A DNA stretch of 58,114 nt from Candidatus Woesearchaeota archaeon (GTDB taxonomy: Archaea; Nanobdellota; Nanobdellia; Pacearchaeales; GW2011-AR1). The position numbers and the translations under genes are program-made. Of this stretch, positions 1 to 58,114 are shown piece after piece (position 1 is the first letter of the stretch; the number at the start of each line of letters is the position of its first letter). Location: positions 1 through 58,114 of the forward strand of contig CAYYME010000001.1 of NCBI GenBank assembly GCA_964473005.1, read 5' to 3'. A model generated the notes under the pieces. It was not told where the DNA came from, did no database searches, and saw nothing but the letters and a program-made list of their open reading frames with translations.

Positions 1-11
1 AACCTTTTTTT

Positions 12-554
12 ATGGAATCCATAGAAGACGGAATAGATATAGAAAAATTAAGATACCATGGAAGAGGGGAAGCAGTCTATGCCGACGGCAGGCAGGTTTT
101 AGTAAGAGCCTGTCATGATGCCCTTGTTGCATACAAAAATCAGAGCAATGAAAAAGGTATACTTTTAATAGCAAGGAATGCAGAACCTGCATTTGGTTAT
201 TTATGGTCTTTAGGAGGATTTTTTGATAGGGGGGTGTCTACAAGCACAAGTCTTGCTTCACGAATTAAGTCAGAAAGCGGATTAGATGTTGATGAAACCA
301 GTTTTTTGGTATTGGGGCATATTAGGGCGATATGGAAAACAACCCCAAATAAAGAGGCAGAGGCTAAAAAACTCCCACTAGGAATTGACGAGACAGGCTT
401 GCTTTTTTTTGTTGAGGGTTATGGAAATCTTAATTTGGATAAACTGCATGACAGACCAAAAATTATAACTCCGAAAATGTATACTAGTGAATTCAGGGAA
501 GAACTTCATCCTTATATACAAATGGGTATGGATAGGGCAATAAAACTAATATAG
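12..554 (+). CDS. hypothetical protein (weak Nudix-fold-like stretch GYLWSLGGFFDRG, no intact Nudix box)
   Basis: 180-aa ORF with no competing ORF; no catalytic motif recognised. Confidence 0.4.
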   Translation: MESIEDGIDIEKLRYHGRGEAVYADGRQVLVRACHDALVAYKNQSNEKGILLIARNAEPAFGYLWSLGGFFDRGVSTSTSLASRIKSESGLDVDETSFLVLGHIRAIWKTTPNKEAEAKKLPLGIDETGLLFFVEGYGNLNLDKLHDRPKIITPKMYTSEFREELHPYIQMGMDRAIKLI

Positions 555-618
555 TCAGTATTTGATATATAAACTAAAGTCTCATAGATTTTTTAAATAG
601 ACCTTTTTTAATATAAAT

Positions 619-1332
619 ATGGTTTTTAAGACAGCAGTAATAATAGCAGGGGGAAAAGGAACAAGATTAGAAGAGCATACAGAAGATTTACCTAAGCCCC
701 TTATACCTATTGGAGGAAGGCCTATTTTAGAGAGGATAATTGAATGGCTTAAAGAAAACGGGGTAGAAAGAGTTATCATAGGAGTTGCTTATAAAAAAGA
801 GATGGTTAAAAATTATTTTGGGGACGGCGGGGAATTTGGGATTAAAATTACATACACAGAACATGATGAAAATGGCGGGACAGAAGATGCATTTAAAACA
901 GCAATAGAGCAATCTGGCATTGAAGATGAAAACTTCTATGCAATGAACGGAGATCAAATAACTGATTTACAGCTTAATGGTTTGACTAATGCTCACTTAA
1001 AAAGCAATGCAATTGCAACCCTTGTTACAGTAAAACTAAGAACAAATTTTGGAATTATTGAAACAGATTATCAAAATAGGATTACCCATATACAGGAAAA
1101 ATGGGTTGTTCCAAATGTCTTGATGAACACAGGAATTTATGTTTTCAATAAAAGAATAAAAGATTATCTGGTTGGGGGGAATATAGAAGAAAATACTTTC
1201 AGAAAATTATGCAAAGAGGGAAATCTTTACTCTTTCTATTATGATGGGGAATGGTTTTCTGTAAATGATAAAAAAGAATTAAAGAAAGCTGAAGAAGTAT
1301 TAAAAGGATTGGATGGTTTATCAAAAAGATGA
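619..1332 (+). CDS. sugar-1-phosphate nucleotidyltransferase (NTP-transferase fold)
   Basis: N-terminal AGGKGTRL...LPKPLIPIGGRPIL signature of sugar-phosphate nucleotidyltransferases; 237 aa. Confidence 0.8.
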   Translation: MVFKTAVIIAGGKGTRLEEHTEDLPKPLIPIGGRPILERIIEWLKENGVERVIIGVAYKKEMVKNYFGDGGEFGIKITYTEHDENGGTEDAFKTAIEQSGIEDENFYAMNGDQITDLQLNGLTNAHLKSNAIATLVTVKLRTNFGIIETDYQNRITHIQEKWVVPNVLMNTGIYVFNKRIKDYLVGGNIEENTFRKLCKEGNLYSFYYDGEWFSVNDKKELKKAEEVLKGLDGLSKR

Positions 1333-1787
1333 AAATACTTATTTTATACAGGACACAGAAAGATGCCACAGGAAGCTTTGCAAAAAAAATAAAGGAGAAT
1401 TTAGAAAAAGGAGGACACAAAGTAGAACTTGTTTCCAGAAATGAGGATTTGCATCTGCCGAGTCTTTCCAGTTCAATGGACGGATTAAAAGAGTTTGTGA
1501 TAAAAAAAGATAAAATTGAAAATTATGATATAGTTTATACGCAGGACTGGAGTATTGCCTTCCCTCTTTTATTTCCGTCAAAAGTATTATTTGACAAGCA
1601 CTACTGCCTCTTTCATGAAACTGAGGAAGAAGGGGGGGCGCAGTCAAAGATTTTGCAGAAGATAACAGGGAATTTGCTGGACAATCACCTGCTAGTTAAA
1701 ACCGCTGAATTAAGAAAAAGGTTTTCAAAATCAACCCTCTCTGAAAAAGGGTTGGAAGTGGTTAATTTAAAAAATGAGAGCATATAA
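1329..1787 (+). CDS. hypothetical protein resembling only the N-terminal Rossmann half of a GT-B glycosyltransferase
   Basis: ATGA overlap with the upstream gene; MKILILY...GS start typical of GT4-like enzymes, but only 152 aa. Confidence 0.4.
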   Translation: MKILILYRTQKDATGSFAKKIKENLEKGGHKVELVSRNEDLHLPSLSSSMDGLKEFVIKKDKIENYDIVYTQDWSIAFPLLFPSKVLFDKHYCLFHETEEEGGAQSKILQKITGNLLDNHLLVKTAELRKRFSKSTLSEKGLEVVNLKNESI

Positions 1788-2171
1788 CCAAAAGATATTA
1801 AAAATATGAACTTATCCCAGCAGGAGGATATTAAAAATGAATCTTTCAACAGAAAAAATAAACTTCGGAAGTTTAATAAAAGAAAGATTAAAGATTTTTT
1901 TCATTCTTATGAAAGAAGGATACAGGTTAAAGGATAAAATTATAATTCTGGTTTATCATTTAAAATCTCCAATCCAGCTTTTTAATTATCTTATTGGAAA
2001 AAAGAATCCAAGAAAACTTATAGGAAATGCTTATATAAAAAATAAGTATGGGTTGTTTTTTCTGTTCAAATTCTATCCATAACTCTGCAGTTCTTCCATC
2101 TTTTGGACCATTTCCTATTACTGACCTTATTTAAATTTCTTTACCATTATATCCGTCTTTTATTTTCATTT

Positions 2172-3122
2172 TCAAATTTTTTTTCCTTTTTTATCTAAGA
2201 GAACCATTTCTTTTGTGCAAAGAATGGGGATTTTTGTATTCTTATTTATTTCAAATGCTTGTCTAAAATCACTTTCCCAAAACCAATCTGAATTATACTT
2301 TTTTAATGCAGCAGACTTAAATTTTATTACAACTTCTAAAGTTTTATTATAATCATCACCTAAATTCAGCATTATTAAGTTCTTATATTTAACATTATTT
2401 TTTTTAAGCCAGGTTTCGGTTATTTTTCTATATTTCTCCAAACGAGAAGTTATTATAGTATCAATTTTATTTATGGGAATCATAAATGGTTTAGCATTCT
2501 GCATCCAATGAATATATTCTTCTTCCATTAAATTTATACCCCATGGACAATCTTCACATAAAACCCCATCCATATCACAGGATAAAGTTGTATATTTTGA
2601 ACCATGAATTATTTGCCATTCAAAAACACAATCTGGTTTTTTGATAAACAAAACATAATCAACTGAATCTTTTCCTGATGTCAAAGAAAAAGGAGATGCT
2701 GTTTTTATTATTAATTTTGGGTCAAATTCCAACAATTTTTCTTTTGCTTTTTTTAATGCAGTTCCTTCCCCAACACTATCATCAACAATTAAAACTTTTT
2801 TTATTATTTTTGGTGTTCTTATTAAAGCATTTTCCCAGAACTCATTTTTTATAAATAAATCTGGGGTTGTCAAGGGTCTGCCAAATTTTGTTGCGATAAT
2901 ATCTGCAACAAATAAACCACTTCTTGGAATTCCAACAATTACATCAAATTCATTCGGAATTATCTTTGCGAGTTTTTTTGTATAAGTTGATGCTTGTTCA
3001 TAACTAACCACACATGAAAAAGTTCTAGGAATTAAGATTTTTCTATGTTTTCTTACAAACTCAAAAAGTTTGGGATATTTCAATAATTGTTTCACTAAAT
3101 ATTGCTTTGTTTTTGTGTTCAT
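2172..3122 (-). CDS. phosphoribosyltransferase-domain / HAD-like phosphatase fusion protein
   Basis: PRTase motifs (VGIPRSGLFVA; KKVLIVDDSVGEGTAL) in the N-half; HAD motif I (CDMDGVLCED) in the C-half. Confidence 0.7.
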   Translation of the reverse strand: MNTKTKQYLVKQLLKYPKLFEFVRKHRKILIPRTFSCVVSYEQASTYTKKLAKIIPNEFDVIVGIPRSGLFVADIIATKFGRPLTTPDLFIKNEFWENALIRTPKIIKKVLIVDDSVGEGTALKKAKEKLLEFDPKLIIKTASPFSLTSGKDSVDYVLFIKKPDCVFEWQIIHGSKYTTLSCDMDGVLCEDCPWGINLMEEEYIHWMQNAKPFMIPINKIDTIITSRLEKYRKITETWLKKNNVKYKNLIMLNLGDDYNKTLEVVIKFKSAALKKYNSDWFWESDFRQAFEINKNTKIPILCTKEMVLLDKKGKKI

Positions 3123-3329
3123 TTAAAACTCCGCTACTGCCCTTCCTTTGTCTTTCTTCAGAGGCATAAAGAATTTTTCATCCTGTAATGCTGTCTGAAT
3201 GTCAATCAGGAATTTATCTAACTTAGATTCTAAGTCTTCATCAAAATTGAGTTTCTTCATTGCCTTAGCAAGATACTCAGAATATTTTTTAATTCCACCT
3301 GTATCTAGATTATATAGTAAAACTCTCAT
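3123..3329 (-). pseudogene. 68-aa stub resembling the N-terminus of a GT-B glycosyltransferase
   Basis: MRVLLYNLDTGGIKKYSEYLAKAM is typical of GT4 N-termini; the ORF ends after 68 aa, directly abutting the next gene. Confidence 0.35.
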
Positions 3330-3489
3330 TTTAACAAATAATCCAAAGGACCATCATTTAAAACATTTATTGTGCTTCTTTATAATAATTCCTCAATTTC
3401 TTAATCTTTAAAAAATAGATAATATTTAAAAAGACATCAAAACCAAAATAATAATAACTAAAAATGAAACAAAGAAAATTAAAGAAAAA

Positions 3490-4179
3490 ATGAAATCCTG
3501 GGGAAGAGAAATTTGGGACCATAAACAAGAAAAACAAGGCTCTTTAGGAGTTATTGCTGGAGTAGTTGAAACAAGAAGTTTTATGGATAAACAGACATTA
3601 GAAGAGATGGGATTTCTAGATAAAAATGTGTTTCCTTTAATAAAAAATAATGCCAAAATACTTGATGCAGGAATTGGTCCGATAGCCCGCTTTTCAATAG
3701 AATTTGCTAAAAGAGGGTATAATGTTACCGGAATAGATTTTTCAATAAAGATTCTGAAAGAAGCAGAAAAGAAAACTAAAGATATAAAAAATATAAAATT
3801 AATTGAGGATGATTTAACTGCACTCAAAAATATAAAAGGAAAGTTTGATTTAATATTCTGCTTTGGAACATTTGGACATATCCCTTCATTTTTATCTTTA
3901 GAAACATTAAAGAATTTTAATAGAAAGACTAAATCAAAAGGCTATTGTTATCTGCATTTTTGGATGAATGAAGAAAAGAATCTAAATAATATTTTCCATG
4001 ATTTTTTTTATGAAATGGCCAGATATTTTAAAAGAAAATTAGGCAGAAGTTTTAAAGTTAATTGTTCTTTTTATACTGAAGAAGAAATTGAAGAAATGGC
4101 TAAACTTAGTGGTTTTAAAATTATTGCAAAGAACAAAGGATGCTATTTGTTAAAAAAATCCGGGAAGGATAGGGTCTGA
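3490..4179 (+). CDS. class I SAM-dependent methyltransferase
   Basis: Motif I-like ILDAGIGPIARF followed by VTGIDFS and post-I/II spacing (LIFCFGTFGHI). Confidence 0.7.
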   Translation: MKSWGREIWDHKQEKQGSLGVIAGVVETRSFMDKQTLEEMGFLDKNVFPLIKNNAKILDAGIGPIARFSIEFAKRGYNVTGIDFSIKILKEAEKKTKDIKNIKLIEDDLTALKNIKGKFDLIFCFGTFGHIPSFLSLETLKNFNRKTKSKGYCYLHFWMNEEKNLNNIFHDFFYEMARYFKRKLGRSFKVNCSFYTEEEIEEMAKLSGFKIIAKNKGCYLLKKSGKDRV

Positions 4180-4185
4180 GATTTT

Positions 4186-4965
4186 TTAAGGGAGATTTGG
4201 TCTTTTGCCCTTATTTAATTTCAGAGCATAATTATAAATTTCAACATCTAAAGCATGATCTTTATAAATTCTTTTTCTTAACTTGTCATCCACTTTAATT
4301 ATCTTTTTACTTAAAGTTACTTTTTCCCATTTGGCATTTTTTATCCCCATGGCATTAAACAGGAAGGGTACATCTTCATCACTATTTTCTATAACCCCCA
4401 CAAACCAGCATAAATCTAAGAGCTTTTTTGCGTTTTCCAATTTCTTGGAATCATTCTTATTATTAAGACCTAAAAGATTAAAAATAATTGTTTGAATGAT
4501 ATAAGTTGCTTTATAGCTTAGTTTTCTGATAAGAGGTAAAAGAAAGTCTGGGACAGGTATTCTGCTGGACCCGCTCCCTTTATACTTTAAATTCAGAAAA
4601 TGCACCATCTCATTTTTTATTTGATTTTTATACCATTGATTAAAAGGGATTAATTTTTTTTCATGTAACATCTTTGCATTATAATGAGAAACAATCCTTT
4701 CAGCTGGATCTCTTAGAAAAATAAAATATCGGGGCGTTCTATTTGGAACTAGTTTATGGATCCCATAATAAGTAGCATGCCCAATGATAAATCTTACTTT
4801 ATTCTTATCAAGTTGCTTTGGTTTCAGATTATATCTTACAAGGGAGGTCGAGAAAATTTGATTATCAGGAACCCTCTTTAATAATGTGTTAAGAATAGTT
4901 CCTCCCCCGGTTCTAGGAGGATGAAGGAAAATCCATAAAGTTTTATTGTCCATGTAATAAAGCAA
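4186..4965 (-). CDS. sulfotransferase-family protein
   Basis: N-terminal FLHPPRTGGGTILNTL (PAPS 5'-phosphosulfate-binding-loop-like), 259 aa, in a glycan-type locus. Confidence 0.55.
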   Translation of the reverse strand: MLYYMDNKTLWIFLHPPRTGGGTILNTLLKRVPDNQIFSTSLVRYNLKPKQLDKNKVRFIIGHATYYGIHKLVPNRTPRYFIFLRDPAERIVSHYNAKMLHEKKLIPFNQWYKNQIKNEMVHFLNLKYKGSGSSRIPVPDFLLPLIRKLSYKATYIIQTIIFNLLGLNNKNDSKKLENAKKLLDLCWFVGVIENSDEDVPFLFNAMGIKNAKWEKVTLSKKIIKVDDKLRKRIYKDHALDVEIYNYALKLNKGKRPNLP

Positions 4966-5140
4966 ATTATCTCCTTTTTAAATTTATCTTATAAAAATCT
5001 AAAATCAAAATAAAAAAGAGATAAAAAGTTAAAAGTTTATAAGGGGGAGTTAAGCTAAGAATATGGGCTGAAGTCCCGTAATCTTTAAAAATTAAGATTA
5101 TTTGCTTTTAAATAGACAAAAATAATCAATATCTTAAAAA

Positions 5141-6211
5141 ATGGTTTATTTTCATGAAGCCGCATTAATAGATAGCTGCGATAATATACACTTCAAGATA
5201 TATAGTAATTCCCACCCTAAGGGATTTATAATAGCAAAACCAAAATATATCCCAAGTGAATTGCTAGAGCTTACTGGCTTAAAAAAGAGATTTATATTTA
5301 GTAAGGCTGTGCATCGTTTTAATTTATTTAATAACAAGGAAATTGTTAAAACAAACTTAAGGGCGATAAAGGAGAAATTTCCTTATTATGTATATGAGTG
5401 CAAAAAACACAACAACTGGTTTTTAGGGGTTCCTGAGGAGAAGATAAAAAAATTTTATGACACAAAAGAGGGGGTGCAGGAATTAATGAAAGTTCCTACA
5501 GAAGATCTTGATAATTATCTAAAATCGGTAAGAAATATGATTGAGATACTTATCAGTGCAGGAGTTCAAAAAGAAAATCTTGGAATAAGCCATTCAACAT
5601 TGCTTGGAAATTATACTCCCGGAAAATCAGATATAGACATTTTAGTATTTGGAATAGACAACGGCTGGAAAGTCATTAAATGTTTAGAGGGATGTAAAAA
5701 TCCCCTCTTAAGCTGGAAATCCGAAGAAGATTGGAGAAAATATTATAAGGAGAGAATTGTATCTAAATTTTTTAGTGAAGAGGAATATGCCGCAAATATG
5801 ATGCGAAAAAAAGATGATGGTTTTATTGAAGGACATGTTTTTTCATTATTTTGTATAGAAAATGAAGATGAAAGATGGTATAACTGGGAAGATGAACACG
5901 AACCATTGGGAACAATAAGCATAAAAGCCAAAGTAAAAAATGCTTATTATTCAATTGTAAGACCTGGTTATTATGAAATAGAAGATCCCATAATCTTAGA
6001 AGGTTATAAGGATGTACCAGTAAAACGTATTGTAACCTGGGCCAGACCATTTAGCCTGCAAGCGAAAGAAGGAGAGTATATAGAAGCCTGTGGGCTTCTT
6101 GAAAAAGTTAAATCAAAAAAAGAAGAATTTTATCAATTAGTCATAGGATATTTTGATACGTACACCACAGATAGGGGGGAAAAAGAATATTTAAAAGCAC
6201 TTATAATTTAA
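5141..6211 (+). CDS. Pol-beta-superfamily nucleotidyltransferase with N-terminal domain of unknown function and C-terminal OB-like domain (copy 1)
   Basis: GNYTPGKSDIDILVFG matches the hG[GS]x9-13Dh[DE]h minimal NTase motif; paralogous over full length to the next ORF. Confidence 0.6.
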   Translation: MVYFHEAALIDSCDNIHFKIYSNSHPKGFIIAKPKYIPSELLELTGLKKRFIFSKAVHRFNLFNNKEIVKTNLRAIKEKFPYYVYECKKHNNWFLGVPEEKIKKFYDTKEGVQELMKVPTEDLDNYLKSVRNMIEILISAGVQKENLGISHSTLLGNYTPGKSDIDILVFGIDNGWKVIKCLEGCKNPLLSWKSEEDWRKYYKERIVSKFFSEEEYAANMMRKKDDGFIEGHVFSLFCIENEDERWYNWEDEHEPLGTISIKAKVKNAYYSIVRPGYYEIEDPIILEGYKDVPVKRIVTWARPFSLQAKEGEYIEACGLLEKVKSKKEEFYQLVIGYFDTYTTDRGEKEYLKALII

Positions 6212-6212
6212 A

Positions 6213-7301
6213 ATGCATTTTTATGAATCTTCGATTATAATGACAAAAGACGGACTCCAATGCCTAGTTTACAGTAATGAACATCCAAATGGGTACATCA
6301 TTGTAAAGCCAAAATATATTCCTACAGATAAAATTTCAAGCGATGCTCTGCCTTACAGATTTATTTTAGGGAAAAAAGTAAATCGATTAGATTTATGGGC
6401 GGATAAGGGGAGTTTGAAAAAATATTTCGATGACTTTGCAAGAGCATATCCCCATTATATCTTTAAAAGTGATGTCCATGATAAAAGTCCATTATTCTTT
6501 GCTGTTCCTGTGGAATATATTGAAAAGGCATACTCCCCGAAAGAAGGATTAAAAGAATTAATGAGCATTCCCAAAACAGAACTTGATGAACATTTAAAGA
6601 CTGTGGTTGAACTTATATCTTTCCTTCTGAAAAGTGGTTTAGAATTAAAAGATTTGGGGGTAACTTATTCAACGATAATGGGATATTATTCTCAAAATAT
6701 GTCTGACATGAATATTGTTGTTTATGGAAAGGAGAAATTTTGGAGATTAATGAAATTTTTAAAAGAAAACAAACATGATAATCTAAGATGGAAAACTTAT
6801 GAAGAATGGGAAAATTTTTATAAAAAAAGAAATAGGTATATAATCCATGATAAAGAAAGGTATATAAAAAATATGCATGAAAAAAAATCAGAGGGGTTTT
6901 TTAACAATACTTTATTTATAATTTTTGGGCTTGAAGAACCGAATGAAACATGGTTTAAATGGGGGGAAGAAAAATACAGAAGGATTGGGGGGGCAAAATT
7001 TAGAGCAACAGTAAAAGAGCACAATAACTCCATAGTAAGACCGGGGTGTTACATAATCAACAATTCAGAATTTGTAGATGGACACGAATCCTGTAGAGAA
7101 TTACAAATAGATAAAATTGTCTTCTACTCAAGGGATTACTGCATGCTTGCATATCCTGGGGAAAAAATTGAAATAAGCGGAATTGTTGAGGAAGTTACAC
7201 CTATCAATGGAGAGAAATATTACCGGATTGTCCTCGGGTATTTTGATTCATATATAAATGGAAATAGAGACGGAGAATATATAAAAATATTACAAAACTA
7301 A
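6213..7301 (+). CDS. Pol-beta-superfamily nucleotidyltransferase paralog (copy 2, DxD changed to DxN)
   Basis: Shares YSN.HP.G.II.KPKYIP, SIVRPG.Y and GYFD.Y blocks with copy 1; NTase motif reads GYYSQNMSDMNIVVYG; 1-nt gap from copy 1. Confidence 0.6.
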   Translation: MHFYESSIIMTKDGLQCLVYSNEHPNGYIIVKPKYIPTDKISSDALPYRFILGKKVNRLDLWADKGSLKKYFDDFARAYPHYIFKSDVHDKSPLFFAVPVEYIEKAYSPKEGLKELMSIPKTELDEHLKTVVELISFLLKSGLELKDLGVTYSTIMGYYSQNMSDMNIVVYGKEKFWRLMKFLKENKHDNLRWKTYEEWENFYKKRNRYIIHDKERYIKNMHEKKSEGFFNNTLFIIFGLEEPNETWFKWGEEKYRRIGGAKFRATVKEHNNSIVRPGCYIINNSEFVDGHESCRELQIDKIVFYSRDYCMLAYPGEKIEISGIVEEVTPINGEKYYRIVLGYFDSYINGNRDGEYIKILQN

Positions 7302-7302
7302 A

Positions 7303-7863
7303 ATGGAGAATTCATGCAATTATTGTTGTGAGGCATTACTTAATATAGGTAGCCAAACTAATTACGGAAGTATTGTTATCTACAAGAGAGGGAATAAGCA
7401 AAACGGATGGTTTGCTACATTATCTCCAAAAACAGGTGGTAATCCTGAAAAAGATTTTACAGTCCAGCTGATGCCCATCCCCCATATCCAGCATATTTCA
7501 GAAATTAGTGATGATAGTGAACTAGCAAAGAATTATGGACTGGCCTTTTCAAAGATAGCAAGTGCAATGAACAAAATAATGAAAGAGGAGGGAAGAGACG
7601 AAGAAAATGAAGAAAGAGTTGTGAGAATCGGAACTTATGGAAAATCAAAGCATCCAACCGAACATTTCCATATCAAACTTTTCCCCTGGACAGGAGCAAT
7701 AGGACAGCCTTATACTGTTGACAGCTCCTTTGGAAGTAAAGAAATTTTCAAAGATGAACAAAGTAAAGAGTATACTAAAATGGAACCTGTTAAAAAGAAG
7801 ATGATTGAAGAAAAAAGATTAAACAGCCTCTCTAATAAATTAATCACATTACTAAAAGATTAA
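7303..7863 (+). CDS. HIT-superfamily-like protein (HxHxK variant), copy 1
   Basis: N-terminal Cys cluster (CNYCC), LMPIPH block and TEHFHIKLFP histidine-triad-like motif; 1-nt gap from the upstream gene. Confidence 0.55.
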   Translation: MENSCNYCCEALLNIGSQTNYGSIVIYKRGNKQNGWFATLSPKTGGNPEKDFTVQLMPIPHIQHISEISDDSELAKNYGLAFSKIASAMNKIMKEEGRDEENEERVVRIGTYGKSKHPTEHFHIKLFPWTGAIGQPYTVDSSFGSKEIFKDEQSKEYTKMEPVKKKMIEEKRLNSLSNKLITLLKD

Positions 7864-7948
7864 AAAGCATATTTATAAGACAGATATACTTTTTGTAGCC
7901 ACTATAAGATAGGAACATTTATAAATATTCAGATTTACCTACTTTGTT

Positions 7949-8554
7949 ATGGCAGACATAATCCTTCCAAGAAAGGGCCTGGTTTCCTTAGATGATTGTA
8001 TATTATGCAGTGAAGGAAAAAAAGAAATAGGTAGTATAGGAAACAAAGCAGCTATTATTTATAAAAGTGGAAGGAATCCTGCAATTGATTGGTTTATAAC
8101 TCTTCAGAGGAGCAATATATCTGATCCAAAAAGAGGATTTACTTTAATGCTTATGCCTATTGGACACTTAACTGCTTTTTCACAGATTCACGGCTCCAGA
8201 GAACTTGCTCAAAATTATGGGCTAACATTTGCTAAAGCGCATTATGGTATGCAGGTAATTAGACTAGAAGAATGGAAGCCAAAATATGGTTCTTTTACAT
8301 TTAGCGCGGTGAACTATGGAAAATGTGCTTCTAATATTAATACACAAGAACACCTTCATGTTAAAGCGTATACATTAGACGGAAATGCCAACCAACCCTC
8401 CCCTAGCGATACAGAATGGATTAAAAAAGAGAATTTAAATGATTCCCATGGAGAGAGATATGTCAAGGCTCTGCCGGTATTAAAAGAGGGATTAGATGAA
8501 GAAAGGTACCACCATCTAGCAAGTAGATTAATTGAAATCTGCAATAATTTTTAA
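7949..8554 (+). CDS. HIT-superfamily-like protein (HxHxK variant), copy 2
   Basis: CILC, LMPIGH, AQNYGLTFAK and QEHLHVKAY align with copy 1 (CNYCC, LMPIPH, AKNYGLAFSK, EHFHIKLF). Confidence 0.55.
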   Translation: MADIILPRKGLVSLDDCILCSEGKKEIGSIGNKAAIIYKSGRNPAIDWFITLQRSNISDPKRGFTLMLMPIGHLTAFSQIHGSRELAQNYGLTFAKAHYGMQVIRLEEWKPKYGSFTFSAVNYGKCASNINTQEHLHVKAYTLDGNANQPSPSDTEWIKKENLNDSHGERYVKALPVLKEGLDEERYHHLASRLIEICNNF

Positions 8555-8605
8555 TTATTCTTTATTAATGGCAGATTTTATAAATTATCTTCCCATATTT
8601 AATTA

Positions 8606-9313
8606 ATGGGCATCTCGAGAGAATATATTGAAGACGATTATAATAAAATAAAAACTGCATTTCAGAAAGAGGACAACTTAAAAGTAGCCTATAATATTGC
8701 AAACCAGATAAAGGAACATGAAGAAGTGTTAAAAGAAGTTTTTGCCTTCCTTATATCTTCTTTTAAGAATAAATTTAGAAATGACAAAAAAACTCCTCTT
8801 GTTTTTCATTCCATCTATCTAACAAGGCTCTTTTATCTATGCGGAGAGAGGGATTTAGACGCGTTATTGACAGCCGCTTTACATGATCTTCTTGAAGATA
8901 CAGAGATTTCTGAAGATATGCTAATTAAAAAAAGATTTATGATTGATAAAAAATATCTAATTGGCTATCTAAAAATTCTTAAAGAGGACAAAACCCTTTC
9001 AAGGGAACCTGATGGAAAAAATTTACCTCCCAGATATGTGGAGCATATAAAAAGACTAATAGGAAGCCCAAGAGAAGTCATTAATACTGAAATAATAGAC
9101 AGGTTTTCTGATTTAATGGACTTAGAGTATATAATGGAGTTACCCAAAGAAGAGAGAAAAATTAGATTAAGATCTAAATTAATCAAGGTAAAAAGTTTTG
9201 TAGAGAATATCACAAGAAACAGAAATGACCTTAATCAGAATTGTTTAGATTTATTTAACTCCAAAGTCAAAGAATTGAAGATAAAGGTAAATGTCCCCCT
9301 AATTATTCCCTAA
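8606..9313 (+). CDS. HD-domain phosphohydrolase of the RelA/SpoT (Mesh1-like) type
   Basis: HSIYLTRLF...GERDLDALLTAALHDLLEDT matches the H...HD..ED pattern of (p)ppGpp-hydrolase-type HD domains. Confidence 0.6.
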   Translation: MGISREYIEDDYNKIKTAFQKEDNLKVAYNIANQIKEHEEVLKEVFAFLISSFKNKFRNDKKTPLVFHSIYLTRLFYLCGERDLDALLTAALHDLLEDTEISEDMLIKKRFMIDKKYLIGYLKILKEDKTLSREPDGKNLPPRYVEHIKRLIGSPREVINTEIIDRFSDLMDLEYIMELPKEERKIRLRSKLIKVKSFVENITRNRNDLNQNCLDLFNSKVKELKIKVNVPLIIP

Positions 9314-9353
9314 TTGGAGAATAAAAAAAGAACACCACATACTATCCAAAATT

Positions 9354-10733
9354 TCAATCACCAATATCTCCTTTCTTAGAATAATAGAAAAGTCCTGCAA
9401 GATAAATGCCCTGGCTTATAAGAGTTGCAACGCATGCCCCAATTACTGCATAAAAATCTCCGAATTTTAAGAGAGAGGTAATTAAGAAATAGTTTAGAGT
9501 TATATTTATTATTGTAGATGTTATTAATAGTTTTGCAATAATTTTGGGGTTATTTTTTGACATAAAATAGGCTATATAGATTCCTGTAATCGGAATAATC
9601 AAAAGCAAAGCAGAAAGTAACCTCAAAACATTTGTTGAAAGAAGATATTCTTGGCCATATATTATTCGGACTGCGAAACCAGATACAAGCACGGTTAAGC
9701 CAAATAAAATCAGACAAAGCAGGAATACAATCTTTAATGATCTTTTCACTGCTCTTTCCAGGCTTTTTCTTTTCATTCTGCTAAAAATAGGCAATAAAAC
9801 AATACCTCCAAATCCTGCTAAAGATACCAAGGCGCCTATAAGACCGAATGCTGCAGTATAATATCCTATAAACTCTGCTCCTACAAAGCGCCCAAGCATT
9901 ATTTTATCTATATTTCCGAAAAAGACTCCTGAGAGGACAATTATAGATATTGGAATGAGAAAATGATTAACCTCTTTTCTATTTTTCAGAGATAGCCCTG
10001 AGTTGTCTGCTTTTAAGAATAAGGATTTTTTCTTAATGATTATTGACAAGTATAAGCTGGAAAACAAATAAGAAACAGACAACCCTATAATAACATAAAA
10101 AAGAATTATTTCATTAGACAAAGAAATTTTTAATGTATAAATTACTGCTAACGGGACTAAAATCACCCTTGCTATCTGAAAAATAATTTCTTGATAAAAA
10201 ACCCCCCTAAAATAATTTGAAGCCTGTAAAATAGAAGAAAATAGGCTCATTAAATTTATGAACAGTATATAAAACACTCCTGCAACCAAAGCAAGAAATA
10301 ATGGCTTTTGATAATAAACCTCTGAAATAAATCTGGAGGTAATTAATAATAGAAATGCGGATATAAATATCAACACTATTTTTAATTTTCCAAGATATAT
10401 AACATATTCTTTTGCTTTTTTATTATTGTTTTTACCTAAAAATTTGGAAACATAACGAACGAGTGTTGAATTTACACCTAATTCAGAAAATGCACCAAAT
10501 ATTAATATTGTGCTTAAAGCCAGACTATACAAACCAAAAAGCTCGGGCATCAGCAATCTTGCCAGTATAATAGTAAAAATTAAACTACCTATTTTTGCGA
10601 CAATGCTTGTTGAAAATTGATAGAGGCTGTTTTTAATTGCAAGCCCTATATTTCCTGAAAAATCTCTTTTTTTAATTCTTCTAAAAATTTCTTTTATATC
10701 TCCTTTTTCTTCTTTAATCAAACTCTGTTTCAT
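9354..10733 (-). CDS. polysaccharide/oligosaccharide flippase (MOP/Wzx-like) membrane protein
   Basis: 459 aa, many predicted TM helices, N-terminal ...ILARLLMPELFGLYSLALS typical of the polysaccharide-biosynthesis-protein family. Confidence 0.7.
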   Translation of the reverse strand: MKQSLIKEEKGDIKEIFRRIKKRDFSGNIGLAIKNSLYQFSTSIVAKIGSLIFTIILARLLMPELFGLYSLALSTILIFGAFSELGVNSTLVRYVSKFLGKNNNKKAKEYVIYLGKLKIVLIFISAFLLLITSRFISEVYYQKPLFLALVAGVFYILFINLMSLFSSILQASNYFRGVFYQEIIFQIARVILVPLAVIYTLKISLSNEIILFYVIIGLSVSYLFSSLYLSIIIKKKSLFLKADNSGLSLKNRKEVNHFLIPISIIVLSGVFFGNIDKIMLGRFVGAEFIGYYTAAFGLIGALVSLAGFGGIVLLPIFSRMKRKSLERAVKRSLKIVFLLCLILFGLTVLVSGFAVRIIYGQEYLLSTNVLRLLSALLLIIPITGIYIAYFMSKNNPKIIAKLLITSTIINITLNYFLITSLLKFGDFYAVIGACVATLISQGIYLAGLFYYSKKGDIGD

Positions 10734-10826
10734 AGTTCGTCAAGGTTTTGTTAGTTTTTATTCTTTATGAAAATTGTTTTATTCTAATTTAGAAAATTTA
10801 AAAAACCGACTATTAACAAAATGATT

Positions 10827-12353
10827 TCACTCTTCCATTTTCTTTATTATCTCACTGAAAGCAGGACGGGTTATGAATACTCCGACGCTGATTCCTATTA
10901 TTGTTGTTATTGCAAATCCCTTGAGAAGCCCGGCACCAGCCCATAAAAGGGGGAGAAGAGAGACAAGCACAGTAAAATAAGCTCCGATGATAATTACAAA
11001 CGCCCTCTTTATTTTTTGTTTTAGAGTCAGGATTGCTTTTTGCTTTGCCTCATCTAAGATAACTATCTGGTCATCAAATCCAGTACCTATTGTCGCTAAA
11101 ATTCCTGCAATGCTCATTAAATCCAGATTCCATTTAATAAAAGATGCAATTCCTAAAATCAGGATTATTTCTGAAAAACTAGTCAGAATTAATGCAAGAG
11201 AAGACTTGAAATTTCTGTATCTGATAAAAACAACTATTGAAGAAGAAATCAGGGCCACCATTCCTGCTATGAGAATGAATTTGGTAAACTGGTTTCCTAA
11301 AACAGGGGAAATTGTGTCAAGTTTTGCTATTTCTAATTTGTATGGAAGACTTCCTGTAATAAGAATTGTCTGGAGTTTGTGCATGGAACTTTTTGCATCA
11401 TCATAAGCAAAATCCATTGTTGTTCCTGAACCTGAACCCTGTATTGAAATTTGCGGTTCAGCTCTTCCTTTCAGTCCCTTGCTAATAGAAAGGCTATCCA
11501 CAAGAATATCATCAACATATAAATCAAGGGGTTTATCCAGATATTCAGAATTATTAAGGCTTATTCCCAATTTATCTGTAATTTCTGCGTGCCTTTTCGC
11601 TGCATCTGCACTTAAAGTCACTGAAAATCTGAAATTAGCATAGTAATTTCCGTCAGAAGACTGTTGTGGTGTTTCTATATATGCACATGTTGCATCATTT
11701 CTGCAGACAGAGGCAATGTCCTGTTCTCCTCCAATAAACACGGTTTCATTTCCTATCTTAGCCTCGAATTTACCCTGCTGAGAAACCATTTCTTTCAAAT
11801 CTTTTGGTGTTGCCCCTGCAATTTCTATCAGCATAAAATGGTCTCCTGTTAAATCAGATACAGGAAGAACCTTTAAATCCGTCAGCCCAAATTCATTTAA
11901 TCTGTTACGGGTTATGTCCACCAAATCAGCTACTTCCTCAGATGTTAATTTTTTCCCTTCTGCTTTTACCAGGGCCCTTGAACCTCCTGCAAGGTCGAGC
12001 CCAAGTTTAATATTTGTCCTCTGGACTTCTGAAACTGTGATTTGCGGTGCTTCTTTTGAATATAAAATTATTTCATTTTCATTTGTTTTGAGGATTGTTT
12101 TCACACTTTGATTAGAAATGTATTTTCCATATAAGGTATTTGTAAAATCTTCAAGATTTTTTATTTCTCTTCCGTCAATTTGGGTAATTACCTGCCCCTG
12201 CCTCAACCCTTGCTCAAAAGCTGTTGAATTTGAATCCACGCTTGTTATTAAGACCCCTTTCTGAAGAAAATTCGGAGTTATGAAAATTGATATTAAAGCC
12301 AAAACTAAAAGAACTATCAAAAGCCAAATCCTGAATCCAAGTTTAAGTCTCAT
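10827..12353 (-). CDS. secD: protein-export membrane protein SecD
   Basis: N-terminal TM, large extracytoplasmic domain, C-terminal 6-TM bundle; ATGA-type overlap with secF upstream. Confidence 0.85.
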   Translation of the reverse strand: MRLKLGFRIWLLIVLLVLALISIFITPNFLQKGVLITSVDSNSTAFEQGLRQGQVITQIDGREIKNLEDFTNTLYGKYISNQSVKTILKTNENEIILYSKEAPQITVSEVQRTNIKLGLDLAGGSRALVKAEGKKLTSEEVADLVDITRNRLNEFGLTDLKVLPVSDLTGDHFMLIEIAGATPKDLKEMVSQQGKFEAKIGNETVFIGGEQDIASVCRNDATCAYIETPQQSSDGNYYANFRFSVTLSADAAKRHAEITDKLGISLNNSEYLDKPLDLYVDDILVDSLSISKGLKGRAEPQISIQGSGSGTTMDFAYDDAKSSMHKLQTILITGSLPYKLEIAKLDTISPVLGNQFTKFILIAGMVALISSSIVVFIRYRNFKSSLALILTSFSEIILILGIASFIKWNLDLMSIAGILATIGTGFDDQIVILDEAKQKAILTLKQKIKRAFVIIIGAYFTVLVSLLPLLWAGAGLLKGFAITTIIGISVGVFITRPAFSEIIKKMEE

Positions 12354-13270
12354 TTTCTTTTTTCAACATACCATTTAATTATTGAGGCATTGGTTATCCA
12401 GGTGTTGAATATATCAAATCCAAGCCCTATGACTAATATTGTAAAAATCTGCGTCAGCACAGCTGAAAAAGAACGAACAACAAGCAGGGCAACCCCGATA
12501 GCAACAAGAGAAGTTAATGTCATGGTTATTCCTGTTTTAAATGCACCATAAATTCTTTCGTTTATAGAGCCTTCTGTTCTCTTCAAAAGCCTGTTATTTA
12601 GAAGAATATCTGTATCAACAGAATAACCTATAAGCATTAAAAAGGCCACAATTCCTGCAGTTGACATTTTCAGCCCTAAAATATTCACAAACACTAAAGT
12701 CATTAAAATATCTGCAAATGCCGAGAGAATAACTGCTGCTGAAGGAACAAATGTCCTAAAAATTATAAAGACAACAGCTGCCATAAAAACAAAAGCTATC
12801 AGGATTGCTATCAGGAGCTGTTTATAAAAACTCGCACCCAGAGTTGATCCCGTGCATTCAAAACTGCTGTTCTCTCCGTCAATTAATTGGTAACCTAAAT
12901 AACCCTCAAGAACATTCTTAATTTGGTTAATTTGGGATTCGTTACATCCTTCATTTTTGGTTTCAATAATTACTGCTTTCTGCTCCCGAGTTATCAAATC
13001 ATAAACTTCCCTTACATTAATATCATCTAATTTTCCGGAAAGAGCCTGCTTCAATTCTTCAATATTTATTTTTTCAGAAATTGTGATGGTGGTTCCTCCT
13101 GTAAGGGAGATATCCTTGTGAATAAAATCTCCGTGCTGCTGATAAAAAGCCACCATATAAATAAAAGAAAAAATTAATATTGCCAAAGGCAGCAATAATA
13201 ATAATTTGTAATGCCGATTATACCATTTTCCCTTTTGCGGTTCTTCCCCCTGATTTTGCTGTTCTTCCAT
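12350..13270 (-). CDS. secF: protein-export membrane protein SecF
   Basis: SecF-like topology and pairing with secD. Start moved to MEEQQNQ (13270) because the longer ORF (to 13309) runs into the tRNA gene at 13280-13367. Confidence 0.8.
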   Translation of the reverse strand: MEEQQNQGEEPQKGKWYNRHYKLLLLLPLAILIFSFIYMVAFYQQHGDFIHKDISLTGGTTITISEKINIEELKQALSGKLDDINVREVYDLITREQKAVIIETKNEGCNESQINQIKNVLEGYLGYQLIDGENSSFECTGSTLGASFYKQLLIAILIAFVFMAAVVFIIFRTFVPSAAVILSAFADILMTLVFVNILGLKMSTAGIVAFLMLIGYSVDTDILLNNRLLKRTEGSINERIYGAFKTGITMTLTSLVAIGVALLVVRSFSAVLTQIFTILVIGLGFDIFNTWITNASIIKWYVEKRK

Positions 13271-13279
13271 CTTAAAAGA

Positions 13280-13367
13280 TGCGCGGATCGGGATTCGAAC
13301 CCGAGTCATCTGCTATCCTCAGATAATATGATGGAGGGCAGAGGTTCTACCACTGAACTATCCACGC
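13280..13367 (-). tRNA. intron-containing tRNA, probably Gly(UCC) after splicing at a bulge-helix-bulge motif
   Basis: Cloverleaf by hand: acceptor GCGTGGA/TCCGCGC+A, D GTTC/GAAC, anticodon stem TCTGC/GCAGA, variable TGAC, T TCGGG-TTCGAAT-CCCGA. A 17-nt intron is flanked by 4-bp helix CCTC/GAGG and 3-nt bulges CAT and ATA. Confidence 0.6.
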
Positions 13368-13409
13368 ACATAATAATATGCAAAAAACTATTTAATAAAG
13401 TTTACTAAA

Positions 13410-13484
13410 CGCCCGAGGTAGGATTTGAACCTACGACTTCTTCCTTAGGGGGGAAGCACTCTATCCAGACTGAGTTACTCGGGC
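13410..13484 (-). tRNA. tRNA-Arg(CCU) with C at position 33
   Basis: Perfect cloverleaf: GCCCGAG/CTCGGGC+G, ACTC/GAGT, CTTCC-CCCCTAA-GGAAG, variable AAGTC, GTAGG-TTCAAAT-CCTAC. Confidence 0.8.
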
Positions 13485-13493
13485 ATATAAAAC

Positions 13494-13511
13494 GAAGGAT
13501 TCGAACCTTCG
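13494..13511 (-). repeat. isolated exact 18-nt copy of the T-arm of the neighbouring tRNA-Leu (second copy at 13622-13639)
   Basis: gaaggattcgaaccttcg occurs twice, 128 nt apart; no convincing cloverleaf around the first copy. Confidence 0.7.
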
Positions 13512-13613
13512 GTCAAAAATTTCTTACGAAATTTCATCGGGCTTGATTCGAATCTTCAATATTCTCGCTTCACTGCGAATGAGACACCCCATCTAAATTT
13601 GGAAATCTCACAA

Positions 13614-13697
13614 TGCGGGAAGAAGGATTCGAACCTTCGCAAGCACTAAGCTACTGGAGCCTTAATCCAGCCCGTTTGACCACTCCGGCATTCCCGC
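13614..13697 (-). tRNA. class II tRNA-Leu with apparent anticodon AAG
   Basis: GCGGGAA/TTCCCGC+A, D-loop AGTGGTCAAA, anticodon arm CTGGA-TTAAGGC-TCCAG, long variable arm, T arm GAAGG-TTCGAAT-CCTTC. Confidence 0.75.
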
Positions 13698-13834
13698 TGA
13701 ACAGGTTCACGAGACTTTCTTCCATCAATAACGTGTGAGCCTGTGAACTTTGAAAATATCAAAAATTAGAAGTATAAAAACTTATTTCAACCTACCATAT
13801 AAATATTTTTAAAATCCAAAAATGATGTTCTTTG

Positions 13835-13990
13835 ATGGTTAGTGAAAAGATAATAAAAGTGGCAATTATTGCAGGGGCAGCAAGTGCATTAGCATACAAG
13901 GATAAAAACCCAAGAGAAACCAATGAACAGATAATTCAGAAAGTAACAAAAAATATAAGGGAAATTCTTGAAAAAATTGACAAAGATTAA
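13835..13990 (+). CDS. small hypothetical protein (51 aa, MVSEKIIKVAIIAGAASALAYKDKNPRETNEQ...)
   Basis: ATG-to-TAA frame read by hand between the tRNA cluster and 5S; below the ORF-track cutoff. Confidence 0.3.
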   Translation: MVSEKIIKVAIIAGAASALAYKDKNPRETNEQIIQKVTKNIREILEKIDKD

Positions 13991-14033
13991 GACTGATAGC
14001 AACCTTTAAATAGAGGTTTTATTTTCAAAAATA

Positions 14034-14145
14034 GAGACGGCCATAGTAATTGGGTAATACCCGGTCCCATTCCGAACCCGGAAGTCAAGTCAATTACGCC
14101 GTATGCGGTAGTGGCCGACAAGCTGCGAAGCGTTGGTGCTGTCTC
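14034..14145 (+). rRNA. rrf: 5S rRNA (not linked to 16S/23S in this window)
   Basis: Conserved CCCGGTCCCATTCCGAACCCGGAAGTCAAG core; terminal helix GAGACGGC/GCTGTCTC; ends approximate. Confidence 0.85.
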
Positions 14146-14286
14146 AACTTTCTTTGATAATTTTAAGCATCATAAGACTTAAACCCAAACATATATTCCA
14201 CTTTCATAATCTTTTTTAGAATTGGTAAACCCATAAATAAAAATTACTTCTTTCATAATCAAATTTGTTAAAAGAACTAATTAAAA

Positions 14287-14484
14287 TTAACTTTTCTTAA
14301 ATTTCCCGATTAATTCTATAAAATCTTTCTGCCCCAAGAAAACAGCCCTGCAGCAATATCTTTCAACCCCTAACTCATCGAGGACTTTTTTAGGTGATTC
14401 TCCTGCTTCTGTTCTCTTTTTGTATTCTTCCCATAAATGCCCTATGGGTTTTCCGCAGGAAAAACATCTGACAGGGACTATCAT
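14287..14484 (-). CDS. rpoN: DNA-directed RNA polymerase subunit N (Rpo10)
   Basis: MIVPVRCFSCGKPIG...YCCR zinc-binding signature, 65 aa. Confidence 0.9.
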   Translation of the reverse strand: MIVPVRCFSCGKPIGHLWEEYKKRTEAGESPKKVLDELGVERYCCRAVFLGQKDFIELIGKFKKS

Positions 14485-14604
14485 AATATTAATGCTCCAT
14501 TATCATTTTTAAAACTTCCTATAGTTAAATTTATATATAATCCTTTATCTGTAATGCTGAGGTGTTGGCAATCAACCTCAGATGCCTAATTCTGAGATAA
14601 TAAA

Positions 14605-15288
14605 ATGAAACAGGATATTATTGAACTGAAAAACGTGGCAAAGCATTATGAAATGGGACATGACTTAGTCAAAGCCCTTGACGGAATTGATGTAAAAATA
14701 AATCAGGGAGATTTTGTTGCGATTGTCGGGCCCAGTGGTTCTGGAAAAAGCACTATGATGAATATGGTTGGTGCTCTGGACTTGCCGACAAAAGGAGTTG
14801 TTTATCTTGACGGAGAGGATATCACTTGTTTTGAAGAATCCCATCTTGCCCAGATAAGAGGAAACAAAATTGGCTTTGTTTTCCAGACTTTTAATCTGAT
14901 TCCTACACTAACTGCTGCTGAAAATATTGCATTGCCTATGATTTTTCAGGGAATCGGCAAAGAAGAAAGAGTGGAGAGAGTTGAAAAAATATTAAAAGAT
15001 GTAAATTTAATTCACAGAAAAAATCACCTGCCTAGTGAACTTTCCGGCGGTGAAAGACAAAGAGTTGCAATCGGAAGGGCACTGGCAAACAATCCAGAGG
15101 TAATTCTTGCAGATGAGCCAACAGGAAATCTGGACAGCAAAACAGGACTTGAAATTATGAACTTATTCAAACAATTAAACAAAAAAGGGAAAACAATAAT
15201 CTTGGTTACTCATGATTTGAACTTAATTAAATATGCATCGAAAGTTTTAAAAATCAGGGATGGGAAGTTGGAGAACAGAAAAAAATGA
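14605..15288 (+). CDS. ABC transporter ATP-binding protein (MacB/LolD-like)
   Basis: Walker A GPSGSGKST, signature LSGGERQR, Walker B ILADEPTGNLD. Confidence 0.9.
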   Translation: MKQDIIELKNVAKHYEMGHDLVKALDGIDVKINQGDFVAIVGPSGSGKSTMMNMVGALDLPTKGVVYLDGEDITCFEESHLAQIRGNKIGFVFQTFNLIPTLTAAENIALPMIFQGIGKEERVERVEKILKDVNLIHRKNHLPSELSGGERQRVAIGRALANNPEVILADEPTGNLDSKTGLEIMNLFKQLNKKGKTIILVTHDLNLIKYASKVLKIRDGKLENRKK

Positions 15289-16163
15289 AAACTAAATTCC
15301 TCTTAATAATCTGTATGTTTTTAATCAGTTTGGGCTTTATCTCAGCTGTGTCTGTCACAGATGTATCCACCTCTCCTGCAGAAGTTTCTCCAGGAGAAAC
15401 AGTAAAAGTAACCCTCGAAATAGAAAACATTTTTGACTATGATGTTTATAATTTAAATGTTAAACTGGATTTGTCAGGAGAAAACGTGCCTTTTGCACCT
15501 TATGAGTCAAGTTCAGAGAAATTCCTGGATGAACTTGAAAGTGATGAGAATGAAGATTTTGAATTCAGATTAATTGTTCTTCCGGACACTTCCACAGGTA
15601 TTTACAAAATTCCTGTGGAAATAAGTTATTCTTATAAAGAAGGAAATGACACTTTTCCAGGGAATAAAACAGAATTGATAAGTATTACAGTAAATTCAAA
15701 GCCTGAATTAAAGATTTCACTTGATGATTCTGCTGTTCTTATCAAAGGAAGAGAAAATACTTTTTCCATAAAGATAATTAATTCCGGGCTTTCTGATGTT
15801 AAGTTTGTTTATATAAGTATCAACGAAACCACAAAACTGAAAATTTTCTCAGAGAAAGAGCAGTATATAGGAGATATAGACAGCGATGATTTTGACAGCG
15901 CCAAATATAATGTTTATCTTGAAGAAGATACGCCGAATTCAATTTCTCTGCCTGTAACATTAAAATTCAGAGATTCAACAAATAAGGAGTTCAGTGAAAC
16001 CAAAACACTCACATTAAAAATATATTCCCTAAAAGAAGCCCAGGCACTAGGGCTTGTCAAAAAACCAAATTTCCTCCCATATGTGATTACTCTTGTTTTA
16101 CTTGCAGGATATGTTGTTTATAGAATTCTGAAGAAGAGAAAATTAAAGAAAGACAGGAGATAA
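15285..16163 (+). CDS. secreted beta-rich protein with C-terminal TM anchor (S-layer/CARDB-like), ABC-transporter associated
   Basis: N-terminal signal/TM, C-terminal TM + KKRKLKKDRR tail; ATGA overlap with the ATPase gene, 1-nt gap to the permease. Confidence 0.5.
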   Translation: MKTKFLLIICMFLISLGFISAVSVTDVSTSPAEVSPGETVKVTLEIENIFDYDVYNLNVKLDLSGENVPFAPYESSSEKFLDELESDENEDFEFRLIVLPDTSTGIYKIPVEISYSYKEGNDTFPGNKTELISITVNSKPELKISLDDSAVLIKGRENTFSIKIINSGLSDVKFVYISINETTKLKIFSEKEQYIGDIDSDDFDSAKYNVYLEEDTPNSISLPVTLKFRDSTNKEFSETKTLTLKIYSLKEAQALGLVKKPNFLPYVITLVLLAGYVVYRILKKRKLKKDRR

Positions 16164-16164
16164 A

Positions 16165-17373
16165 ATGAAAGACTATTTCTTTCTTGCATTTAACAATCTT
16201 AGAAGAAGAAAACTGAGAAGCTGGCTGACTATGATTGGAATTTTCATAGGCATTGCCGCGGTTGTTGCTTTGATTTCTCTCGGACAGGGCATGCAAGGTT
16301 ATATTAATGAAGAATTTGAAAAACTCGGAAAAGATAAAATTATGGTTCAGCCGACAGGTTTTGGAGTTCCTGGTTCTGGCACAAGTAAATCATTAATGCT
16401 CACAAATGATGATTTGAAATTTATACAAAATGTAAATGGCGTTGAATGGGCTCTGGGAATGCTTTATAAGCTCGGACAGGTAGAATTCAAAAAAGAATCA
16501 AAAGTAACTTATGCGATTGGGCTGAATCCTGAAGACATCGAACTTATGGCAGAAATACAAAGCTTTGAAATACAGGACGGCAGATGGTTAAAACCTGGTG
16601 ACAAGTATAAAATTGTTGTGGGATATAATCACGGATATGGGGATATCTGGAAGAGACAAACAGAATTGGGGGACACATTAATAATTGAGGGAAAAGAGTT
16701 CAAAGTTATAGGGATTGTAAAAAAGATAGGAAACCAATATGACGATTCCCAGATTTATATTTCAAAAGAAATTTTAAAAGAACTTTTTGAAACAGGTGAT
16801 GAGGAAAGTTATATTATGGCAAAAGCAGCACCTGGTTTTGAACCTGAAGATGTAGCAGAAAGTATTGAAAGAAAACTAAGACAATCCAGGGATGAAAAAG
16901 AAGGGCAGGAAACCTTCTCTGTCCAGACTTCAGAACAGCTTCTGCAGAGTTTTCAGAATATTTTCGGGGTTGTTCAGGCTGTTCTAGTTGGAATTGCTGC
17001 AATTTCCTTGATTGTTGGAGGAATCGGGATTATGAATACAATGTATACTGCAGTATTAGAGAGAACAAAAGAAATTGGGACAATGAAAGCAGTCGGAGCA
17101 AAAAATTCCGACATTCTGTTTATATTTTTATTTGAATCTGGTTTGCTGGGATTGGTTGGGGGCGCTATAGGTATTGGAATAGGAATGGGGCTTGCCAAAG
17201 GAGTGGAATATGCTTTAAGTGCAAGTATAGGAAGTTTTCTGCAGGCACATTTTTCCTGGTATTTAATATCAGGGGCCCTGGCTTTTTCTTTCTTAATAGG
17301 AACTGCATCGGGAATTTTCCCTGCAATGCAGGCAGCAAAATTAAAACCCGCTGATGCTTTGAGGTATGAATAA
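16165..17373 (+). CDS. ABC transporter permease, FtsX/MacB family
   Basis: N-terminal TM, large extracytoplasmic domain, C-terminal FtsX-like 3-TM bundle (ERTKEIGTMKAVGA). Confidence 0.85.
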   Translation: MKDYFFLAFNNLRRRKLRSWLTMIGIFIGIAAVVALISLGQGMQGYINEEFEKLGKDKIMVQPTGFGVPGSGTSKSLMLTNDDLKFIQNVNGVEWALGMLYKLGQVEFKKESKVTYAIGLNPEDIELMAEIQSFEIQDGRWLKPGDKYKIVVGYNHGYGDIWKRQTELGDTLIIEGKEFKVIGIVKKIGNQYDDSQIYISKEILKELFETGDEESYIMAKAAPGFEPEDVAESIERKLRQSRDEKEGQETFSVQTSEQLLQSFQNIFGVVQAVLVGIAAISLIVGGIGIMNTMYTAVLERTKEIGTMKAVGAKNSDILFIFLFESGLLGLVGGAIGIGIGMGLAKGVEYALSASIGSFLQAHFSWYLISGALAFSFLIGTASGIFPAMQAAKLKPADALRYE

Positions 17374-17440
17374 TTTCATAAACAAACACAAATCTTTAAA
17401 AACCAATTTTTCTTTTCTAATTCTTCAAAATTGGTGAAAC

Positions 17441-17635
17441 ATGAAAAAGTGTATTTACTGTGGTTCTGAAATTGATGATGAGTATGTTATAGATTTCTGT
17501 GAAAGATGTGGGGTAAAGGTCTGGGGGGAAAAAATGTTCGGTGCCATAGTTGAGAATATGGAAAATGCAAGAAAAAACGGGGATCTCTGCAATCAAAGAG
17601 CGGACAAAATAGAACAATTCAAATCTTCTTTTTAG
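17441..17635 (+). CDS. small zinc-ribbon protein
   Basis: CxxC...CxxC (CIYCGSEI...FCERCG), 64 aa. Confidence 0.5.
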   Translation: MKKCIYCGSEIDDEYVIDFCERCGVKVWGEKMFGAIVENMENARKNGDLCNQRADKIEQFKSSF

Positions 17636-17685
17636 TCATTAATTTCAAAAGATAGTTTTTTAAATATAATCCTTCTGACTAAATT

Positions 17686-17949
17686 ATGGTTCAAAGAAAA
17701 AATATAAGAACTCGCGGAAAAATACAACTCAGCAGATTTTTCCAGAAGCTGGAGAAAGGAGATGCTGTCTCTGTTGTAAGAAATGTCTCTGTAAAATCAA
17801 ATTTTCCTGTCAGACTTCAGGGAAGAACGGGGGTAGTTGAAAATTCACGGGGGAAGTTTTACCTTGTGCGAATCAAAGACAACAATAAAGAAAAGAAATT
17901 TTTGATTGAGCCAATACATTTAAAAAAAATGAAGAGCATGAAAAGATAG
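17686..17949 (+). CDS. rpl21e: 50S ribosomal protein L21e
   Basis: MVQRKNIRTRGKI...KGD.V SH3-like pattern; conserved position before rpoF. Confidence 0.85.
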   Translation: MVQRKNIRTRGKIQLSRFFQKLEKGDAVSVVRNVSVKSNFPVRLQGRTGVVENSRGKFYLVRIKDNNKEKKFLIEPIHLKKMKSMKR

Positions 17950-17952
17950 AAA

Positions 17953-18258
17953 ATGATAAAAGATAACAAAGCCGTGAGCATGGCCGAAGTAACGCAATAT
18001 TTGAGTAAAGAAGAAGATAGCGACGCTGCTCTTTTGGGATTTATTAAAAAACTTACAAAACTTAAGCCTGATAAGGCAAAGGAACTTAAAAAGAAATTAG
18101 AGGAATTGGATATAATCAAAATAAATGAAAAACAAATCTGCAAAATGGCGGATTTTCTTCCTGAAACCTCTGAAGAATTAAACAAAATTACTTCTGACAT
18201 CGGACTAGATGAAGATGAAACAAAAAAAATTCTGGAAACAATTAAAAAATCCAAATAA
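17953..18258 (+). CDS. rpoF: RNA polymerase subunit F (Rpo4)-like protein
   Basis: About 100 aa, acidic/helical, in the conserved archaeal L21e-RpoF-DUF655 arrangement. Confidence 0.55.
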   Translation: MIKDNKAVSMAEVTQYLSKEEDSDAALLGFIKKLTKLKPDKAKELKKKLEELDIIKINEKQICKMADFLPETSEELNKITSDIGLDEDETKKILETIKKSK

Positions 18259-18263
18259 AAAAA

Positions 18264-18797
18264 ATGAGCAAAGACGAACATGCAATAATCCTAGAATACC
18301 TACCAAATGGATATCCCCTAGAGAAAAAGATGATTCCTATAGCACAGGCTGTAGGAGAGATGAACCTTACTCTTTTGGAATTGGTTCCCCGAAGAGGAAT
18401 TAATTTGAAAATTGGCGAGAAGGTGTATATTGGGGAGGGAAAAAGAGACAAAATATATTACATCTTAGGAAGATTAAATAAGGAAAAAATTACTGAATCT
18501 GCAAAAGAACAGCTTAAAGATTTTATAAGAAAGATAGTAAAAGAGCAGGAAAAAAAGTTTGTTGAGTTTTTCAATAAAGCAGAGGCAATAAACAAAAGAA
18601 CCCATCAGATAGAACTTATTCCTGGAATTGGTAAGAAGCACATGCAGGAAATCCTTAAAAAAAGGAAAGAAAAGGAATTTGAATCTTTTGAAGATATGAA
18701 AAAAAGAATTCAAAATTTGCCTGCCCCCGAAAAAGCCGTGGAAAAAAGAATATTTCAGGAATTAACAATATTAGAGAGGTATAATCTTTTTTGTTAA
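18264..18797 (+). CDS. DUF655-family predicted RNA-binding protein
   Basis: DEHAIILEYLPNGYP start and C-terminal HhH-like region typical of DUF655; conserved synteny. Confidence 0.7.
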   Translation: MSKDEHAIILEYLPNGYPLEKKMIPIAQAVGEMNLTLLELVPRRGINLKIGEKVYIGEGKRDKIYYILGRLNKEKITESAKEQLKDFIRKIVKEQEKKFVEFFNKAEAINKRTHQIELIPGIGKKHMQEILKKRKEKEFESFEDMKKRIQNLPAPEKAVEKRIFQELTILERYNLFC

Positions 18798-18798
18798 A

Positions 18799-19302
18799 AT
18801 GGCGGAAAAATCAAAAGAAGAAAAATATGAAGAAAAACTAGTTAGAATTATCTCCAAAGATATTGAAGGGGGGGTGCAGATATATCCTGGGCTCACAAAG
18901 ATAAAGGGGGTTTCATGGGGGCTGGCCAATGCGGTCTGCACAAAATTAAAAATAGATAAAAGAAGAAAAATCGGCTCTTTATCAGAAGAGGAAATAAAAA
19001 AGATTACTGAATTTTTAAAAAATCCTGAAGTTCCGGAGTATCTGCTAAACAGAAGAAAAGATTTTGAGACTGGAAAAGATCTTCATTTAACAGGAAGTGA
19101 TTTGGAATTACAAAAAGAATTTGACATAAAAAAATTAAAGAAGATAAAAAGTTACAGGGGGCTGAGGCACATGAGCGGATTGCCTATGCGGGGGCAAAGA
19201 ACAAAGAGTCATTTCAGAGTAAACAGAAGCAAAGGAGTGGGAATTAAAAGCAAGGCTAAAGAAAAAAAACAAGTAAAAAGTTATGAAGGGATGAAAAAAT
19301 GA
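18799..19302 (+). CDS. rps13: 30S ribosomal protein S13 (uS13)
   Basis: Sequence pattern and S13-S4-S11-RpoD order. Confidence 0.9.
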   Translation: MAEKSKEEKYEEKLVRIISKDIEGGVQIYPGLTKIKGVSWGLANAVCTKLKIDKRRKIGSLSEEEIKKITEFLKNPEVPEYLLNRRKDFETGKDLHLTGSDLELQKEFDIKKLKKIKSYRGLRHMSGLPMRGQRTKSHFRVNRSKGVGIKSKAKEKKQVKSYEGMKK

Positions 19303-19348
19303 AGAAAAAATTAAAAATTTTTAGTCCAATTGAAGGGAGAATTTTCAA

Positions 19349-19864
19349 ATGAAAAGAAAACATAAGAGATATTCCCGGCCAAAAAGACCTTTTGAGAAAA
19401 CCAGAATAGAAGAAGAAGTAAAAATAAAAAAAGAATTTGGACTGAAAAATAAAAAAGAGATTTGGAAGGCAGAGGCGAAAATTAAATCTATAAGGGAAAA
19501 GGCAAAAAAATTAATCGGTGCAGGTTCTGAAGAACAAAAGGTTTTACTAGGCAGATTAAAAAAACTTGGACTTAATGTGAATTCTATTTCGGATGTATTG
19601 GGACTTGATAAGAAAGATTATCTAAACAGGAGACTGCAAACAATTCTTGTAAATAAGAAACTGGCCCGGACTTCAAAAGGTGCCAGACAATTAATAACCC
19701 ACAAAAAAGTTTTAGTAAACGGAGAGGTTGTTCAGATTCCTTCATTCATAGTTCCTGTTGAATTAGAAAATAAAATAAACCTGAAACAAGGAATTAAGAA
19801 AAATAGAAAAATAAAAAAAGCAAAAATTGAAAATCCTGGAGATGAAATTTCGGAGGAAGACTAA
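19349..19864 (+). CDS. rps4: 30S ribosomal protein S4 (uS4)
   Basis: KRKHKRYSRPKRPF start, S4 RNA-binding domain, synteny. Confidence 0.9.
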   Translation: MKRKHKRYSRPKRPFEKTRIEEEVKIKKEFGLKNKKEIWKAEAKIKSIREKAKKLIGAGSEEQKVLLGRLKKLGLNVNSISDVLGLDKKDYLNRRLQTILVNKKLARTSKGARQLITHKKVLVNGEVVQIPSFIVPVELENKINLKQGIKKNRKIKKAKIENPGDEISEED

Positions 19865-20280
19865 TGGAAAAAGAAAAAGATGAAATCAAAAAAGAAAAAA
19901 AGAAAAAAGAAATAGAAGCCGTACTGAATATTTATTCTTCTTTCAACAACACAATAGTTCACGCCACAGACATGTCTGGAAAAACATTAGCCAAAGTCAC
20001 CGGAGGAATGGTTACAAAACACAGCAGATTAAAGGCCAACCCAACTATTGCGATGTTCATTGCCAAGAGGGTTGCAGAGGAACTGACAGAACTCGGAGCC
20101 AAATCCCTTTATGTAATTATAAGGGCAAAAACAGGAAATCCTTCGCCGGGACCAGGAGCCAACACAATAATAAAAAGTTTATCCAGAGAGGGATTTAAAA
20201 TCATAAATATCCTTGATTCCACAAAATTTCCGAGAGGAGGCCCAAAGAAACAGGGAGGGCGTAGAGGCAGGAGAGTATAA
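19864..20280 (+). CDS. rps11: 30S ribosomal protein S11 (uS11)
   Basis: IYSSFNNTIVHATD..., C-terminal PRGGPKKQGGRRGRRV; synteny. Confidence 0.9.
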   Translation: MEKEKDEIKKEKKKKEIEAVLNIYSSFNNTIVHATDMSGKTLAKVTGGMVTKHSRLKANPTIAMFIAKRVAEELTELGAKSLYVIIRAKTGNPSPGPGANTIIKSLSREGFKIINILDSTKFPRGGPKKQGGRRGRRV

Positions 20281-20348
20281 AATTGCCAAAACTTTTAACA
20301 AAGTCCGGAGGGAGAAGGGTTTAAATAAGCCCCTTATAATAATTCAAC

Positions 20349-21068
20349 ATGAAACTAATTGAAAAAAAAGAGAATAAGATAATATTTAGTGCAGAAATAG
20401 ATGAAAGTCTGGCAAATGCTATAAGAAGATATGTAAATCAGATTCCAATATTTGCAATTGATGAGGTTGAAATCTCAAAAAATGATTCTCCGCTGTATGA
20501 TGAAACAATTGCCCACAGAATAGGATTAATCCCTCTTAAACAAAATAAAGCAGATGAAAAAAAAGTTCTTAAATTAAAATTGGCAACAAGCAAAGAGGGA
20601 ATTGTTTACTCCGGAGAGTTAACCGGGAATTTAAAAGTTAGTTATGATAAAATACCTATAACCATATTAAACAGGGGGCAGGAATTAGAGGTTGTTGCAA
20701 TTGCAAAAGCAGGAAAGGGAAGCGAGCACTCAAAATTCTCTCCTGGACTGATGTTTTATAGAAATCTCTTTGAAATTAAAATTGACAAGGAATGCCCTAA
20801 AGAAGTTACTGAAAGCTGCCCACAGAATCTTTTGAAATTAAAGGATGGAAAAGTAGTTGCAGAAGATGTTTTCAAATGTGATATGTGCGGAAGCTGCGTA
20901 GACTTTTTTAAGAAAAGAAAAAAAGAGCAGATAGAGATAACCCCTGCAAAGGAAGTAATAATTAGCATAGAATCGTTCGGGCAGATTGATGAAAAAGAGA
21001 TATTCAAAGAGTCTGTAAAAGCGCTGAAAAAAGACCTTGCAGAAGTATCCAAAAAAATCGAAAAATAG
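20349..21068 (+). CDS. rpoD: DNA-directed RNA polymerase subunit D (Rpo3)
   Basis: ANAIRR, HRIGLIPL motifs and a Cys cluster (CPKE...CPQN...CDMCGSC). Confidence 0.85.
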   Translation: MKLIEKKENKIIFSAEIDESLANAIRRYVNQIPIFAIDEVEISKNDSPLYDETIAHRIGLIPLKQNKADEKKVLKLKLATSKEGIVYSGELTGNLKVSYDKIPITILNRGQELEVVAIAKAGKGSEHSKFSPGLMFYRNLFEIKIDKECPKEVTESCPQNLLKLKDGKVVAEDVFKCDMCGSCVDFFKKRKKEQIEITPAKEVIISIESFGQIDEKEIFKESVKALKKDLAEVSKKIEK

Positions 21069-21122
21069 TTTTCTAAAGATTTTTATATCTTTCTTTCTCC
21101 TTCATTTTAGTATATTAGAAAT

Positions 21123-21206
21123 GCGGATATGCCGGAGTGGTCAAACGGGGCAGACTCAAGATCTGCTGGCTTAGTGCCTACAGAGGTTCGAATCCTCTTA
21201 TCCGCA
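21123..21206 (+). tRNA. tRNA-Leu(CAA)
   Basis: GCGGATA/TATCCGC+A, anticodon arm GCAGA-CTCAAGA-TCTGC, long variable arm, T arm AGAGG-TTCGAAT-CCTCT. Confidence 0.9.
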
Positions 21207-21313
21207 TTAGAAAGATAGTTAGGATTTCTCAAAGCCGTGAAAACTCTGCAGTTTTTGTAATTATAAAATTTCAATAAAGAATATAAAGGAACAATGATTA
21301 TTATTTTTTAAAA

Positions 21314-21841
21314 ATGACAGGAGTTCGGGGCAAAAGGAAAGGGGTGCACACAAAAATTAGAGAGTGCAAAAATGGATTTCTACAAAAAAATAAAGATAAG
21401 AAAAATAGGGGGGATTATTTAGGCAGGTATAATCAAAAACCAGATACAGTTACAAAAAAAGGAAAATATTCAAAAGGGGTTTACAGATACAAACCGGAAA
21501 CCAACACCAGAGAATTGTTGGCTATAGAAAAATATTTTGACGCCACTCCTAAAAAAAAGATTAGTGAGAGATTAGACGAAATTCTTAAAGAGAATCCCAA
21601 AATAAAAGAAAAGAAATCACCTTTATTAGGAATAATATATGGGCTTCTGAATGAAATATTAACTACAGACAGAATAATGGAGGTATATCCTACTCTAAAC
21701 TTGGGGGATGCAACTGACAAACTAATAAATATGGGAAATTATTCCAGAAATGACGGAGAAGAATACATTACTATGCTTACAAGACATTACATAAAAAGTG
21801 AGGAAGAGGCAGACATACTTGCCCAAAATATTTATAAATAG
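21314..21841 (+). CDS. hypothetical protein with highly basic N-terminus, inserted in the r-protein operon
   Basis: 175-aa ORF between tRNA-Leu and L18e; no recognisable motif. Confidence 0.45.
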   Translation: MTGVRGKRKGVHTKIRECKNGFLQKNKDKKNRGDYLGRYNQKPDTVTKKGKYSKGVYRYKPETNTRELLAIEKYFDATPKKKISERLDEILKENPKIKEKKSPLLGIIYGLLNEILTTDRIMEVYPTLNLGDATDKLINMGNYSRNDGEEYITMLTRHYIKSEEEADILAQNIYK

Positions 21842-21909
21842 ACATTCACTCGGATTTTTACCTGCGAGTTAATCGCGCTTTAGCGGGAAATTTTTTCTCG
21901 TTGATTAAG

Positions 21910-22272
21910 ATGGAAACAAAAATAAATAAGCAATTGCAGAAAAAAACAAATCCTGAACTAGTAAAAACTATTTTAGCCTGTAAAAACAAAGAAAAATGGG
22001 GGGAAATTGGGAAGATTCTTTCAGGCTCGGTAAAAAAAAGATTTTGCTTAAATCTTGAAGAAATAAATAATCTTTTCAAAGAAGATGAACAAATCGTTAT
22101 TCCAGGTAAGGTTTTATCGCAGGGGGCGTTAAACAGAAAGATAAAAATTATTGCCCTGGGCTTTTCTGAAAAAGCAAGGGAAAAATTATTAAAATCAGGA
22201 AACAAAATTTCCAGCATATATGCAGAAATTAAAGCAAATCCTGAAGCTAAAGGACTTAAAATTTTAAAATGA
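21910..22272 (+). CDS. rpl18e: 50S ribosomal protein L18e
   Basis: Sequence pattern and L18e-L13-S9 order; ATG at 21910 preferred over the TTG at 21901. Confidence 0.8.
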   Translation: METKINKQLQKKTNPELVKTILACKNKEKWGEIGKILSGSVKKRFCLNLEEINNLFKEDEQIVIPGKVLSQGALNRKIKIIALGFSEKAREKLLKSGNKISSIYAEIKANPEAKGLKILK

Positions 22273-22664
22273 AAATCATCGACGGCAAAAACGCGGTTCT
22301 TGGAAGGCTTGCAAGCTATGCTGCGAAAGAGGCTCTGAAAGGCGAAGAGATAGTCATTCTGAATTGCGGGCAAGTAGTTATAACTGGGAACAAAAAAAAT
22401 ATTCAGGAAGAATTCAGAAAAAAGAGGGGCAGGGTTGGAAGCGGACAGAAAGGGCCAAAACATTCCAGGACAAGCGAGAAAATAATCAAAAGAACCATAA
22501 GGGGTATGCTTCCTGAACACAGATTTGGTAGAGGGAGTGAGGCATTTAAAAGAATAAAGTGTTATTCCGGAATTCCCAAAGAATTTGAAAAAGAAAAGAA
22601 AATCGTCGGGGGAAAAGAGAAAAAAACTAAATTTATTTCAGTAAATGAGGTTTCAAAAGTATGA
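22269..22664 (+). CDS. rpl13: 50S ribosomal protein L13 (uL13)
   Basis: IIDGKNAVLGRLAS... start; ATGA overlaps on both sides. Confidence 0.9.
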   Translation: MKIIDGKNAVLGRLASYAAKEALKGEEIVILNCGQVVITGNKKNIQEEFRKKRGRVGSGQKGPKHSRTSEKIIKRTIRGMLPEHRFGRGSEAFKRIKCYSGIPKEFEKEKKIVGGKEKKTKFISVNEVSKV

Positions 22665-23059
22665 AAATAATAACTTCCGGAAAAAGAAAAAGTGCAGTTG
22701 CAAGGGCTGTTCTTATTGAAGGTGCTGGAAGAATTAGCATAAACAGAAAAGATTACAGGAATCTGCAGATTTTTGACAGATTAAAAATAGAAGAACCATT
22801 AAGGATTGCCGAAAAAATCCTGGAAAAAATTAATTTTGATGCTGAAATAAATGTGAAGGGGGGCGGAGAAAAAGGACAGATTGAAGCGGCGAGGATTGCA
22901 CTGGCAAAGGCAATTGTGGAATTTTCAAATAATAAAGAATTAGAAAAAGCCTTTTTAGAGTATGACAGAAATCTGCTTGTAGCAGATATCAGGAGAAAGG
23001 AAGCATATAAACCCGGTGACAGCAAGGCAAGAAGAAAAAGACAGACTTCCTATCGTTAG
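22661..23059 (+). CDS. rps9: 30S ribosomal protein S9 (uS9)
   Basis: GKRKSAVARA start and C-terminal ARRKRQTSYR. Confidence 0.9.
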   Translation: MKIITSGKRKSAVARAVLIEGAGRISINRKDYRNLQIFDRLKIEEPLRIAEKILEKINFDAEINVKGGGEKGQIEAARIALAKAIVEFSNNKELEKAFLEYDRNLLVADIRRKEAYKPGDSKARRKRQTSYR

Positions 23060-23150
23060 GTTTTCTGCATCAATTTTTAACAAATTGCTGGAAGGAAGAG
23101 GCAGACGAGTTATAGATAAGATTTATTAAGAATATTTTCTTAAAGTAGAT

Positions 23151-23342
23151 ATGGCAAAAAGTAAAAAATTAAATCCAAATCAAGCAATTATTATCCTTGG
23201 AAGTTTTCTGACGCTCGGTGGATTAATCTCCTTAATACTGAATTATTTAAATTCGGACAAGATAAGTTCTTTTGTTTCCTCAGCATTTTTATTATTAATG
23301 GGGATTATTATGATCTTTTTAGGAATCAAAACAGAGATATAA
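23151..23342 (+). CDS. small membrane protein (2 TM)
   Basis: 63-aa ORF with two hydrophobic helices. Confidence 0.4.
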   Translation: MAKSKKLNPNQAIIILGSFLTLGGLISLILNYLNSDKISSFVSSAFLLLMGIIMIFLGIKTEI

Positions 23343-23370
23343 TTGTTATTTCAATTCTGGTTTTTCTAAC

Positions 23371-24153
23371 TTATTTTGGATTTTTTATTCCCAATCTTTC
23401 TAATTTATCCTGAACGTGGTTGAAGAGAGTTGAAGAGATGAGGGGCTGATGGGTTCCCTGATGTGTCTGCCCATCAAACTTGACTTTTCCTAAATAAGCC
23501 TGGTTCTTAAGTATTTTTTTCAACCCATTTACTGAAAAACCATATTTTTTTGCTAATTTAGTCAGGCTAATATCCTGATTAAGAAATTCCTGAAAAACTT
23601 CCTGGACCTGGAAAGAGTTCTGGGCTGGAATAAGCTTTTTGTTTTCCATTTTATAGCCCCAGGGAGCCCTCGTTATTGGATTTCCATCCCTTGCCTTTTT
23701 ATCCATTGAAAACTTAGTTCTATCCCCTGTAACATTTCTTTCAAATTCTGCAAATGCAGAGATAATATGGAACATGAGCTTTCCAGAAGCACTTGTTGTT
23801 TCTATCTTATCCTGGAGAGAGATAAAATCAATATTCCATTTTTTCAGCTGTTCAATTGTTTCAATCAAATCCCTCAGGCTTCTTGAAAACCTATCTAACT
23901 TGTAGATTAAGATTGCCTGAAATTTATGAGATTGGGCATCTTGCAGTATTTGCATCATCTCTGGCCTGTGTGTAATATCTTTTGCAGATTTTCCTTCATC
24001 TTTGTAAATTTTAAAAATTGCATATCCTAAAGCAGATGCATAATTTTTCAGGGCTTCTTCCTGAGCAGCTAAAGAAATTCCCTGCCTTGCTTGTTCTTCT
24101 GTTGAAACACGGACATAAATCGCTGCTAATTGCTTATTTGATCCTATTTTATT
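23371..24153 (-). CDS. serine recombinase (resolvase/invertase catalytic domain + recombinase domain), no canonical start codon
   Basis: Hand translation upstream of the tracked ORF gives NKIGSNKQLAAIYVRVSTEEQARQGISL... in frame with ...LIYKLDRFSRS...SASGKLMFHIISAFAEFERN. No ATG/GTG/TTG between the in-frame TGA (24154-24156) and the catalytic Ser. Confidence 0.75.
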   Translation of the reverse strand, partial: NKIGSNKQLAAIYVRVSTEEQARQGISLAAQEEALKNYASALGYAIFKIYKDEGKSAKDITHRPEMMQILQDAQSHKFQAILIYKLDRFSRSLRDLIETIEQLKKWNIDFISLQDKIETTSASGKLMFHIISAFAEFERNVTGDRTKFSMDKKARDGNPITRAPWGYKMENKKLIPAQNSFQVQEVFQEFLNQDISLTKLAKKYGFSVNGLKKILKNQAYLGKVKFDGQTHQGTHQPLISSTLFNHVQDKLERLGIKNPK

Positions 24154-24299
24154 TCACCTTTATAAGTAGAATAATGTGCACTAAGGTTTAAAAAGCTATG
24201 GTTCACGTGTCTTTAGGGTGCCCTAAGTGCTCGTTTTATAGAAAGAAATGGAAAAAGAAAGGAAAATTGGCAGAATTGCACGAACTATTAAATAATCTT

Positions 24300-24425
24300 T
24301 TAAGGAGCTCCCATATTTTTCTGTTGTTTAGTTAGCTCCCTTTGGCTTAAAATTGAGAGAAGAATCGCAGGAATCAAAAATAACCAATCAACCAGAAAAG
24401 CCAGAACAATAAAAAGAAGAGCCAT
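24300..24425 (-). CDS. small single-TM protein (41 aa, MALLFIVLAFLVDWLFLIPAILLSILSQRELTKQQKNMGAP)
   Basis: ATG-to-TAA frame read by hand; strongly hydrophobic. Confidence 0.3.
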   Translation of the reverse strand: MALLFIVLAFLVDWLFLIPAILLSILSQRELTKQQKNMGAP

Positions 24426-24616
24426 TAGCGAATAGATTACAACTTTTAAGTTTTTCATTTAGTTTAGATGTTTTTAAGGTTTATACAGATATATTGTGTG
24501 GAGTTTTTAGATTAGCTTTGTTATTTTCAATGTTTGGCCAAACTCTATGATGCATATGGCCTTTCCCATTAATTGTATATATTAAGTAGTGCATTGGGAT
24601 TGAATACTCGACTAGT

Positions 24617-24850
24617 TCAACCCCCTTCTTTTATTTTTTGTTCTTCAATATCCAAATATTCAGCATATTCTCCTTTTTCTAATTCATGCTTTTTTGGGCC
24701 ATATTTTACTAATTTTCCCTTAAAATTAACAATATGCAATATTTTTGCATTTAATTCTTGATAGCCTGTGGAAGTTATGCACTTAGGTTGGCTTAGTTTA
24801 TGTTTTGGTATTTTTGGGTGTTTAAGGCTGTTTAAACAGCCTGTTTGCCC
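24617..24850 (-). pseudogene. 77-codon open frame without ATG/GTG start (...KILHIVNFKGKLVKYGPKKHELEKGEYAEYLDIEEQKIKEGG*), probable gene remnant
   Basis: Hand translation of the minus strand; only a mid-frame TTG is available as a start. Confidence 0.3.
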
Positions 24851-24976
24851 TTATTTTTTTCGACAAACACCCTATTTTTTAAGGAAAAATGGAAAAAGAT
24901 GGTGAAAAATTAAAAGAAGAAATAATAGATTAGTAATGCGTTTTTCGTCGAAAAACAAAAAATATTTAAATAGATT

Positions 24977-25594
24977 ATGGTAAGTTATATTATGTTTGGT
25001 TGGTTTTTTAGAAAAAAAGAGGTAGAACAGATAAAAGAGGACACAAAGAAGGGATTTGATTCTGTCAAAAAAGACATTATAAGTATGAGTGGGTGGATTA
25101 AACATCTGGATTCTGAAAAAAATTTGCATAAAAAAGAGATAGATGAATTAAGTGAAATTTTATCGTCGGTAAAAGAGGAAGTTGAAGGACTTAAAAATGT
25201 CTTATCAATAATGAATGAGCTTAAACCTAAACAGTTGTTTAAAACAAACAAACAGATGTTTAACAAACAAACAGGTGTTTATGCTGTTCAAACAGGTGTT
25301 CAAACAGGTGTTCAAACACCAAATTTAGACCAATTTTCAATAACAGAAAGGGCTATACTTTGGATATTATTAAATACAGACATGAAACTTGGATATGATG
25401 ATTTAGCTTCTATGCTGGGCAAAGAGAGATCAACAATAAGGGGGCAGATAAATGCAATAAAACAAAAGAATAGGGAGTTAATTGAAGAAGAAACAGAAAA
25501 AAATGGGAAAAAGAGAGTGTTTATACCTGAAAATATGAAGGAAAAGATGCTCAAAAAAATAAAAGTGAGAGTTAATAACAAAAGAAAAGCATAA
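24977..25594 (+). CDS. coiled-coil / (QTGV)n linker / C-terminal winged-helix DNA-binding protein
   Basis: N-terminal heptad-rich region, in-frame 12-nt repeats (25268-25312), C-terminal ITERAILWILL...LASMLGKERSTIRGQINAIK wHTH-like. Confidence 0.55.
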   Translation: MVSYIMFGWFFRKKEVEQIKEDTKKGFDSVKKDIISMSGWIKHLDSEKNLHKKEIDELSEILSSVKEEVEGLKNVLSIMNELKPKQLFKTNKQMFNKQTGVYAVQTGVQTGVQTPNLDQFSITERAILWILLNTDMKLGYDDLASMLGKERSTIRGQINAIKQKNRELIEEETEKNGKKRVFIPENMKEKMLKKIKVRVNNKRKA

Positions 25595-25723
25595 TAAAAT
25601 AAGAAAAAACAGCATACAGAAGGCAAAAATGAGTGTTATTTGAATCTGAAATAGTTTAAAAAAAGGGGTTTTAGGGGCTATAAAGAAAAGATAATAGTTA
25701 TTCGGTAAGGGGCTTTTTACCTA

Positions 25724-26401
<678 letters not shown>

Positions 26402-26451
26402 AAAAAAATTGAAAATTCAGAAGTATAAAAGCTTTCAGATAATGAAGAATA

Positions 26452-26724
26452 TTAATCTTTTAGATTAGTTTTATATGCCTGATAAGCCCCATCACTCATT
26501 TTCCACCTGCTCCTTGTTTTGTAGTCTATCCCTTTGGGATTCTTCTTTATCTCTATAACGAGTTTATTCTTTTTCAGCCCAGATAATATCTTTTTAATAA
26601 ATTCTTCATCCCGAGCCATTTCCTTTGCAATATGGCGGGTAAAGAGAGGAGAAGGATTGCAGGAATATAGGAGAGCCAAAATCTGCTCGGAAATTTTCTC
26701 TTTTTTCTCTTTGGATATTTTCAT
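26452..26724 (-). CDS. small winged-helix (MarR/ArsR-like) DNA-binding protein
   Basis: 90 aa; ISEQILALLYS...FTRHIAKEMARDEEFIKKILSGLKKNKLV HTH-wing pattern. Confidence 0.5.
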   Translation of the reverse strand: MKISKEKKEKISEQILALLYSCNPSPLFTRHIAKEMARDEEFIKKILSGLKKNKLVIEIKKNPKGIDYKTRSRWKMSDGAYQAYKTNLKD

Positions 26725-26769
26725 AAGCTATAGAAAAACTTTGTTATTTAAAACCTTATGCTGATCTTG

Positions 26770-27186
26770 CTAGTCTTTTTTTTCCTGAATTTTCAGAGTG
26801 GGGAGCTGAAAATGAATGGGGAGATTCATCTCTTCCTCTAATTGAATCGCCCTTAAACCTGCTTTTCTCATAATAATATTAAAAAGAGTTTGCCTAAACT
26901 CGCTTGGCATTTGCTTGCCTTTCCATTCTTTCAAAACCTCTTTTGCCATCTTGGGTTCCAGAGAAAGAACAATGTTTCCTTCTAAATCTATTTTTGCCAG
27001 TTCTGGCTCATAATCCAACCCAAAAGTGAATTTCACAGCAAGAATTTCCTCTCTTGTTTTTAGCATGTCTGCCTTTGTAGATAATATATTTGAAACATCT
27101 ATCCGCGTTCCTATCTTTAAATTTTCCACCCTATCTTTAAATTTCTCCACCTGGACTTTTGTAAAATTAAATCCTAAAATTTTCAT
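26770..27186 (-). CDS. hypothetical protein (possible SecB-like/beta-sheet chaperone fold; very tentative)
   Basis: 138-aa ORF with no competing ORF. Confidence 0.45.
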   Translation of the reverse strand: MKILGFNFTKVQVEKFKDRVENLKIGTRIDVSNILSTKADMLKTREEILAVKFTFGLDYEPELAKIDLEGNIVLSLEPKMAKEVLKEWKGKQMPSEFRQTLFNIIMRKAGLRAIQLEEEMNLPIHFQLPTLKIQEKKD

Positions 27187-27285
27187 GTTTTATTATCTAA
27201 ATATTAGTATTTAAATATTTATATATTATATTAAATTTTTAAAGAAAACCCTAAACAGAACAGACTATATTCAATAATTAATTTT

Positions 27286-27549
27286 TTATATTAAATCTTC
27301 TTCAGAAACAATCACAAAATCACCAATAGCAATGATTGAACTATGGGGAATTAATATCTCATTAGAAGATGTTTTTTCCAGATTTAAATTTCGGGCATAA
27401 ATTGTGGGGTCTTTTACAACAACATTAATCAATTCACCGGATCTTGTTTCAAAAGTAATGTCCTTAACAAAGCCCAACCTTTTTCCTTCTTTGGTTACAA
27501 TCATCTTCCCGATAAGAGCATTGAAAGGATTCTTGTTGGTTGTTTGCAT
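27286..27549 (-). CDS. PRC-barrel domain protein
   Basis: LIGKMIVTKEGKRLGFVKDITFETRSGELINVVV pattern typical of PRC barrels. Confidence 0.6.
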   Translation of the reverse strand: MQTTNKNPFNALIGKMIVTKEGKRLGFVKDITFETRSGELINVVVKDPTIYARNLNLEKTSSNEILIPHSSIIAIGDFVIVSEEDLI

Positions 27550-27600
27550 ACTTAATGTAAAAGAGACTAATTTATAAATTTTTCTGTAAAATTAAATAGA

Positions 27601-28111
<511 letters not shown>

Positions 28112-29323
28112 ATGACAGGAGAATTAGATAAAATATTTGATACATTTGATAGAAAAGGGATATTCAAAGACAAGTCCCTTCTTCAGATTAATTATCAACC
28201 AGAAGAAATTTTGCATCGTGGCGAGCAGATAAAGCAAATTGCGTCCATACTCGCACCAATACTTAGGGGGGAAAAAGCAAGTAATTTATTCTTATATGGA
28301 AAAACAGGAACAGGAAAAACTCTTTCTATTCAATATGTAAGAGAGCAATTGCTGAAACGGGTTAAAGAGTATGATGGTTTTAATATCAAGATAGAATATC
28401 TGAACTGCAAATTAAAAAAGGTTTCAGATACTGAATATAGAATTTTGGCAGAACTGATAAAGAAGTTGGGTGGGGAAGTTCCTGTAACCGGGCTTCCGAC
28501 ACAATCTGTTTATAATATTTTTATTGATTTAATTGATTCTGAAAAGCAATTGGTGGTTTTGATTCTTGATGAAATCGATCAGGCAGTCAAAAAAATTTCA
28601 AGTGACTTTCTTTATAATCTCACCCGACTGAATTCAGAACTTTCAAAAACACAGATATGTCTCGTGGGAATAAGCAATAATCTGACTTTTTTAGACGAGT
28701 TAGACCCTCGTGTAAGGAGCTCTCTTTCAGAAGAAGAGATTGTGTTCCCACCTTATAATGCCTTGCAGTTGCAGGACATTCTAAATAAAAGGTCAAGGGG
28801 GGCGTTTAAAGAAAATATTTTAACTACAGGGGTGGTTGCTAAGTGTGCCGCATTTGCTGCAAGAGAACACGGTGATGCTAGAAGAGCCTTGGATTTGCTT
28901 AGGATTGCAGGGGAACTTGCAGAAAGGGACAATTCCAACAAAATTCTGCTAAAACACATAGATGGGGCAAATAATAAGATAGAAAGAGACAAAATTCTTG
29001 ATGTGGTTAGTTCAGAGCCGAAGCAGTTTCAATTGGTGTTATATTCTATAATTTATTTATTGGAAAAGAATAAAAAAGATTCTATTTTTACCGGCGACGT
29101 TTATAATTTATATGCAGATTTGTGCCTGAAAAATAAGTTAGAAGTTTTGACGCAGAGAAGAGTCAGCGATATAATTCAGGAGTTTGATATGCTCGGCATC
29201 ATAAATGTCAGGATTATTTCGAAGGGAAGGGGAGGGCGAATGCGGGAAATAAAATTGGCAATAACAAATAATATAATTCAGCAAGCAAAGAGGATAATTG
29301 AAGATTCTCTGGATTATAAATAA
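28112..29323 (+). CDS. cdc6: Orc1/Cdc6 replication initiator
   Basis: Walker A GKTGTGKT, Walker B VLILDEID, sensor regions and C-terminal winged helix; 403 aa. Confidence 0.9.
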   Translation: MTGELDKIFDTFDRKGIFKDKSLLQINYQPEEILHRGEQIKQIASILAPILRGEKASNLFLYGKTGTGKTLSIQYVREQLLKRVKEYDGFNIKIEYLNCKLKKVSDTEYRILAELIKKLGGEVPVTGLPTQSVYNIFIDLIDSEKQLVVLILDEIDQAVKKISSDFLYNLTRLNSELSKTQICLVGISNNLTFLDELDPRVRSSLSEEEIVFPPYNALQLQDILNKRSRGAFKENILTTGVVAKCAAFAAREHGDARRALDLLRIAGELAERDNSNKILLKHIDGANNKIERDKILDVVSSEPKQFQLVLYSIIYLLEKNKKDSIFTGDVYNLYADLCLKNKLEVLTQRRVSDIIQEFDMLGIINVRIISKGRGGRMREIKLAITNNIIQQAKRIIEDSLDYK

Positions 29324-29348
29324 AATAATATAAACTTTAGGAAGCAAG

Positions 29349-29837
29349 ATGAATGAAAATTCGCATGATGTTGTAGTTACAGGAATAGTTATAAAAGACG
29401 GAAAATATCTGATCACTCAAAGAGCATTAACAAAAAAGAATTTTCCAGGGAAATGGACTGTTCCCGGCGGAAACCTGGAAATAAAAGATTATCTGGGCAA
29501 AGAAAAAGATACAAGCGTTCATTGGTATAATATTCTGGAAGAAGTTTTAAAGAGAGAAATTAAAGAAGAAACAGGTTTGGAAATAAAGAATATAGGTTAT
29601 ATCACAAGCATGACTTTTATTAAGCCGGACAATTCTCCAAGTTTAATAATAAGCCTCTTTGCAGAGTATGCAGAAGGAGAAATAATCCTGGATAGTGAAT
29701 CAATAGATTACAAATGGGTTAGTCTGGAAGAAGCAAAAGAGTTTGATTTAATTGAAGGAATCTATGAAGAATTAGTCATGCTTGATAATTTATTGAAGGG
29801 AAACAAGATAAGCGAATGGAAAAAAGATTTAAAATGA
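29349..29837 (+). CDS. Nudix hydrolase
   Basis: Nudix box GGNLE...EEVLKREIKEETGLE. Confidence 0.8.
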   Translation: MNENSHDVVVTGIVIKDGKYLITQRALTKKNFPGKWTVPGGNLEIKDYLGKEKDTSVHWYNILEEVLKREIKEETGLEIKNIGYITSMTFIKPDNSPSLIISLFAEYAEGEIILDSESIDYKWVSLEEAKEFDLIEGIYEELVMLDNLLKGNKISEWKKDLK

Positions 29838-29906
29838 GCAGGAATGTTTGCAGTTTTATATAGGGAAAAAATTAAATAATAAATAAAATGGGTTAAACCA
29901 ATCAAA

Positions 29907-31484
29907 ATGGATAAAGAAATATTAAAATTCGGGATGGAAAGAGGATTTCTTTTAGATAAAGATGTCCTGAAATTGCTGGGGGAAGTGGGGGACATAGAAT
30001 CTGTAAAATTAATTTTAGAGAATATAAAAAAATATAGCGAAACAAAAATAATTACACGTGAAATTCTTGTGCATAATGCAGGGAGAGTCAGTAATCTCCT
30101 TTTATCCCTCCCTGAAACAGCAAGACAGAAATTTGAAAAGCTGAAAATTAAATTAGGGCTGGAAATTGAAATCTCGAAAGAGATTGTGGGCACTCCTGCT
30201 GAAATTGGCCCCATCAGGAAAGCAGATAATTTAAATCCTGTAAAAATTCTGTCTGTTCCCCCTTCCCATGCAAAAAAGATAGTGGTATCTGATTTTGTCG
30301 ATTATTTCAGGGGGAGATTTTCAAAGATGAAAAGCATTTTGCAGGAAAATCCAAATCTCCCTAATCTGATTTCAATAGATAAAATTTATGGAAACAGGCA
30401 GGGTATTTCTATAATCGGCATGATTTCCAGTAAAAGAATGACTAAAAATAAAAATCTGCTTTTTGAAATTGAAGATCTGACTGGGAAAATAAGGGTGGTT
30501 GTTAATTCAAACAAGCCGGAAGTTTACAAAAAAGCAGAAAATATCTCTCTTGATTCTGTTTTGGGGTTCAGAGGGTCGGGAAGCAGGGAGATTCTTTTTG
30601 TGAATGATATTATTTTTCCAGATAGTGTGCTTCATGAGAAAAAAAATGCTCCTGCAGAAGAGTATGCATTATTTATAGGGGATTTGCATTTTGGAAGCAA
30701 GCGTTTTTTGAAAAAGGGGTTTTTAAAATTTATTGATTTTCTCAACGGAAAACTTCCAGGAACCTCTGAAGTTGGCAAAATAAAATATCTTTTTATTGTC
30801 GGGGATTTGGTAACTGGAATAGGAAATTATCCTTCTCAGGAAAGAGATTTGGAAATTTTGAATCTTGAAGACCAGTATCTACAGGTTGCTGAATTGCTAA
30901 GGCAGATAAGAAAGGATATTACCATAATTGTTTCTCCAGGAAATCATGACGGAGTTAGGTTAATGGAACCACAGCCCCTCTTGGATGAAAAATATGCCTG
31001 GCCGCTGTATAATTTAAAGAATTTAATATTCACCGGAAATCCGGCAACAGTGAATATCGCCGCAAGAAAAAATTTTCCCGGGTTCAATGTTTTAACTTAT
31101 CACGGATTTAGTTATCAGTTTTATGCAAATAATGTTCCTTATCTTGTCTCAAAAAAAGCTATGAATGTTCCCGAAGAAATTATGAAATATCTCTTGAAAA
31201 ACAGGCATCTTGCCCCTGCCCACACTTCTGTGCAGTATTTTCCCATGGAAGAAGATGCTTTGATGATAAAAATTATCCCTGACATATTTGTTTCAGGGCA
31301 CACCCACAAAAGCGGAGTTTCATATCACAATAATATTCTGGTAATTTCTGCTTCCTGCTGGGAGAGCATGACTCCTTACCAGGAAAAATTCGGAAATGAA
31401 CCTGATCACTGCAAGGTTCCTATGTTAAATTTAAAGACGAGAGAAATTAAAATTTTGGATTTTGAGGGGGAAGATGAAAATTGA
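29907..31484 (+). CDS. dp1: DNA polymerase D small subunit (DP1)
   Basis: OB domain followed by calcineurin-like phosphoesterase motifs GDLHFGS, GDLV, PGNHD, GHTH; 525 aa. Confidence 0.9.
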   Translation: MDKEILKFGMERGFLLDKDVLKLLGEVGDIESVKLILENIKKYSETKIITREILVHNAGRVSNLLLSLPETARQKFEKLKIKLGLEIEISKEIVGTPAEIGPIRKADNLNPVKILSVPPSHAKKIVVSDFVDYFRGRFSKMKSILQENPNLPNLISIDKIYGNRQGISIIGMISSKRMTKNKNLLFEIEDLTGKIRVVVNSNKPEVYKKAENISLDSVLGFRGSGSREILFVNDIIFPDSVLHEKKNAPAEEYALFIGDLHFGSKRFLKKGFLKFIDFLNGKLPGTSEVGKIKYLFIVGDLVTGIGNYPSQERDLEILNLEDQYLQVAELLRQIRKDITIIVSPGNHDGVRLMEPQPLLDEKYAWPLYNLKNLIFTGNPATVNIAARKNFPGFNVLTYHGFSYQFYANNVPYLVSKKAMNVPEEIMKYLLKNRHLAPAHTSVQYFPMEEDALMIKIIPDIFVSGHTHKSGVSYHNNILVISASCWESMTPYQEKFGNEPDHCKVPMLNLKTREIKILDFEGEDEN

Positions 31485-32073
31485 GGTTATTAATATTGAT
31501 ACTGATGATGTTATTGTTGATTTTACAGGTGCATTTATATTATTCAATAATGAAAAATACGGGACAAACCTAAAAAGAGAAGATTTTACTTCATATTCTT
31601 TTGAAAAAGTAACCGGAGGAACAATCGGGGATGAACAAAAAAGGCTTTCTGAATTTTATAAAACAAATTATTTTAAAGAAATAAAACCCTTTCCATATTC
31701 TATTGAAACAATTAACCATTTAAAAAGATTTAATATATTGTATAATACTACTTCCAGGCCCAAAACAATTTCAAAAGAAACTTTAGAATTTTTTACAAAT
31801 TATTATCCTGGCTGTTTTTCTGAAATTTTCTTTTCTTTTAACCACTATACCCAATGGAAAAATTGTGGGAAAACAAAAGCAGAAATCTGCTTGGATATCG
31901 CGGCCTCATTAATGATAGAAGATTCTCTAGAATATGCTCTGCAATGTGCTGAAAAAGGGGTGGAGGTTTTATTGTTAGATGCTCCTTGGAACCAAAATGG
32001 TAAACATAAGAATATCACACGAGTGTATGGATATCCTGATTATTGGAAAGAAATAGGGAGATTGTTACTATGA
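31474..32073 (+). CDS. HAD-superfamily 5'(3')-deoxyribonucleotidase-like (NT5C-type) protein
   Basis: Motif I IDTDDVIVDF near the N-terminus; about 200 aa; start set at ATG 31474 (11-nt overlap with DP1). Confidence 0.6.
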   Translation: MKIEVINIDTDDVIVDFTGAFILFNNEKYGTNLKREDFTSYSFEKVTGGTIGDEQKRLSEFYKTNYFKEIKPFPYSIETINHLKRFNILYNTTSRPKTISKETLEFFTNYYPGCFSEIFFSFNHYTQWKNCGKTKAEICLDIAASLMIEDSLEYALQCAEKGVEVLLLDAPWNQNGKHKNITRVYGYPDYWKEIGRLLL

Positions 32074-32687
32074 GCGAACAAATAAATGAAAAATTAAGAA
32101 AGATGCTTTATTCGAGAATAAACGAGATTGATGATTTGGAAATTAGAAAATTTGTTAAAGAAGTTTTAGATAGTGCTCCCGAAGGTTTTTGGACAACCCC
32201 TTGTAGTGGAACAGGAAGATACCATCCCCCAGAAAACCAGGGCAATGGGGGATTAATACGGCATTTAATTAAGTGCTTAGTGGTCGCTAAAGATTTATGC
32301 AGGTATTTTGGGGTATCTCAAGAAACTAAAGATATTGTTCTTGCGGCTATATTTTTGCATGATATAAAAAAGAATGGGGAACCTTGGAAAGAAAATACAG
32401 ATATGAATCATGGAAAAATGGGGGCAGAGTTTCTAGGTAAATTTGAATTAAAAGAACCTTATAAAACAAAAATTAAAAATTGCGTAAGATATCACCTTTA
32501 CAGATTTACAGGAACAATGGGGGATGTTGAAAGAGCATCAAACCCCACACAAGAAGAAAAGATAACCCAATTGACAGATTTATTTTGTGCTAGAAAATAT
32601 GCTTCATGGTTGCCTGGTTTTGAAGTTCCTCAAGAAGCAATAAATAATTTCTCAAATAAATTTCAGTCAAGTTTAGATTTATATTAA
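32070..32687 (+). CDS. HD-domain phosphohydrolase
   Basis: RHLIKCL...AAIFLHDIKK H...HD pattern; ATGA overlap with the upstream gene; 1-nt gap to DP2. Confidence 0.65.
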   Translation: MSEQINEKLRKMLYSRINEIDDLEIRKFVKEVLDSAPEGFWTTPCSGTGRYHPPENQGNGGLIRHLIKCLVVAKDLCRYFGVSQETKDIVLAAIFLHDIKKNGEPWKENTDMNHGKMGAEFLGKFELKEPYKTKIKNCVRYHLYRFTGTMGDVERASNPTQEEKITQLTDLFCARKYASWLPGFEVPQEAINNFSNKFQSSLDLY

Positions 32688-32688
32688 G

Positions 32689-35600
32689 ATGAACATCCAG
32701 CAATACTTCCTAGATTTGGAAAAAGATGTGAGGCAGATTTATGAACTTGCAGAAAAAGCAAAAGCAAAAGGTCTTGATCCTGTTGATAAGGTTGAAGTTC
32801 CCCTTGCTATGAGCATGGCTGAAAAAGTCGTAAATTTAATCGGAACAGTTTACCCCCAGGCAATTGGTTCTGGAATTACTGAAAGAATTCTTGAACTTGA
32901 AAAAGAATACGGGAAATTGAGTGTCACTCTTGTTTTTAAAATCGCAGAAGAAGTTGCAAAACAGAAATTCTGCAAATTTTCCAGTTTGCTCGACGCTATT
33001 GATGCAGGAATAAGAATCGGTTTCGCATACATCACATTAGGCGTTGTTTCCTCGCCAATAGAGGGGTATACTGGAATTAAAGTGAAGAAAACCAAGGAAG
33101 GAAAAGAATATCTTGAAGCAAATTTTTCAGGTCCAATCAGAAGTGCGGGAACAACAGCATCCTGCATGGTTCTTATACTCATAGATTATCTGAGGGAATT
33201 ATTTGGATATTCAAAATATGACCCGACCGAAGAAGAGATTAAGAGATATGTTACAGAATGCTATGATTATCATGAGCGTATTACTAATCTGCAATATATC
33301 GGAACAGAAGAAGAATTAAAATTTTTGGCTGCAAACATGCCGATTCAGGTTTCAGGGGAGCCAACAGAAAAATTGGAAGTTTCAAATTATAAAAATCTGG
33401 AAAGAATTGAATCAAATTATATTCGTGGCGGAATGTGCCTTGTTTTTTCAGAAGGATTGGCGCAGAAAGCAGCTAAAGGATACCGGTTGCTAAATGAAGC
33501 GAAAGCGAACGGGATAAAATCAACTGGTTTTGATTTTCTTAAAGAGTATTTGCCTTTGCACAAAAAAAGGGACACCGGAAAAACAGACGATTCACCGACG
33601 TATATAAAAGACTTGGTTGCAGGAAGACCTGTTTTTGGGCATCCGGGCATGCAGGGGGGGTTTAGATTCAGATACGGAAGAGGAAGAGTAAATGGTTTTA
33701 GTGCAGCATCAGTGCATCCTGCAACAATGGCGGTAACAGATAACTTCATTGCCACAGGAACCCAGTTAAAAATAGAAAAACCAACAAAAGGATGTGCAAT
33801 TACAGTCTGTGATTCTGTTGAAGGTCCGATTGTTAGATTGTTTAGCGGAAGTGTAAAAAAACTCAGGAGCAGAGAGGAAGCAAAAAAATTATACCCTGAT
33901 ATTGAAGAAGTTCTTTATTTAGGGGATATTCTTGTCCCTTTCAGTGATGTTTTAAACAGAAATTCCAATTTAATAAAAGCAGGATATGTGGAAGAATGGT
34001 GGAAATTAAATTTAGAGGAAAAAAATGCAGAGATTGGATCTAAAACAGACTGCTTTAATATTGGGTTTGAAGCAGCCATTGAACTAAGTAAAAAATATAA
34101 AATTCCCTTTCATCCAAAATTTATTTTTTACTGGACAGGGATTTCCAAAAAAGAATTTCTTGAATTAATAGGCTGGCTGAAGCATGCCCGAATTAATAAA
34201 AAAATTATTTTTCCTTACAACAAAACAGAGCAGGAGCAATTTCAGGCAGGTAAGAGGGCACTGGAATTGATTGGTGTTGAGCATGATGTAATCATAGAGC
34301 ATGTAATTTTAAGTGAAGAAAACAGCAAAGCTTTATTGATGAATCTAGGGATTGATTTTAAAGTTTTGGAAAAAGAAAATTTGCTTAATGATGAAGTTTC
34401 TAAAATAGAAGATAAGATAAATAAATTATTAACATTGGAAAATTCTGGTGAAAATAAGGTTAAAAATGGCGAAGCAGTTTTGTCAATTGTTAATGAACTG
34501 TCTGCCCCCCTTATCATTAAAGACAAAACAGGAGAATTTATTGGGGCGAGAATGGGGCGGCCTGAAAAAGCAAAACTCAGAAAATTAGAGGGGAGCCCGA
34601 ATGTTTTGTTTCCTGTCGGAAGAGAAGGGGGGAGACTGAGAAGTGTTCAGGCAGCATGCGATGCAGGAAAGGTTAGCAGTACCTTTCCGATATATTTTTG
34701 TGCTTCCTGCAGCAAAGAAACAATTTATTCTGTTTGTGAAACCTGCAGGAAAAAATGCAAAAAATTATACTATTTCAACAGCACCCAGGAAAAGTTTTTT
34801 GACAGCACCAGAAATACAGAGGAGGGGGTTAATTATTGTAATCAGATACTGGATATAAATCACTATTTTAAAAATGCAGTTGAATATCTTGGGCTCACAA
34901 AAGAGGAAAATCCTCTTTTGGTAAAAGGAGTTAGGGGGACTTCTTCATCCAATCATGCAACTGAACATTTGGCTAAAGGAATTCTGAGGGCAATGCACAA
35001 TCTGCAGGTAAATAAAGACGGGACAATAAGGTTTGATGCAACTGAACTTCCTTTAACGCATTTCAAACCAAAAGAAATTTTTGTCAGCGTGGAAAAACTC
35101 AGGAGTTTGGGTTATGACAAAGATATTAACGGAGAGGAACTTAGGGGTGAAGACCAGATAGTTGAACTAATGCCCCATGATATTCTGCTTCCAATCCCAT
35201 TTGAATCTACAGATGAAAAAGGGGATGAAGTTTTTGTAAGAATTGCAGATTTTATTGATGATTTGCTGAACAGATTTTACAAATTAGATTCTTTTTACAA
35301 TCTTGCTTCGAGAGAGGATTTAGTTGGGCAACTTGGAGTTTGCATGGCTCCTCATAATTGTGCAGGAGTTATCTGCAGGATTATTGGTTTCTCAAATACA
35401 CAAGGACTAATGGCCTCACCATATATGCATGCAGCAATGAGGAGGGACTGTGATGGGGATGAAGCAGCAGTCATGCTTTTAATGGATGTTCTGCTGAATT
35501 TCTCTAAAGAATTTTTGCCAAGTCACAGGGGCGGAACACAGGATGCTCCCTTGGTTTTAAACGCAAAAATAGATGCAGGAGAAGTTGATGACCAAATTCT

Positions 35601-36201
35601 TGATTTAGAAGTTGGAAAAAAATATCCGCTTGAACTTTATGAATTGGCAGAGCAGAAAAAACATTCCTCTGAAATCAAGGGAATTGAAACAATAAAATCT
35701 ATTCTTAGAAAAGGCAGAAACTGTTTTAATGGGCTTGGTTATACTCATGAAGTTTCTAATTTTAACGACGGAGTTACCTGCTCAACTTACAAACTTCTGG
35801 CAACTATGCAGGAGAAAGTCAGGCACCAGATGGAACTTGTGGAAAAACTTCGTTCTGTAGATACAACAGATACTGCACGGCTGATTATTGAGAGGCATTT
35901 TATGAGGGATTTAAAAGGTAATCTTAGAAATTTTTCAATGCAGGGATTCAGGTGTGTTGCATGCAATGAGATTGTCAGAAGGCCGCCGCTTGCAGGAGTT
36001 TGCCCTGTATGCGGGGGAAAATTAATTTTTACAACTCATGAAGGCGGAATAAAAAAATATCTCGAACTTGCATTTGAACTTGCTGAAAAATATAATACCT
36101 CTTCTTATGTCAAGCAGAATTTAGATCTTACCAAAAGGTATATTGAAAGCATTTTTGGAAAGGAATTAGAGAAGCAAGAAAAGTTAGGGGGGTGGTTTTA
36201 G
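32689..36201 (+). CDS. dp2: DNA polymerase D large subunit (DP2)
   Basis: 1170 aa; conserved N-terminus (YF..LEK.V..IYELAEKAKAKGLDP...VE.PLA), Zn-binding Cys clusters, C-terminal CxxC...CxxC. Confidence 0.9.
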   Translation: MNIQQYFLDLEKDVRQIYELAEKAKAKGLDPVDKVEVPLAMSMAEKVVNLIGTVYPQAIGSGITERILELEKEYGKLSVTLVFKIAEEVAKQKFCKFSSLLDAIDAGIRIGFAYITLGVVSSPIEGYTGIKVKKTKEGKEYLEANFSGPIRSAGTTASCMVLILIDYLRELFGYSKYDPTEEEIKRYVTECYDYHERITNLQYIGTEEELKFLAANMPIQVSGEPTEKLEVSNYKNLERIESNYIRGGMCLVFSEGLAQKAAKGYRLLNEAKANGIKSTGFDFLKEYLPLHKKRDTGKTDDSPTYIKDLVAGRPVFGHPGMQGGFRFRYGRGRVNGFSAASVHPATMAVTDNFIATGTQLKIEKPTKGCAITVCDSVEGPIVRLFSGSVKKLRSREEAKKLYPDIEEVLYLGDILVPFSDVLNRNSNLIKAGYVEEWWKLNLEEKNAEIGSKTDCFNIGFEAAIELSKKYKIPFHPKFIFYWTGISKKEFLELIGWLKHARINKKIIFPYNKTEQEQFQAGKRALELIGVEHDVIIEHVILSEENSKALLMNLGIDFKVLEKENLLNDEVSKIEDKINKLLTLENSGENKVKNGEAVLSIVNELSAPLIIKDKTGEFIGARMGRPEKAKLRKLEGSPNVLFPVGREGGRLRSVQAACDAGKVSSTFPIYFCASCSKETIYSVCETCRKKCKKLYYFNSTQEKFFDSTRNTEEGVNYCNQILDINHYFKNAVEYLGLTKEENPLLVKGVRGTSSSNHATEHLAKGILRAMHNLQVNKDGTIRFDATELPLTHFKPKEIFVSVEKLRSLGYDKDINGEELRGEDQIVELMPHDILLPIPFESTDEKGDEVFVRIADFIDDLLNRFYKLDSFYNLASREDLVGQLGVCMAPHNCAGVICRIIGFSNTQGLMASPYMHAAMRRDCDGDEAAVMLLMDVLLNFSKEFLPSHRGGTQDAPLVLNAKIDAGEVDDQILDLEVGKKYPLELYELAEQKKHSSEIKGIETIKSILRKGRNCFNGLGYTHEVSNFNDGVTCSTYKLLATMQEKVRHQMELVEKLRSVDTTDTARLIIERHFMRDLKGNLRNFSMQGFRCVACNEIVRRPPLAGVCPVCGGKLIFTTHEGGIKKYLELAFELAEKYNTSSYVKQNLDLTKRYIESIFGKELEKQEKLGGWF

Positions 36202-36239
36202 AATTTTTATTTTTGAAAAGTTAGAGGGGGTTTAGAAAT

Positions 36240-36956
36240 TTAATTTGGCTCATAAACATTTTTATTAGTTAGTTCATTTCCTGTAGAGCTAAGGATTATA
36301 TAATTAAAATTAGTGTCTGTAAACTTTAATTGTTTTCCATTAGCAATAAGTACATAGCCATTATAACCATGATAAAAAGCATAAGAACCATCGCTTGATG
36401 AAATGGTGCTTCCAACGAATGTTCCTGCTCCACTATTAGGATAAGTCATTACATGTATCCTTACTTCTTGGTTTGCCAAAGGCGTTGACTTATCTGCCTT
36501 CAAAGCTCTTCCATAAAGAATCTGGTTTGTTAGCCCTATTGGAGTTAATTTATGGTCTGGGGCTATATTTGTTTTTTGTTTTATTACTATGGCTGAAACC
36601 ACATCTTTCTTGTAGTTATAAGATGATTCACTTGCACTTATGTTATAAGCTCCTGCAGGAACATTATCTATAGCATAATCCCCAGACAAAAGGCTTTTTG
36701 TTTTAAAATCTGTTCCGGCTATTATTACATCAGCATTGGGAAAACCAGCATAACTTAATTTATTATTTTCTATAATTGGGACAGTTACTTTTCCAGTAAC
36801 CATTCCTACTGATTTTATATCTATTGTTATATTGCTGGGTGTAGTTATGTCCACTTTGCTGCAATTTTCTAAATAAAGAGAACCAACTAAAGCAGCACCA
36901 ATTAGAACTTTTCTTCCAATGGTTCTTGTTTTTTGGATTATCCTTTCAAGCCCCAT
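36240..36956 (-). CDS. secreted/lipoprotein-like protein with carboxypeptidase-regulatory-like beta-sandwich repeats
   Basis: N-terminal signal + Cys (LYLENC); GDYAIDNVPAGAYNISASESSY motif. Confidence 0.5.
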   Translation of the reverse strand: MGLERIIQKTRTIGRKVLIGAALVGSLYLENCSKVDITTPSNITIDIKSVGMVTGKVTVPIIENNKLSYAGFPNADVIIAGTDFKTKSLLSGDYAIDNVPAGAYNISASESSYNYKKDVVSAIVIKQKTNIAPDHKLTPIGLTNQILYGRALKADKSTPLANQEVRIHVMTYPNSGAGTFVGSTISSSDGSYAFYHGYNGYVLIANGKQLKFTDTNFNYIILSSTGNELTNKNVYEPN

Positions 36957-37009
36957 AAATTTCTTGAGAATTTTAAGTTTAAAAAGATTATTGTGATAGT
37001 AAACTTATC

Positions 37010-38197
37010 TCAAACCAGATAAATCAAAATCGTCGGCAAAAGCAGGCAGCCCATCATGTTAGTTCGTTTGACTCCGAGAGAGATGCAGTAAATTCCAGTG
37101 AATGTTGAAACTGCAAGAACCAGCAATCCAAAAAATCCTGAGACTAAAAAAACAATAACTGCAAGAAAAGAGAGGGTGCCCCAAGAGAGTTTTGTATAAT
37201 TTATTTTTCCGATTTTCTGCGCAAGGAATTTTGCAACCTTTTTTGTAATAAAAAAAGAAGAGACTCCTGAGATTAAAATTACAGAGAGAATTAAAATAAG
37301 AATTTGAGGGGAAAGGGTTCCAATTAGCTCTTTAACTGCCACACTTGCACCAGTTCTTGTTTTTGAAATTGCATAGAGTGCAATAAAAGACAAACCCATA
37401 ACAAGAGTATTTGTTGCGCCAAGAAGAACAAGAAAGCCTTCCCTGGTTGTTTTTGAAATACTGTTTCCTATTATTGCCGCCTGCCCGCTTCCCAAACCAG
37501 GAAGAAAACCGCATAAGGGTGACGCGATAAAGGCAGCAATCAGCGATTTTTTTGAAAATTTTTCTTCTGGTTCTGTTATTTTTTGTTTTGGAATTTTAAT
37601 TTTATCCTTGATGCTGATTAATAGCATGGAGCTTCCGAAGAGTCCTGTCAGAAGAGGAAGCAAAGGTTCTTTGAAATTTATATTCAGAACAATTAGTCCA
37701 AGAATTCCTGTAAGAAGAAAAACAATAAGAGCATTTTTAATTTTTCTCTCTGTAGACATCATAAAAAAAGAAACAAGAAGCAATAAACCCGGAATTAAAA
37801 TTTTTATAAAATTATAAACTTTTGAGAGTGCGAAAATAGAAGGATAAACAAGAATAAGCAGCATGAAAATTGCAGCCAGCCCTCCATAAGCAGTCAGGCA
37901 CACCGCTTCATACCCCCTACCGTCTCTGAGCAATTCATGTCCTGGAAGAATTGAAAGTTCTGTTTCTGTATCAGGGCATCCAAGGAAAACAGAGGGAATA
38001 AAGTCAATGAAAGTATGGGAAATTGCCATTGCACAAATAAAAACAACAAAATAAACCGGATTCAGAAAACTGAGAAGAGAGGCAGAGAGAGCAACCAGAA
38101 AAACTCCAACGAGATTTATGTGAATTCCGGGAATCAAGCCTGTAATAATTCCTGCAAGAAGTCCGAGAAAAAGGAACAGGAAGATTTCAGCCAGCAT
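37010..38197 (-). CDS. TctA/DUF112-family integral membrane protein
   Basis: Polytopic; repeated G..PG.G motifs (GLIPGIHIN; GFLPGLGSGQAAI). Confidence 0.55.
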   Translation of the reverse strand: MLAEIFLFLFLGLLAGIITGLIPGIHINLVGVFLVALSASLLSFLNPVYFVVFICAMAISHTFIDFIPSVFLGCPDTETELSILPGHELLRDGRGYEAVCLTAYGGLAAIFMLLILVYPSIFALSKVYNFIKILIPGLLLLVSFFMMSTERKIKNALIVFLLTGILGLIVLNINFKEPLLPLLTGLFGSSMLLISIKDKIKIPKQKITEPEEKFSKKSLIAAFIASPLCGFLPGLGSGQAAIIGNSISKTTREGFLVLLGATNTLVMGLSFIALYAISKTRTGASVAVKELIGTLSPQILILILSVILISGVSSFFITKKVAKFLAQKIGKINYTKLSWGTLSFLAVIVFLVSGFFGLLVLAVSTFTGIYCISLGVKRTNMMGCLLLPTILIYLV

Positions 38198-38241
38198 AAA
38201 CTCAATACTTTTATAAATTATATATTATTTATTGTGATGAA

Positions 38242-39195
38242 ATGGATATTAACGAAAAAATAGAATTGATAAAAAGAAATACAGAAGAGATAATAGGAGA
38301 AGAAAAGATTAATGATTTTATAAAACAGGGTGTTGTTTATTGCGGTTATGAATGCTCAGGAGAAATTCATCTCGGGCATCTTGTTACTATAATTAAGCTT
38401 CTGGATTTGCAGAAAGCAGGAATTAAAGTCAAAATTTTGCTGGCTGACTGGCATACCTGGCTAAATCAAAAAGGAGACTGGGATTTTGTAAATAAACAGC
38501 TGAAGCAGTGGGAAAAAGGTTTTAAGTCAGTTGGTTTAAAGGCAGAGATTATCAAAGGAACCAGTTTTCAGAAAAAACCAGGATATATCGACGATGTTCT
38601 GAAAATGGCGTTGGATATTACTGTTAATCGGGGGGTAAGAGCAATGCAGCAGGTTGCGAGAGACATAGAAAACGCGAAGATAAGCCAGATAATTTATCCT
38701 CTGATGCAAATTGAAGATGTCAAAGCGCTGGGAGTTAATTTTGTTTTGGCAGGAATGGACCAGAGAAAAATTTACATGCTTGGATTGGATGTCGGAAAAA
38801 AAATCGGATTGCAGGAGGCAGTTTATCTTTACACTCCTTTGATTCCGAGTCTGAGGGGAGCAGAGGGGAAGATGTCCAGTTCTGTTAAGGAGAGTTTTAT
38901 TTCTATTCGTGACAAAAAAGAGGATATAAAGAAAAAAATGCACGGGGCTTACTGCAAAATTGGGGATGTCCAGAATAATCCTATTTTAGCAATTGCAAGA
39001 CTGATTATTTTTCCCAGATTTGAAAAAGTTAGGATTAAAAGAGACAAAAAGTTCGGAGAAGATTTGGATTTTACAGATTACAAAGATTTGGAAAAAGCAT
39101 TTGAATCCGGAAAACTACATGCTCTGGATTTAAAAGATTCTGTTGCAGATTATCTCGAAGAGATTATCGTGCCGATAAGAAAAAACTGGAAATAA
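38242..39195 (+). CDS. tyrS: tyrosyl-tRNA synthetase (archaeal type)
   Basis: HIGH-like SGEIHLGH, KMSKS-like GKMSSS; colinear with my recollection of M. jannaschii TyrRS (IKRNT.EII.EE...). Confidence 0.85.
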   Translation: MDINEKIELIKRNTEEIIGEEKINDFIKQGVVYCGYECSGEIHLGHLVTIIKLLDLQKAGIKVKILLADWHTWLNQKGDWDFVNKQLKQWEKGFKSVGLKAEIIKGTSFQKKPGYIDDVLKMALDITVNRGVRAMQQVARDIENAKISQIIYPLMQIEDVKALGVNFVLAGMDQRKIYMLGLDVGKKIGLQEAVYLYTPLIPSLRGAEGKMSSSVKESFISIRDKKEDIKKKMHGAYCKIGDVQNNPILAIARLIIFPRFEKVRIKRDKKFGEDLDFTDYKDLEKAFESGKLHALDLKDSVADYLEEIIVPIRKNWK

Positions 39196-39197
39196 AA

Positions 39198-39599
39198 ATG
39201 GATAAAAAAAGGCCTAGAGTTACTGCTGCAATTCTTGTAGAAAAAGATGGTAAATTTCTTTTAGCAGAAAGAAATAAAGAAAATTATAATGGTTACTGGA
39301 TTATTCCTGGAGGTGGTGTTGACTTCGGAGAAAGGCTTTCTGATGCAGCAATCAGGGAAATTAAAGAAGAGACTAATTTGGATGTGGAAATTAAAAAACT
39401 GATTTGCCATAAAGAAATTATTAATGTTCCTGGAGATTATCATAGCATTATTTTTTTCTATTTAGCTTTTCCTGTCTCCCAAGATGTTCAATCTAATGAT
39501 GATATCTCACAGGCAAGATTTTTTTCTGTAGATGAAATTAAAAAGATGAAAATTGCAGAAAGCGTACAGATGGTTTTGGAAGAAATGGGTCTTTGGTAA
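39198..39599 (+). CDS. Nudix hydrolase
   Basis: Nudix box GGGVDFGERLSDAAIREIKEETNL. Confidence 0.8.
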   Translation: MDKKRPRVTAAILVEKDGKFLLAERNKENYNGYWIIPGGGVDFGERLSDAAIREIKEETNLDVEIKKLICHKEIINVPGDYHSIIFFYLAFPVSQDVQSNDDISQARFFSVDEIKKMKIAESVQMVLEEMGLW

Positions 39600-39635
39600 G
39601 TTTGTCTTGTCTTATGTTTTTTAATCTAAAAATCT

Positions 39636-40493
39636 TTACTTCTTCCCAGCATTTTTTATTAGAAAATCCAATGTTTTTTCTATCATTTTTTCTGTTTCTT
39701 CTTCAAAGAAGTCAAGGGAAGGCTGGGCATTGACTTCCAGTATAAACCATTTTCCCTCTCTTTTGAACATATCCACTCCGCATACTTTTATGTCCGCAAA
39801 TTTCATAAGCTTTTTTATTATTTTTTTTAATCCCTTATCAATTTTAAAGTGTTCAAATTTTTTTGCATAAACTCCGGTTGCTTTCCAGCTGGATTTATTT
39901 TTCTTTAAGGCTGTCTGAACTATTTTATTTCCTATTAAAGTTACCCTATAACTGGGGGATTTTATAAATTCCTGCGCTATTATCGGAAGTTTTTCACTTC
40001 CTTTTTTCCAGAATTTTTTTATTAATACTTCTGCTTCACCCATGCCTTTCGCCTTTCCGACATATTCCCCCATTGTTCCTGAAATTCTTTTTAGAATGAT
40101 GGGCCATCTTCCGAATTCCTTAAGCTCCCTCTTGGCATTATTTATATTTTCAGAAAGAAGAATTGTCTCGGGTGTGGGAATTTTATGCTTTTTGCATTTT
40201 ATATAAAACATCCATTTATCCTCGCTATAATAATAGGAATTTGAGGATTCAAATATTTTTTTGCCCCATTCTTCTATTGTTTTTACAAGTTCCAGAGAAA
40301 AATCATCGCACACGCTGCAATAAATTACATCGCACTTTTTTACTTTTCTTTTTACGGATTTTATATTAAATTTATCAGAGATATTTATTGCAACCAGTTT
40401 AACGTCTTTCTTTTTTGCGAGTTCAGTAAATGTTTTTATCTCCTTTGTCGGCTCTCTTCCACAGTAGATTATTCCTATTACCTTCTTTTCCAC
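39636..40493 (-). CDS. ATP-grasp enzyme (RimK/LysX-like ligase)
   Basis: Size and pattern (WPIILKR.SGTMGEYV...; C-terminal ILEVNAQPSL) typical of ATP-grasp ligases. Confidence 0.65.
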   Translation of the reverse strand: MEKKVIGIIYCGREPTKEIKTFTELAKKKDVKLVAINISDKFNIKSVKRKVKKCDVIYCSVCDDFSLELVKTIEEWGKKIFESSNSYYYSEDKWMFYIKCKKHKIPTPETILLSENINNAKRELKEFGRWPIILKRISGTMGEYVGKAKGMGEAEVLIKKFWKKGSEKLPIIAQEFIKSPSYRVTLIGNKIVQTALKKNKSSWKATGVYAKKFEHFKIDKGLKKIIKKLMKFADIKVCGVDMFKREGKWFILEVNAQPSLDFFEEETEKMIEKTLDFLIKNAGKK

Positions 40494-40532
40494 TTTACTT
40501 TTAATACAATTTTCTATTTAAATATAGTGTTT

Positions 40533-41465
40533 TTATTTTGTTTTGAACTGGATTACATCCAAGTCCTTTAAGTTATGCTGAAGCCCTACCTTCTGCCCTG
40601 GAAATTTTGATGAGGGTCCCCAAATTTTTGTTTCTTTGACATTTTTTGAAAATCCCTTCAGAATTTTCTCTGCAACTTCCTGAATTGTTGCATTTTGCCC
40701 CAGGATTATCGGACGATTTGATTTTTCCTTTTCTGGTTCTTTTGTATAAACCCTGATCTTGTCGAAGCTAATGAAGAGTTTTTCTTTGAGTTCATCTAAA
40801 TCCTCCTCATTCCCCCACCCCTGGAGGGCACTTTCTATGGAGAGCATAACATGGTTATATTTTCTGCTTTGAAGGGTTGCAGAAATTTTTCTTTTTTCTT
40901 CTTCGCTGAGCAAATCTGTTTGATTGAAAACAATTATTCTTTTTCCAGATGCTTTTTTTAATTTCTCTTCAATTTCTTTCAATTGCTCCAAATCTGTAAT
41001 AAGAATTAAAAATATATCTGCTGTGTTCACCAGCCCTTTATCATAATACCCGGATTCAATTGCCGGAATTTCAATCAGTTGTATGTTCGCTCCTTCATAG
41101 TTCATCATTCCGACAACAGGTCCGGTTGTTGTGAATCTTTCTTCTGAGATTTTTGGTCTGGCATTTGTTAAAAGAGCAATAAGAGAAGATTTTCCGGTGT
41201 TAGTTTTTCCGATGATAACTGCCCGCATTTCTTCTTTCTTTATTCTGCTTTTCCGGGATTTTCCTGCTTTTCCCCCTCTTTCCTGTTTCTCAAATAATTT
41301 TTTCAGGCGGGTTTTTAAATTTGCAAGCATCTTCTCAGAAGATTTATGCTTAGGGCATTCTTTTATCATTTCTTCTAATGCGTCTATCTTCTCTTCATTA
41401 TTTCTTGCTGATAAAAATCTTGCTTCAGCTTGTTTGTAAAAGGGGGATTGGTTCGTTGATGCCAT
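40533..41465 (-). CDS. DRG/Obg-family GTP-binding protein with C-terminal TGS-like domain
   Basis: G1 GKTNTGKSSL, G2 FTT, G3-like region, NQTD (G4); 310 aa. Confidence 0.75.
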   Translation of the reverse strand: MASTNQSPFYKQAEARFLSARNNEEKIDALEEMIKECPKHKSSEKMLANLKTRLKKLFEKQERGGKAGKSRKSRIKKEEMRAVIIGKTNTGKSSLIALLTNARPKISEERFTTTGPVVGMMNYEGANIQLIEIPAIESGYYDKGLVNTADIFLILITDLEQLKEIEEKLKKASGKRIIVFNQTDLLSEEEKRKISATLQSRKYNHVMLSIESALQGWGNEEDLDELKEKLFISFDKIRVYTKEPEKEKSNRPIILGQNATIQEVAEKILKGFSKNVKETKIWGPSSKFPGQKVGLQHNLKDLDVIQFKTK

Positions 41466-41566
41466 TTTATATTTTAATATGCTTTTTTAAATATGTTTAT
41501 ATTTAAGAATTTTTGCAACTAAACATTTATAAAAATGATGGGGTTGTTTAATATGAGGTGGATTAA

Positions 41567-41758
41567 ATGCAACCAACACAACAACCTATCCAAGGAGAAC
41601 CTGTAGCAACAGCGCAGGTGCAGCAAAAACCTGTTGGAGAACAATCTGTTCAACCAGAACAGGTTATAAAGAAACCATCAAGATGGTGGATTTGGGTGAT
41701 TGTAGCTGCAGTTATAATTGGTGGTGGAATTTGGGCTTATTTTCAGTTTCTTGCTTAG
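41567..41758 (+). CDS. small membrane-anchored protein with Q/P-rich N-terminus
   Basis: 63-aa ORF, single C-terminal TM. Confidence 0.35.
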   Translation: MQPTQQPIQGEPVATAQVQQKPVGEQSVQPEQVIKKPSRWWIWVIVAAVIIGGGIWAYFQFLA

Positions 41759-41763
41759 TTGAA

Positions 41764-42963
41764 ATGAAATTTGAATTTAAAAGAAAAATCCTGAAAAATG
41801 GGATGACTGTCATTTTTGAAAAGAGAAATCTCCCGGTAGTTAGTGTGGCTTTTGCTGTAAGGCAGGGGGGAATTAATGAAGATGTTTCTGAAAAGGGAAT
41901 TTCACATTTTATAGAGCACATGCTTTACAAAGGAACACCGACAAGAAATGCAAAGCAAATTGCAGAAGAAATTGAGAAAAACGGAGGAGAGTTAAATGGT
42001 TTTACAAGCGAAGTAATAACTGCTTACTGGTGCAAGATGCCAAGCAAGCATATCAATGTTGCTCTTAGTGTTTTGAGTGATATGGTTAAAAATCCCCTAT
42101 TTGATGAAAAAGAATTAGAAAAAGAAAGAAAAGTTATTTTTGAAGAGATTAAACTTTATCATGATAATCCCCAGCGTTATGTAATGGATGAAATCCAAAA
42201 ATCTCTTTATAGCGGAACAATGGGGAAAGACCTAATTGGAACCTATGAAACTATGAAATCCTTAGACAGAAAAAAAATAATTGAAAAATTCAGGCAGGTT
42301 TATACTCCCAATAATATGATTTTGTGTGTTGTTGGAAATGCTGATTTTGATGATATTCTAAAATTTGCAGAAGAGAATTTTGGAAATGAAAAAGGAAAAA
42401 TTCTTAAGCAAAAATTTAATTTGAAAAATGAAATAAAAATTGAAAAAAGAAAAGGGGTTGACCAGGCAAATCTTATTTTTGCATATCATGTGCCTTTATC
42501 TTCTGATAAAAAATCCCATGCTGCAAGAGTTCTCGGAACTTTGCTGGCAGGAGGAATGTCTTCGAGATTATTCAGCGAAATAAGGGAAAAAAGAAATTTG
42601 GCCTATTCTGTTAAAGGAGATTCTGCAATTACAAAAGATTTTGCATACAATATTATTTACGTCGGAACTATGAAAGAAAATGTTGAGCAGGTAAAGAAAA
42701 TTATTTTAGAAGAATTTGAAAAAGTTGCAGTTGAGTTAGATGAGAGAGAATTGAAGCAGATAAAAGAGCAGCTAATAGGACAGTATCAGATATCTATGGA
42801 AGATTCCCAATTACAAATGGTTAATCTGCTTTATTATGAAATAGATAAAAATGCAGAGGATTTTTATGATTTTGAGAAAAATATAAGGGGTGTTAAATTA
42901 GAAGAAGTAAAAAATTTAGCAAAACTAAAAGAATATAGCTTCTTTGCATTGGTTCCAGAATAA
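41764..42963 (+). CDS. M16-family (pitrilysin-like) zinc peptidase
   Basis: Inverted zincin motif HFIEH + downstream E; start set at MKFEFKRK (41764) to avoid overlapping the preceding small ORF. Confidence 0.8.
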   Translation: MKFEFKRKILKNGMTVIFEKRNLPVVSVAFAVRQGGINEDVSEKGISHFIEHMLYKGTPTRNAKQIAEEIEKNGGELNGFTSEVITAYWCKMPSKHINVALSVLSDMVKNPLFDEKELEKERKVIFEEIKLYHDNPQRYVMDEIQKSLYSGTMGKDLIGTYETMKSLDRKKIIEKFRQVYTPNNMILCVVGNADFDDILKFAEENFGNEKGKILKQKFNLKNEIKIEKRKGVDQANLIFAYHVPLSSDKKSHAARVLGTLLAGGMSSRLFSEIREKRNLAYSVKGDSAITKDFAYNIIYVGTMKENVEQVKKIILEEFEKVAVELDERELKQIKEQLIGQYQISMEDSQLQMVNLLYYEIDKNAEDFYDFEKNIRGVKLEEVKNLAKLKEYSFFALVPE

Positions 42964-42997
42964 AAATCTTTATAATCTCCTTTTGCATACCTCATTT

Positions 42998-45127
42998 ATG
43001 AAAAAAAGCTGGGCGATGTTTGGTTTGGTTTTAATATTAATAATCTCCCTTTCTGTTTTTGTTTCTGCTGGTTTTTTTTCAAATTTCTGGGAAAAAATTA
43101 CAGGAAAGGCTATCTCTCCCCTTCCAGAAGATTGCACTCCTTATACCTGCTCTAATTTAGGGTACGATTGTGGCGGGCCATATAATGATGGATGCGGAGG
43201 TACAATTTCAAGTTGTGGTAATTGTGTCTCAGGAAAGATTTGTCAGAATGGGGTGTGTGTTACATCTTCTGCAGCATGCATAGACAGTGATGGTCCTTTT
43301 AATATAATTAATAAAGGAAACTGTACAAATTCAACAGGCACATATTGGGATAGTTGTTTAGACAGTTCCAGAGTATATGAAAGAAGTTGCTTGGACACTA
43401 AATGTATCAAAACTTGGTGGGACTGTTCTCTGGGTTATATTTGTAGTAATGGTGCCTGTGTTTCAGCAACTGCACCTGGCACAACTCCTCCGACATACTT
43501 TCTAAATCAAACAAACAATACAATCGCAGGACAAGCAACAAAATTTTCTTTATATGTGAATGATAATGCATTATCTCCTAAGGGTGCATACATTTTTTCA
43601 ACAAATAACACAGGAGGCTGGGTAAATGATTCTCCTGTTTTTTTCACAACAACTCCAAGCTGGGCTAATGTTACTAAAATTTTAAATTCAGCAGATGATT
43701 TAACAATAGGATATAGGTGGTATCTCAATGATAGTGCAGGAAATATAAATTTCACACCAGTTTATGGTTTGGTAACAACTGCAACATGTGAAACATGTAC
43801 AGAACATTCAGGATTTACTTGGTGTAATGATCTTGGGAAATGTGTAGATGACCCTGCTGGTGCTGGTTGTGCAAACTCTGCTGGGAATAGAATTCAGTTT
43901 GTGAGCGATTGTTCGTCTAATCTTCAGGAATGCAAACCTTCTTTAGGTGAATTTGCTTCTTATGCAAATAACCCTAGTATAGGCAAGGTTCTGGGGGGAA
44001 TTATATATCATGAAGAACTTAGCGGCGGTTGTGCAATAGATTTTAGCTTTTCTAAGTTAGCCGAGTTACCTGCAGGTTATGAATTTAATGTTCAAAATAA
44101 AAGAATAATCTCTATACTGAATATAAGTTCTGCAGATTCTTCCTTAGAAGCTTCTTTGAATTTTAGTTTAAATGAAACAGAAATACATTATCCTTTTAGT
44201 ATGTCTTTTTATATATGGAGTGGAACAAAATGGGAATTGTTATCATATGATCCCTGGAAATCCCCTGTTATAAATGAAGATGCACAGGGAAAAAGAACAT
44301 ATAATTATATTATTTCCACACCCCATTTTTCTTTATTTTTAATAGTAGAACCTGACTTTTGTGGAAATGGAAAATTTGATGCAGGCTGGGAGCAATGTGA
44401 TGAATCTTTGGCAGAAACAACAGATTGTACATCATGTATATGTAATAGCGGGACTGATCCTGATGGTAAGGGCTCTTGTGTGAAGGAAAAAGTAAATGAA
44501 ACCTGTTCTGAAGCAGGAAAAGAAGATTGTGTTGGATACACATTATATACATGTAATTCTAGTTTGATGTGGGAAAAGAATGGGACAATTGTTGGTAACT
44601 GCGGAGTTAATTGTTCTCCCATTGGAAATTTATCTTGTGACGGGGAAATTTCTTTAAAGTGCGGTGCAGATTATAAATGGGCGAGCCAAGGCAAAGTAAA
44701 CGGCTTGTGTGGCTATGTTTCGGATATTGCTTTGGATTACCCTTCATCAGAAGATAAGTGTGGAAATGGAGTTTGCAATTATGATGAAGATGAATATTCT
44801 TGTCCAGAGGATTGTGTAGTAAAAGAGCAGAAAGAAGAGAAGAGTTGGTTTGTAATATTCCTGATTGTTTTTGTTGCAATTTTAATTTTAGTTCTAATTG
44901 TTGTTTTATCCAAGGTATTCAGTAAACGAAAAAGCAGTTTCCATGAACCAAGTGTTCCTCCTTTATACGGGCCAGGAGGGCCCAGATTATATCCCGGAAC
45001 GCACCCCCCTGCAGTGCATCACAGGGTCATTCGCCATCACCCCCCTGCAGTTCATCATGCAGCAACAAGCCAGCCAATTCATTCTGGTTCTGCAGAAAGG
45101 TATCCTGTGAAGCATTATCCTCGATAA
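42998..45127 (+). CDS. large Cys-rich cell-surface protein with signal peptide, C-terminal TM anchor and His/Pro-rich cytoplasmic tail
   Basis: MKKSWAMFGLVLILIISL signal; CGNG...EQCD and CGNGVC...CPEDC repeats; TM WFVIFLIVFVAILILVLIVVL; tail with 2x HPPAVHH. Confidence 0.6.
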   Translation: MKKSWAMFGLVLILIISLSVFVSAGFFSNFWEKITGKAISPLPEDCTPYTCSNLGYDCGGPYNDGCGGTISSCGNCVSGKICQNGVCVTSSAACIDSDGPFNIINKGNCTNSTGTYWDSCLDSSRVYERSCLDTKCIKTWWDCSLGYICSNGACVSATAPGTTPPTYFLNQTNNTIAGQATKFSLYVNDNALSPKGAYIFSTNNTGGWVNDSPVFFTTTPSWANVTKILNSADDLTIGYRWYLNDSAGNINFTPVYGLVTTATCETCTEHSGFTWCNDLGKCVDDPAGAGCANSAGNRIQFVSDCSSNLQECKPSLGEFASYANNPSIGKVLGGIIYHEELSGGCAIDFSFSKLAELPAGYEFNVQNKRIISILNISSADSSLEASLNFSLNETEIHYPFSMSFYIWSGTKWELLSYDPWKSPVINEDAQGKRTYNYIISTPHFSLFLIVEPDFCGNGKFDAGWEQCDESLAETTDCTSCICNSGTDPDGKGSCVKEKVNETCSEAGKEDCVGYTLYTCNSSLMWEKNGTIVGNCGVNCSPIGNLSCDGEISLKCGADYKWASQGKVNGLCGYVSDIALDYPSSEDKCGNGVCNYDEDEYSCPEDCVVKEQKEEKSWFVIFLIVFVAILILVLIVVLSKVFSKRKSSFHEPSVPPLYGPGGPRLYPGTHPPAVHHRVIRHHPPAVHHAATSQPIHSGSAERYPVKHYPR

Positions 45128-45157
45128 TCTTTTAAATCCTTTTTCTTACACATTCTT

Positions 45158-45958
45158 ATGTTTGTTGTAAAAGTTCCTGGAATAAATGGCTTAGGAAAAA
45201 CCATCGGATGTGAGAAAGCAGGAAATGAGGTTTTGAAATTTCTCAGGGAGATTCCTTCAACCGAGAGCGGAAAGCCAATCGATGTAAGGTTACTGGACTT
45301 GGAAGAGATTCATCTGGATAATTCAGATTTGGAACTGAACAATAATTTAATTTATAAAAATTCTTTGAATTTTTTTAAAACACAGCCAAAAACAATTTTT
45401 CTCGGAGGAGACCATTCTGTAAGTTATTCGCTTGGAAAGGCTTTTTTGGATAACTGCAAAAGCCAGGGGAGTGAACCCTGCCTGATTGTTTTTGATGCTC
45501 ATGCAGACTGCATGCCTTCTATGAAAGAGCCGACGCATGAAGAGTGGCTGAGGAAATTAGTTGAAAAGGGATTTCCCACAAAAAATATTCTGCTGGTTGG
45601 GGCAAGAACTATCTGGCAGGAAGAAATAAAATTTCTAAAAGAAAAAGGAATCAGAACAATAAGCATGAATCAATTTGTGGAAAATTTACAGGATACCTGC
45701 GAGATTATTATGGAATTTTCAAACAGAAAGGAACTTTATGTTTCAATTGATATAGATTTTATTGACCCTGTTTTTGCCCCCGGAACAGGGTACAGAGAGC
45801 CAGGGGGGCTTAGCAGCAGGGATTTTTTATATTTAATACAAAGAATGAATAAAATAAAAAATCTTAGGGGAGTAGATATTGTTGAGATAAATCCCGATAA
45901 AGATGAAGAAAATAAAACAATTAAATTAGGAGCCAAGATTTTGGCAGAGATTATTTAG
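45158..45958 (+). CDS. speB: agmatinase/arginase-family ureohydrolase
   Basis: GGDHSVSY, DAHAD, SIDIDFIDP Mn-binding motifs. Confidence 0.8.
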   Translation: MFVVKVPGINGLGKTIGCEKAGNEVLKFLREIPSTESGKPIDVRLLDLEEIHLDNSDLELNNNLIYKNSLNFFKTQPKTIFLGGDHSVSYSLGKAFLDNCKSQGSEPCLIVFDAHADCMPSMKEPTHEEWLRKLVEKGFPTKNILLVGARTIWQEEIKFLKEKGIRTISMNQFVENLQDTCEIIMEFSNRKELYVSIDIDFIDPVFAPGTGYREPGGLSSRDFLYLIQRMNKIKNLRGVDIVEINPDKDEENKTIKLGAKILAEII

Positions 45959-46480
45959 ATGCGCTGTTTTATCTCCATAAACATTCCGGAAAAAATTCAA
46001 AGAGAAATTAAGAAGATTCAGGATAAGCTTCCTGAAGTTAAAAACAAGAAAACAGAATTAAAAAATTTACATTTGACATTGAAATTTTTAGGAGAAATTA
46101 ATGAAGAAAAAACAGAAGAAGTTAAGAAGAAATTAAGAGAAATCAAATTTAAAAAATTTGAGAGTGAAATTGACAAGATTGGAATTTTTTCTGAAGAATT
46201 TGTCAGAATAATCTGGCTGCATTTGACAAATTCAGATGAACTTCAGAAAATTATTGACGGGAAATTAAAAAAATTATTTCAGCCTGAAAAAAGATTTATG
46301 GGGCACCTTACTATCGCGAGAGTAAAATCTGTTAAAAATAAAGAAAAATTTTTAGATAAATTGAAAAAACTGAAAATTTCAAAAATAAAATTTGCTGTTG
46401 ATAAATTTTATTTAATGGTGTCTGAATTAACTTCCGAAGGCCCGGAATATAAAATTATTGAAGAATATCTGTTAATATGA
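45959..46480 (+). CDS. 2'-5' RNA ligase / 2H phosphoesterase (LigT-like)
   Basis: Two HxTx motifs: HLTLKFLG and HLTIARV. Confidence 0.75.
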   Translation: MRCFISINIPEKIQREIKKIQDKLPEVKNKKTELKNLHLTLKFLGEINEEKTEEVKKKLREIKFKKFESEIDKIGIFSEEFVRIIWLHLTNSDELQKIIDGKLKKLFQPEKRFMGHLTIARVKSVKNKEKFLDKLKKLKISKIKFAVDKFYLMVSELTSEGPEYKIIEEYLLI

Positions 46481-46603
46481 TTTTATAAAACTGGCTGATA
46501 AATTATTTCCAATAATAACACCTATTTTGATAATAAGCTCTATCTAATATATATTCTCTTTTACAGATTTGTTTATATATTCTAAATTCTTTTTTATATT
46601 TTA

Positions 46604-46912
46604 ATGGAGATTGATGAAGGGAGGTTAGAAAAATTAGTTGATGATTTTTTTGGGCAAATTAAGGGAATTAAAGGGCCCGCCCCCCTCAGAATTATTTTTT
46701 TGGCAGATAGTCTATCTGGTATAGCAGGCAGGGATGAGATAATTCATTATGTTGCTGATAGGTTAGGGGAAGCACTTTCTCGGCAGGTTTTAATCATAGA
46801 AGAGAAGGAATATAACACTCTAAAAGGGGATTATACTATTAATATTAAAGATTTTGATTTTAGTTCAGGTAAATTTTTTCTAAGAAGAATTGCTCAAGGA
46901 TATAATCAATAA
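46604..46912 (+). CDS. hypothetical protein
   Basis: 102-aa ORF, no motif recognised. Confidence 0.4.
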   Translation: MEIDEGRLEKLVDDFFGQIKGIKGPAPLRIIFLADSLSGIAGRDEIIHYVADRLGEALSRQVLIIEEKEYNTLKGDYTINIKDFDFSSGKFFLRRIAQGYNQ

Positions 46913-47592
46913 TTAATTTTTCTGAGATTAATTATTGTTTCTGCTTTTTTCCCAATTGTTTTTTTCAGTTCAGTTTCAGAGGCATTAATTATATCCTTGA
47001 TTGTTTTAAATTTTTCCAGGAGTTTTTTTGCTGTCTTAGGGCCTATTCCCCTGAACCCCTCAACAATGAACTGCATTTGCTCTTTTTTATTCAGGGTTTT
47101 CTTTTTTGCATTAAGATTGATTTCTCTTTCCTTCTTTTTTGAAAGAATAGTTATAAATTTGGCAGTATCTTCCTGATTTTTTGTAAAAAGCACAGGAATT
47201 TTGTGCTTAAGAAGAACTGAGAGTAAAAAACCCCTTATAGCATTTGCATTTATGTTAGGATTATTTTCGTTATAAATTTCCTGTTCTGAGATTCCTTCAA
47301 TTATCAGCAGTTTATTCTTATATTGTTTTAATTCTTCAATTTGTTTTATTAACCTGTGATTTAGCATTGAACTTAAAAAATCCTGAACAGTTTTTCTTTC
47401 TATAATAATATTTTTTACAACATAATCACCTATTTTTAATTCTTTGAATTCAACATAAAAACCCTGCTTTACGAGATAAGATGCAACAAGAGAATTCTTT
47501 TCCCTGTAATCCACAATTATTTTCTCTTTTGGTTCTTCTTTTATTCTTTCTGTTTGTTTTCTTTTCTGAAAAATGTCATGGAGGGGTTTCAT
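46906..47592 (-). CDS. XPF/ERCC4-type nuclease with C-terminal (HhH)2 (Hef nuclease half)
   Basis: VDYREK...GDYVV...ERKTVQD ERCC4 motif; C-terminal GIGPKTAKKLL HhH. Confidence 0.8.
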   Translation of the reverse strand: MKPLHDIFQKRKQTERIKEEPKEKIIVDYREKNSLVASYLVKQGFYVEFKELKIGDYVVKNIIIERKTVQDFLSSMLNHRLIKQIEELKQYKNKLLIIEGISEQEIYNENNPNINANAIRGFLLSVLLKHKIPVLFTKNQEDTAKFITILSKKKEREINLNAKKKTLNKKEQMQFIVEGFRGIGPKTAKKLLEKFKTIKDIINASETELKKTIGKKAETIINLRKINY

Positions 47593-49142
47593 TCAATTTT
47601 CCTCTGGGTCTCTGTTTTAGAATTATTTTCATTTTTAAAATCATCCTGAATTTGATTTATTGTTATTTTCATTTTTTTCTCCCTGCTTCTTGAGGCGTAA
47701 TAAAAAGCCTCATCACGGGTTTTTTTTGTTATAAGCATAATGAGTTTTCCTTTCATTAATCTTGCTGTTCTTCCTGTTCTCTGTATTGCCCGTATTGCAG
47801 AGGGAACAGGCTCATAAAATATGACTGCATTAACTTCGGGAATATCCAGTCCTTCTTCAGCTATGCATGTGGCGCACAATATATTTGTTTTTCCTTCTGA
47901 GAAGTCTGAAATTATTTGCTGTTGTTCTTTTTGGCTTAAACCAGAACCATTTTTTTTTGCCTGCCCCACAAAAATTCTTGCTCTTGCCCCTCCTATTTCG
48001 TTTAATTTTTTGCAGATTATATTTGCACTTTCCCTGAACTGGGTAAAGACAATAATTTTTGTCTTTTCATCCTGTTTTATCTCTCTCTCAACAATCTTCC
48101 TGGTTTCCTCGATTTTAGGGTGCTCCTGATTTTTTGCGAGAAGTTCATTTGACTGCATAAACACAAAATTAAATTCCCGTTTAGATACAAGTTTTTTTAC
48201 CCCCCTGCTCTGCTGTTTTGCGGCCTGTTCAAACAAACTTTTAATATAGGTGTTAAAACTTAACAGGGTTTGTGTTTCCAAGAGTTCGAGGGCATGCTGA
48301 ATTTTAATTGCCTGCGCACAGGCACTTGCGGCAAGAAGATAATTGAAATTTCTGTTTCCTTTTGCTATGCTGTTCATTATCTTTCCCTGAAGTTCTATTA
48401 AGCCTGTTTTTGAGGGAAAAGTCCAGAGTACTTTTCTGTTTTTCAACTCTGAAACATACTGCTCAAAGAGTTTCAGAAGAACCTGCTTCATCTCCTCAAA
48501 TTCAGGAGGAAATTTAATTAATACTTTTTCAAATTCAAGCTCCTGAAGATAAGGTTTTACATCCTCGTTTTCACGTGTTCTCAATTCAACAGTTTCTATT
48601 GAAAGATTCCTGCAAATTTCCCTTACTTTTTTCATCTCGCTTCCGGGTGATGCTGTAAGTCCCAAAATCCTTTGGTGTTTTGCCTGTTCTGCATATTTCT
48701 GTGCAACGAAATTATAATCATAATTTTTTATGCATCTGTGAGCTTCATCTTCAATAAGAAGACAGGCTTCTTTCAAGTCATAAAGATGATTTCTCAAATC
48801 ATTTGCTACACACTGGGGAGTTGAAAAGATTATGTCTGCGGTTCTCCAGATTTTTTTTCTTTTTTCCGCCTTGACGGCTCCGGTGAATAGCTGCAAATCC
48901 GCAAACAATTCTCCAAGATGCTTTTTAAAAAAATTCAGATGCTGTTCTGCAAGGGGCTTTGTCGGAGCGAGAAAAATAATTTTTTCCCCTGGAAATTCCT
49001 GCAGTCTTCTTATACTTAACATCAGCGCTATCAGGGTTTTTCCCATTCCTGTCGGAAGCACAACTAAGCAATTCTTTTTTTCACAGCTCTCAAAAATTTT
49101 CTGCTGGTATTCTCTCGGAATAATTCCCTCTAGAAATTTCAT
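47589..49142 (-). CDS. Hef-type SF2 helicase (helicase half)
   Basis: Walker A PTGMGKT, DEAH box, motif VI QRTGRTAR; ATGA overlap with the downstream nuclease gene. Confidence 0.8.
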   Translation of the reverse strand: MKFLEGIIPREYQQKIFESCEKKNCLVVLPTGMGKTLIALMLSIRRLQEFPGEKIIFLAPTKPLAEQHLNFFKKHLGELFADLQLFTGAVKAEKRKKIWRTADIIFSTPQCVANDLRNHLYDLKEACLLIEDEAHRCIKNYDYNFVAQKYAEQAKHQRILGLTASPGSEMKKVREICRNLSIETVELRTRENEDVKPYLQELEFEKVLIKFPPEFEEMKQVLLKLFEQYVSELKNRKVLWTFPSKTGLIELQGKIMNSIAKGNRNFNYLLAASACAQAIKIQHALELLETQTLLSFNTYIKSLFEQAAKQQSRGVKKLVSKREFNFVFMQSNELLAKNQEHPKIEETRKIVEREIKQDEKTKIIVFTQFRESANIICKKLNEIGGARARIFVGQAKKNGSGLSQKEQQQIISDFSEGKTNILCATCIAEEGLDIPEVNAVIFYEPVPSAIRAIQRTGRTARLMKGKLIMLITKKTRDEAFYYASRSREKKMKITINQIQDDFKNENNSKTETQRKIE

Positions 49143-49148
49143 CAGAAT

Positions 49149-49379
49149 TTATCTTTTTTTAATTGAATAAGCAATTAAAACTGAAGAGCATAAAATTAAA
49201 AGCAACCCGATCAGGGAAACTGCATTAAAAGAGTATCTGCTGTCTAAGATTACATTTCCAGTGATTCCTCTGTTCAGAAAAATAAAGCCTCCGACAAGGG
49301 CAATAACTGCAAAAGCCGCCGTCACTTTTCTTTTTTTTAAAAAGTTTTCCCTATTCCTTTTGAGTGTTTTTGTTTTCAT
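49149..49379 (-). CDS. small membrane protein
   Basis: 76 aa, 2 hydrophobic helices. Confidence 0.4.
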   Translation of the reverse strand: MKTKTLKRNRENFLKKRKVTAAFAVIALVGGFIFLNRGITGNVILDSRYSFNAVSLIGLLLILCSSVLIAYSIKKR

Positions 49380-49384
49380 TTAAT

Positions 49385-50017
49385 TTATACAAGTAAAAAA
49401 GTGTAGCCCAGAGCAATGAGTGTTAAAGTTGCAAGGAAACACCACAGCACGAGATTTCCAAAGAATATTTTGTTTCCGTCCAAATCAGAAATTGGAAGCA
49501 TATTAAAAAATGCATAAAAGATATTCAGTTTTGAAAAGAGGGGGAATCCCACAAGATATCCTATTAGTGCGAGAATAAGATTTATGGCAATTCCCGCAGC
49601 AGCTATGTATCCTATGTGGTCTTCAGTCATCTCAGAAAAAGAATACAGGCCGTGCCTTTTTGCAGCCCTGTAAGTTTTGGCCTTCACATCAAAAACAAGA
49701 GAAGCCATCCATACAAAACTATTTATTGGGAAGAGAACTATTTTTGAGGCAATGGGAAAAAGTGCTCCTGCAGGGAATGGCTTTTTGGTATACCAGTGCT
49801 GCCTGAATCCAAATCTTTTGAATTCCCACAGTTTTACCTCCACTTCAGCATCATAATAAAATGCAGTTATTTTTTTTACAAGTATGTTTGCAAAGAGAAG
49901 AATAAATACAGAAGCAAGAGCATAAAAGAAAATTTTCCAGGTTTCAATCAGCGTTATTGAAAAAGCCAGAATAATTGTGCTGATTAATACTGCAATGATT
50001 TCATCTTTATTTAACAT
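49385..50017 (-). CDS. polytopic membrane protein, unknown function
   Basis: 210 aa, multiple TM segments, no HExxH seen. Confidence 0.5.
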   Translation of the reverse strand: MLNKDEIIAVLISTIILAFSITLIETWKIFFYALASVFILLFANILVKKITAFYYDAEVEVKLWEFKRFGFRQHWYTKKPFPAGALFPIASKIVLFPINSFVWMASLVFDVKAKTYRAAKRHGLYSFSEMTEDHIGYIAAAGIAINLILALIGYLVGFPLFSKLNIFYAFFNMLPISDLDGNKIFFGNLVLWCFLATLTLIALGYTFLLV

Positions 50018-50105
50018 GCAAAATTAACGCAGGGATTTTTTATAAAGTTTGTTATATATTTTTATATATGGAAAAGTATTTAAAGGAATTCAATATAATT
50101 TGGTT

Positions 50106-50384
50106 ATGAAAGTAATAAAAATATCAGATGTTTTAGGATTAAGGGTTTTCACAGATTCAGGAGATTTCTTTGGGGAGGTTGAAGAAGCCAATCTGCATGA
50201 AAATAAAGTTGATGGATGGAGGATAAGAGTAGGTGGGGGAATCACTTCCCTGATTGGCGGCGCAAGAGGAGTCATAATTCCGCATCAGTTTGTTAAAGCA
50301 ATCAATGATATTCTCATAATAAATAAAACAGCATTGCCTAATCCTGAATCTCGTCTTGAAGAAGTTTCCGAGGATTTAGTATAA
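50106..50384 (+). CDS. PRC-barrel domain protein
   Basis: MKVIKISDVLGLRVFTDSGDFFGEVEE pattern; internal ATG at 50106 preferred. Confidence 0.55.
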   Translation: MKVIKISDVLGLRVFTDSGDFFGEVEEANLHENKVDGWRIRVGGGITSLIGGARGVIIPHQFVKAINDILIINKTALPNPESRLEEVSEDLV

Positions 50385-50388
50385 GAAG

Positions 50389-50880
50389 ATGGTGAGTGAT
50401 ACAATTTTGCAGAGTGAGGTTCTTACTAAATTTGTTTATCCTTTTTTACTGGTATTTTTCATTGTTTTTGCTGTTCTTGAAAAGACAAAAATTCTCGGAG
50501 AAGGCAGAAAACAGCTCAATGCGCTGATTTCTTTTGTGATTGGGCTTATTTTTGTAAGTGCGGTTTTTCCGAAAATTGTTGTCGGAAATCTGATATTATT
50601 TCTGACAATTGCTCTTGTAATTATGTTTGTGGTTCTTTTGCTGTGGGGATTTGTAGCAGGAGGAAAAGAAGGATTTGAGCCGAGCAAGGGAGTAAAAACT
50701 TTTTTAATGATAGTTATAGGAATAGCAGTGATTATTGCAGTTCTCTGGGCATTAGGGGTTGGTGAAGGTTTCTTTGGTTTTTTATTCAGCAGCAGCTGGA
50801 GTAAACTTTTTTGGACAAATTTTCTTTTTATAGTTGTGATTGCTGTTGCTTTGGCTTTTGTTTTGCTCGGTAAGAAGTAA
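50389..50880 (+). CDS. polytopic membrane protein
   Basis: 163 aa, 4-5 TM. Confidence 0.5.
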   Translation: MVSDTILQSEVLTKFVYPFLLVFFIVFAVLEKTKILGEGRKQLNALISFVIGLIFVSAVFPKIVVGNLILFLTIALVIMFVVLLLWGFVAGGKEGFEPSKGVKTFLMIVIGIAVIIAVLWALGVGEGFFGFLFSSSWSKLFWTNFLFIVVIAVALAFVLLGKK

Positions 50881-50920
50881 ATTTCGAAACATATTTAAAG
50901 ATATTTTCATAAATGTTAGT

Positions 50921-51529
50921 ATGATGCAGGGTTTGATTTTTTTTGCTTCCTATGGTTATTTTGAAGGCGGAGCAATAGGGAATTTGCTTAACATGTGGGA
51001 GCAGGCGGGAATTTTCAGCTATCTGATTCCTTTTCTTCTGATTTTTGCGCTGGTTTTCGGAATTCTGACAAGATTAAATATTTTCACAAAAGATACTGCC
51101 ACAGGTAAAACAAGTAATAAAGCGATTAACGGAATTATTGCCCTTGCTGTTGCACTAATGGCTCTGCAGTTTCCAATGGTTCCCATATTTTTCTCAGAAC
51201 TTTTTCCGAGGCTGGGAATTGCTCTTTCAATAATCCTGGGTTTGCTGGTTATTACTGGTTTGTTTATGGATCCCAAAAACAAAGGATGGATGATTGGACT
51301 TATGGTTGTTTCAGTAATTATTGTTGTTGCTGTTTTGATTAGTTCAACATGGGAATTAGGTTTCGGGCTTGGCTCGTGGTGGAATTATAACTGGCCGACT
51401 TTAGTCGGAATTTTAATATTTTTGGGATTAATAATTGCAATAGTGGCAAGTGCAAATCCTATGAAACAAACACCTGCGGTTGATTCCCCTCTTGCACAAT
51501 CATTGCGAAGTGCTATGACTGAAAGATAA
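50921..51529 (+). CDS. polytopic membrane protein
   Basis: About 200 aa, multiple TM; start set at MMQGLIFF. Confidence 0.5.
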   Translation: MMQGLIFFASYGYFEGGAIGNLLNMWEQAGIFSYLIPFLLIFALVFGILTRLNIFTKDTATGKTSNKAINGIIALAVALMALQFPMVPIFFSELFPRLGIALSIILGLLVITGLFMDPKNKGWMIGLMVVSVIIVVAVLISSTWELGFGLGSWWNYNWPTLVGILIFLGLIIAIVASANPMKQTPAVDSPLAQSLRSAMTER

Positions 51530-51681
51530 TTTTAATTTTTGTTTGTGTTATCTGAAGAAATTAATTAATGTTGTAAAACTGAAGAATTATTAATATATAT
51601 AAAGACGGTTGATTAATTATTGTAATCATAATCTTTTAATTTTAACAGATATCCTGGCTAACAAATATTCCTAATTAAATT

Positions 51682-52407
51682 CTATTTCTTACTTTTTTTA
51701 GAAATTCTTTTCTGGGTTGCTTTGTGAATTTGCTGGTGGCTGTGCTTTTCTGTAAGGGAAGGAACCATTTTTCCGAAAGAGTCCTGCATCATGGACATTT
51801 CTTTTTTTATGCTTTCCAGAGTTCCCCCATAACTTCCGATTTTCTGCAGAATTGCTGCCTGAAGTTTATCTAGGGTGGATTCTATTCTGCTGAGTCTTTC
51901 TGACAAATGATTTACTTTTGTCTGTGTAAGAACCCTGAATTCATTCAACTCTTCAATCTGTGCCTGCAATTTTCTTATTTTATCTGAAAAAACCTGCTCT
52001 GCTATCTCAATCATGGTATCTGTGCCTGAACCACCTGCATAATACTCTTCATATCCTTCCTGAGGATAAAATTCCTGTGAAGCAGGAGGATAAGCATTAG
52101 GTTGCGGGGCATATTCTTCCTGAGGTTGCGGAACATATTCTTCTTCCTGGATTTCCTGGCTTTTAGGATAATTGGTTCTGCCCATGTGCGGACTCGGAGG
52201 CATATCATAAAAATCACTTCCGCCTATTTCTTCATCACGCATTTCTTTTAAAGCCCCCCTGTCTGATATTGCTTCTTTTATTCGTGATTGCCCGAGTGCT
52301 TCATTTATTGCTTTTGGTGAGACGTTCTGTTCTTCCAGCCTGCTTATAATTTCATCTTCGGGAACCCCCTGATTACGCATTTGATTTACCTGTTCAAGCA
52401 CACCCAT
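51682..52407 (-). CDS. coiled-coil protein with small N-terminal helical domain and Y/P/Q/E-rich linker (FlaC/D-like accessory protein?)
   Basis: C-terminal heptad region (LQAQIEELNEF...LSERLSRIESTLDKLQ); located next to the pilus/archaellum-type genes. Confidence 0.45.
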   Translation of the reverse strand: MGVLEQVNQMRNQGVPEDEIISRLEEQNVSPKAINEALGQSRIKEAISDRGALKEMRDEEIGGSDFYDMPPSPHMGRTNYPKSQEIQEEEYVPQPQEEYAPQPNAYPPASQEFYPQEGYEEYYAGGSGTDTMIEIAEQVFSDKIRKLQAQIEELNEFRVLTQTKVNHLSERLSRIESTLDKLQAAILQKIGSYGGTLESIKKEMSMMQDSFGKMVPSLTEKHSHQQIHKATQKRISKKSKK

Positions 52408-52421
52408 ATTAAATTATATTT

Positions 52422-52748
52422 TTACCTCTTTTTTAATTTTTCTAAAGGTTTAAACATTTTTGCCTGTTTTGCGAGAATCTCCAAATCCTCTTTTCTGGCA
52501 AATTTTGAAAATTCTCCTGAGGCAGTCTCCAGAAATGAACGCATTCTTTCTGAATTTTGCTTAATTATTTCAATATCTCTTTTTATTTCAAGAATTTCAT
52601 CGCTGGTTTTTTCTTTTATTTCCAGAAGATTTTCCACCACAAGCAGAAGTCTTTCTTTCATAATCCGTTGCTTTTCCTCAACATCCCTTAATTTTGCAAT
52701 TATGCCTCCCCATGCCTGTTCAGAATAATCTGCCTCTCTTTCATTCAT
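52422..52748 (-). CDS. coiled-coil protein
   Basis: 108 aa, heptad-rich, same strand and adjacent to 51682-52407. Confidence 0.45.
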   Translation of the reverse strand: MNEREADYSEQAWGGIIAKLRDVEEKQRIMKERLLLVVENLLEIKEKTSDEILEIKRDIEIIKQNSERMRSFLETASGEFSKFARKEDLEILAKQAKMFKPLEKLKKR

Positions 52749-52769
52749 GAAACACAGAGGCTAAGTAAG

Positions 52770-52802
52770 TTTAAATTTGTTGTGTTTCGAAACAAATTTA
52801 AA
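52770..52802. promoter_or_regulatory. 12-bp perfect inverted repeat containing TATA-like TTTAAAT on both strands
   Basis: tttaaatttgtt-N9-aacaaatttaaa, 22-54 nt upstream of the ATG of the minus-strand gene ending at 52748. Confidence 0.3.
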
Positions 52803-53086
52803 GATAACAGGAGATTATTAAAAACAGAAATATTGTTATGGTTAATAATTATATCTCTCAATAAACTTTTTTTGCAAGAATTATCTACGCATTAAGTTTT
52901 TCTTTATTACTTTTTGTATTTTTTATAAGATAACCCCTAATTAGATATTTTTAATTTAAATGGATATTAAATTTTGATTATACAAAATATTTTAAACTCC
53001 CCCTCCTTTTTATTTAATAACTGGTGACAAAATGCAATTCAGGGAAATTATACATTTCAAAATCGCATTTTTTATAGGTGATTAAA

Positions 53087-55375
53087 ATGCAATTCAAAGA
53101 GGGAACAGCGCTGTATTCTTATGAGATTGAGAGAAAAGGGGGAGAAGACATCGCATTTATAAATTATCTTGGGGCACCTTATGTTCCTGATATTGCAGAT
53201 TCTCCGGAAGTCATGGAGAGAACAATTGATGTCCTGATTGAGAATCCGAATGTGTCGCGGGTTGTTTTTGTCCAGCAGAAAAATTATAATTATGATTTTG
53301 AAGAGGCATCTCTTCTTTCAGAAATTGCCAGAGTTTACATTTATCTGGTGAGGCAGGAGCAGATTTTATCCCAGAGAAGATTGGTAACAAGCCAGGAGCA
53401 ATTTTTTTCCGCAAGATACAATCAGATTTTTTCCTTTCTTCTTCTACTGAAAAGAGACCCTGTTTCTGCTTATACTGAACTGAAAAGAATAATAATAGAA
53501 GCGAAGATTTTTCTGGAAAAATTAGAGGGGGTTCATTTGTCAGATCAAAAAAATTATCTTGCTCTGCTGGAAAAAATTCTTGCTTTGTTTGAGAAAACAA
53601 AGATTATTCAAAAAGCACTTCCTTATATGCAGGATTATCAGAGGGGGGACAGGGAGATTTATTATAAATTTTTTAAGCCTGATGTTATTCCTAACTTTAC
53701 TTTTACCAGGCTGGTTTCTGATTTGCCAGAGGAATCAGAGATTATAGCCCAGTATACAATTTCTGACGAAGAGTATGATGAATCTTCTGTGACTATTCTC
53801 AAGAAAAAAAATGAACCAAAGCTGATTTATCATCTCATCCCTCCTGAAAACATCCTGAGTGAAGAGCATAATTTGCTTCTGAATCTTGCGAGAAGTGTTT
53901 TGATTGAACACCAGCCGAGGGCAGAGGAATTTACAGATACAGAAAGGACGAGGCAGGTTTTTTTTAATATCTCCAAGGACTTGCTCGGTGATTTGGCTCA
54001 GAGCCAGGGAATCACCCTTAATTATAATGAACTGAATAAACTCTCAAAAATTCTCGTGAGGCACACTATTGGCTTTGGGCTTATAGAAGTTTTGCTGCAG
54101 GACAAAAATATTCAGGATATTTCGCTGAATTCACCAATTCCTATGACTCAGATTTTTGTGAAGCATCAGAATTATGAAGAGTGCCTGACAAATATTCTTC
54201 CGAGCCAGGAAGATGCTGATTCTTGGGCTGCAAAATTCAGAATGATTTCAGGCAGGCCTCTTGACGAGGCAAATCCTATTCTTGATACTCAGCTGGAAAT
54301 TGGAAAAATCAGAGCGAGAATTGCAATAATTCAGGCTCCTCTCTCACCGAGCGGGCTTGCATATTCTGTAAGAAGGCACAGGGAAAATCCATGGACTCTT
54401 CCTCTTTTTGTCCAGAATAAAATGTTAAATCCTTTTGCAGCAGGCTTGATGAGCTTTTTGATTGACGGAGCAAGAACTCTTTTGGTTGCAGGAACAAGAA
54501 GTTCAGGTAAAACCTCTCTGCTCGGAAGCCTGATGCTGGAGATTATTCCTAAATTCAGAATAATTGTCATTGAAGATTCTCTGGAGCTTCCTGTGGATGT
54601 TCTGAGAAAATTAAAATATGATATCTTAAGAATGAAAGTTCGTTCTGCACTGCTGAAAACAACAACAGAAGTTTCTGCTGATGACGGAATAAGGACGAGC
54701 CTGAGGCTTGGAGACAGCTGTCTTATTATCGGTGAAGTCAGAAGCGTGGAGGCAAAAGCCCTTTATGAGGCAATGAGGGTCGGAGCACTTGCGAATGTTG
54801 TTGCAGGAACTATTCACGGAGCTTCTCCTTACGGAGTCTTTGACAGGGTTGTGAATGACCTGGAAGTTCCTGCCACTAGTTTTAAAGCAACAGACATAAT
54901 AACAATCTGCAATCCAATAAAATCTCCTGACGGACTTCATTCATGGAAGAGGGTTTTGCAGCTTTCAGAAATAAGAAAGCACTGGAAAACAGACCCCATG
55001 GAAGAAAAAGGATTTGTGGATTTGATGAAATACAATGTGGAAAAAGATGAACTGGAGCCTACAGATGATTTGATTAACGGAGACAGCGAAGTTGTCAAAG
55101 ATGTTGCATCAAATGTGAAGGGATGGGCAGGAAACTGGGATGCAGTTTATGACAATATTCTGCTGAGGGCAAAAATAAAAAAAGAAATTGTTGATGCAGC
55201 AGAAAAAACAGGAGACAGCAATATTCTTGAGGCAGAATTTAATACTCTATCAAATCATGCATTCCACAGAATCTCTGATGAAATTCGGCAGGAAATAGGC
55301 TTGCCTCTTTCAGAAAAAGTTTTTCCAGAATGGCAGAGTTGGTTAAATAAGGAAATAAAGAAAAGAAAAATCTAA
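53087..55375 (+). CDS. FlaI/PilB/GspE-family secretion ATPase (type IV pilus / archaellum assembly)
   Basis: Walker A GTRSSGKTS, Walker B IIVIEDSLEL, GEVRS.EA box; unusually long N-terminal region (763 aa from ATG 53087). Confidence 0.85.
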   Translation: MQFKEGTALYSYEIERKGGEDIAFINYLGAPYVPDIADSPEVMERTIDVLIENPNVSRVVFVQQKNYNYDFEEASLLSEIARVYIYLVRQEQILSQRRLVTSQEQFFSARYNQIFSFLLLLKRDPVSAYTELKRIIIEAKIFLEKLEGVHLSDQKNYLALLEKILALFEKTKIIQKALPYMQDYQRGDREIYYKFFKPDVIPNFTFTRLVSDLPEESEIIAQYTISDEEYDESSVTILKKKNEPKLIYHLIPPENILSEEHNLLLNLARSVLIEHQPRAEEFTDTERTRQVFFNISKDLLGDLAQSQGITLNYNELNKLSKILVRHTIGFGLIEVLLQDKNIQDISLNSPIPMTQIFVKHQNYEECLTNILPSQEDADSWAAKFRMISGRPLDEANPILDTQLEIGKIRARIAIIQAPLSPSGLAYSVRRHRENPWTLPLFVQNKMLNPFAAGLMSFLIDGARTLLVAGTRSSGKTSLLGSLMLEIIPKFRIIVIEDSLELPVDVLRKLKYDILRMKVRSALLKTTTEVSADDGIRTSLRLGDSCLIIGEVRSVEAKALYEAMRVGALANVVAGTIHGASPYGVFDRVVNDLEVPATSFKATDIITICNPIKSPDGLHSWKRVLQLSEIRKHWKTDPMEEKGFVDLMKYNVEKDELEPTDDLINGDSEVVKDVASNVKGWAGNWDAVYDNILLRAKIKKEIVDAAEKTGDSNILEAEFNTLSNHAFHRISDEIRQEIGLPLSEKVFPEWQSWLNKEIKKRKI

Positions 55376-55665
55376 CCAACTCTTTATGACTCCAAATGAG
55401 GATACATTTGTCGTATGCCAGAAATGGCTGAATGTGGAGATTAAGAAAAGAAAAGTATGAATAGTTTTGCTCGCTCGTAAACTCGCTCGATTGATATAAA
55501 CTCCGAAATCGACTTTGTCAGATTTCTTTGTTAATAATTTCTTTAAGCGAAAAACTTGATGAAATCTGTTTTGAGCAAATAATAAACAAACAAAGTGAAC
55601 AAAGTTCTCCAAAGATTTATTAATTGTTTTTCACTACTCTTGTTATATAAAAACAGAGTGATAAA

Positions 55666-57825
55666 ATGCCCCAAAAGAGACCGGATGTAAAAGATATTTT
55701 AAAAAAATATAGTGGAAAAATTCAGAGCCAGATTAAAACATCAGAACTTCCCAAAGGAGATTACAGCAAGGAATATGTAAAATTCAAGGAAGAGCTTGCT
55801 CCCGAACTCACAAAATTTGAGAAGTGGTGCCAGAGTTTAGGAAGCATAATAAAACTGAAAGCCTCGCAGAAAGACGAAGAAAAGATTAAAAAGAATCTGG
55901 AAATTGCACACCTCGATGTTGAGCCAGCGCAGGCATTAACTTTGAGTGTTATGTCTTTTATGACTGTGTTTATCCTGGCAGTTTTGATTTCTCTTTCAGT
56001 TGCCCTCATTAAAGAAGGAAGTTTTGTTGATACATTTCCTGTTTTCTTTTTTCTGCTTTTAGTTTTTCTGGCAATATTTATTTTTTATTTTGTTAACAGG
56101 TATCCTGAGCGTCTGGCAAAAAAATGGAGGCTCAAAGCTTCTTCACAGATGGTTCCTGCAATTTTGTATATTGTTGTCTACATGAGGCATACCCCCAACC
56201 TCGAGAAAGCAATTGCTTTTGCTTCAGAGCACATGCAATATCCTCTTGCCCTTGATTTCAAGAAAATATTTTATGATGTTGAAATAGGAAAATTTTCATC
56301 CATCAAGGAAAGTCTGGATAATTATCTTGAAACATGGAGGGATTATTCAAGCGAATTTATAGAAGCATTTCATCTGATTGAAGGAAGTTTGTATGAGCCT
56401 GACAATAACAGGCGGATTGCTATTCTGGAAAAATCCCTGCAGGTTATTCTCGACGGAGTTTATGACAAAATGCTGAAATTCACCCATAATGTCAGAAGTC
56501 CGCTGACTAATGTTTATATGCTCGGGGTTGTTCTGCCGACTCTTGCTCTGGCACTTCTGCCTCTTGCTTCTGCAATGCTCGGAGATTATCTGAGTGTTTA
56601 TCATGTCTTTGTTTTATTTAATCTGCTGGTTCCTTTTCTTGTTTTTTATTTAACAGATAAAGTTCTGATGCTGAGACCGGGTGGTTACGGGGAATCGACT
56701 CTGCTCGAGAGAAACCCGCTTTATTTCAAATACAAAAGCAAACAGCATTATTACAAAGCATTTTTGATTTGTCTTCCATTTCTGATAATAGGGTTGCTTC
56801 CCCTTATTTTTCAGTATACCCCTCTTCCTGCATTTTTCGGGCTGAAGTCAGATTATAGTTTTACAGAACTTGGGATGGGTTTTTTCGGAGACAGCATGAT
56901 TTTTGATTTTAAGGACGGAAAAGGGCCGTTTGGCATCGGAGCCCTGATTTTGAGCTTGTTTATTCCTCTTGGTGCTGCCTTATTTTTTGCAATTTCCTAT
57001 AAAGGAAAAACCAAGGAACTGATTGAGGAGAGAAATAAAACAAAGCAGTTGGAGGATGAATTTAATAATTCGTTATTTCAGCTTGGAAACAGACTGGGAA
57101 ACGGGGTTCCTCCTGAACTTGCATTCGGGAAAATTGCAGAATCTTCAAAAGGATTGGTGACAGAAGAATTTTTCAGAAGGGTAAATTATAATATAGGGCA
57201 GATGGGGATGAGTGTGGAAGAATCAATATTCAATCCAAAGAGGGGGGCAATAAATTATTATCCTTCTGATTTGATTGCGACAAGCATGAGAATTTTGGTG
57301 GAGTCTGCAAAGAAAGGGCTGAGCATTGCTGCAGTGACTCTGATGAATATCTCACAGTATATTAAGAACATACAAAAGATAACTGCTAGACTCAAAGACA
57401 TGCTTGCGGAAATAATTTCAGATATGAAAAGCAACATGACTTTCCTTGCACCTTTGCTGTCAGGAGTTGTTATCGGGCTTGCAACAATGATTGCGGCAAT
57501 ATTAAACAAGCTCACAATAGCAAATTTAGAGGGGGTTGAGGTTGCAGGGATAGGAAATCTGGATAACATCATGAATATTTTCTCTCTGAATCAGATGATT
57601 CCTCCTTACTATCTGCAGATTATTGTGGGGATTTATCTTATACAGATAATATTCATTCTCACAGGCACGTTGGTGACAGTGGATTCTGGAGAAGACAAGC
57701 TTGAAAAAATAAACAAGACAGGAAAAAATCTGAAAAAAGGAATTGCCCTTTATTTTATCACAGCGCTGTTTGCAACAGTTGTACTCTTCGTCCTGACAGC
57801 AATAGTTCTCGGAAATATTGTTTAG
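55666..57825 (+). CDS. FlaJ/TadC-like polytopic membrane platform protein
   Basis: 719 aa, two soluble T2SS-F-like regions alternating with TM bundles; immediately downstream of the ATPase. Confidence 0.7.
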   Translation: MPQKRPDVKDILKKYSGKIQSQIKTSELPKGDYSKEYVKFKEELAPELTKFEKWCQSLGSIIKLKASQKDEEKIKKNLEIAHLDVEPAQALTLSVMSFMTVFILAVLISLSVALIKEGSFVDTFPVFFFLLLVFLAIFIFYFVNRYPERLAKKWRLKASSQMVPAILYIVVYMRHTPNLEKAIAFASEHMQYPLALDFKKIFYDVEIGKFSSIKESLDNYLETWRDYSSEFIEAFHLIEGSLYEPDNNRRIAILEKSLQVILDGVYDKMLKFTHNVRSPLTNVYMLGVVLPTLALALLPLASAMLGDYLSVYHVFVLFNLLVPFLVFYLTDKVLMLRPGGYGESTLLERNPLYFKYKSKQHYYKAFLICLPFLIIGLLPLIFQYTPLPAFFGLKSDYSFTELGMGFFGDSMIFDFKDGKGPFGIGALILSLFIPLGAALFFAISYKGKTKELIEERNKTKQLEDEFNNSLFQLGNRLGNGVPPELAFGKIAESSKGLVTEEFFRRVNYNIGQMGMSVEESIFNPKRGAINYYPSDLIATSMRILVESAKKGLSIAAVTLMNISQYIKNIQKITARLKDMLAEIISDMKSNMTFLAPLLSGVVIGLATMIAAILNKLTIANLEGVEVAGIGNLDNIMNIFSLNQMIPPYYLQIIVGIYLIQIIFILTGTLVTVDSGEDKLEKINKTGKNLKKGIALYFITALFATVVLFVLTAIVLGNIV

Positions 57826-57938
57826 AGTTAGGTTTATTAATATTCTTTTGTAACTTATATTATGAAAATGGGGATTTCTTAGAGAGCAGGAATAAATTCC
57901 TGTACTACTCTCCTCACAGAGATTAAAGAAATCCTACA

Positions 57939-58114
57939 ATGGCAAAGAAAGAGGGAAAAAATATAATGAGAAAAATATTCAAAAAGGGGATTGTTACAGA
58001 ATATCTTCCGTGGCTGCTGATAGCACTTGCAGTTCTTGCAGTTCTAATTATTACAATTTACATCCTCAAGGAGAAAGGAATCTCCCTCATAGACTCAATT
58101 AAAAATTTATTCAG
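57939..58114 (+). CDS. partial ORF (runs off the window), possible pilin-like protein with short basic N-terminus and hydrophobic helix
   Basis: MAKKEGKNIMRKIFKKGIVTEYLPWLLIALAVLAVLIITIY...; position after FlaI/FlaJ homologs. Confidence 0.3.
   Translation, partial: MAKKEGKNIMRKIFKKGIVTEYLPWLLIALAVLAVLIITIYILKEKGISLIDSIKNLF

Follow-up and report, generated by a model that had tools for sequence, protein, structure and literature searches.

Gene order and fusions link a nucleotide-chemistry cassette of DPANN archaea to PAPS metabolism

The window analyzed here, a 58,114-nt stretch of contig CAYYME010000001.1 of a Candidatus Woesearchaeota archaeon, contains a cassette of five same-strand ORFs flanked by two genes on the opposite strand:

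NT1 (ORF1), 5141-6211, forward strand: Pol-beta-type nucleotidyltransferase of 356 aa, predicted to be catalytic
NT2 (ORF2), 6213-7301, forward strand: full-length NT1 paralog of 362 aa with a degenerate active site, S-D-M-N
HIT1 (ORF3), 7303-7863, forward strand: histidine-triad-fold protein of the Zn type (CxxC), 186 aa
HIT2 (ORF4), 7949-8554, forward strand: divergent HIT1 paralog, 201 aa
HD (ORF5), 8606-9313, forward strand: RSH (Mesh1/SpoT)-type HD phosphohydrolase, 235 aa
Context gene, 4186-4965, reverse strand: PAPS-type sulfotransferase (Pfam Sulfotransfer_2), divergent from the cassette
Context gene, 9354-10733, reverse strand: Wzx-type polysaccharide flippase (Pfam Polysacc_synt), convergent with the cassette

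The ORF listing confirms the layout given by a first-pass annotation made from the sequence, with gaps of 1, 1, 85 and 51 nt from ORF1 to ORF5. The two tandem pairs of paralogs proposed there are also seen in pairwise comparisons: NT1 and NT2 are 35% identical over 360 aa (E = 2e-82), and HIT1 and HIT2 are 34% identical (E = 3e-31). The motifs quoted for the NT, HIT and HD proteins were all found, most being invariant among orthologs, and the domain assignments hold (a Pol-beta nucleotidyltransferase with an OB fold, a HIT-like protein with lysine for the third histidine, and an RSH/Mesh1-type HD protein).

NT1 comprises an N-terminal beta domain (residues ~1-60), a nucleotidyltransferase core (~66-240) and a C-terminal OB fold (~250-356); the core residues are G148, S152, S163-D164-x-D166 and E240, the latter being the probable third carboxylate. 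The motifs YxNxHP...KPKYIP, S-D-x-D, RPGxY and GYxD are kept across orthologs. The nucleotidyltransferase motif had been assigned to both ORFs, but judging from the alignments it is complete in ORF1 only. Since SDxD is kept in 55 of 55 NT1 orthologs, whereas 52 of 54 NT2 orthologs have SDxN (D166 of NT1 replaced by N), NT2 probably acts as a partner without catalytic activity of its own. It also lacks H151, N157, T159, G161 and K162, the loop residues conserved in NT1. The AlphaFold model of NT1 is confident (pLDDT 92.7), and in Foldseek searches its residues ~250-356 match the OB folds of RPA, SSB and the LysRS N-terminus (prob 0.93-0.99), bearing out the suggested OB-like C-terminus, while the core matches class-I CCA-adding enzymes and CD-NTases at low probability. 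The Pfam match of NT1 to NTP_transf_2 is weak (E = 0.0086; 16.9 bits, under the 21-bit cutoff).

In the HIT alignment, C5/C8, H61, YGK and E120-H121-x-H123-x-K125 are invariant, with lysine at the third histidine-triad position in 31 of 31 aligned members; H123 is presumed to be the nucleotidyl-accepting histidine. The best nine Foldseek PDB matches of the HIT1 model (pLDDT 90.9) all belong to the HIT superfamily, among them 2oik (prob 1.0), ecHinT, the GalT-type 6k5z and DcpS. HIT2, which keeps CxxC, H and EHLHVK and lacks the SPKTGG and GQPYTVD loops, is found in a minority of loci only; in L001, L020, L027 and L029 its gene runs on the opposite strand. With known superfamily members, both hydrolases (Hint, Fhit) and transferases (GalT, Apa1/2, APS:phosphate adenylyltransferase), the cassette proteins share the fold, the N-terminal Zn-type site of CxxC plus His and the H-x-H core, for which a His-NMP intermediate is presumed. 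Unlike these, they have lysine at the third position rather than histidine (hydrolases) or glutamine (GalT branch), do not match Pfam HIT, GalT or DcpS (none of 231 DPANN HIT1 homologs has a Pfam match), carry a C-terminal extension of ~60 aa and are often fused to the degenerate nucleotidyltransferase.

Conserved residues of the HD protein (R58, H68, H93-D94, E97-D98 and D165-R166) retain the R...H...HD..ED...D(R) pattern of Mesh1/SpoT-type small alarmone hydrolases (Pfam HD_4). The window protein matches HD_4 with E = 0.007, under the Pfam cutoff, and the best 17 PDB matches of the family profile are all RSH-type hydrolases (Mesh1, 3nqw, E = 8e-5). However, overall similarity to Mesh1/SpoT is very low, and the cassette has no RelA/SpoT-type synthetase partner.

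The locus sample consisted of 65 GTDB loci and further metagenomic loci, and the NT1-NT2 pair is carried by about 70 DPANN loci. Among the 52 complete loci, those with 3 kb or more of downstream sequence, NT is present in 52, HIT in 48, a phosphatase (PHP, HD or IMPase) in 51, an AlkP-family PDE in 30, an APS kinase in 21 (~40%) and one or more sulfur-related genes in 32. PHP, HD and CysQ/IMPase-type phosphatases are mutually exclusive in one slot: PHP was found in 43 loci and HD in 10, both together in none, and ~80% of loci have a PHP or IMPase-type phosphatase in place of HD. The best NCBIfam family for PHP is 3',5'-nucleoside bisphosphate phosphatase (E = 3.5e-58), with a score of 197 bits that lies below the equivalog cutoff of 400 and is nearly equaled by RNase RNM. 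The IMPase and PHP families include sugar and histidinol phosphatases as well. The linked APS kinase clears the apsK equivalog-domain cutoff (TIGR00455; 176 vs 138.7 bits). Fusions comprise NT2-HIT (seven loci), PDE-NT1 (four), PDE-HD-NT1 (three), HD-NT1 (one) and PHP-APS kinase (two), HD being fused to NT1 in L024, L027, L029 and L030, and in L014 the slot is occupied by an IMPase/CysQ-type phosphatase fused to APS kinase. Reciprocally, all five loci with a DPANN-type APS kinase, found independently in metagenomes, have NT adjoining.

The linkage is not due to chance, because about 70 independent loci repeat it and some of the genes are fused; the cassette is a variant of a module conserved in DPANN archaea that consists of NT1, NT2, HIT and a single 3'-phosphatase-type enzyme. 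Neither the NT nor the HIT family has a passing match in Pfam, NCBIfam, PADLOC or PDB families. Two observations set beforehand as counting against an undescribed, functionally linked nucleotide-chemistry module, namely placement of these proteins in characterized families and absence of the linkage from relatives, were both not made, and this part of the first-pass annotation is sustained.

In essentially every locus the cassette lies in a glycan biosynthesis island, and its surroundings include APS kinase, sulfotransferases, sulfatase-family proteins and glycan genes, SAM methyltransferases being the commonest extra neighbors. The window flippase matches Polysacc_synt with E = 1.6e-27, and 28 of 69 loci have a member of that family within 10 kb. 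The window sulfotransferase exceeds the 22-bit Pfam cutoff (39 bits; E = 1.3e-9) and contains PRTGGGT and RDPAERIVSHY, which we take to be 5'-PSB-like and 3'-PB-like motifs, respectively. A Sulfotransfer_2-family gene also abuts the cassette in L014, L036 and L045, and further sulfotransferases are among the unclustered neighbor genes. Neither Sat nor CysDN was found in or near any cassette locus, and a regular expression for the canonical ATP sulfurylase motif, positive in five non-DPANN APS kinase loci, had no match in 1.14 Mb of cassette loci. APS kinase is absent from the 58-kb window and from within 10 kb of all ten HD-type loci, and is mostly missing near PDE-type loci.

Gene order and fusions thus connect the cassette with PAPS synthesis and recycling, so that it probably helps decorate cell-surface sugars and is unlikely to serve signaling. 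A nucleotide-activated surface-glycan pathway, previously listed as the alternative, comes closer to these data and looks more precisely like a PAPS-type donor cycle. We tentatively favor such an activated-donor cycle for glycan decoration, at somewhat less than an even chance, the decoration most likely being sulfate. Such a cycle would form a nucleoside 5'-phospho-X anhydride, add a 3'-phosphate, spend the donor in a transferase reaction and recycle the resulting 3',5'-bisphosphate. NT1, with NT2 as a scaffold, would use NTP to load an acceptor X, an oxyanion or a hydroxyl, with NMP (probably AMP) and release PPi; HIT, often tethered to NT2, would take or pass on the same NMP-X via a covalent His-NMP intermediate, in a transfer, exchange or proofreading role. 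The 3'-phosphate would be added by the APS kinase that is operon-encoded in many relatives, though not in the window, and the donor would be spent by the neighboring sulfotransferase, in the window likely the 4186-4965 product. HD is predicted to be a 3'-phosphatase acting on the pAp-type nucleotide that is set free; elsewhere this task would fall to PHP or CysQ-type enzymes, to which the genomic role of HD appears equivalent. The known families of pAp phosphatases are CysQ, DHH and PHP (PMC8268124), and the activities of HIT proteins toward APS comprise hydrolysis, phosphorolysis and ammonolytic transfer (PMC4613722).

The canonical cycle runs from Sat or CysDN through the APS kinase CysC and a sulfotransferase to a CysQ, NrnA or PHP pAp phosphatase. 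The cassette loci resemble it in the TIGR00455-passing APS kinase of many sister operons, in the adjoining PAPS-type sulfotransferases, the window included, in the PHP and CysQ/IMPase-type enzymes of the HD slot, and in that the step missing from them, ATP sulfurylase, is a nucleotidyl transfer. They differ in the lack of Sat/CysDN, in the window also of APS kinase, and in PDE-type AlkP enzymes, which play no part in the canonical pathway. To our knowledge, no link of the NT1/NT2 or HIT families to sulfate has been described, and HD-type phosphatases are not among the known pAp phosphatases, RSH-type enzymes being known for the removal of 3'-pyrophosphate or 2'-phosphate. Also counted against a PAPS-type cycle are the use of two enzymes (NT and HIT) for one adenylyl-X step, the APS kinase missing near HD-type loci, the sub-cutoff PHP score and the nucleic-acid binders as best OB matches. 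The boldest reading, with NT1/NT2 as a new kind of ATP sulfurylase, is rather unlikely. According to two MAG surveys (PMC8091004, PMC7844129), sat genes are common in DPANN and Woesearchaeota, so these genomes may possess a canonical APS route.

A close parallel is the Campylobacter jejuni O-methyl-phosphoramidate pathway. Its enzyme Cj1415 is an APS kinase homolog. Cj1415-Cj1418 make CDP-phosphoramidate 3'-phosphate (PMC11800397, PMC6429109), a PAPS-like 3'-phospho-NDP-X donor, by a nucleotidyltransferase and a 3'-kinase in a glycan/capsule locus with methyltransferases nearby. In contrast to the cassette, its nucleotidyltransferase is of the NTP_transferase type rather than Pol-beta, and neither a HIT protein nor a dedicated phosphatase is described for it; homologs of its glutamine kinase and amidohydrolase were not seen at cassette loci. 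GlnD and bacterial CCA-adding enzymes likewise combine a Pol-beta-type nucleotidyltransferase and a phosphohydrolase on one polypeptide, as in some cassette loci, and distant NT relatives adjoin CitG in cofactor clusters, as in the CitG/CitX (MdcB/MdcG) pair, NT being perhaps comparable to CitX. However, NT is not a sequence member of these families, and its domain order and partners (OB, HIT, AlkP) differ.

It is rather unlikely that NT1/NT2 instead form an NDP-X donor of the CDP-glycerol or CDP-ribitol type from NTP and X-phosphate for teichoic-like decoration, HIT exchanging the nucleotidyl group as in GalT, with APS kinase and sulfotransferase as mere co-resident glycan-modification genes. 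Transfer of phospho-X onto the glycan would fall to the PDE, which flanks the cassette in its 30 loci and is fused to NT1 in seven, or to a CDP-OH_P_transf-like membrane protein (c10) encoded 3' of the operon in 16-17 loci. Abundant NTP_transferase, epimerase and dehydrogenase genes, the 6k5z match and the CitG neighbors, whose clusters need a phosphodiester to a hydroxy-acid, agree with this; however, the window has neither PDE nor c10, and the near-obligatory 3'-phosphatase-type enzyme, its fusions both to NT1 and to APS kinase, and the constant NT neighborhood of the DPANN-type APS kinase are left unexplained.

The first-pass annotation had preferred a nucleotide-derived signal or alarmone-like module. 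In such a second-messenger system, akin to RelA/SpoT, GlnD or CBASS-like ones, NT1/NT2 would make a modified-nucleotide or oligonucleotide signal, and HD, together with HIT, would degrade it. The RSH/Mesh1 type of HD, the HD-NT1 fusions, whose hydrolase-then-transferase order is that of long RSH proteins and GlnD-like make-and-break enzymes, and the weak CD-NTase matches fit it, but the usual occupants of the HD slot, the constant biosynthetic context with APS kinase fusions, the lack of PADLOC matches, the absence of sensor, effector or receptor domains from about 70 neighborhoods, and an NT motif of the NMP-transferase rather than the RelA/SpoT synthetase type make it very unlikely. Equally improbable is healing and tailing of RNA or tRNA 3'/5' ends (HD/PHP/AlkP clearing 3'- or 2',3'-cyclic phosphates, NT1/NT2 adding nucleotides, HIT removing 5'-adenylates like aprataxin), which accords with the RPA, SSB and LysRS anticodon-binding domains as best OB matches, the archaeal CCA-adding enzyme as best nucleotidyltransferase match, RNase RNM as second-best PHP family, aprataxin among the HIT1 fold matches and a ProRS-like paralog replacing HIT in four loci, but not with the glycan islands, the operonic or phosphatase-fused APS kinase and adjoining sulfotransferases, the lack of a ligase, kinase (Pnkp), Hen1 or RtcB partner at the loci, and the weakness of the nucleic-acid enzyme matches (E > 0.04, TM about 0.15).

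In summary, the PAPS-type reading, drawn from gene context and fusions, has a little under an even chance of being right; its chemistry is conjectural, and it is not pre-empted by anything known, because no curated family matches NT or HIT. The five genes are a version of an archaeal enzyme set that is undescribed although widely conserved.

ORF calling bore out the compact arrangement described in the first-pass annotation: five ORFs on the same strand, separated by gaps of 1, 1, 85 and 51 nt, constitute the cassette. Together with the two adjoining genes they are located as follows:

4186-4965, minus strand: Sulfotransfer_2-family gene (Pfam, 39 bits vs. the 22-bit cutoff), divergent from the cassette
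5141-6211, plus strand: NT1, nucleotidyltransferase of the Pol-beta type, ORF of 356 aa
6213-7301, plus strand: NT2, paralog of NT1, ORF of 362 aa
7303-7863, plus strand: HIT1, HIT-like protein, ORF of 186 aa
7949-8554, plus strand: HIT2, paralog of HIT1, ORF of 201 aa
8606-9313, plus strand: HD, hydrolase of the Mesh1/SpoT type, ORF of 235 aa
9354-10733, minus strand: Wzx-type flippase, convergent with the cassette

The proposed duplications were upheld as well, NT1 and NT2 being full-length paralogs (35% identity, E 2e-82) and HIT1 and HIT2 being paralogous too (34% identity, E 3e-31). The gene at 4186-4965 qualifies by Pfam as a PAPS-dependent sulfotransferase, and both PAPS-binding motifs are present. 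Further upstream genes encode a SAM methyltransferase, a PRTase fusion and an NTP_transferase, while SecD/SecF lie downstream. The window starts at a contig end, has a GC content of about 33% and contains ribosomal protein genes and DUF655, which, with the taxonomy of all homologs, mark the source as a DPANN archaeon of the Woesearchaeota/Nanoarchaeota type.

Several other features of the window were recorded. TATA-like A/T boxes at 5105-5118 (TTTTAAATA), 7917-7928 (TTTATAAATA) and 8576-8587 (TTTTATAAAT), each some 20-30 nt before the ATG of its gene (NT1, HIT2 and HD, respectively) and uncorrected for the AT-rich background, suggest three putative short-leader transcription units (NT1-NT2-HIT1; HIT2; HD). 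The minus-strand gene at 2172-3122 encodes a 316-aa protein with an N-terminal phosphoribosyltransferase domain (Pfam Pribosyltran, E 8e-12) and a DxDGxL HAD-like motif in the C-terminal part; its adjacency to the cassette is not kept in other loci. The plus-strand ORF at 12-554 (180 aa) has no Pfam match, and two copies of it flank the sulfotransferase-NT-NT-HIT-IMPase/APSK operon of another cassette locus, L014. An 88-91-nt tRNA at 13278-13368 (minus strand), confirmed by Rfam and given no definite anticodon by ARAGORN ('(tc)'), probably has an intron or an unusual anticodon loop, and is clustered with tRNA-Arg(CCT) and tRNA-Leu(AAG). A stand-alone 5S rRNA gene (67 bits) lies at 14033-14147 (plus strand); neither a 16S nor a 23S gene was found anywhere in the 58-kb window.

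The Pol-beta superfamily is recognized by the motif hG[GS]-x9-13-D-h-[DE]-h with both carboxylates. NT1 has it as G148-x3-S152...S163-D164-I-D166, invariant in 55/55 orthologs, and NT2 does not, 52 of its 54 orthologs having S-D-x-N. The comparison of these 109 orthologs also identified NT1-specific loop residues that are lost in NT2. Because of both changes, NT2 is probably an anciently fixed, non-catalytic partner of NT1. Against Pfam NTP_transf_2, NT1 scored 16.9 bits, under the 21-bit cutoff, with a match spanning G..S..SDID; distant NT relatives reached 18.6-19.9 bits, also under the cutoff, and NT2 had no match to this family. The AlphaFold model of NT1, built from 39 homologs (pLDDT 92.7), runs from an N-terminal beta domain through an alpha/beta core to a C-terminal beta barrel. 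In Foldseek searches the barrel resembled OB folds (RPA, SSB and the LysRS N-domain, prob 0.93-0.99), and the core weakly resembled the A. fulgidus CCA-adding enzyme (prob 0.25-0.41) and the CD-NTase LpCdnE (prob 0.11-0.13), in both cases over ~150-200 columns only; no full-length structural analog was found. The top-ranked matches, to MCM, were discarded (prob <= 0.15, rmsd about 20 Å). TiaS-like and RelA/SpoT-synthetase-like readings of NT1 were dropped as well, since neither had a fold match and the motif is a classical GS...DxD.

The AlphaFold model of HIT1 (pLDDT 90.9) has the alpha+beta fold of HIT proteins: its top nine PDB matches in Foldseek all belong to the HIT superfamily, with weak E-values (1e-3 or above). 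The best of them is 2oik (prob 1.0, TM 0.47/0.59), and others are E. coli HinT (ecHinT), DcpS and the GalT-type uridylyltransferase 6k5z (match 8, prob 0.98). Invariant in the family are C5, C8, H61, YGK and E-H-x-H-x-K. The Lys noticed earlier at the third place of the histidine triad is found in 31/31 aligned sequences, so that HIT1 and HIT2 depart from the H-phi-H-phi-H-phi-phi triad, and the family is a HIT of the Zn type whose third triad residue is Lys. The GalT/Apa branch is characterized by H-x-H-x-Q, tandem-duplicated HIT half-barrels and a Cys/His metal site; HIT1 shares CxxC and His with this branch, but has Lys instead of Gln and a single HIT domain, and the likeness is one of mechanism class only. 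HIT enzymes acting on APS include hydrolases, phosphorylases and ammonia adenylyltransferases (PMC4613722).

We found 231 homologs of HIT1 and 211 close homologs of NT1, the latter all from DPANN. None of NT1, NT2, HIT1 and HIT2 had a match above threshold in Pfam, NCBIfam, PADLOC or PHROGs, HIT1 and HIT2 had no HIT-family match in Pfam or NCBIfam, and searches of PDB with NT and HIT retrieved nothing, either by single sequence or by family profile. Literature searches on COG1665, on methanopterin/CitG nucleotidyltransferases and on DPANN sulfotransferase/APS kinase turned up no description of the NT or HIT families. The failure of NT and HIT to match in these searches agrees with the original impression that the cassette is not a described system.

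The HD protein has the residues of RSH-type hydrolases, H68, H93-D94, E97-D98 and D165 being invariant in 23 sequences; R58 and R166, the latter within D165-R166, are further invariants of this tight DPANN family, which has 54 matches. It scored 16.5 bits vs. Pfam HD_4 (cutoff 27.2), and six homologs carry a precomputed PF13328 match. The top 17 PDB matches of the family profile are all RSH-type hydrolases (Mesh1, Rel and (p)ppApp hydrolase; best E 7.7e-5).

We compared the neighborhoods of the cassette in 65 GTDB loci and several metagenomic loci, calling and clustering all ORFs and re-scoring presence by tblastn; the counts refer to 52 loci whose downstream sequence extends for 3 kb or more. 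The NT pair was present in 52/52 loci, HIT in 48 and a phosphatase-type gene in 51 (PHP in 39, HD in nine, IMPase-type in four). PDE genes, encoding AlkP-family 'Phosphodiest' proteins, were found in 30 loci, mostly in two copies, a small RHH-like gene in 25, APS kinase within 10 kb in 21, and sulfatase-family genes in 10. Three architectures were distinguished: RHH-PDE-NT1-NT2-HIT-PHP-PDE(reverse); NT1-NT2-HIT-PHP-APS kinase-(PHP)-CDP-alcohol-phosphotransferase-like membrane protein; and sulfotransferase/NT1-NT2-HIT-(HIT2)-HD, the type of the window, which is common to loci L036 and L045 and is seen, minus the sulfotransferase, in L009. A glycan biosynthesis context is seen in all cassette loci, whose flanks contain epimerases, glycosyltransferases, flippases, NTP_transferases and methyltransferases. 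Among 150 otherwise unclustered neighbor ORFs from ~50 loci, SAM methyltransferases were by far the commonest Pfam match (17, plus five of the FkbM type), and sulfotransferases, GT1 and FemAB-like proteins were found four times each.

Single-ORF fusions were of six kinds: NT2+HIT (seven loci), PDE+NT1 (four loci), HD+NT1 (one locus), PHP+APS kinase (two loci), IMPase/CysQ-type+APS kinase (L014 and, by tblastn, L037), which brings the loci with APS kinase fused to PHP or IMPase to four, and PDE+HD+NT1 (three loci, 1087-1105 aa, the HD segment being 52% identical to the HD of the window):

L024, 7760-11077: PDE+HD+NT1 triple-fusion ORF
L027, 7808-11071: PDE+HD+NT1 triple-fusion ORF
L029, 7814-11077: PDE+HD+NT1 triple-fusion ORF

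Given about 70 loci and six kinds of fusion, chance adjacency can be rejected, and the suspected functional linkage of these genes holds. The fusions link HD with NT1, HIT with NT2 and the phosphatase slot with APS kinase, and they suggest that the cassette proteins form a physical complex; the triple-fusion ORFs suggest a single multifunctional polypeptide or complex.

Some loci deviate from these arrangements. A 436-aa ProRS-like paralog directly follows the NT gene(s) in L043 (12189-13499), L047, L063 and L066, in place of HIT or NT2+HIT; it combines a class II core with the C-terminal domain of ProRS, has no anticodon-domain match and does not reach the proS cutoff, and here a presumably adenylate-forming enzyme sits in the slot of a presumably adenylate-using one. 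In APS kinase-type operons of L010 (8608-9999), L007, L011 and L012, the gene directly upstream of NT1 encodes a 463-aa winged-helix and pyruvate-kinase-like protein whose scores stay under the equivalog cutoffs for pyruvate kinase. PDE-NT-NT-HD, with 42% identity to NT1, is also found on a contig that bears the label 'Patescibacteria group bacterium' (L064, JAGXBC010000002.1); either a DPANN contig was mis-binned or the genes were transferred into a CPR bacterium.

PHP and HD are mutually exclusive, with 43 vs. 10 loci and none containing both, and IMPase-type genes occupy the same slot in L014 and L037; because of this exclusion we infer that the HD of the window is equivalent to the PHP and IMPase-type enzymes. 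Three unrelated folds in one position are the pattern expected of non-orthologous displacement of a single function. The best NCBIfam match of PHP is 3',5'-nucleoside bisphosphate phosphatase NF041577 (E 3.5e-58, 197 bits, equivalog cutoff 400), followed by RNase RNM. Mesh1/SpoT chemistry is 3'-(pyro)phosphate hydrolysis. The function of the slot would thus be 3'-phosphate removal from a 3',5'-bisphosphate nucleotide, since this activity is shared by two of the folds and is chemically near that of Mesh1/SpoT. Known phosphatases of pAp, the 3',5'-bisphosphate by-product of PAPS, are CysQ/IMPase, DHH and PHP enzymes (PMC8268124).

The cassette-linked APS kinase scored above the NCBIfam apsK equivalog-domain cutoff (TIGR00455, 176 vs. 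138.7 bits). A metagenome scan seeded with such kinases yielded five DPANN-type loci with sufficient flank, in all five of which NT adjoins the kinase gene, and sulfotransferase families occur in several sister loci. The 58-kb window is without an APS kinase gene, as are the 10-kb surroundings of every HD-type locus, and PDE pairs and APS kinase tend toward mutual exclusion. A regular expression search with QTRNPxHRxH and GRDHAG, which we take to be ATP sulfurylase motifs, identified no canonical ATP sulfurylase motif in the window or in 1.14 Mb of cassette loci, and found Sat in five non-DPANN, unrelated APS kinase loci. The argument from a missing enzyme is nevertheless unproven, because two MAG surveys report sat genes to be common in DPANN and Woesearchaeota (PMC8091004, PMC7844129).

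The findings themselves are the identities of the domains, the degeneration of NT2, the conservation of the linkage, the occurrence of fusions, phosphatases that exclude one another, and an association with APS kinase and sulfotransferases; as their best explanation we tentatively propose a PAPS-type activated-donor cycle. NT1, held by NT2, would move an AMP (or other NMP) group from NTP onto an acceptor X with release of PPi; HIT, bound or fused to NT2, would pass on the same NMP-X via a His123-NMP intermediate; APS kinase would 3'-phosphorylate the NMP-X product; a sulfotransferase-fold or AlkP-type transferase would transfer X to a glycan; and HD, PHP or the CysQ-type enzyme would convert the released 3',5'-bisphosphate to NMP. 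A fused PDE might, speculatively, clear PPi or nucleotide by-products. The simplest X would be sulfate, in which case NT1/NT2, with or without HIT, would replace ATP sulfurylase. This logic of making, 3'-phosphorylating, using and recycling a nucleotide-linked group donor is known both from the PAPS cycle and from the CDP-phosphoramidate 3'-phosphate pathway of C. jejuni (PMC11800397), whereas the NT1/NT2 pair and the HxHxK HIT are undescribed, and no recycling slot occupied by a Mesh1-type HD has been described either. Several points count against the proposed cycle: APS kinase is missing from the window and from the vicinity of HD-type loci, PDE pairs and APS kinase tend to exclude each other, sat genes are reported to be common in these archaea, the cycle gives no account of why both an NTase and a HIT are needed, and the OB fold of NT1 resembles nucleic-acid binders. 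A bolder version, which we consider rather unlikely, is that NT1/NT2 represent a third type of sulfate adenylyltransferase feeding the co-operonic APS kinase of DPANN archaea and the Mesh1-type HD a fourth pAp phosphatase family; such a new ATP sulfurylase would be a Pol-beta-fold heteromer with one degenerate subunit, often tethered to the His-x-His-x-Lys HIT.

The PDE and CDP-alcohol-transferase-like genes would find a place in a pathway for an NDP-alcohol or phospho-X donor, an alternative to which we assign a small chance, as it leaves over the near-obligatory 3'-phosphatase and its fusions. Displacement of HD by PHP and IMPase-type enzymes, the biosynthetic context and the absence of sensors and effectors make a signaling or alarmone-like module, the reading preferred in the first-pass annotation, improbable despite its agreement with the RSH-type HD and the HD-NT1 fusion. 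Equally doubtful is RNA-end repair, a reading that accommodates the OB fold, the CCA-enzyme-like core and the resemblance of PHP to RNase RNM, but not the glycan and APS kinase context. A defense system (CBASS and similar) was rejected, since PADLOC had no matches for any of the five cassette proteins and the context is wrong.

In a full HMMER scan of 1.84 billion representatives, 905 relatives of NT were recovered. Apart from the DPANN NT1 and NT2, these include a large family of distant, full-length proteins (about 340 aa) from Thermoproteales, Vulcanisaeta and Methanococcus. The Vulcanisaeta relative (L072, 8001-9089) has a RimK-type ATP-grasp gene on one side and CitG on the other, in a cluster with formylmethanofuran dehydrogenase (Fmd)/FTR/MCH/MfnB/Fae/MptE-like genes; another relative (P0345, L077, 5626-7143) is fused to HPPK and adjoins a flavoprotein and a pterin-binding DUF4346 protein; and one in Thermofilum (L076, 2674-3699) is near CdhCD. 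This suggests that NT-family enzymes in general transfer a (pseudo)nucleotidyl group onto the hydroxyl or oxyanion of a small molecule during the synthesis of cofactors or donors, which is consistent with the PAPS-type cycle and no proof of it. The distant family is possibly a missing enzyme of methanopterin/methanofuran biosynthesis, for which CitG might be the partner by analogy with CitX.

Independently of the cassette, the NT relatives beside CitG and HPPK in methanopterin/methanofuran clusters are thus a candidate for an unassigned step of C1-cofactor biosynthesis. To our knowledge, just two types of enzyme account for sulfate activation at present; if the bolder version were true, this step would gain a new enzyme fold, and the 'sulfur cycling' calls made automatically for DPANN genomes would have to be revised. 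If the PAPS-type cycle holds, the HD-type enzyme would join the short list of pAp phosphatases, and a biochemical role could be assigned to two unannotated protein families, which comprise several hundred cluster representatives, in building and modifying the cell surface of ultra-small, host-dependent archaea, for which this surface is the interface with the host.
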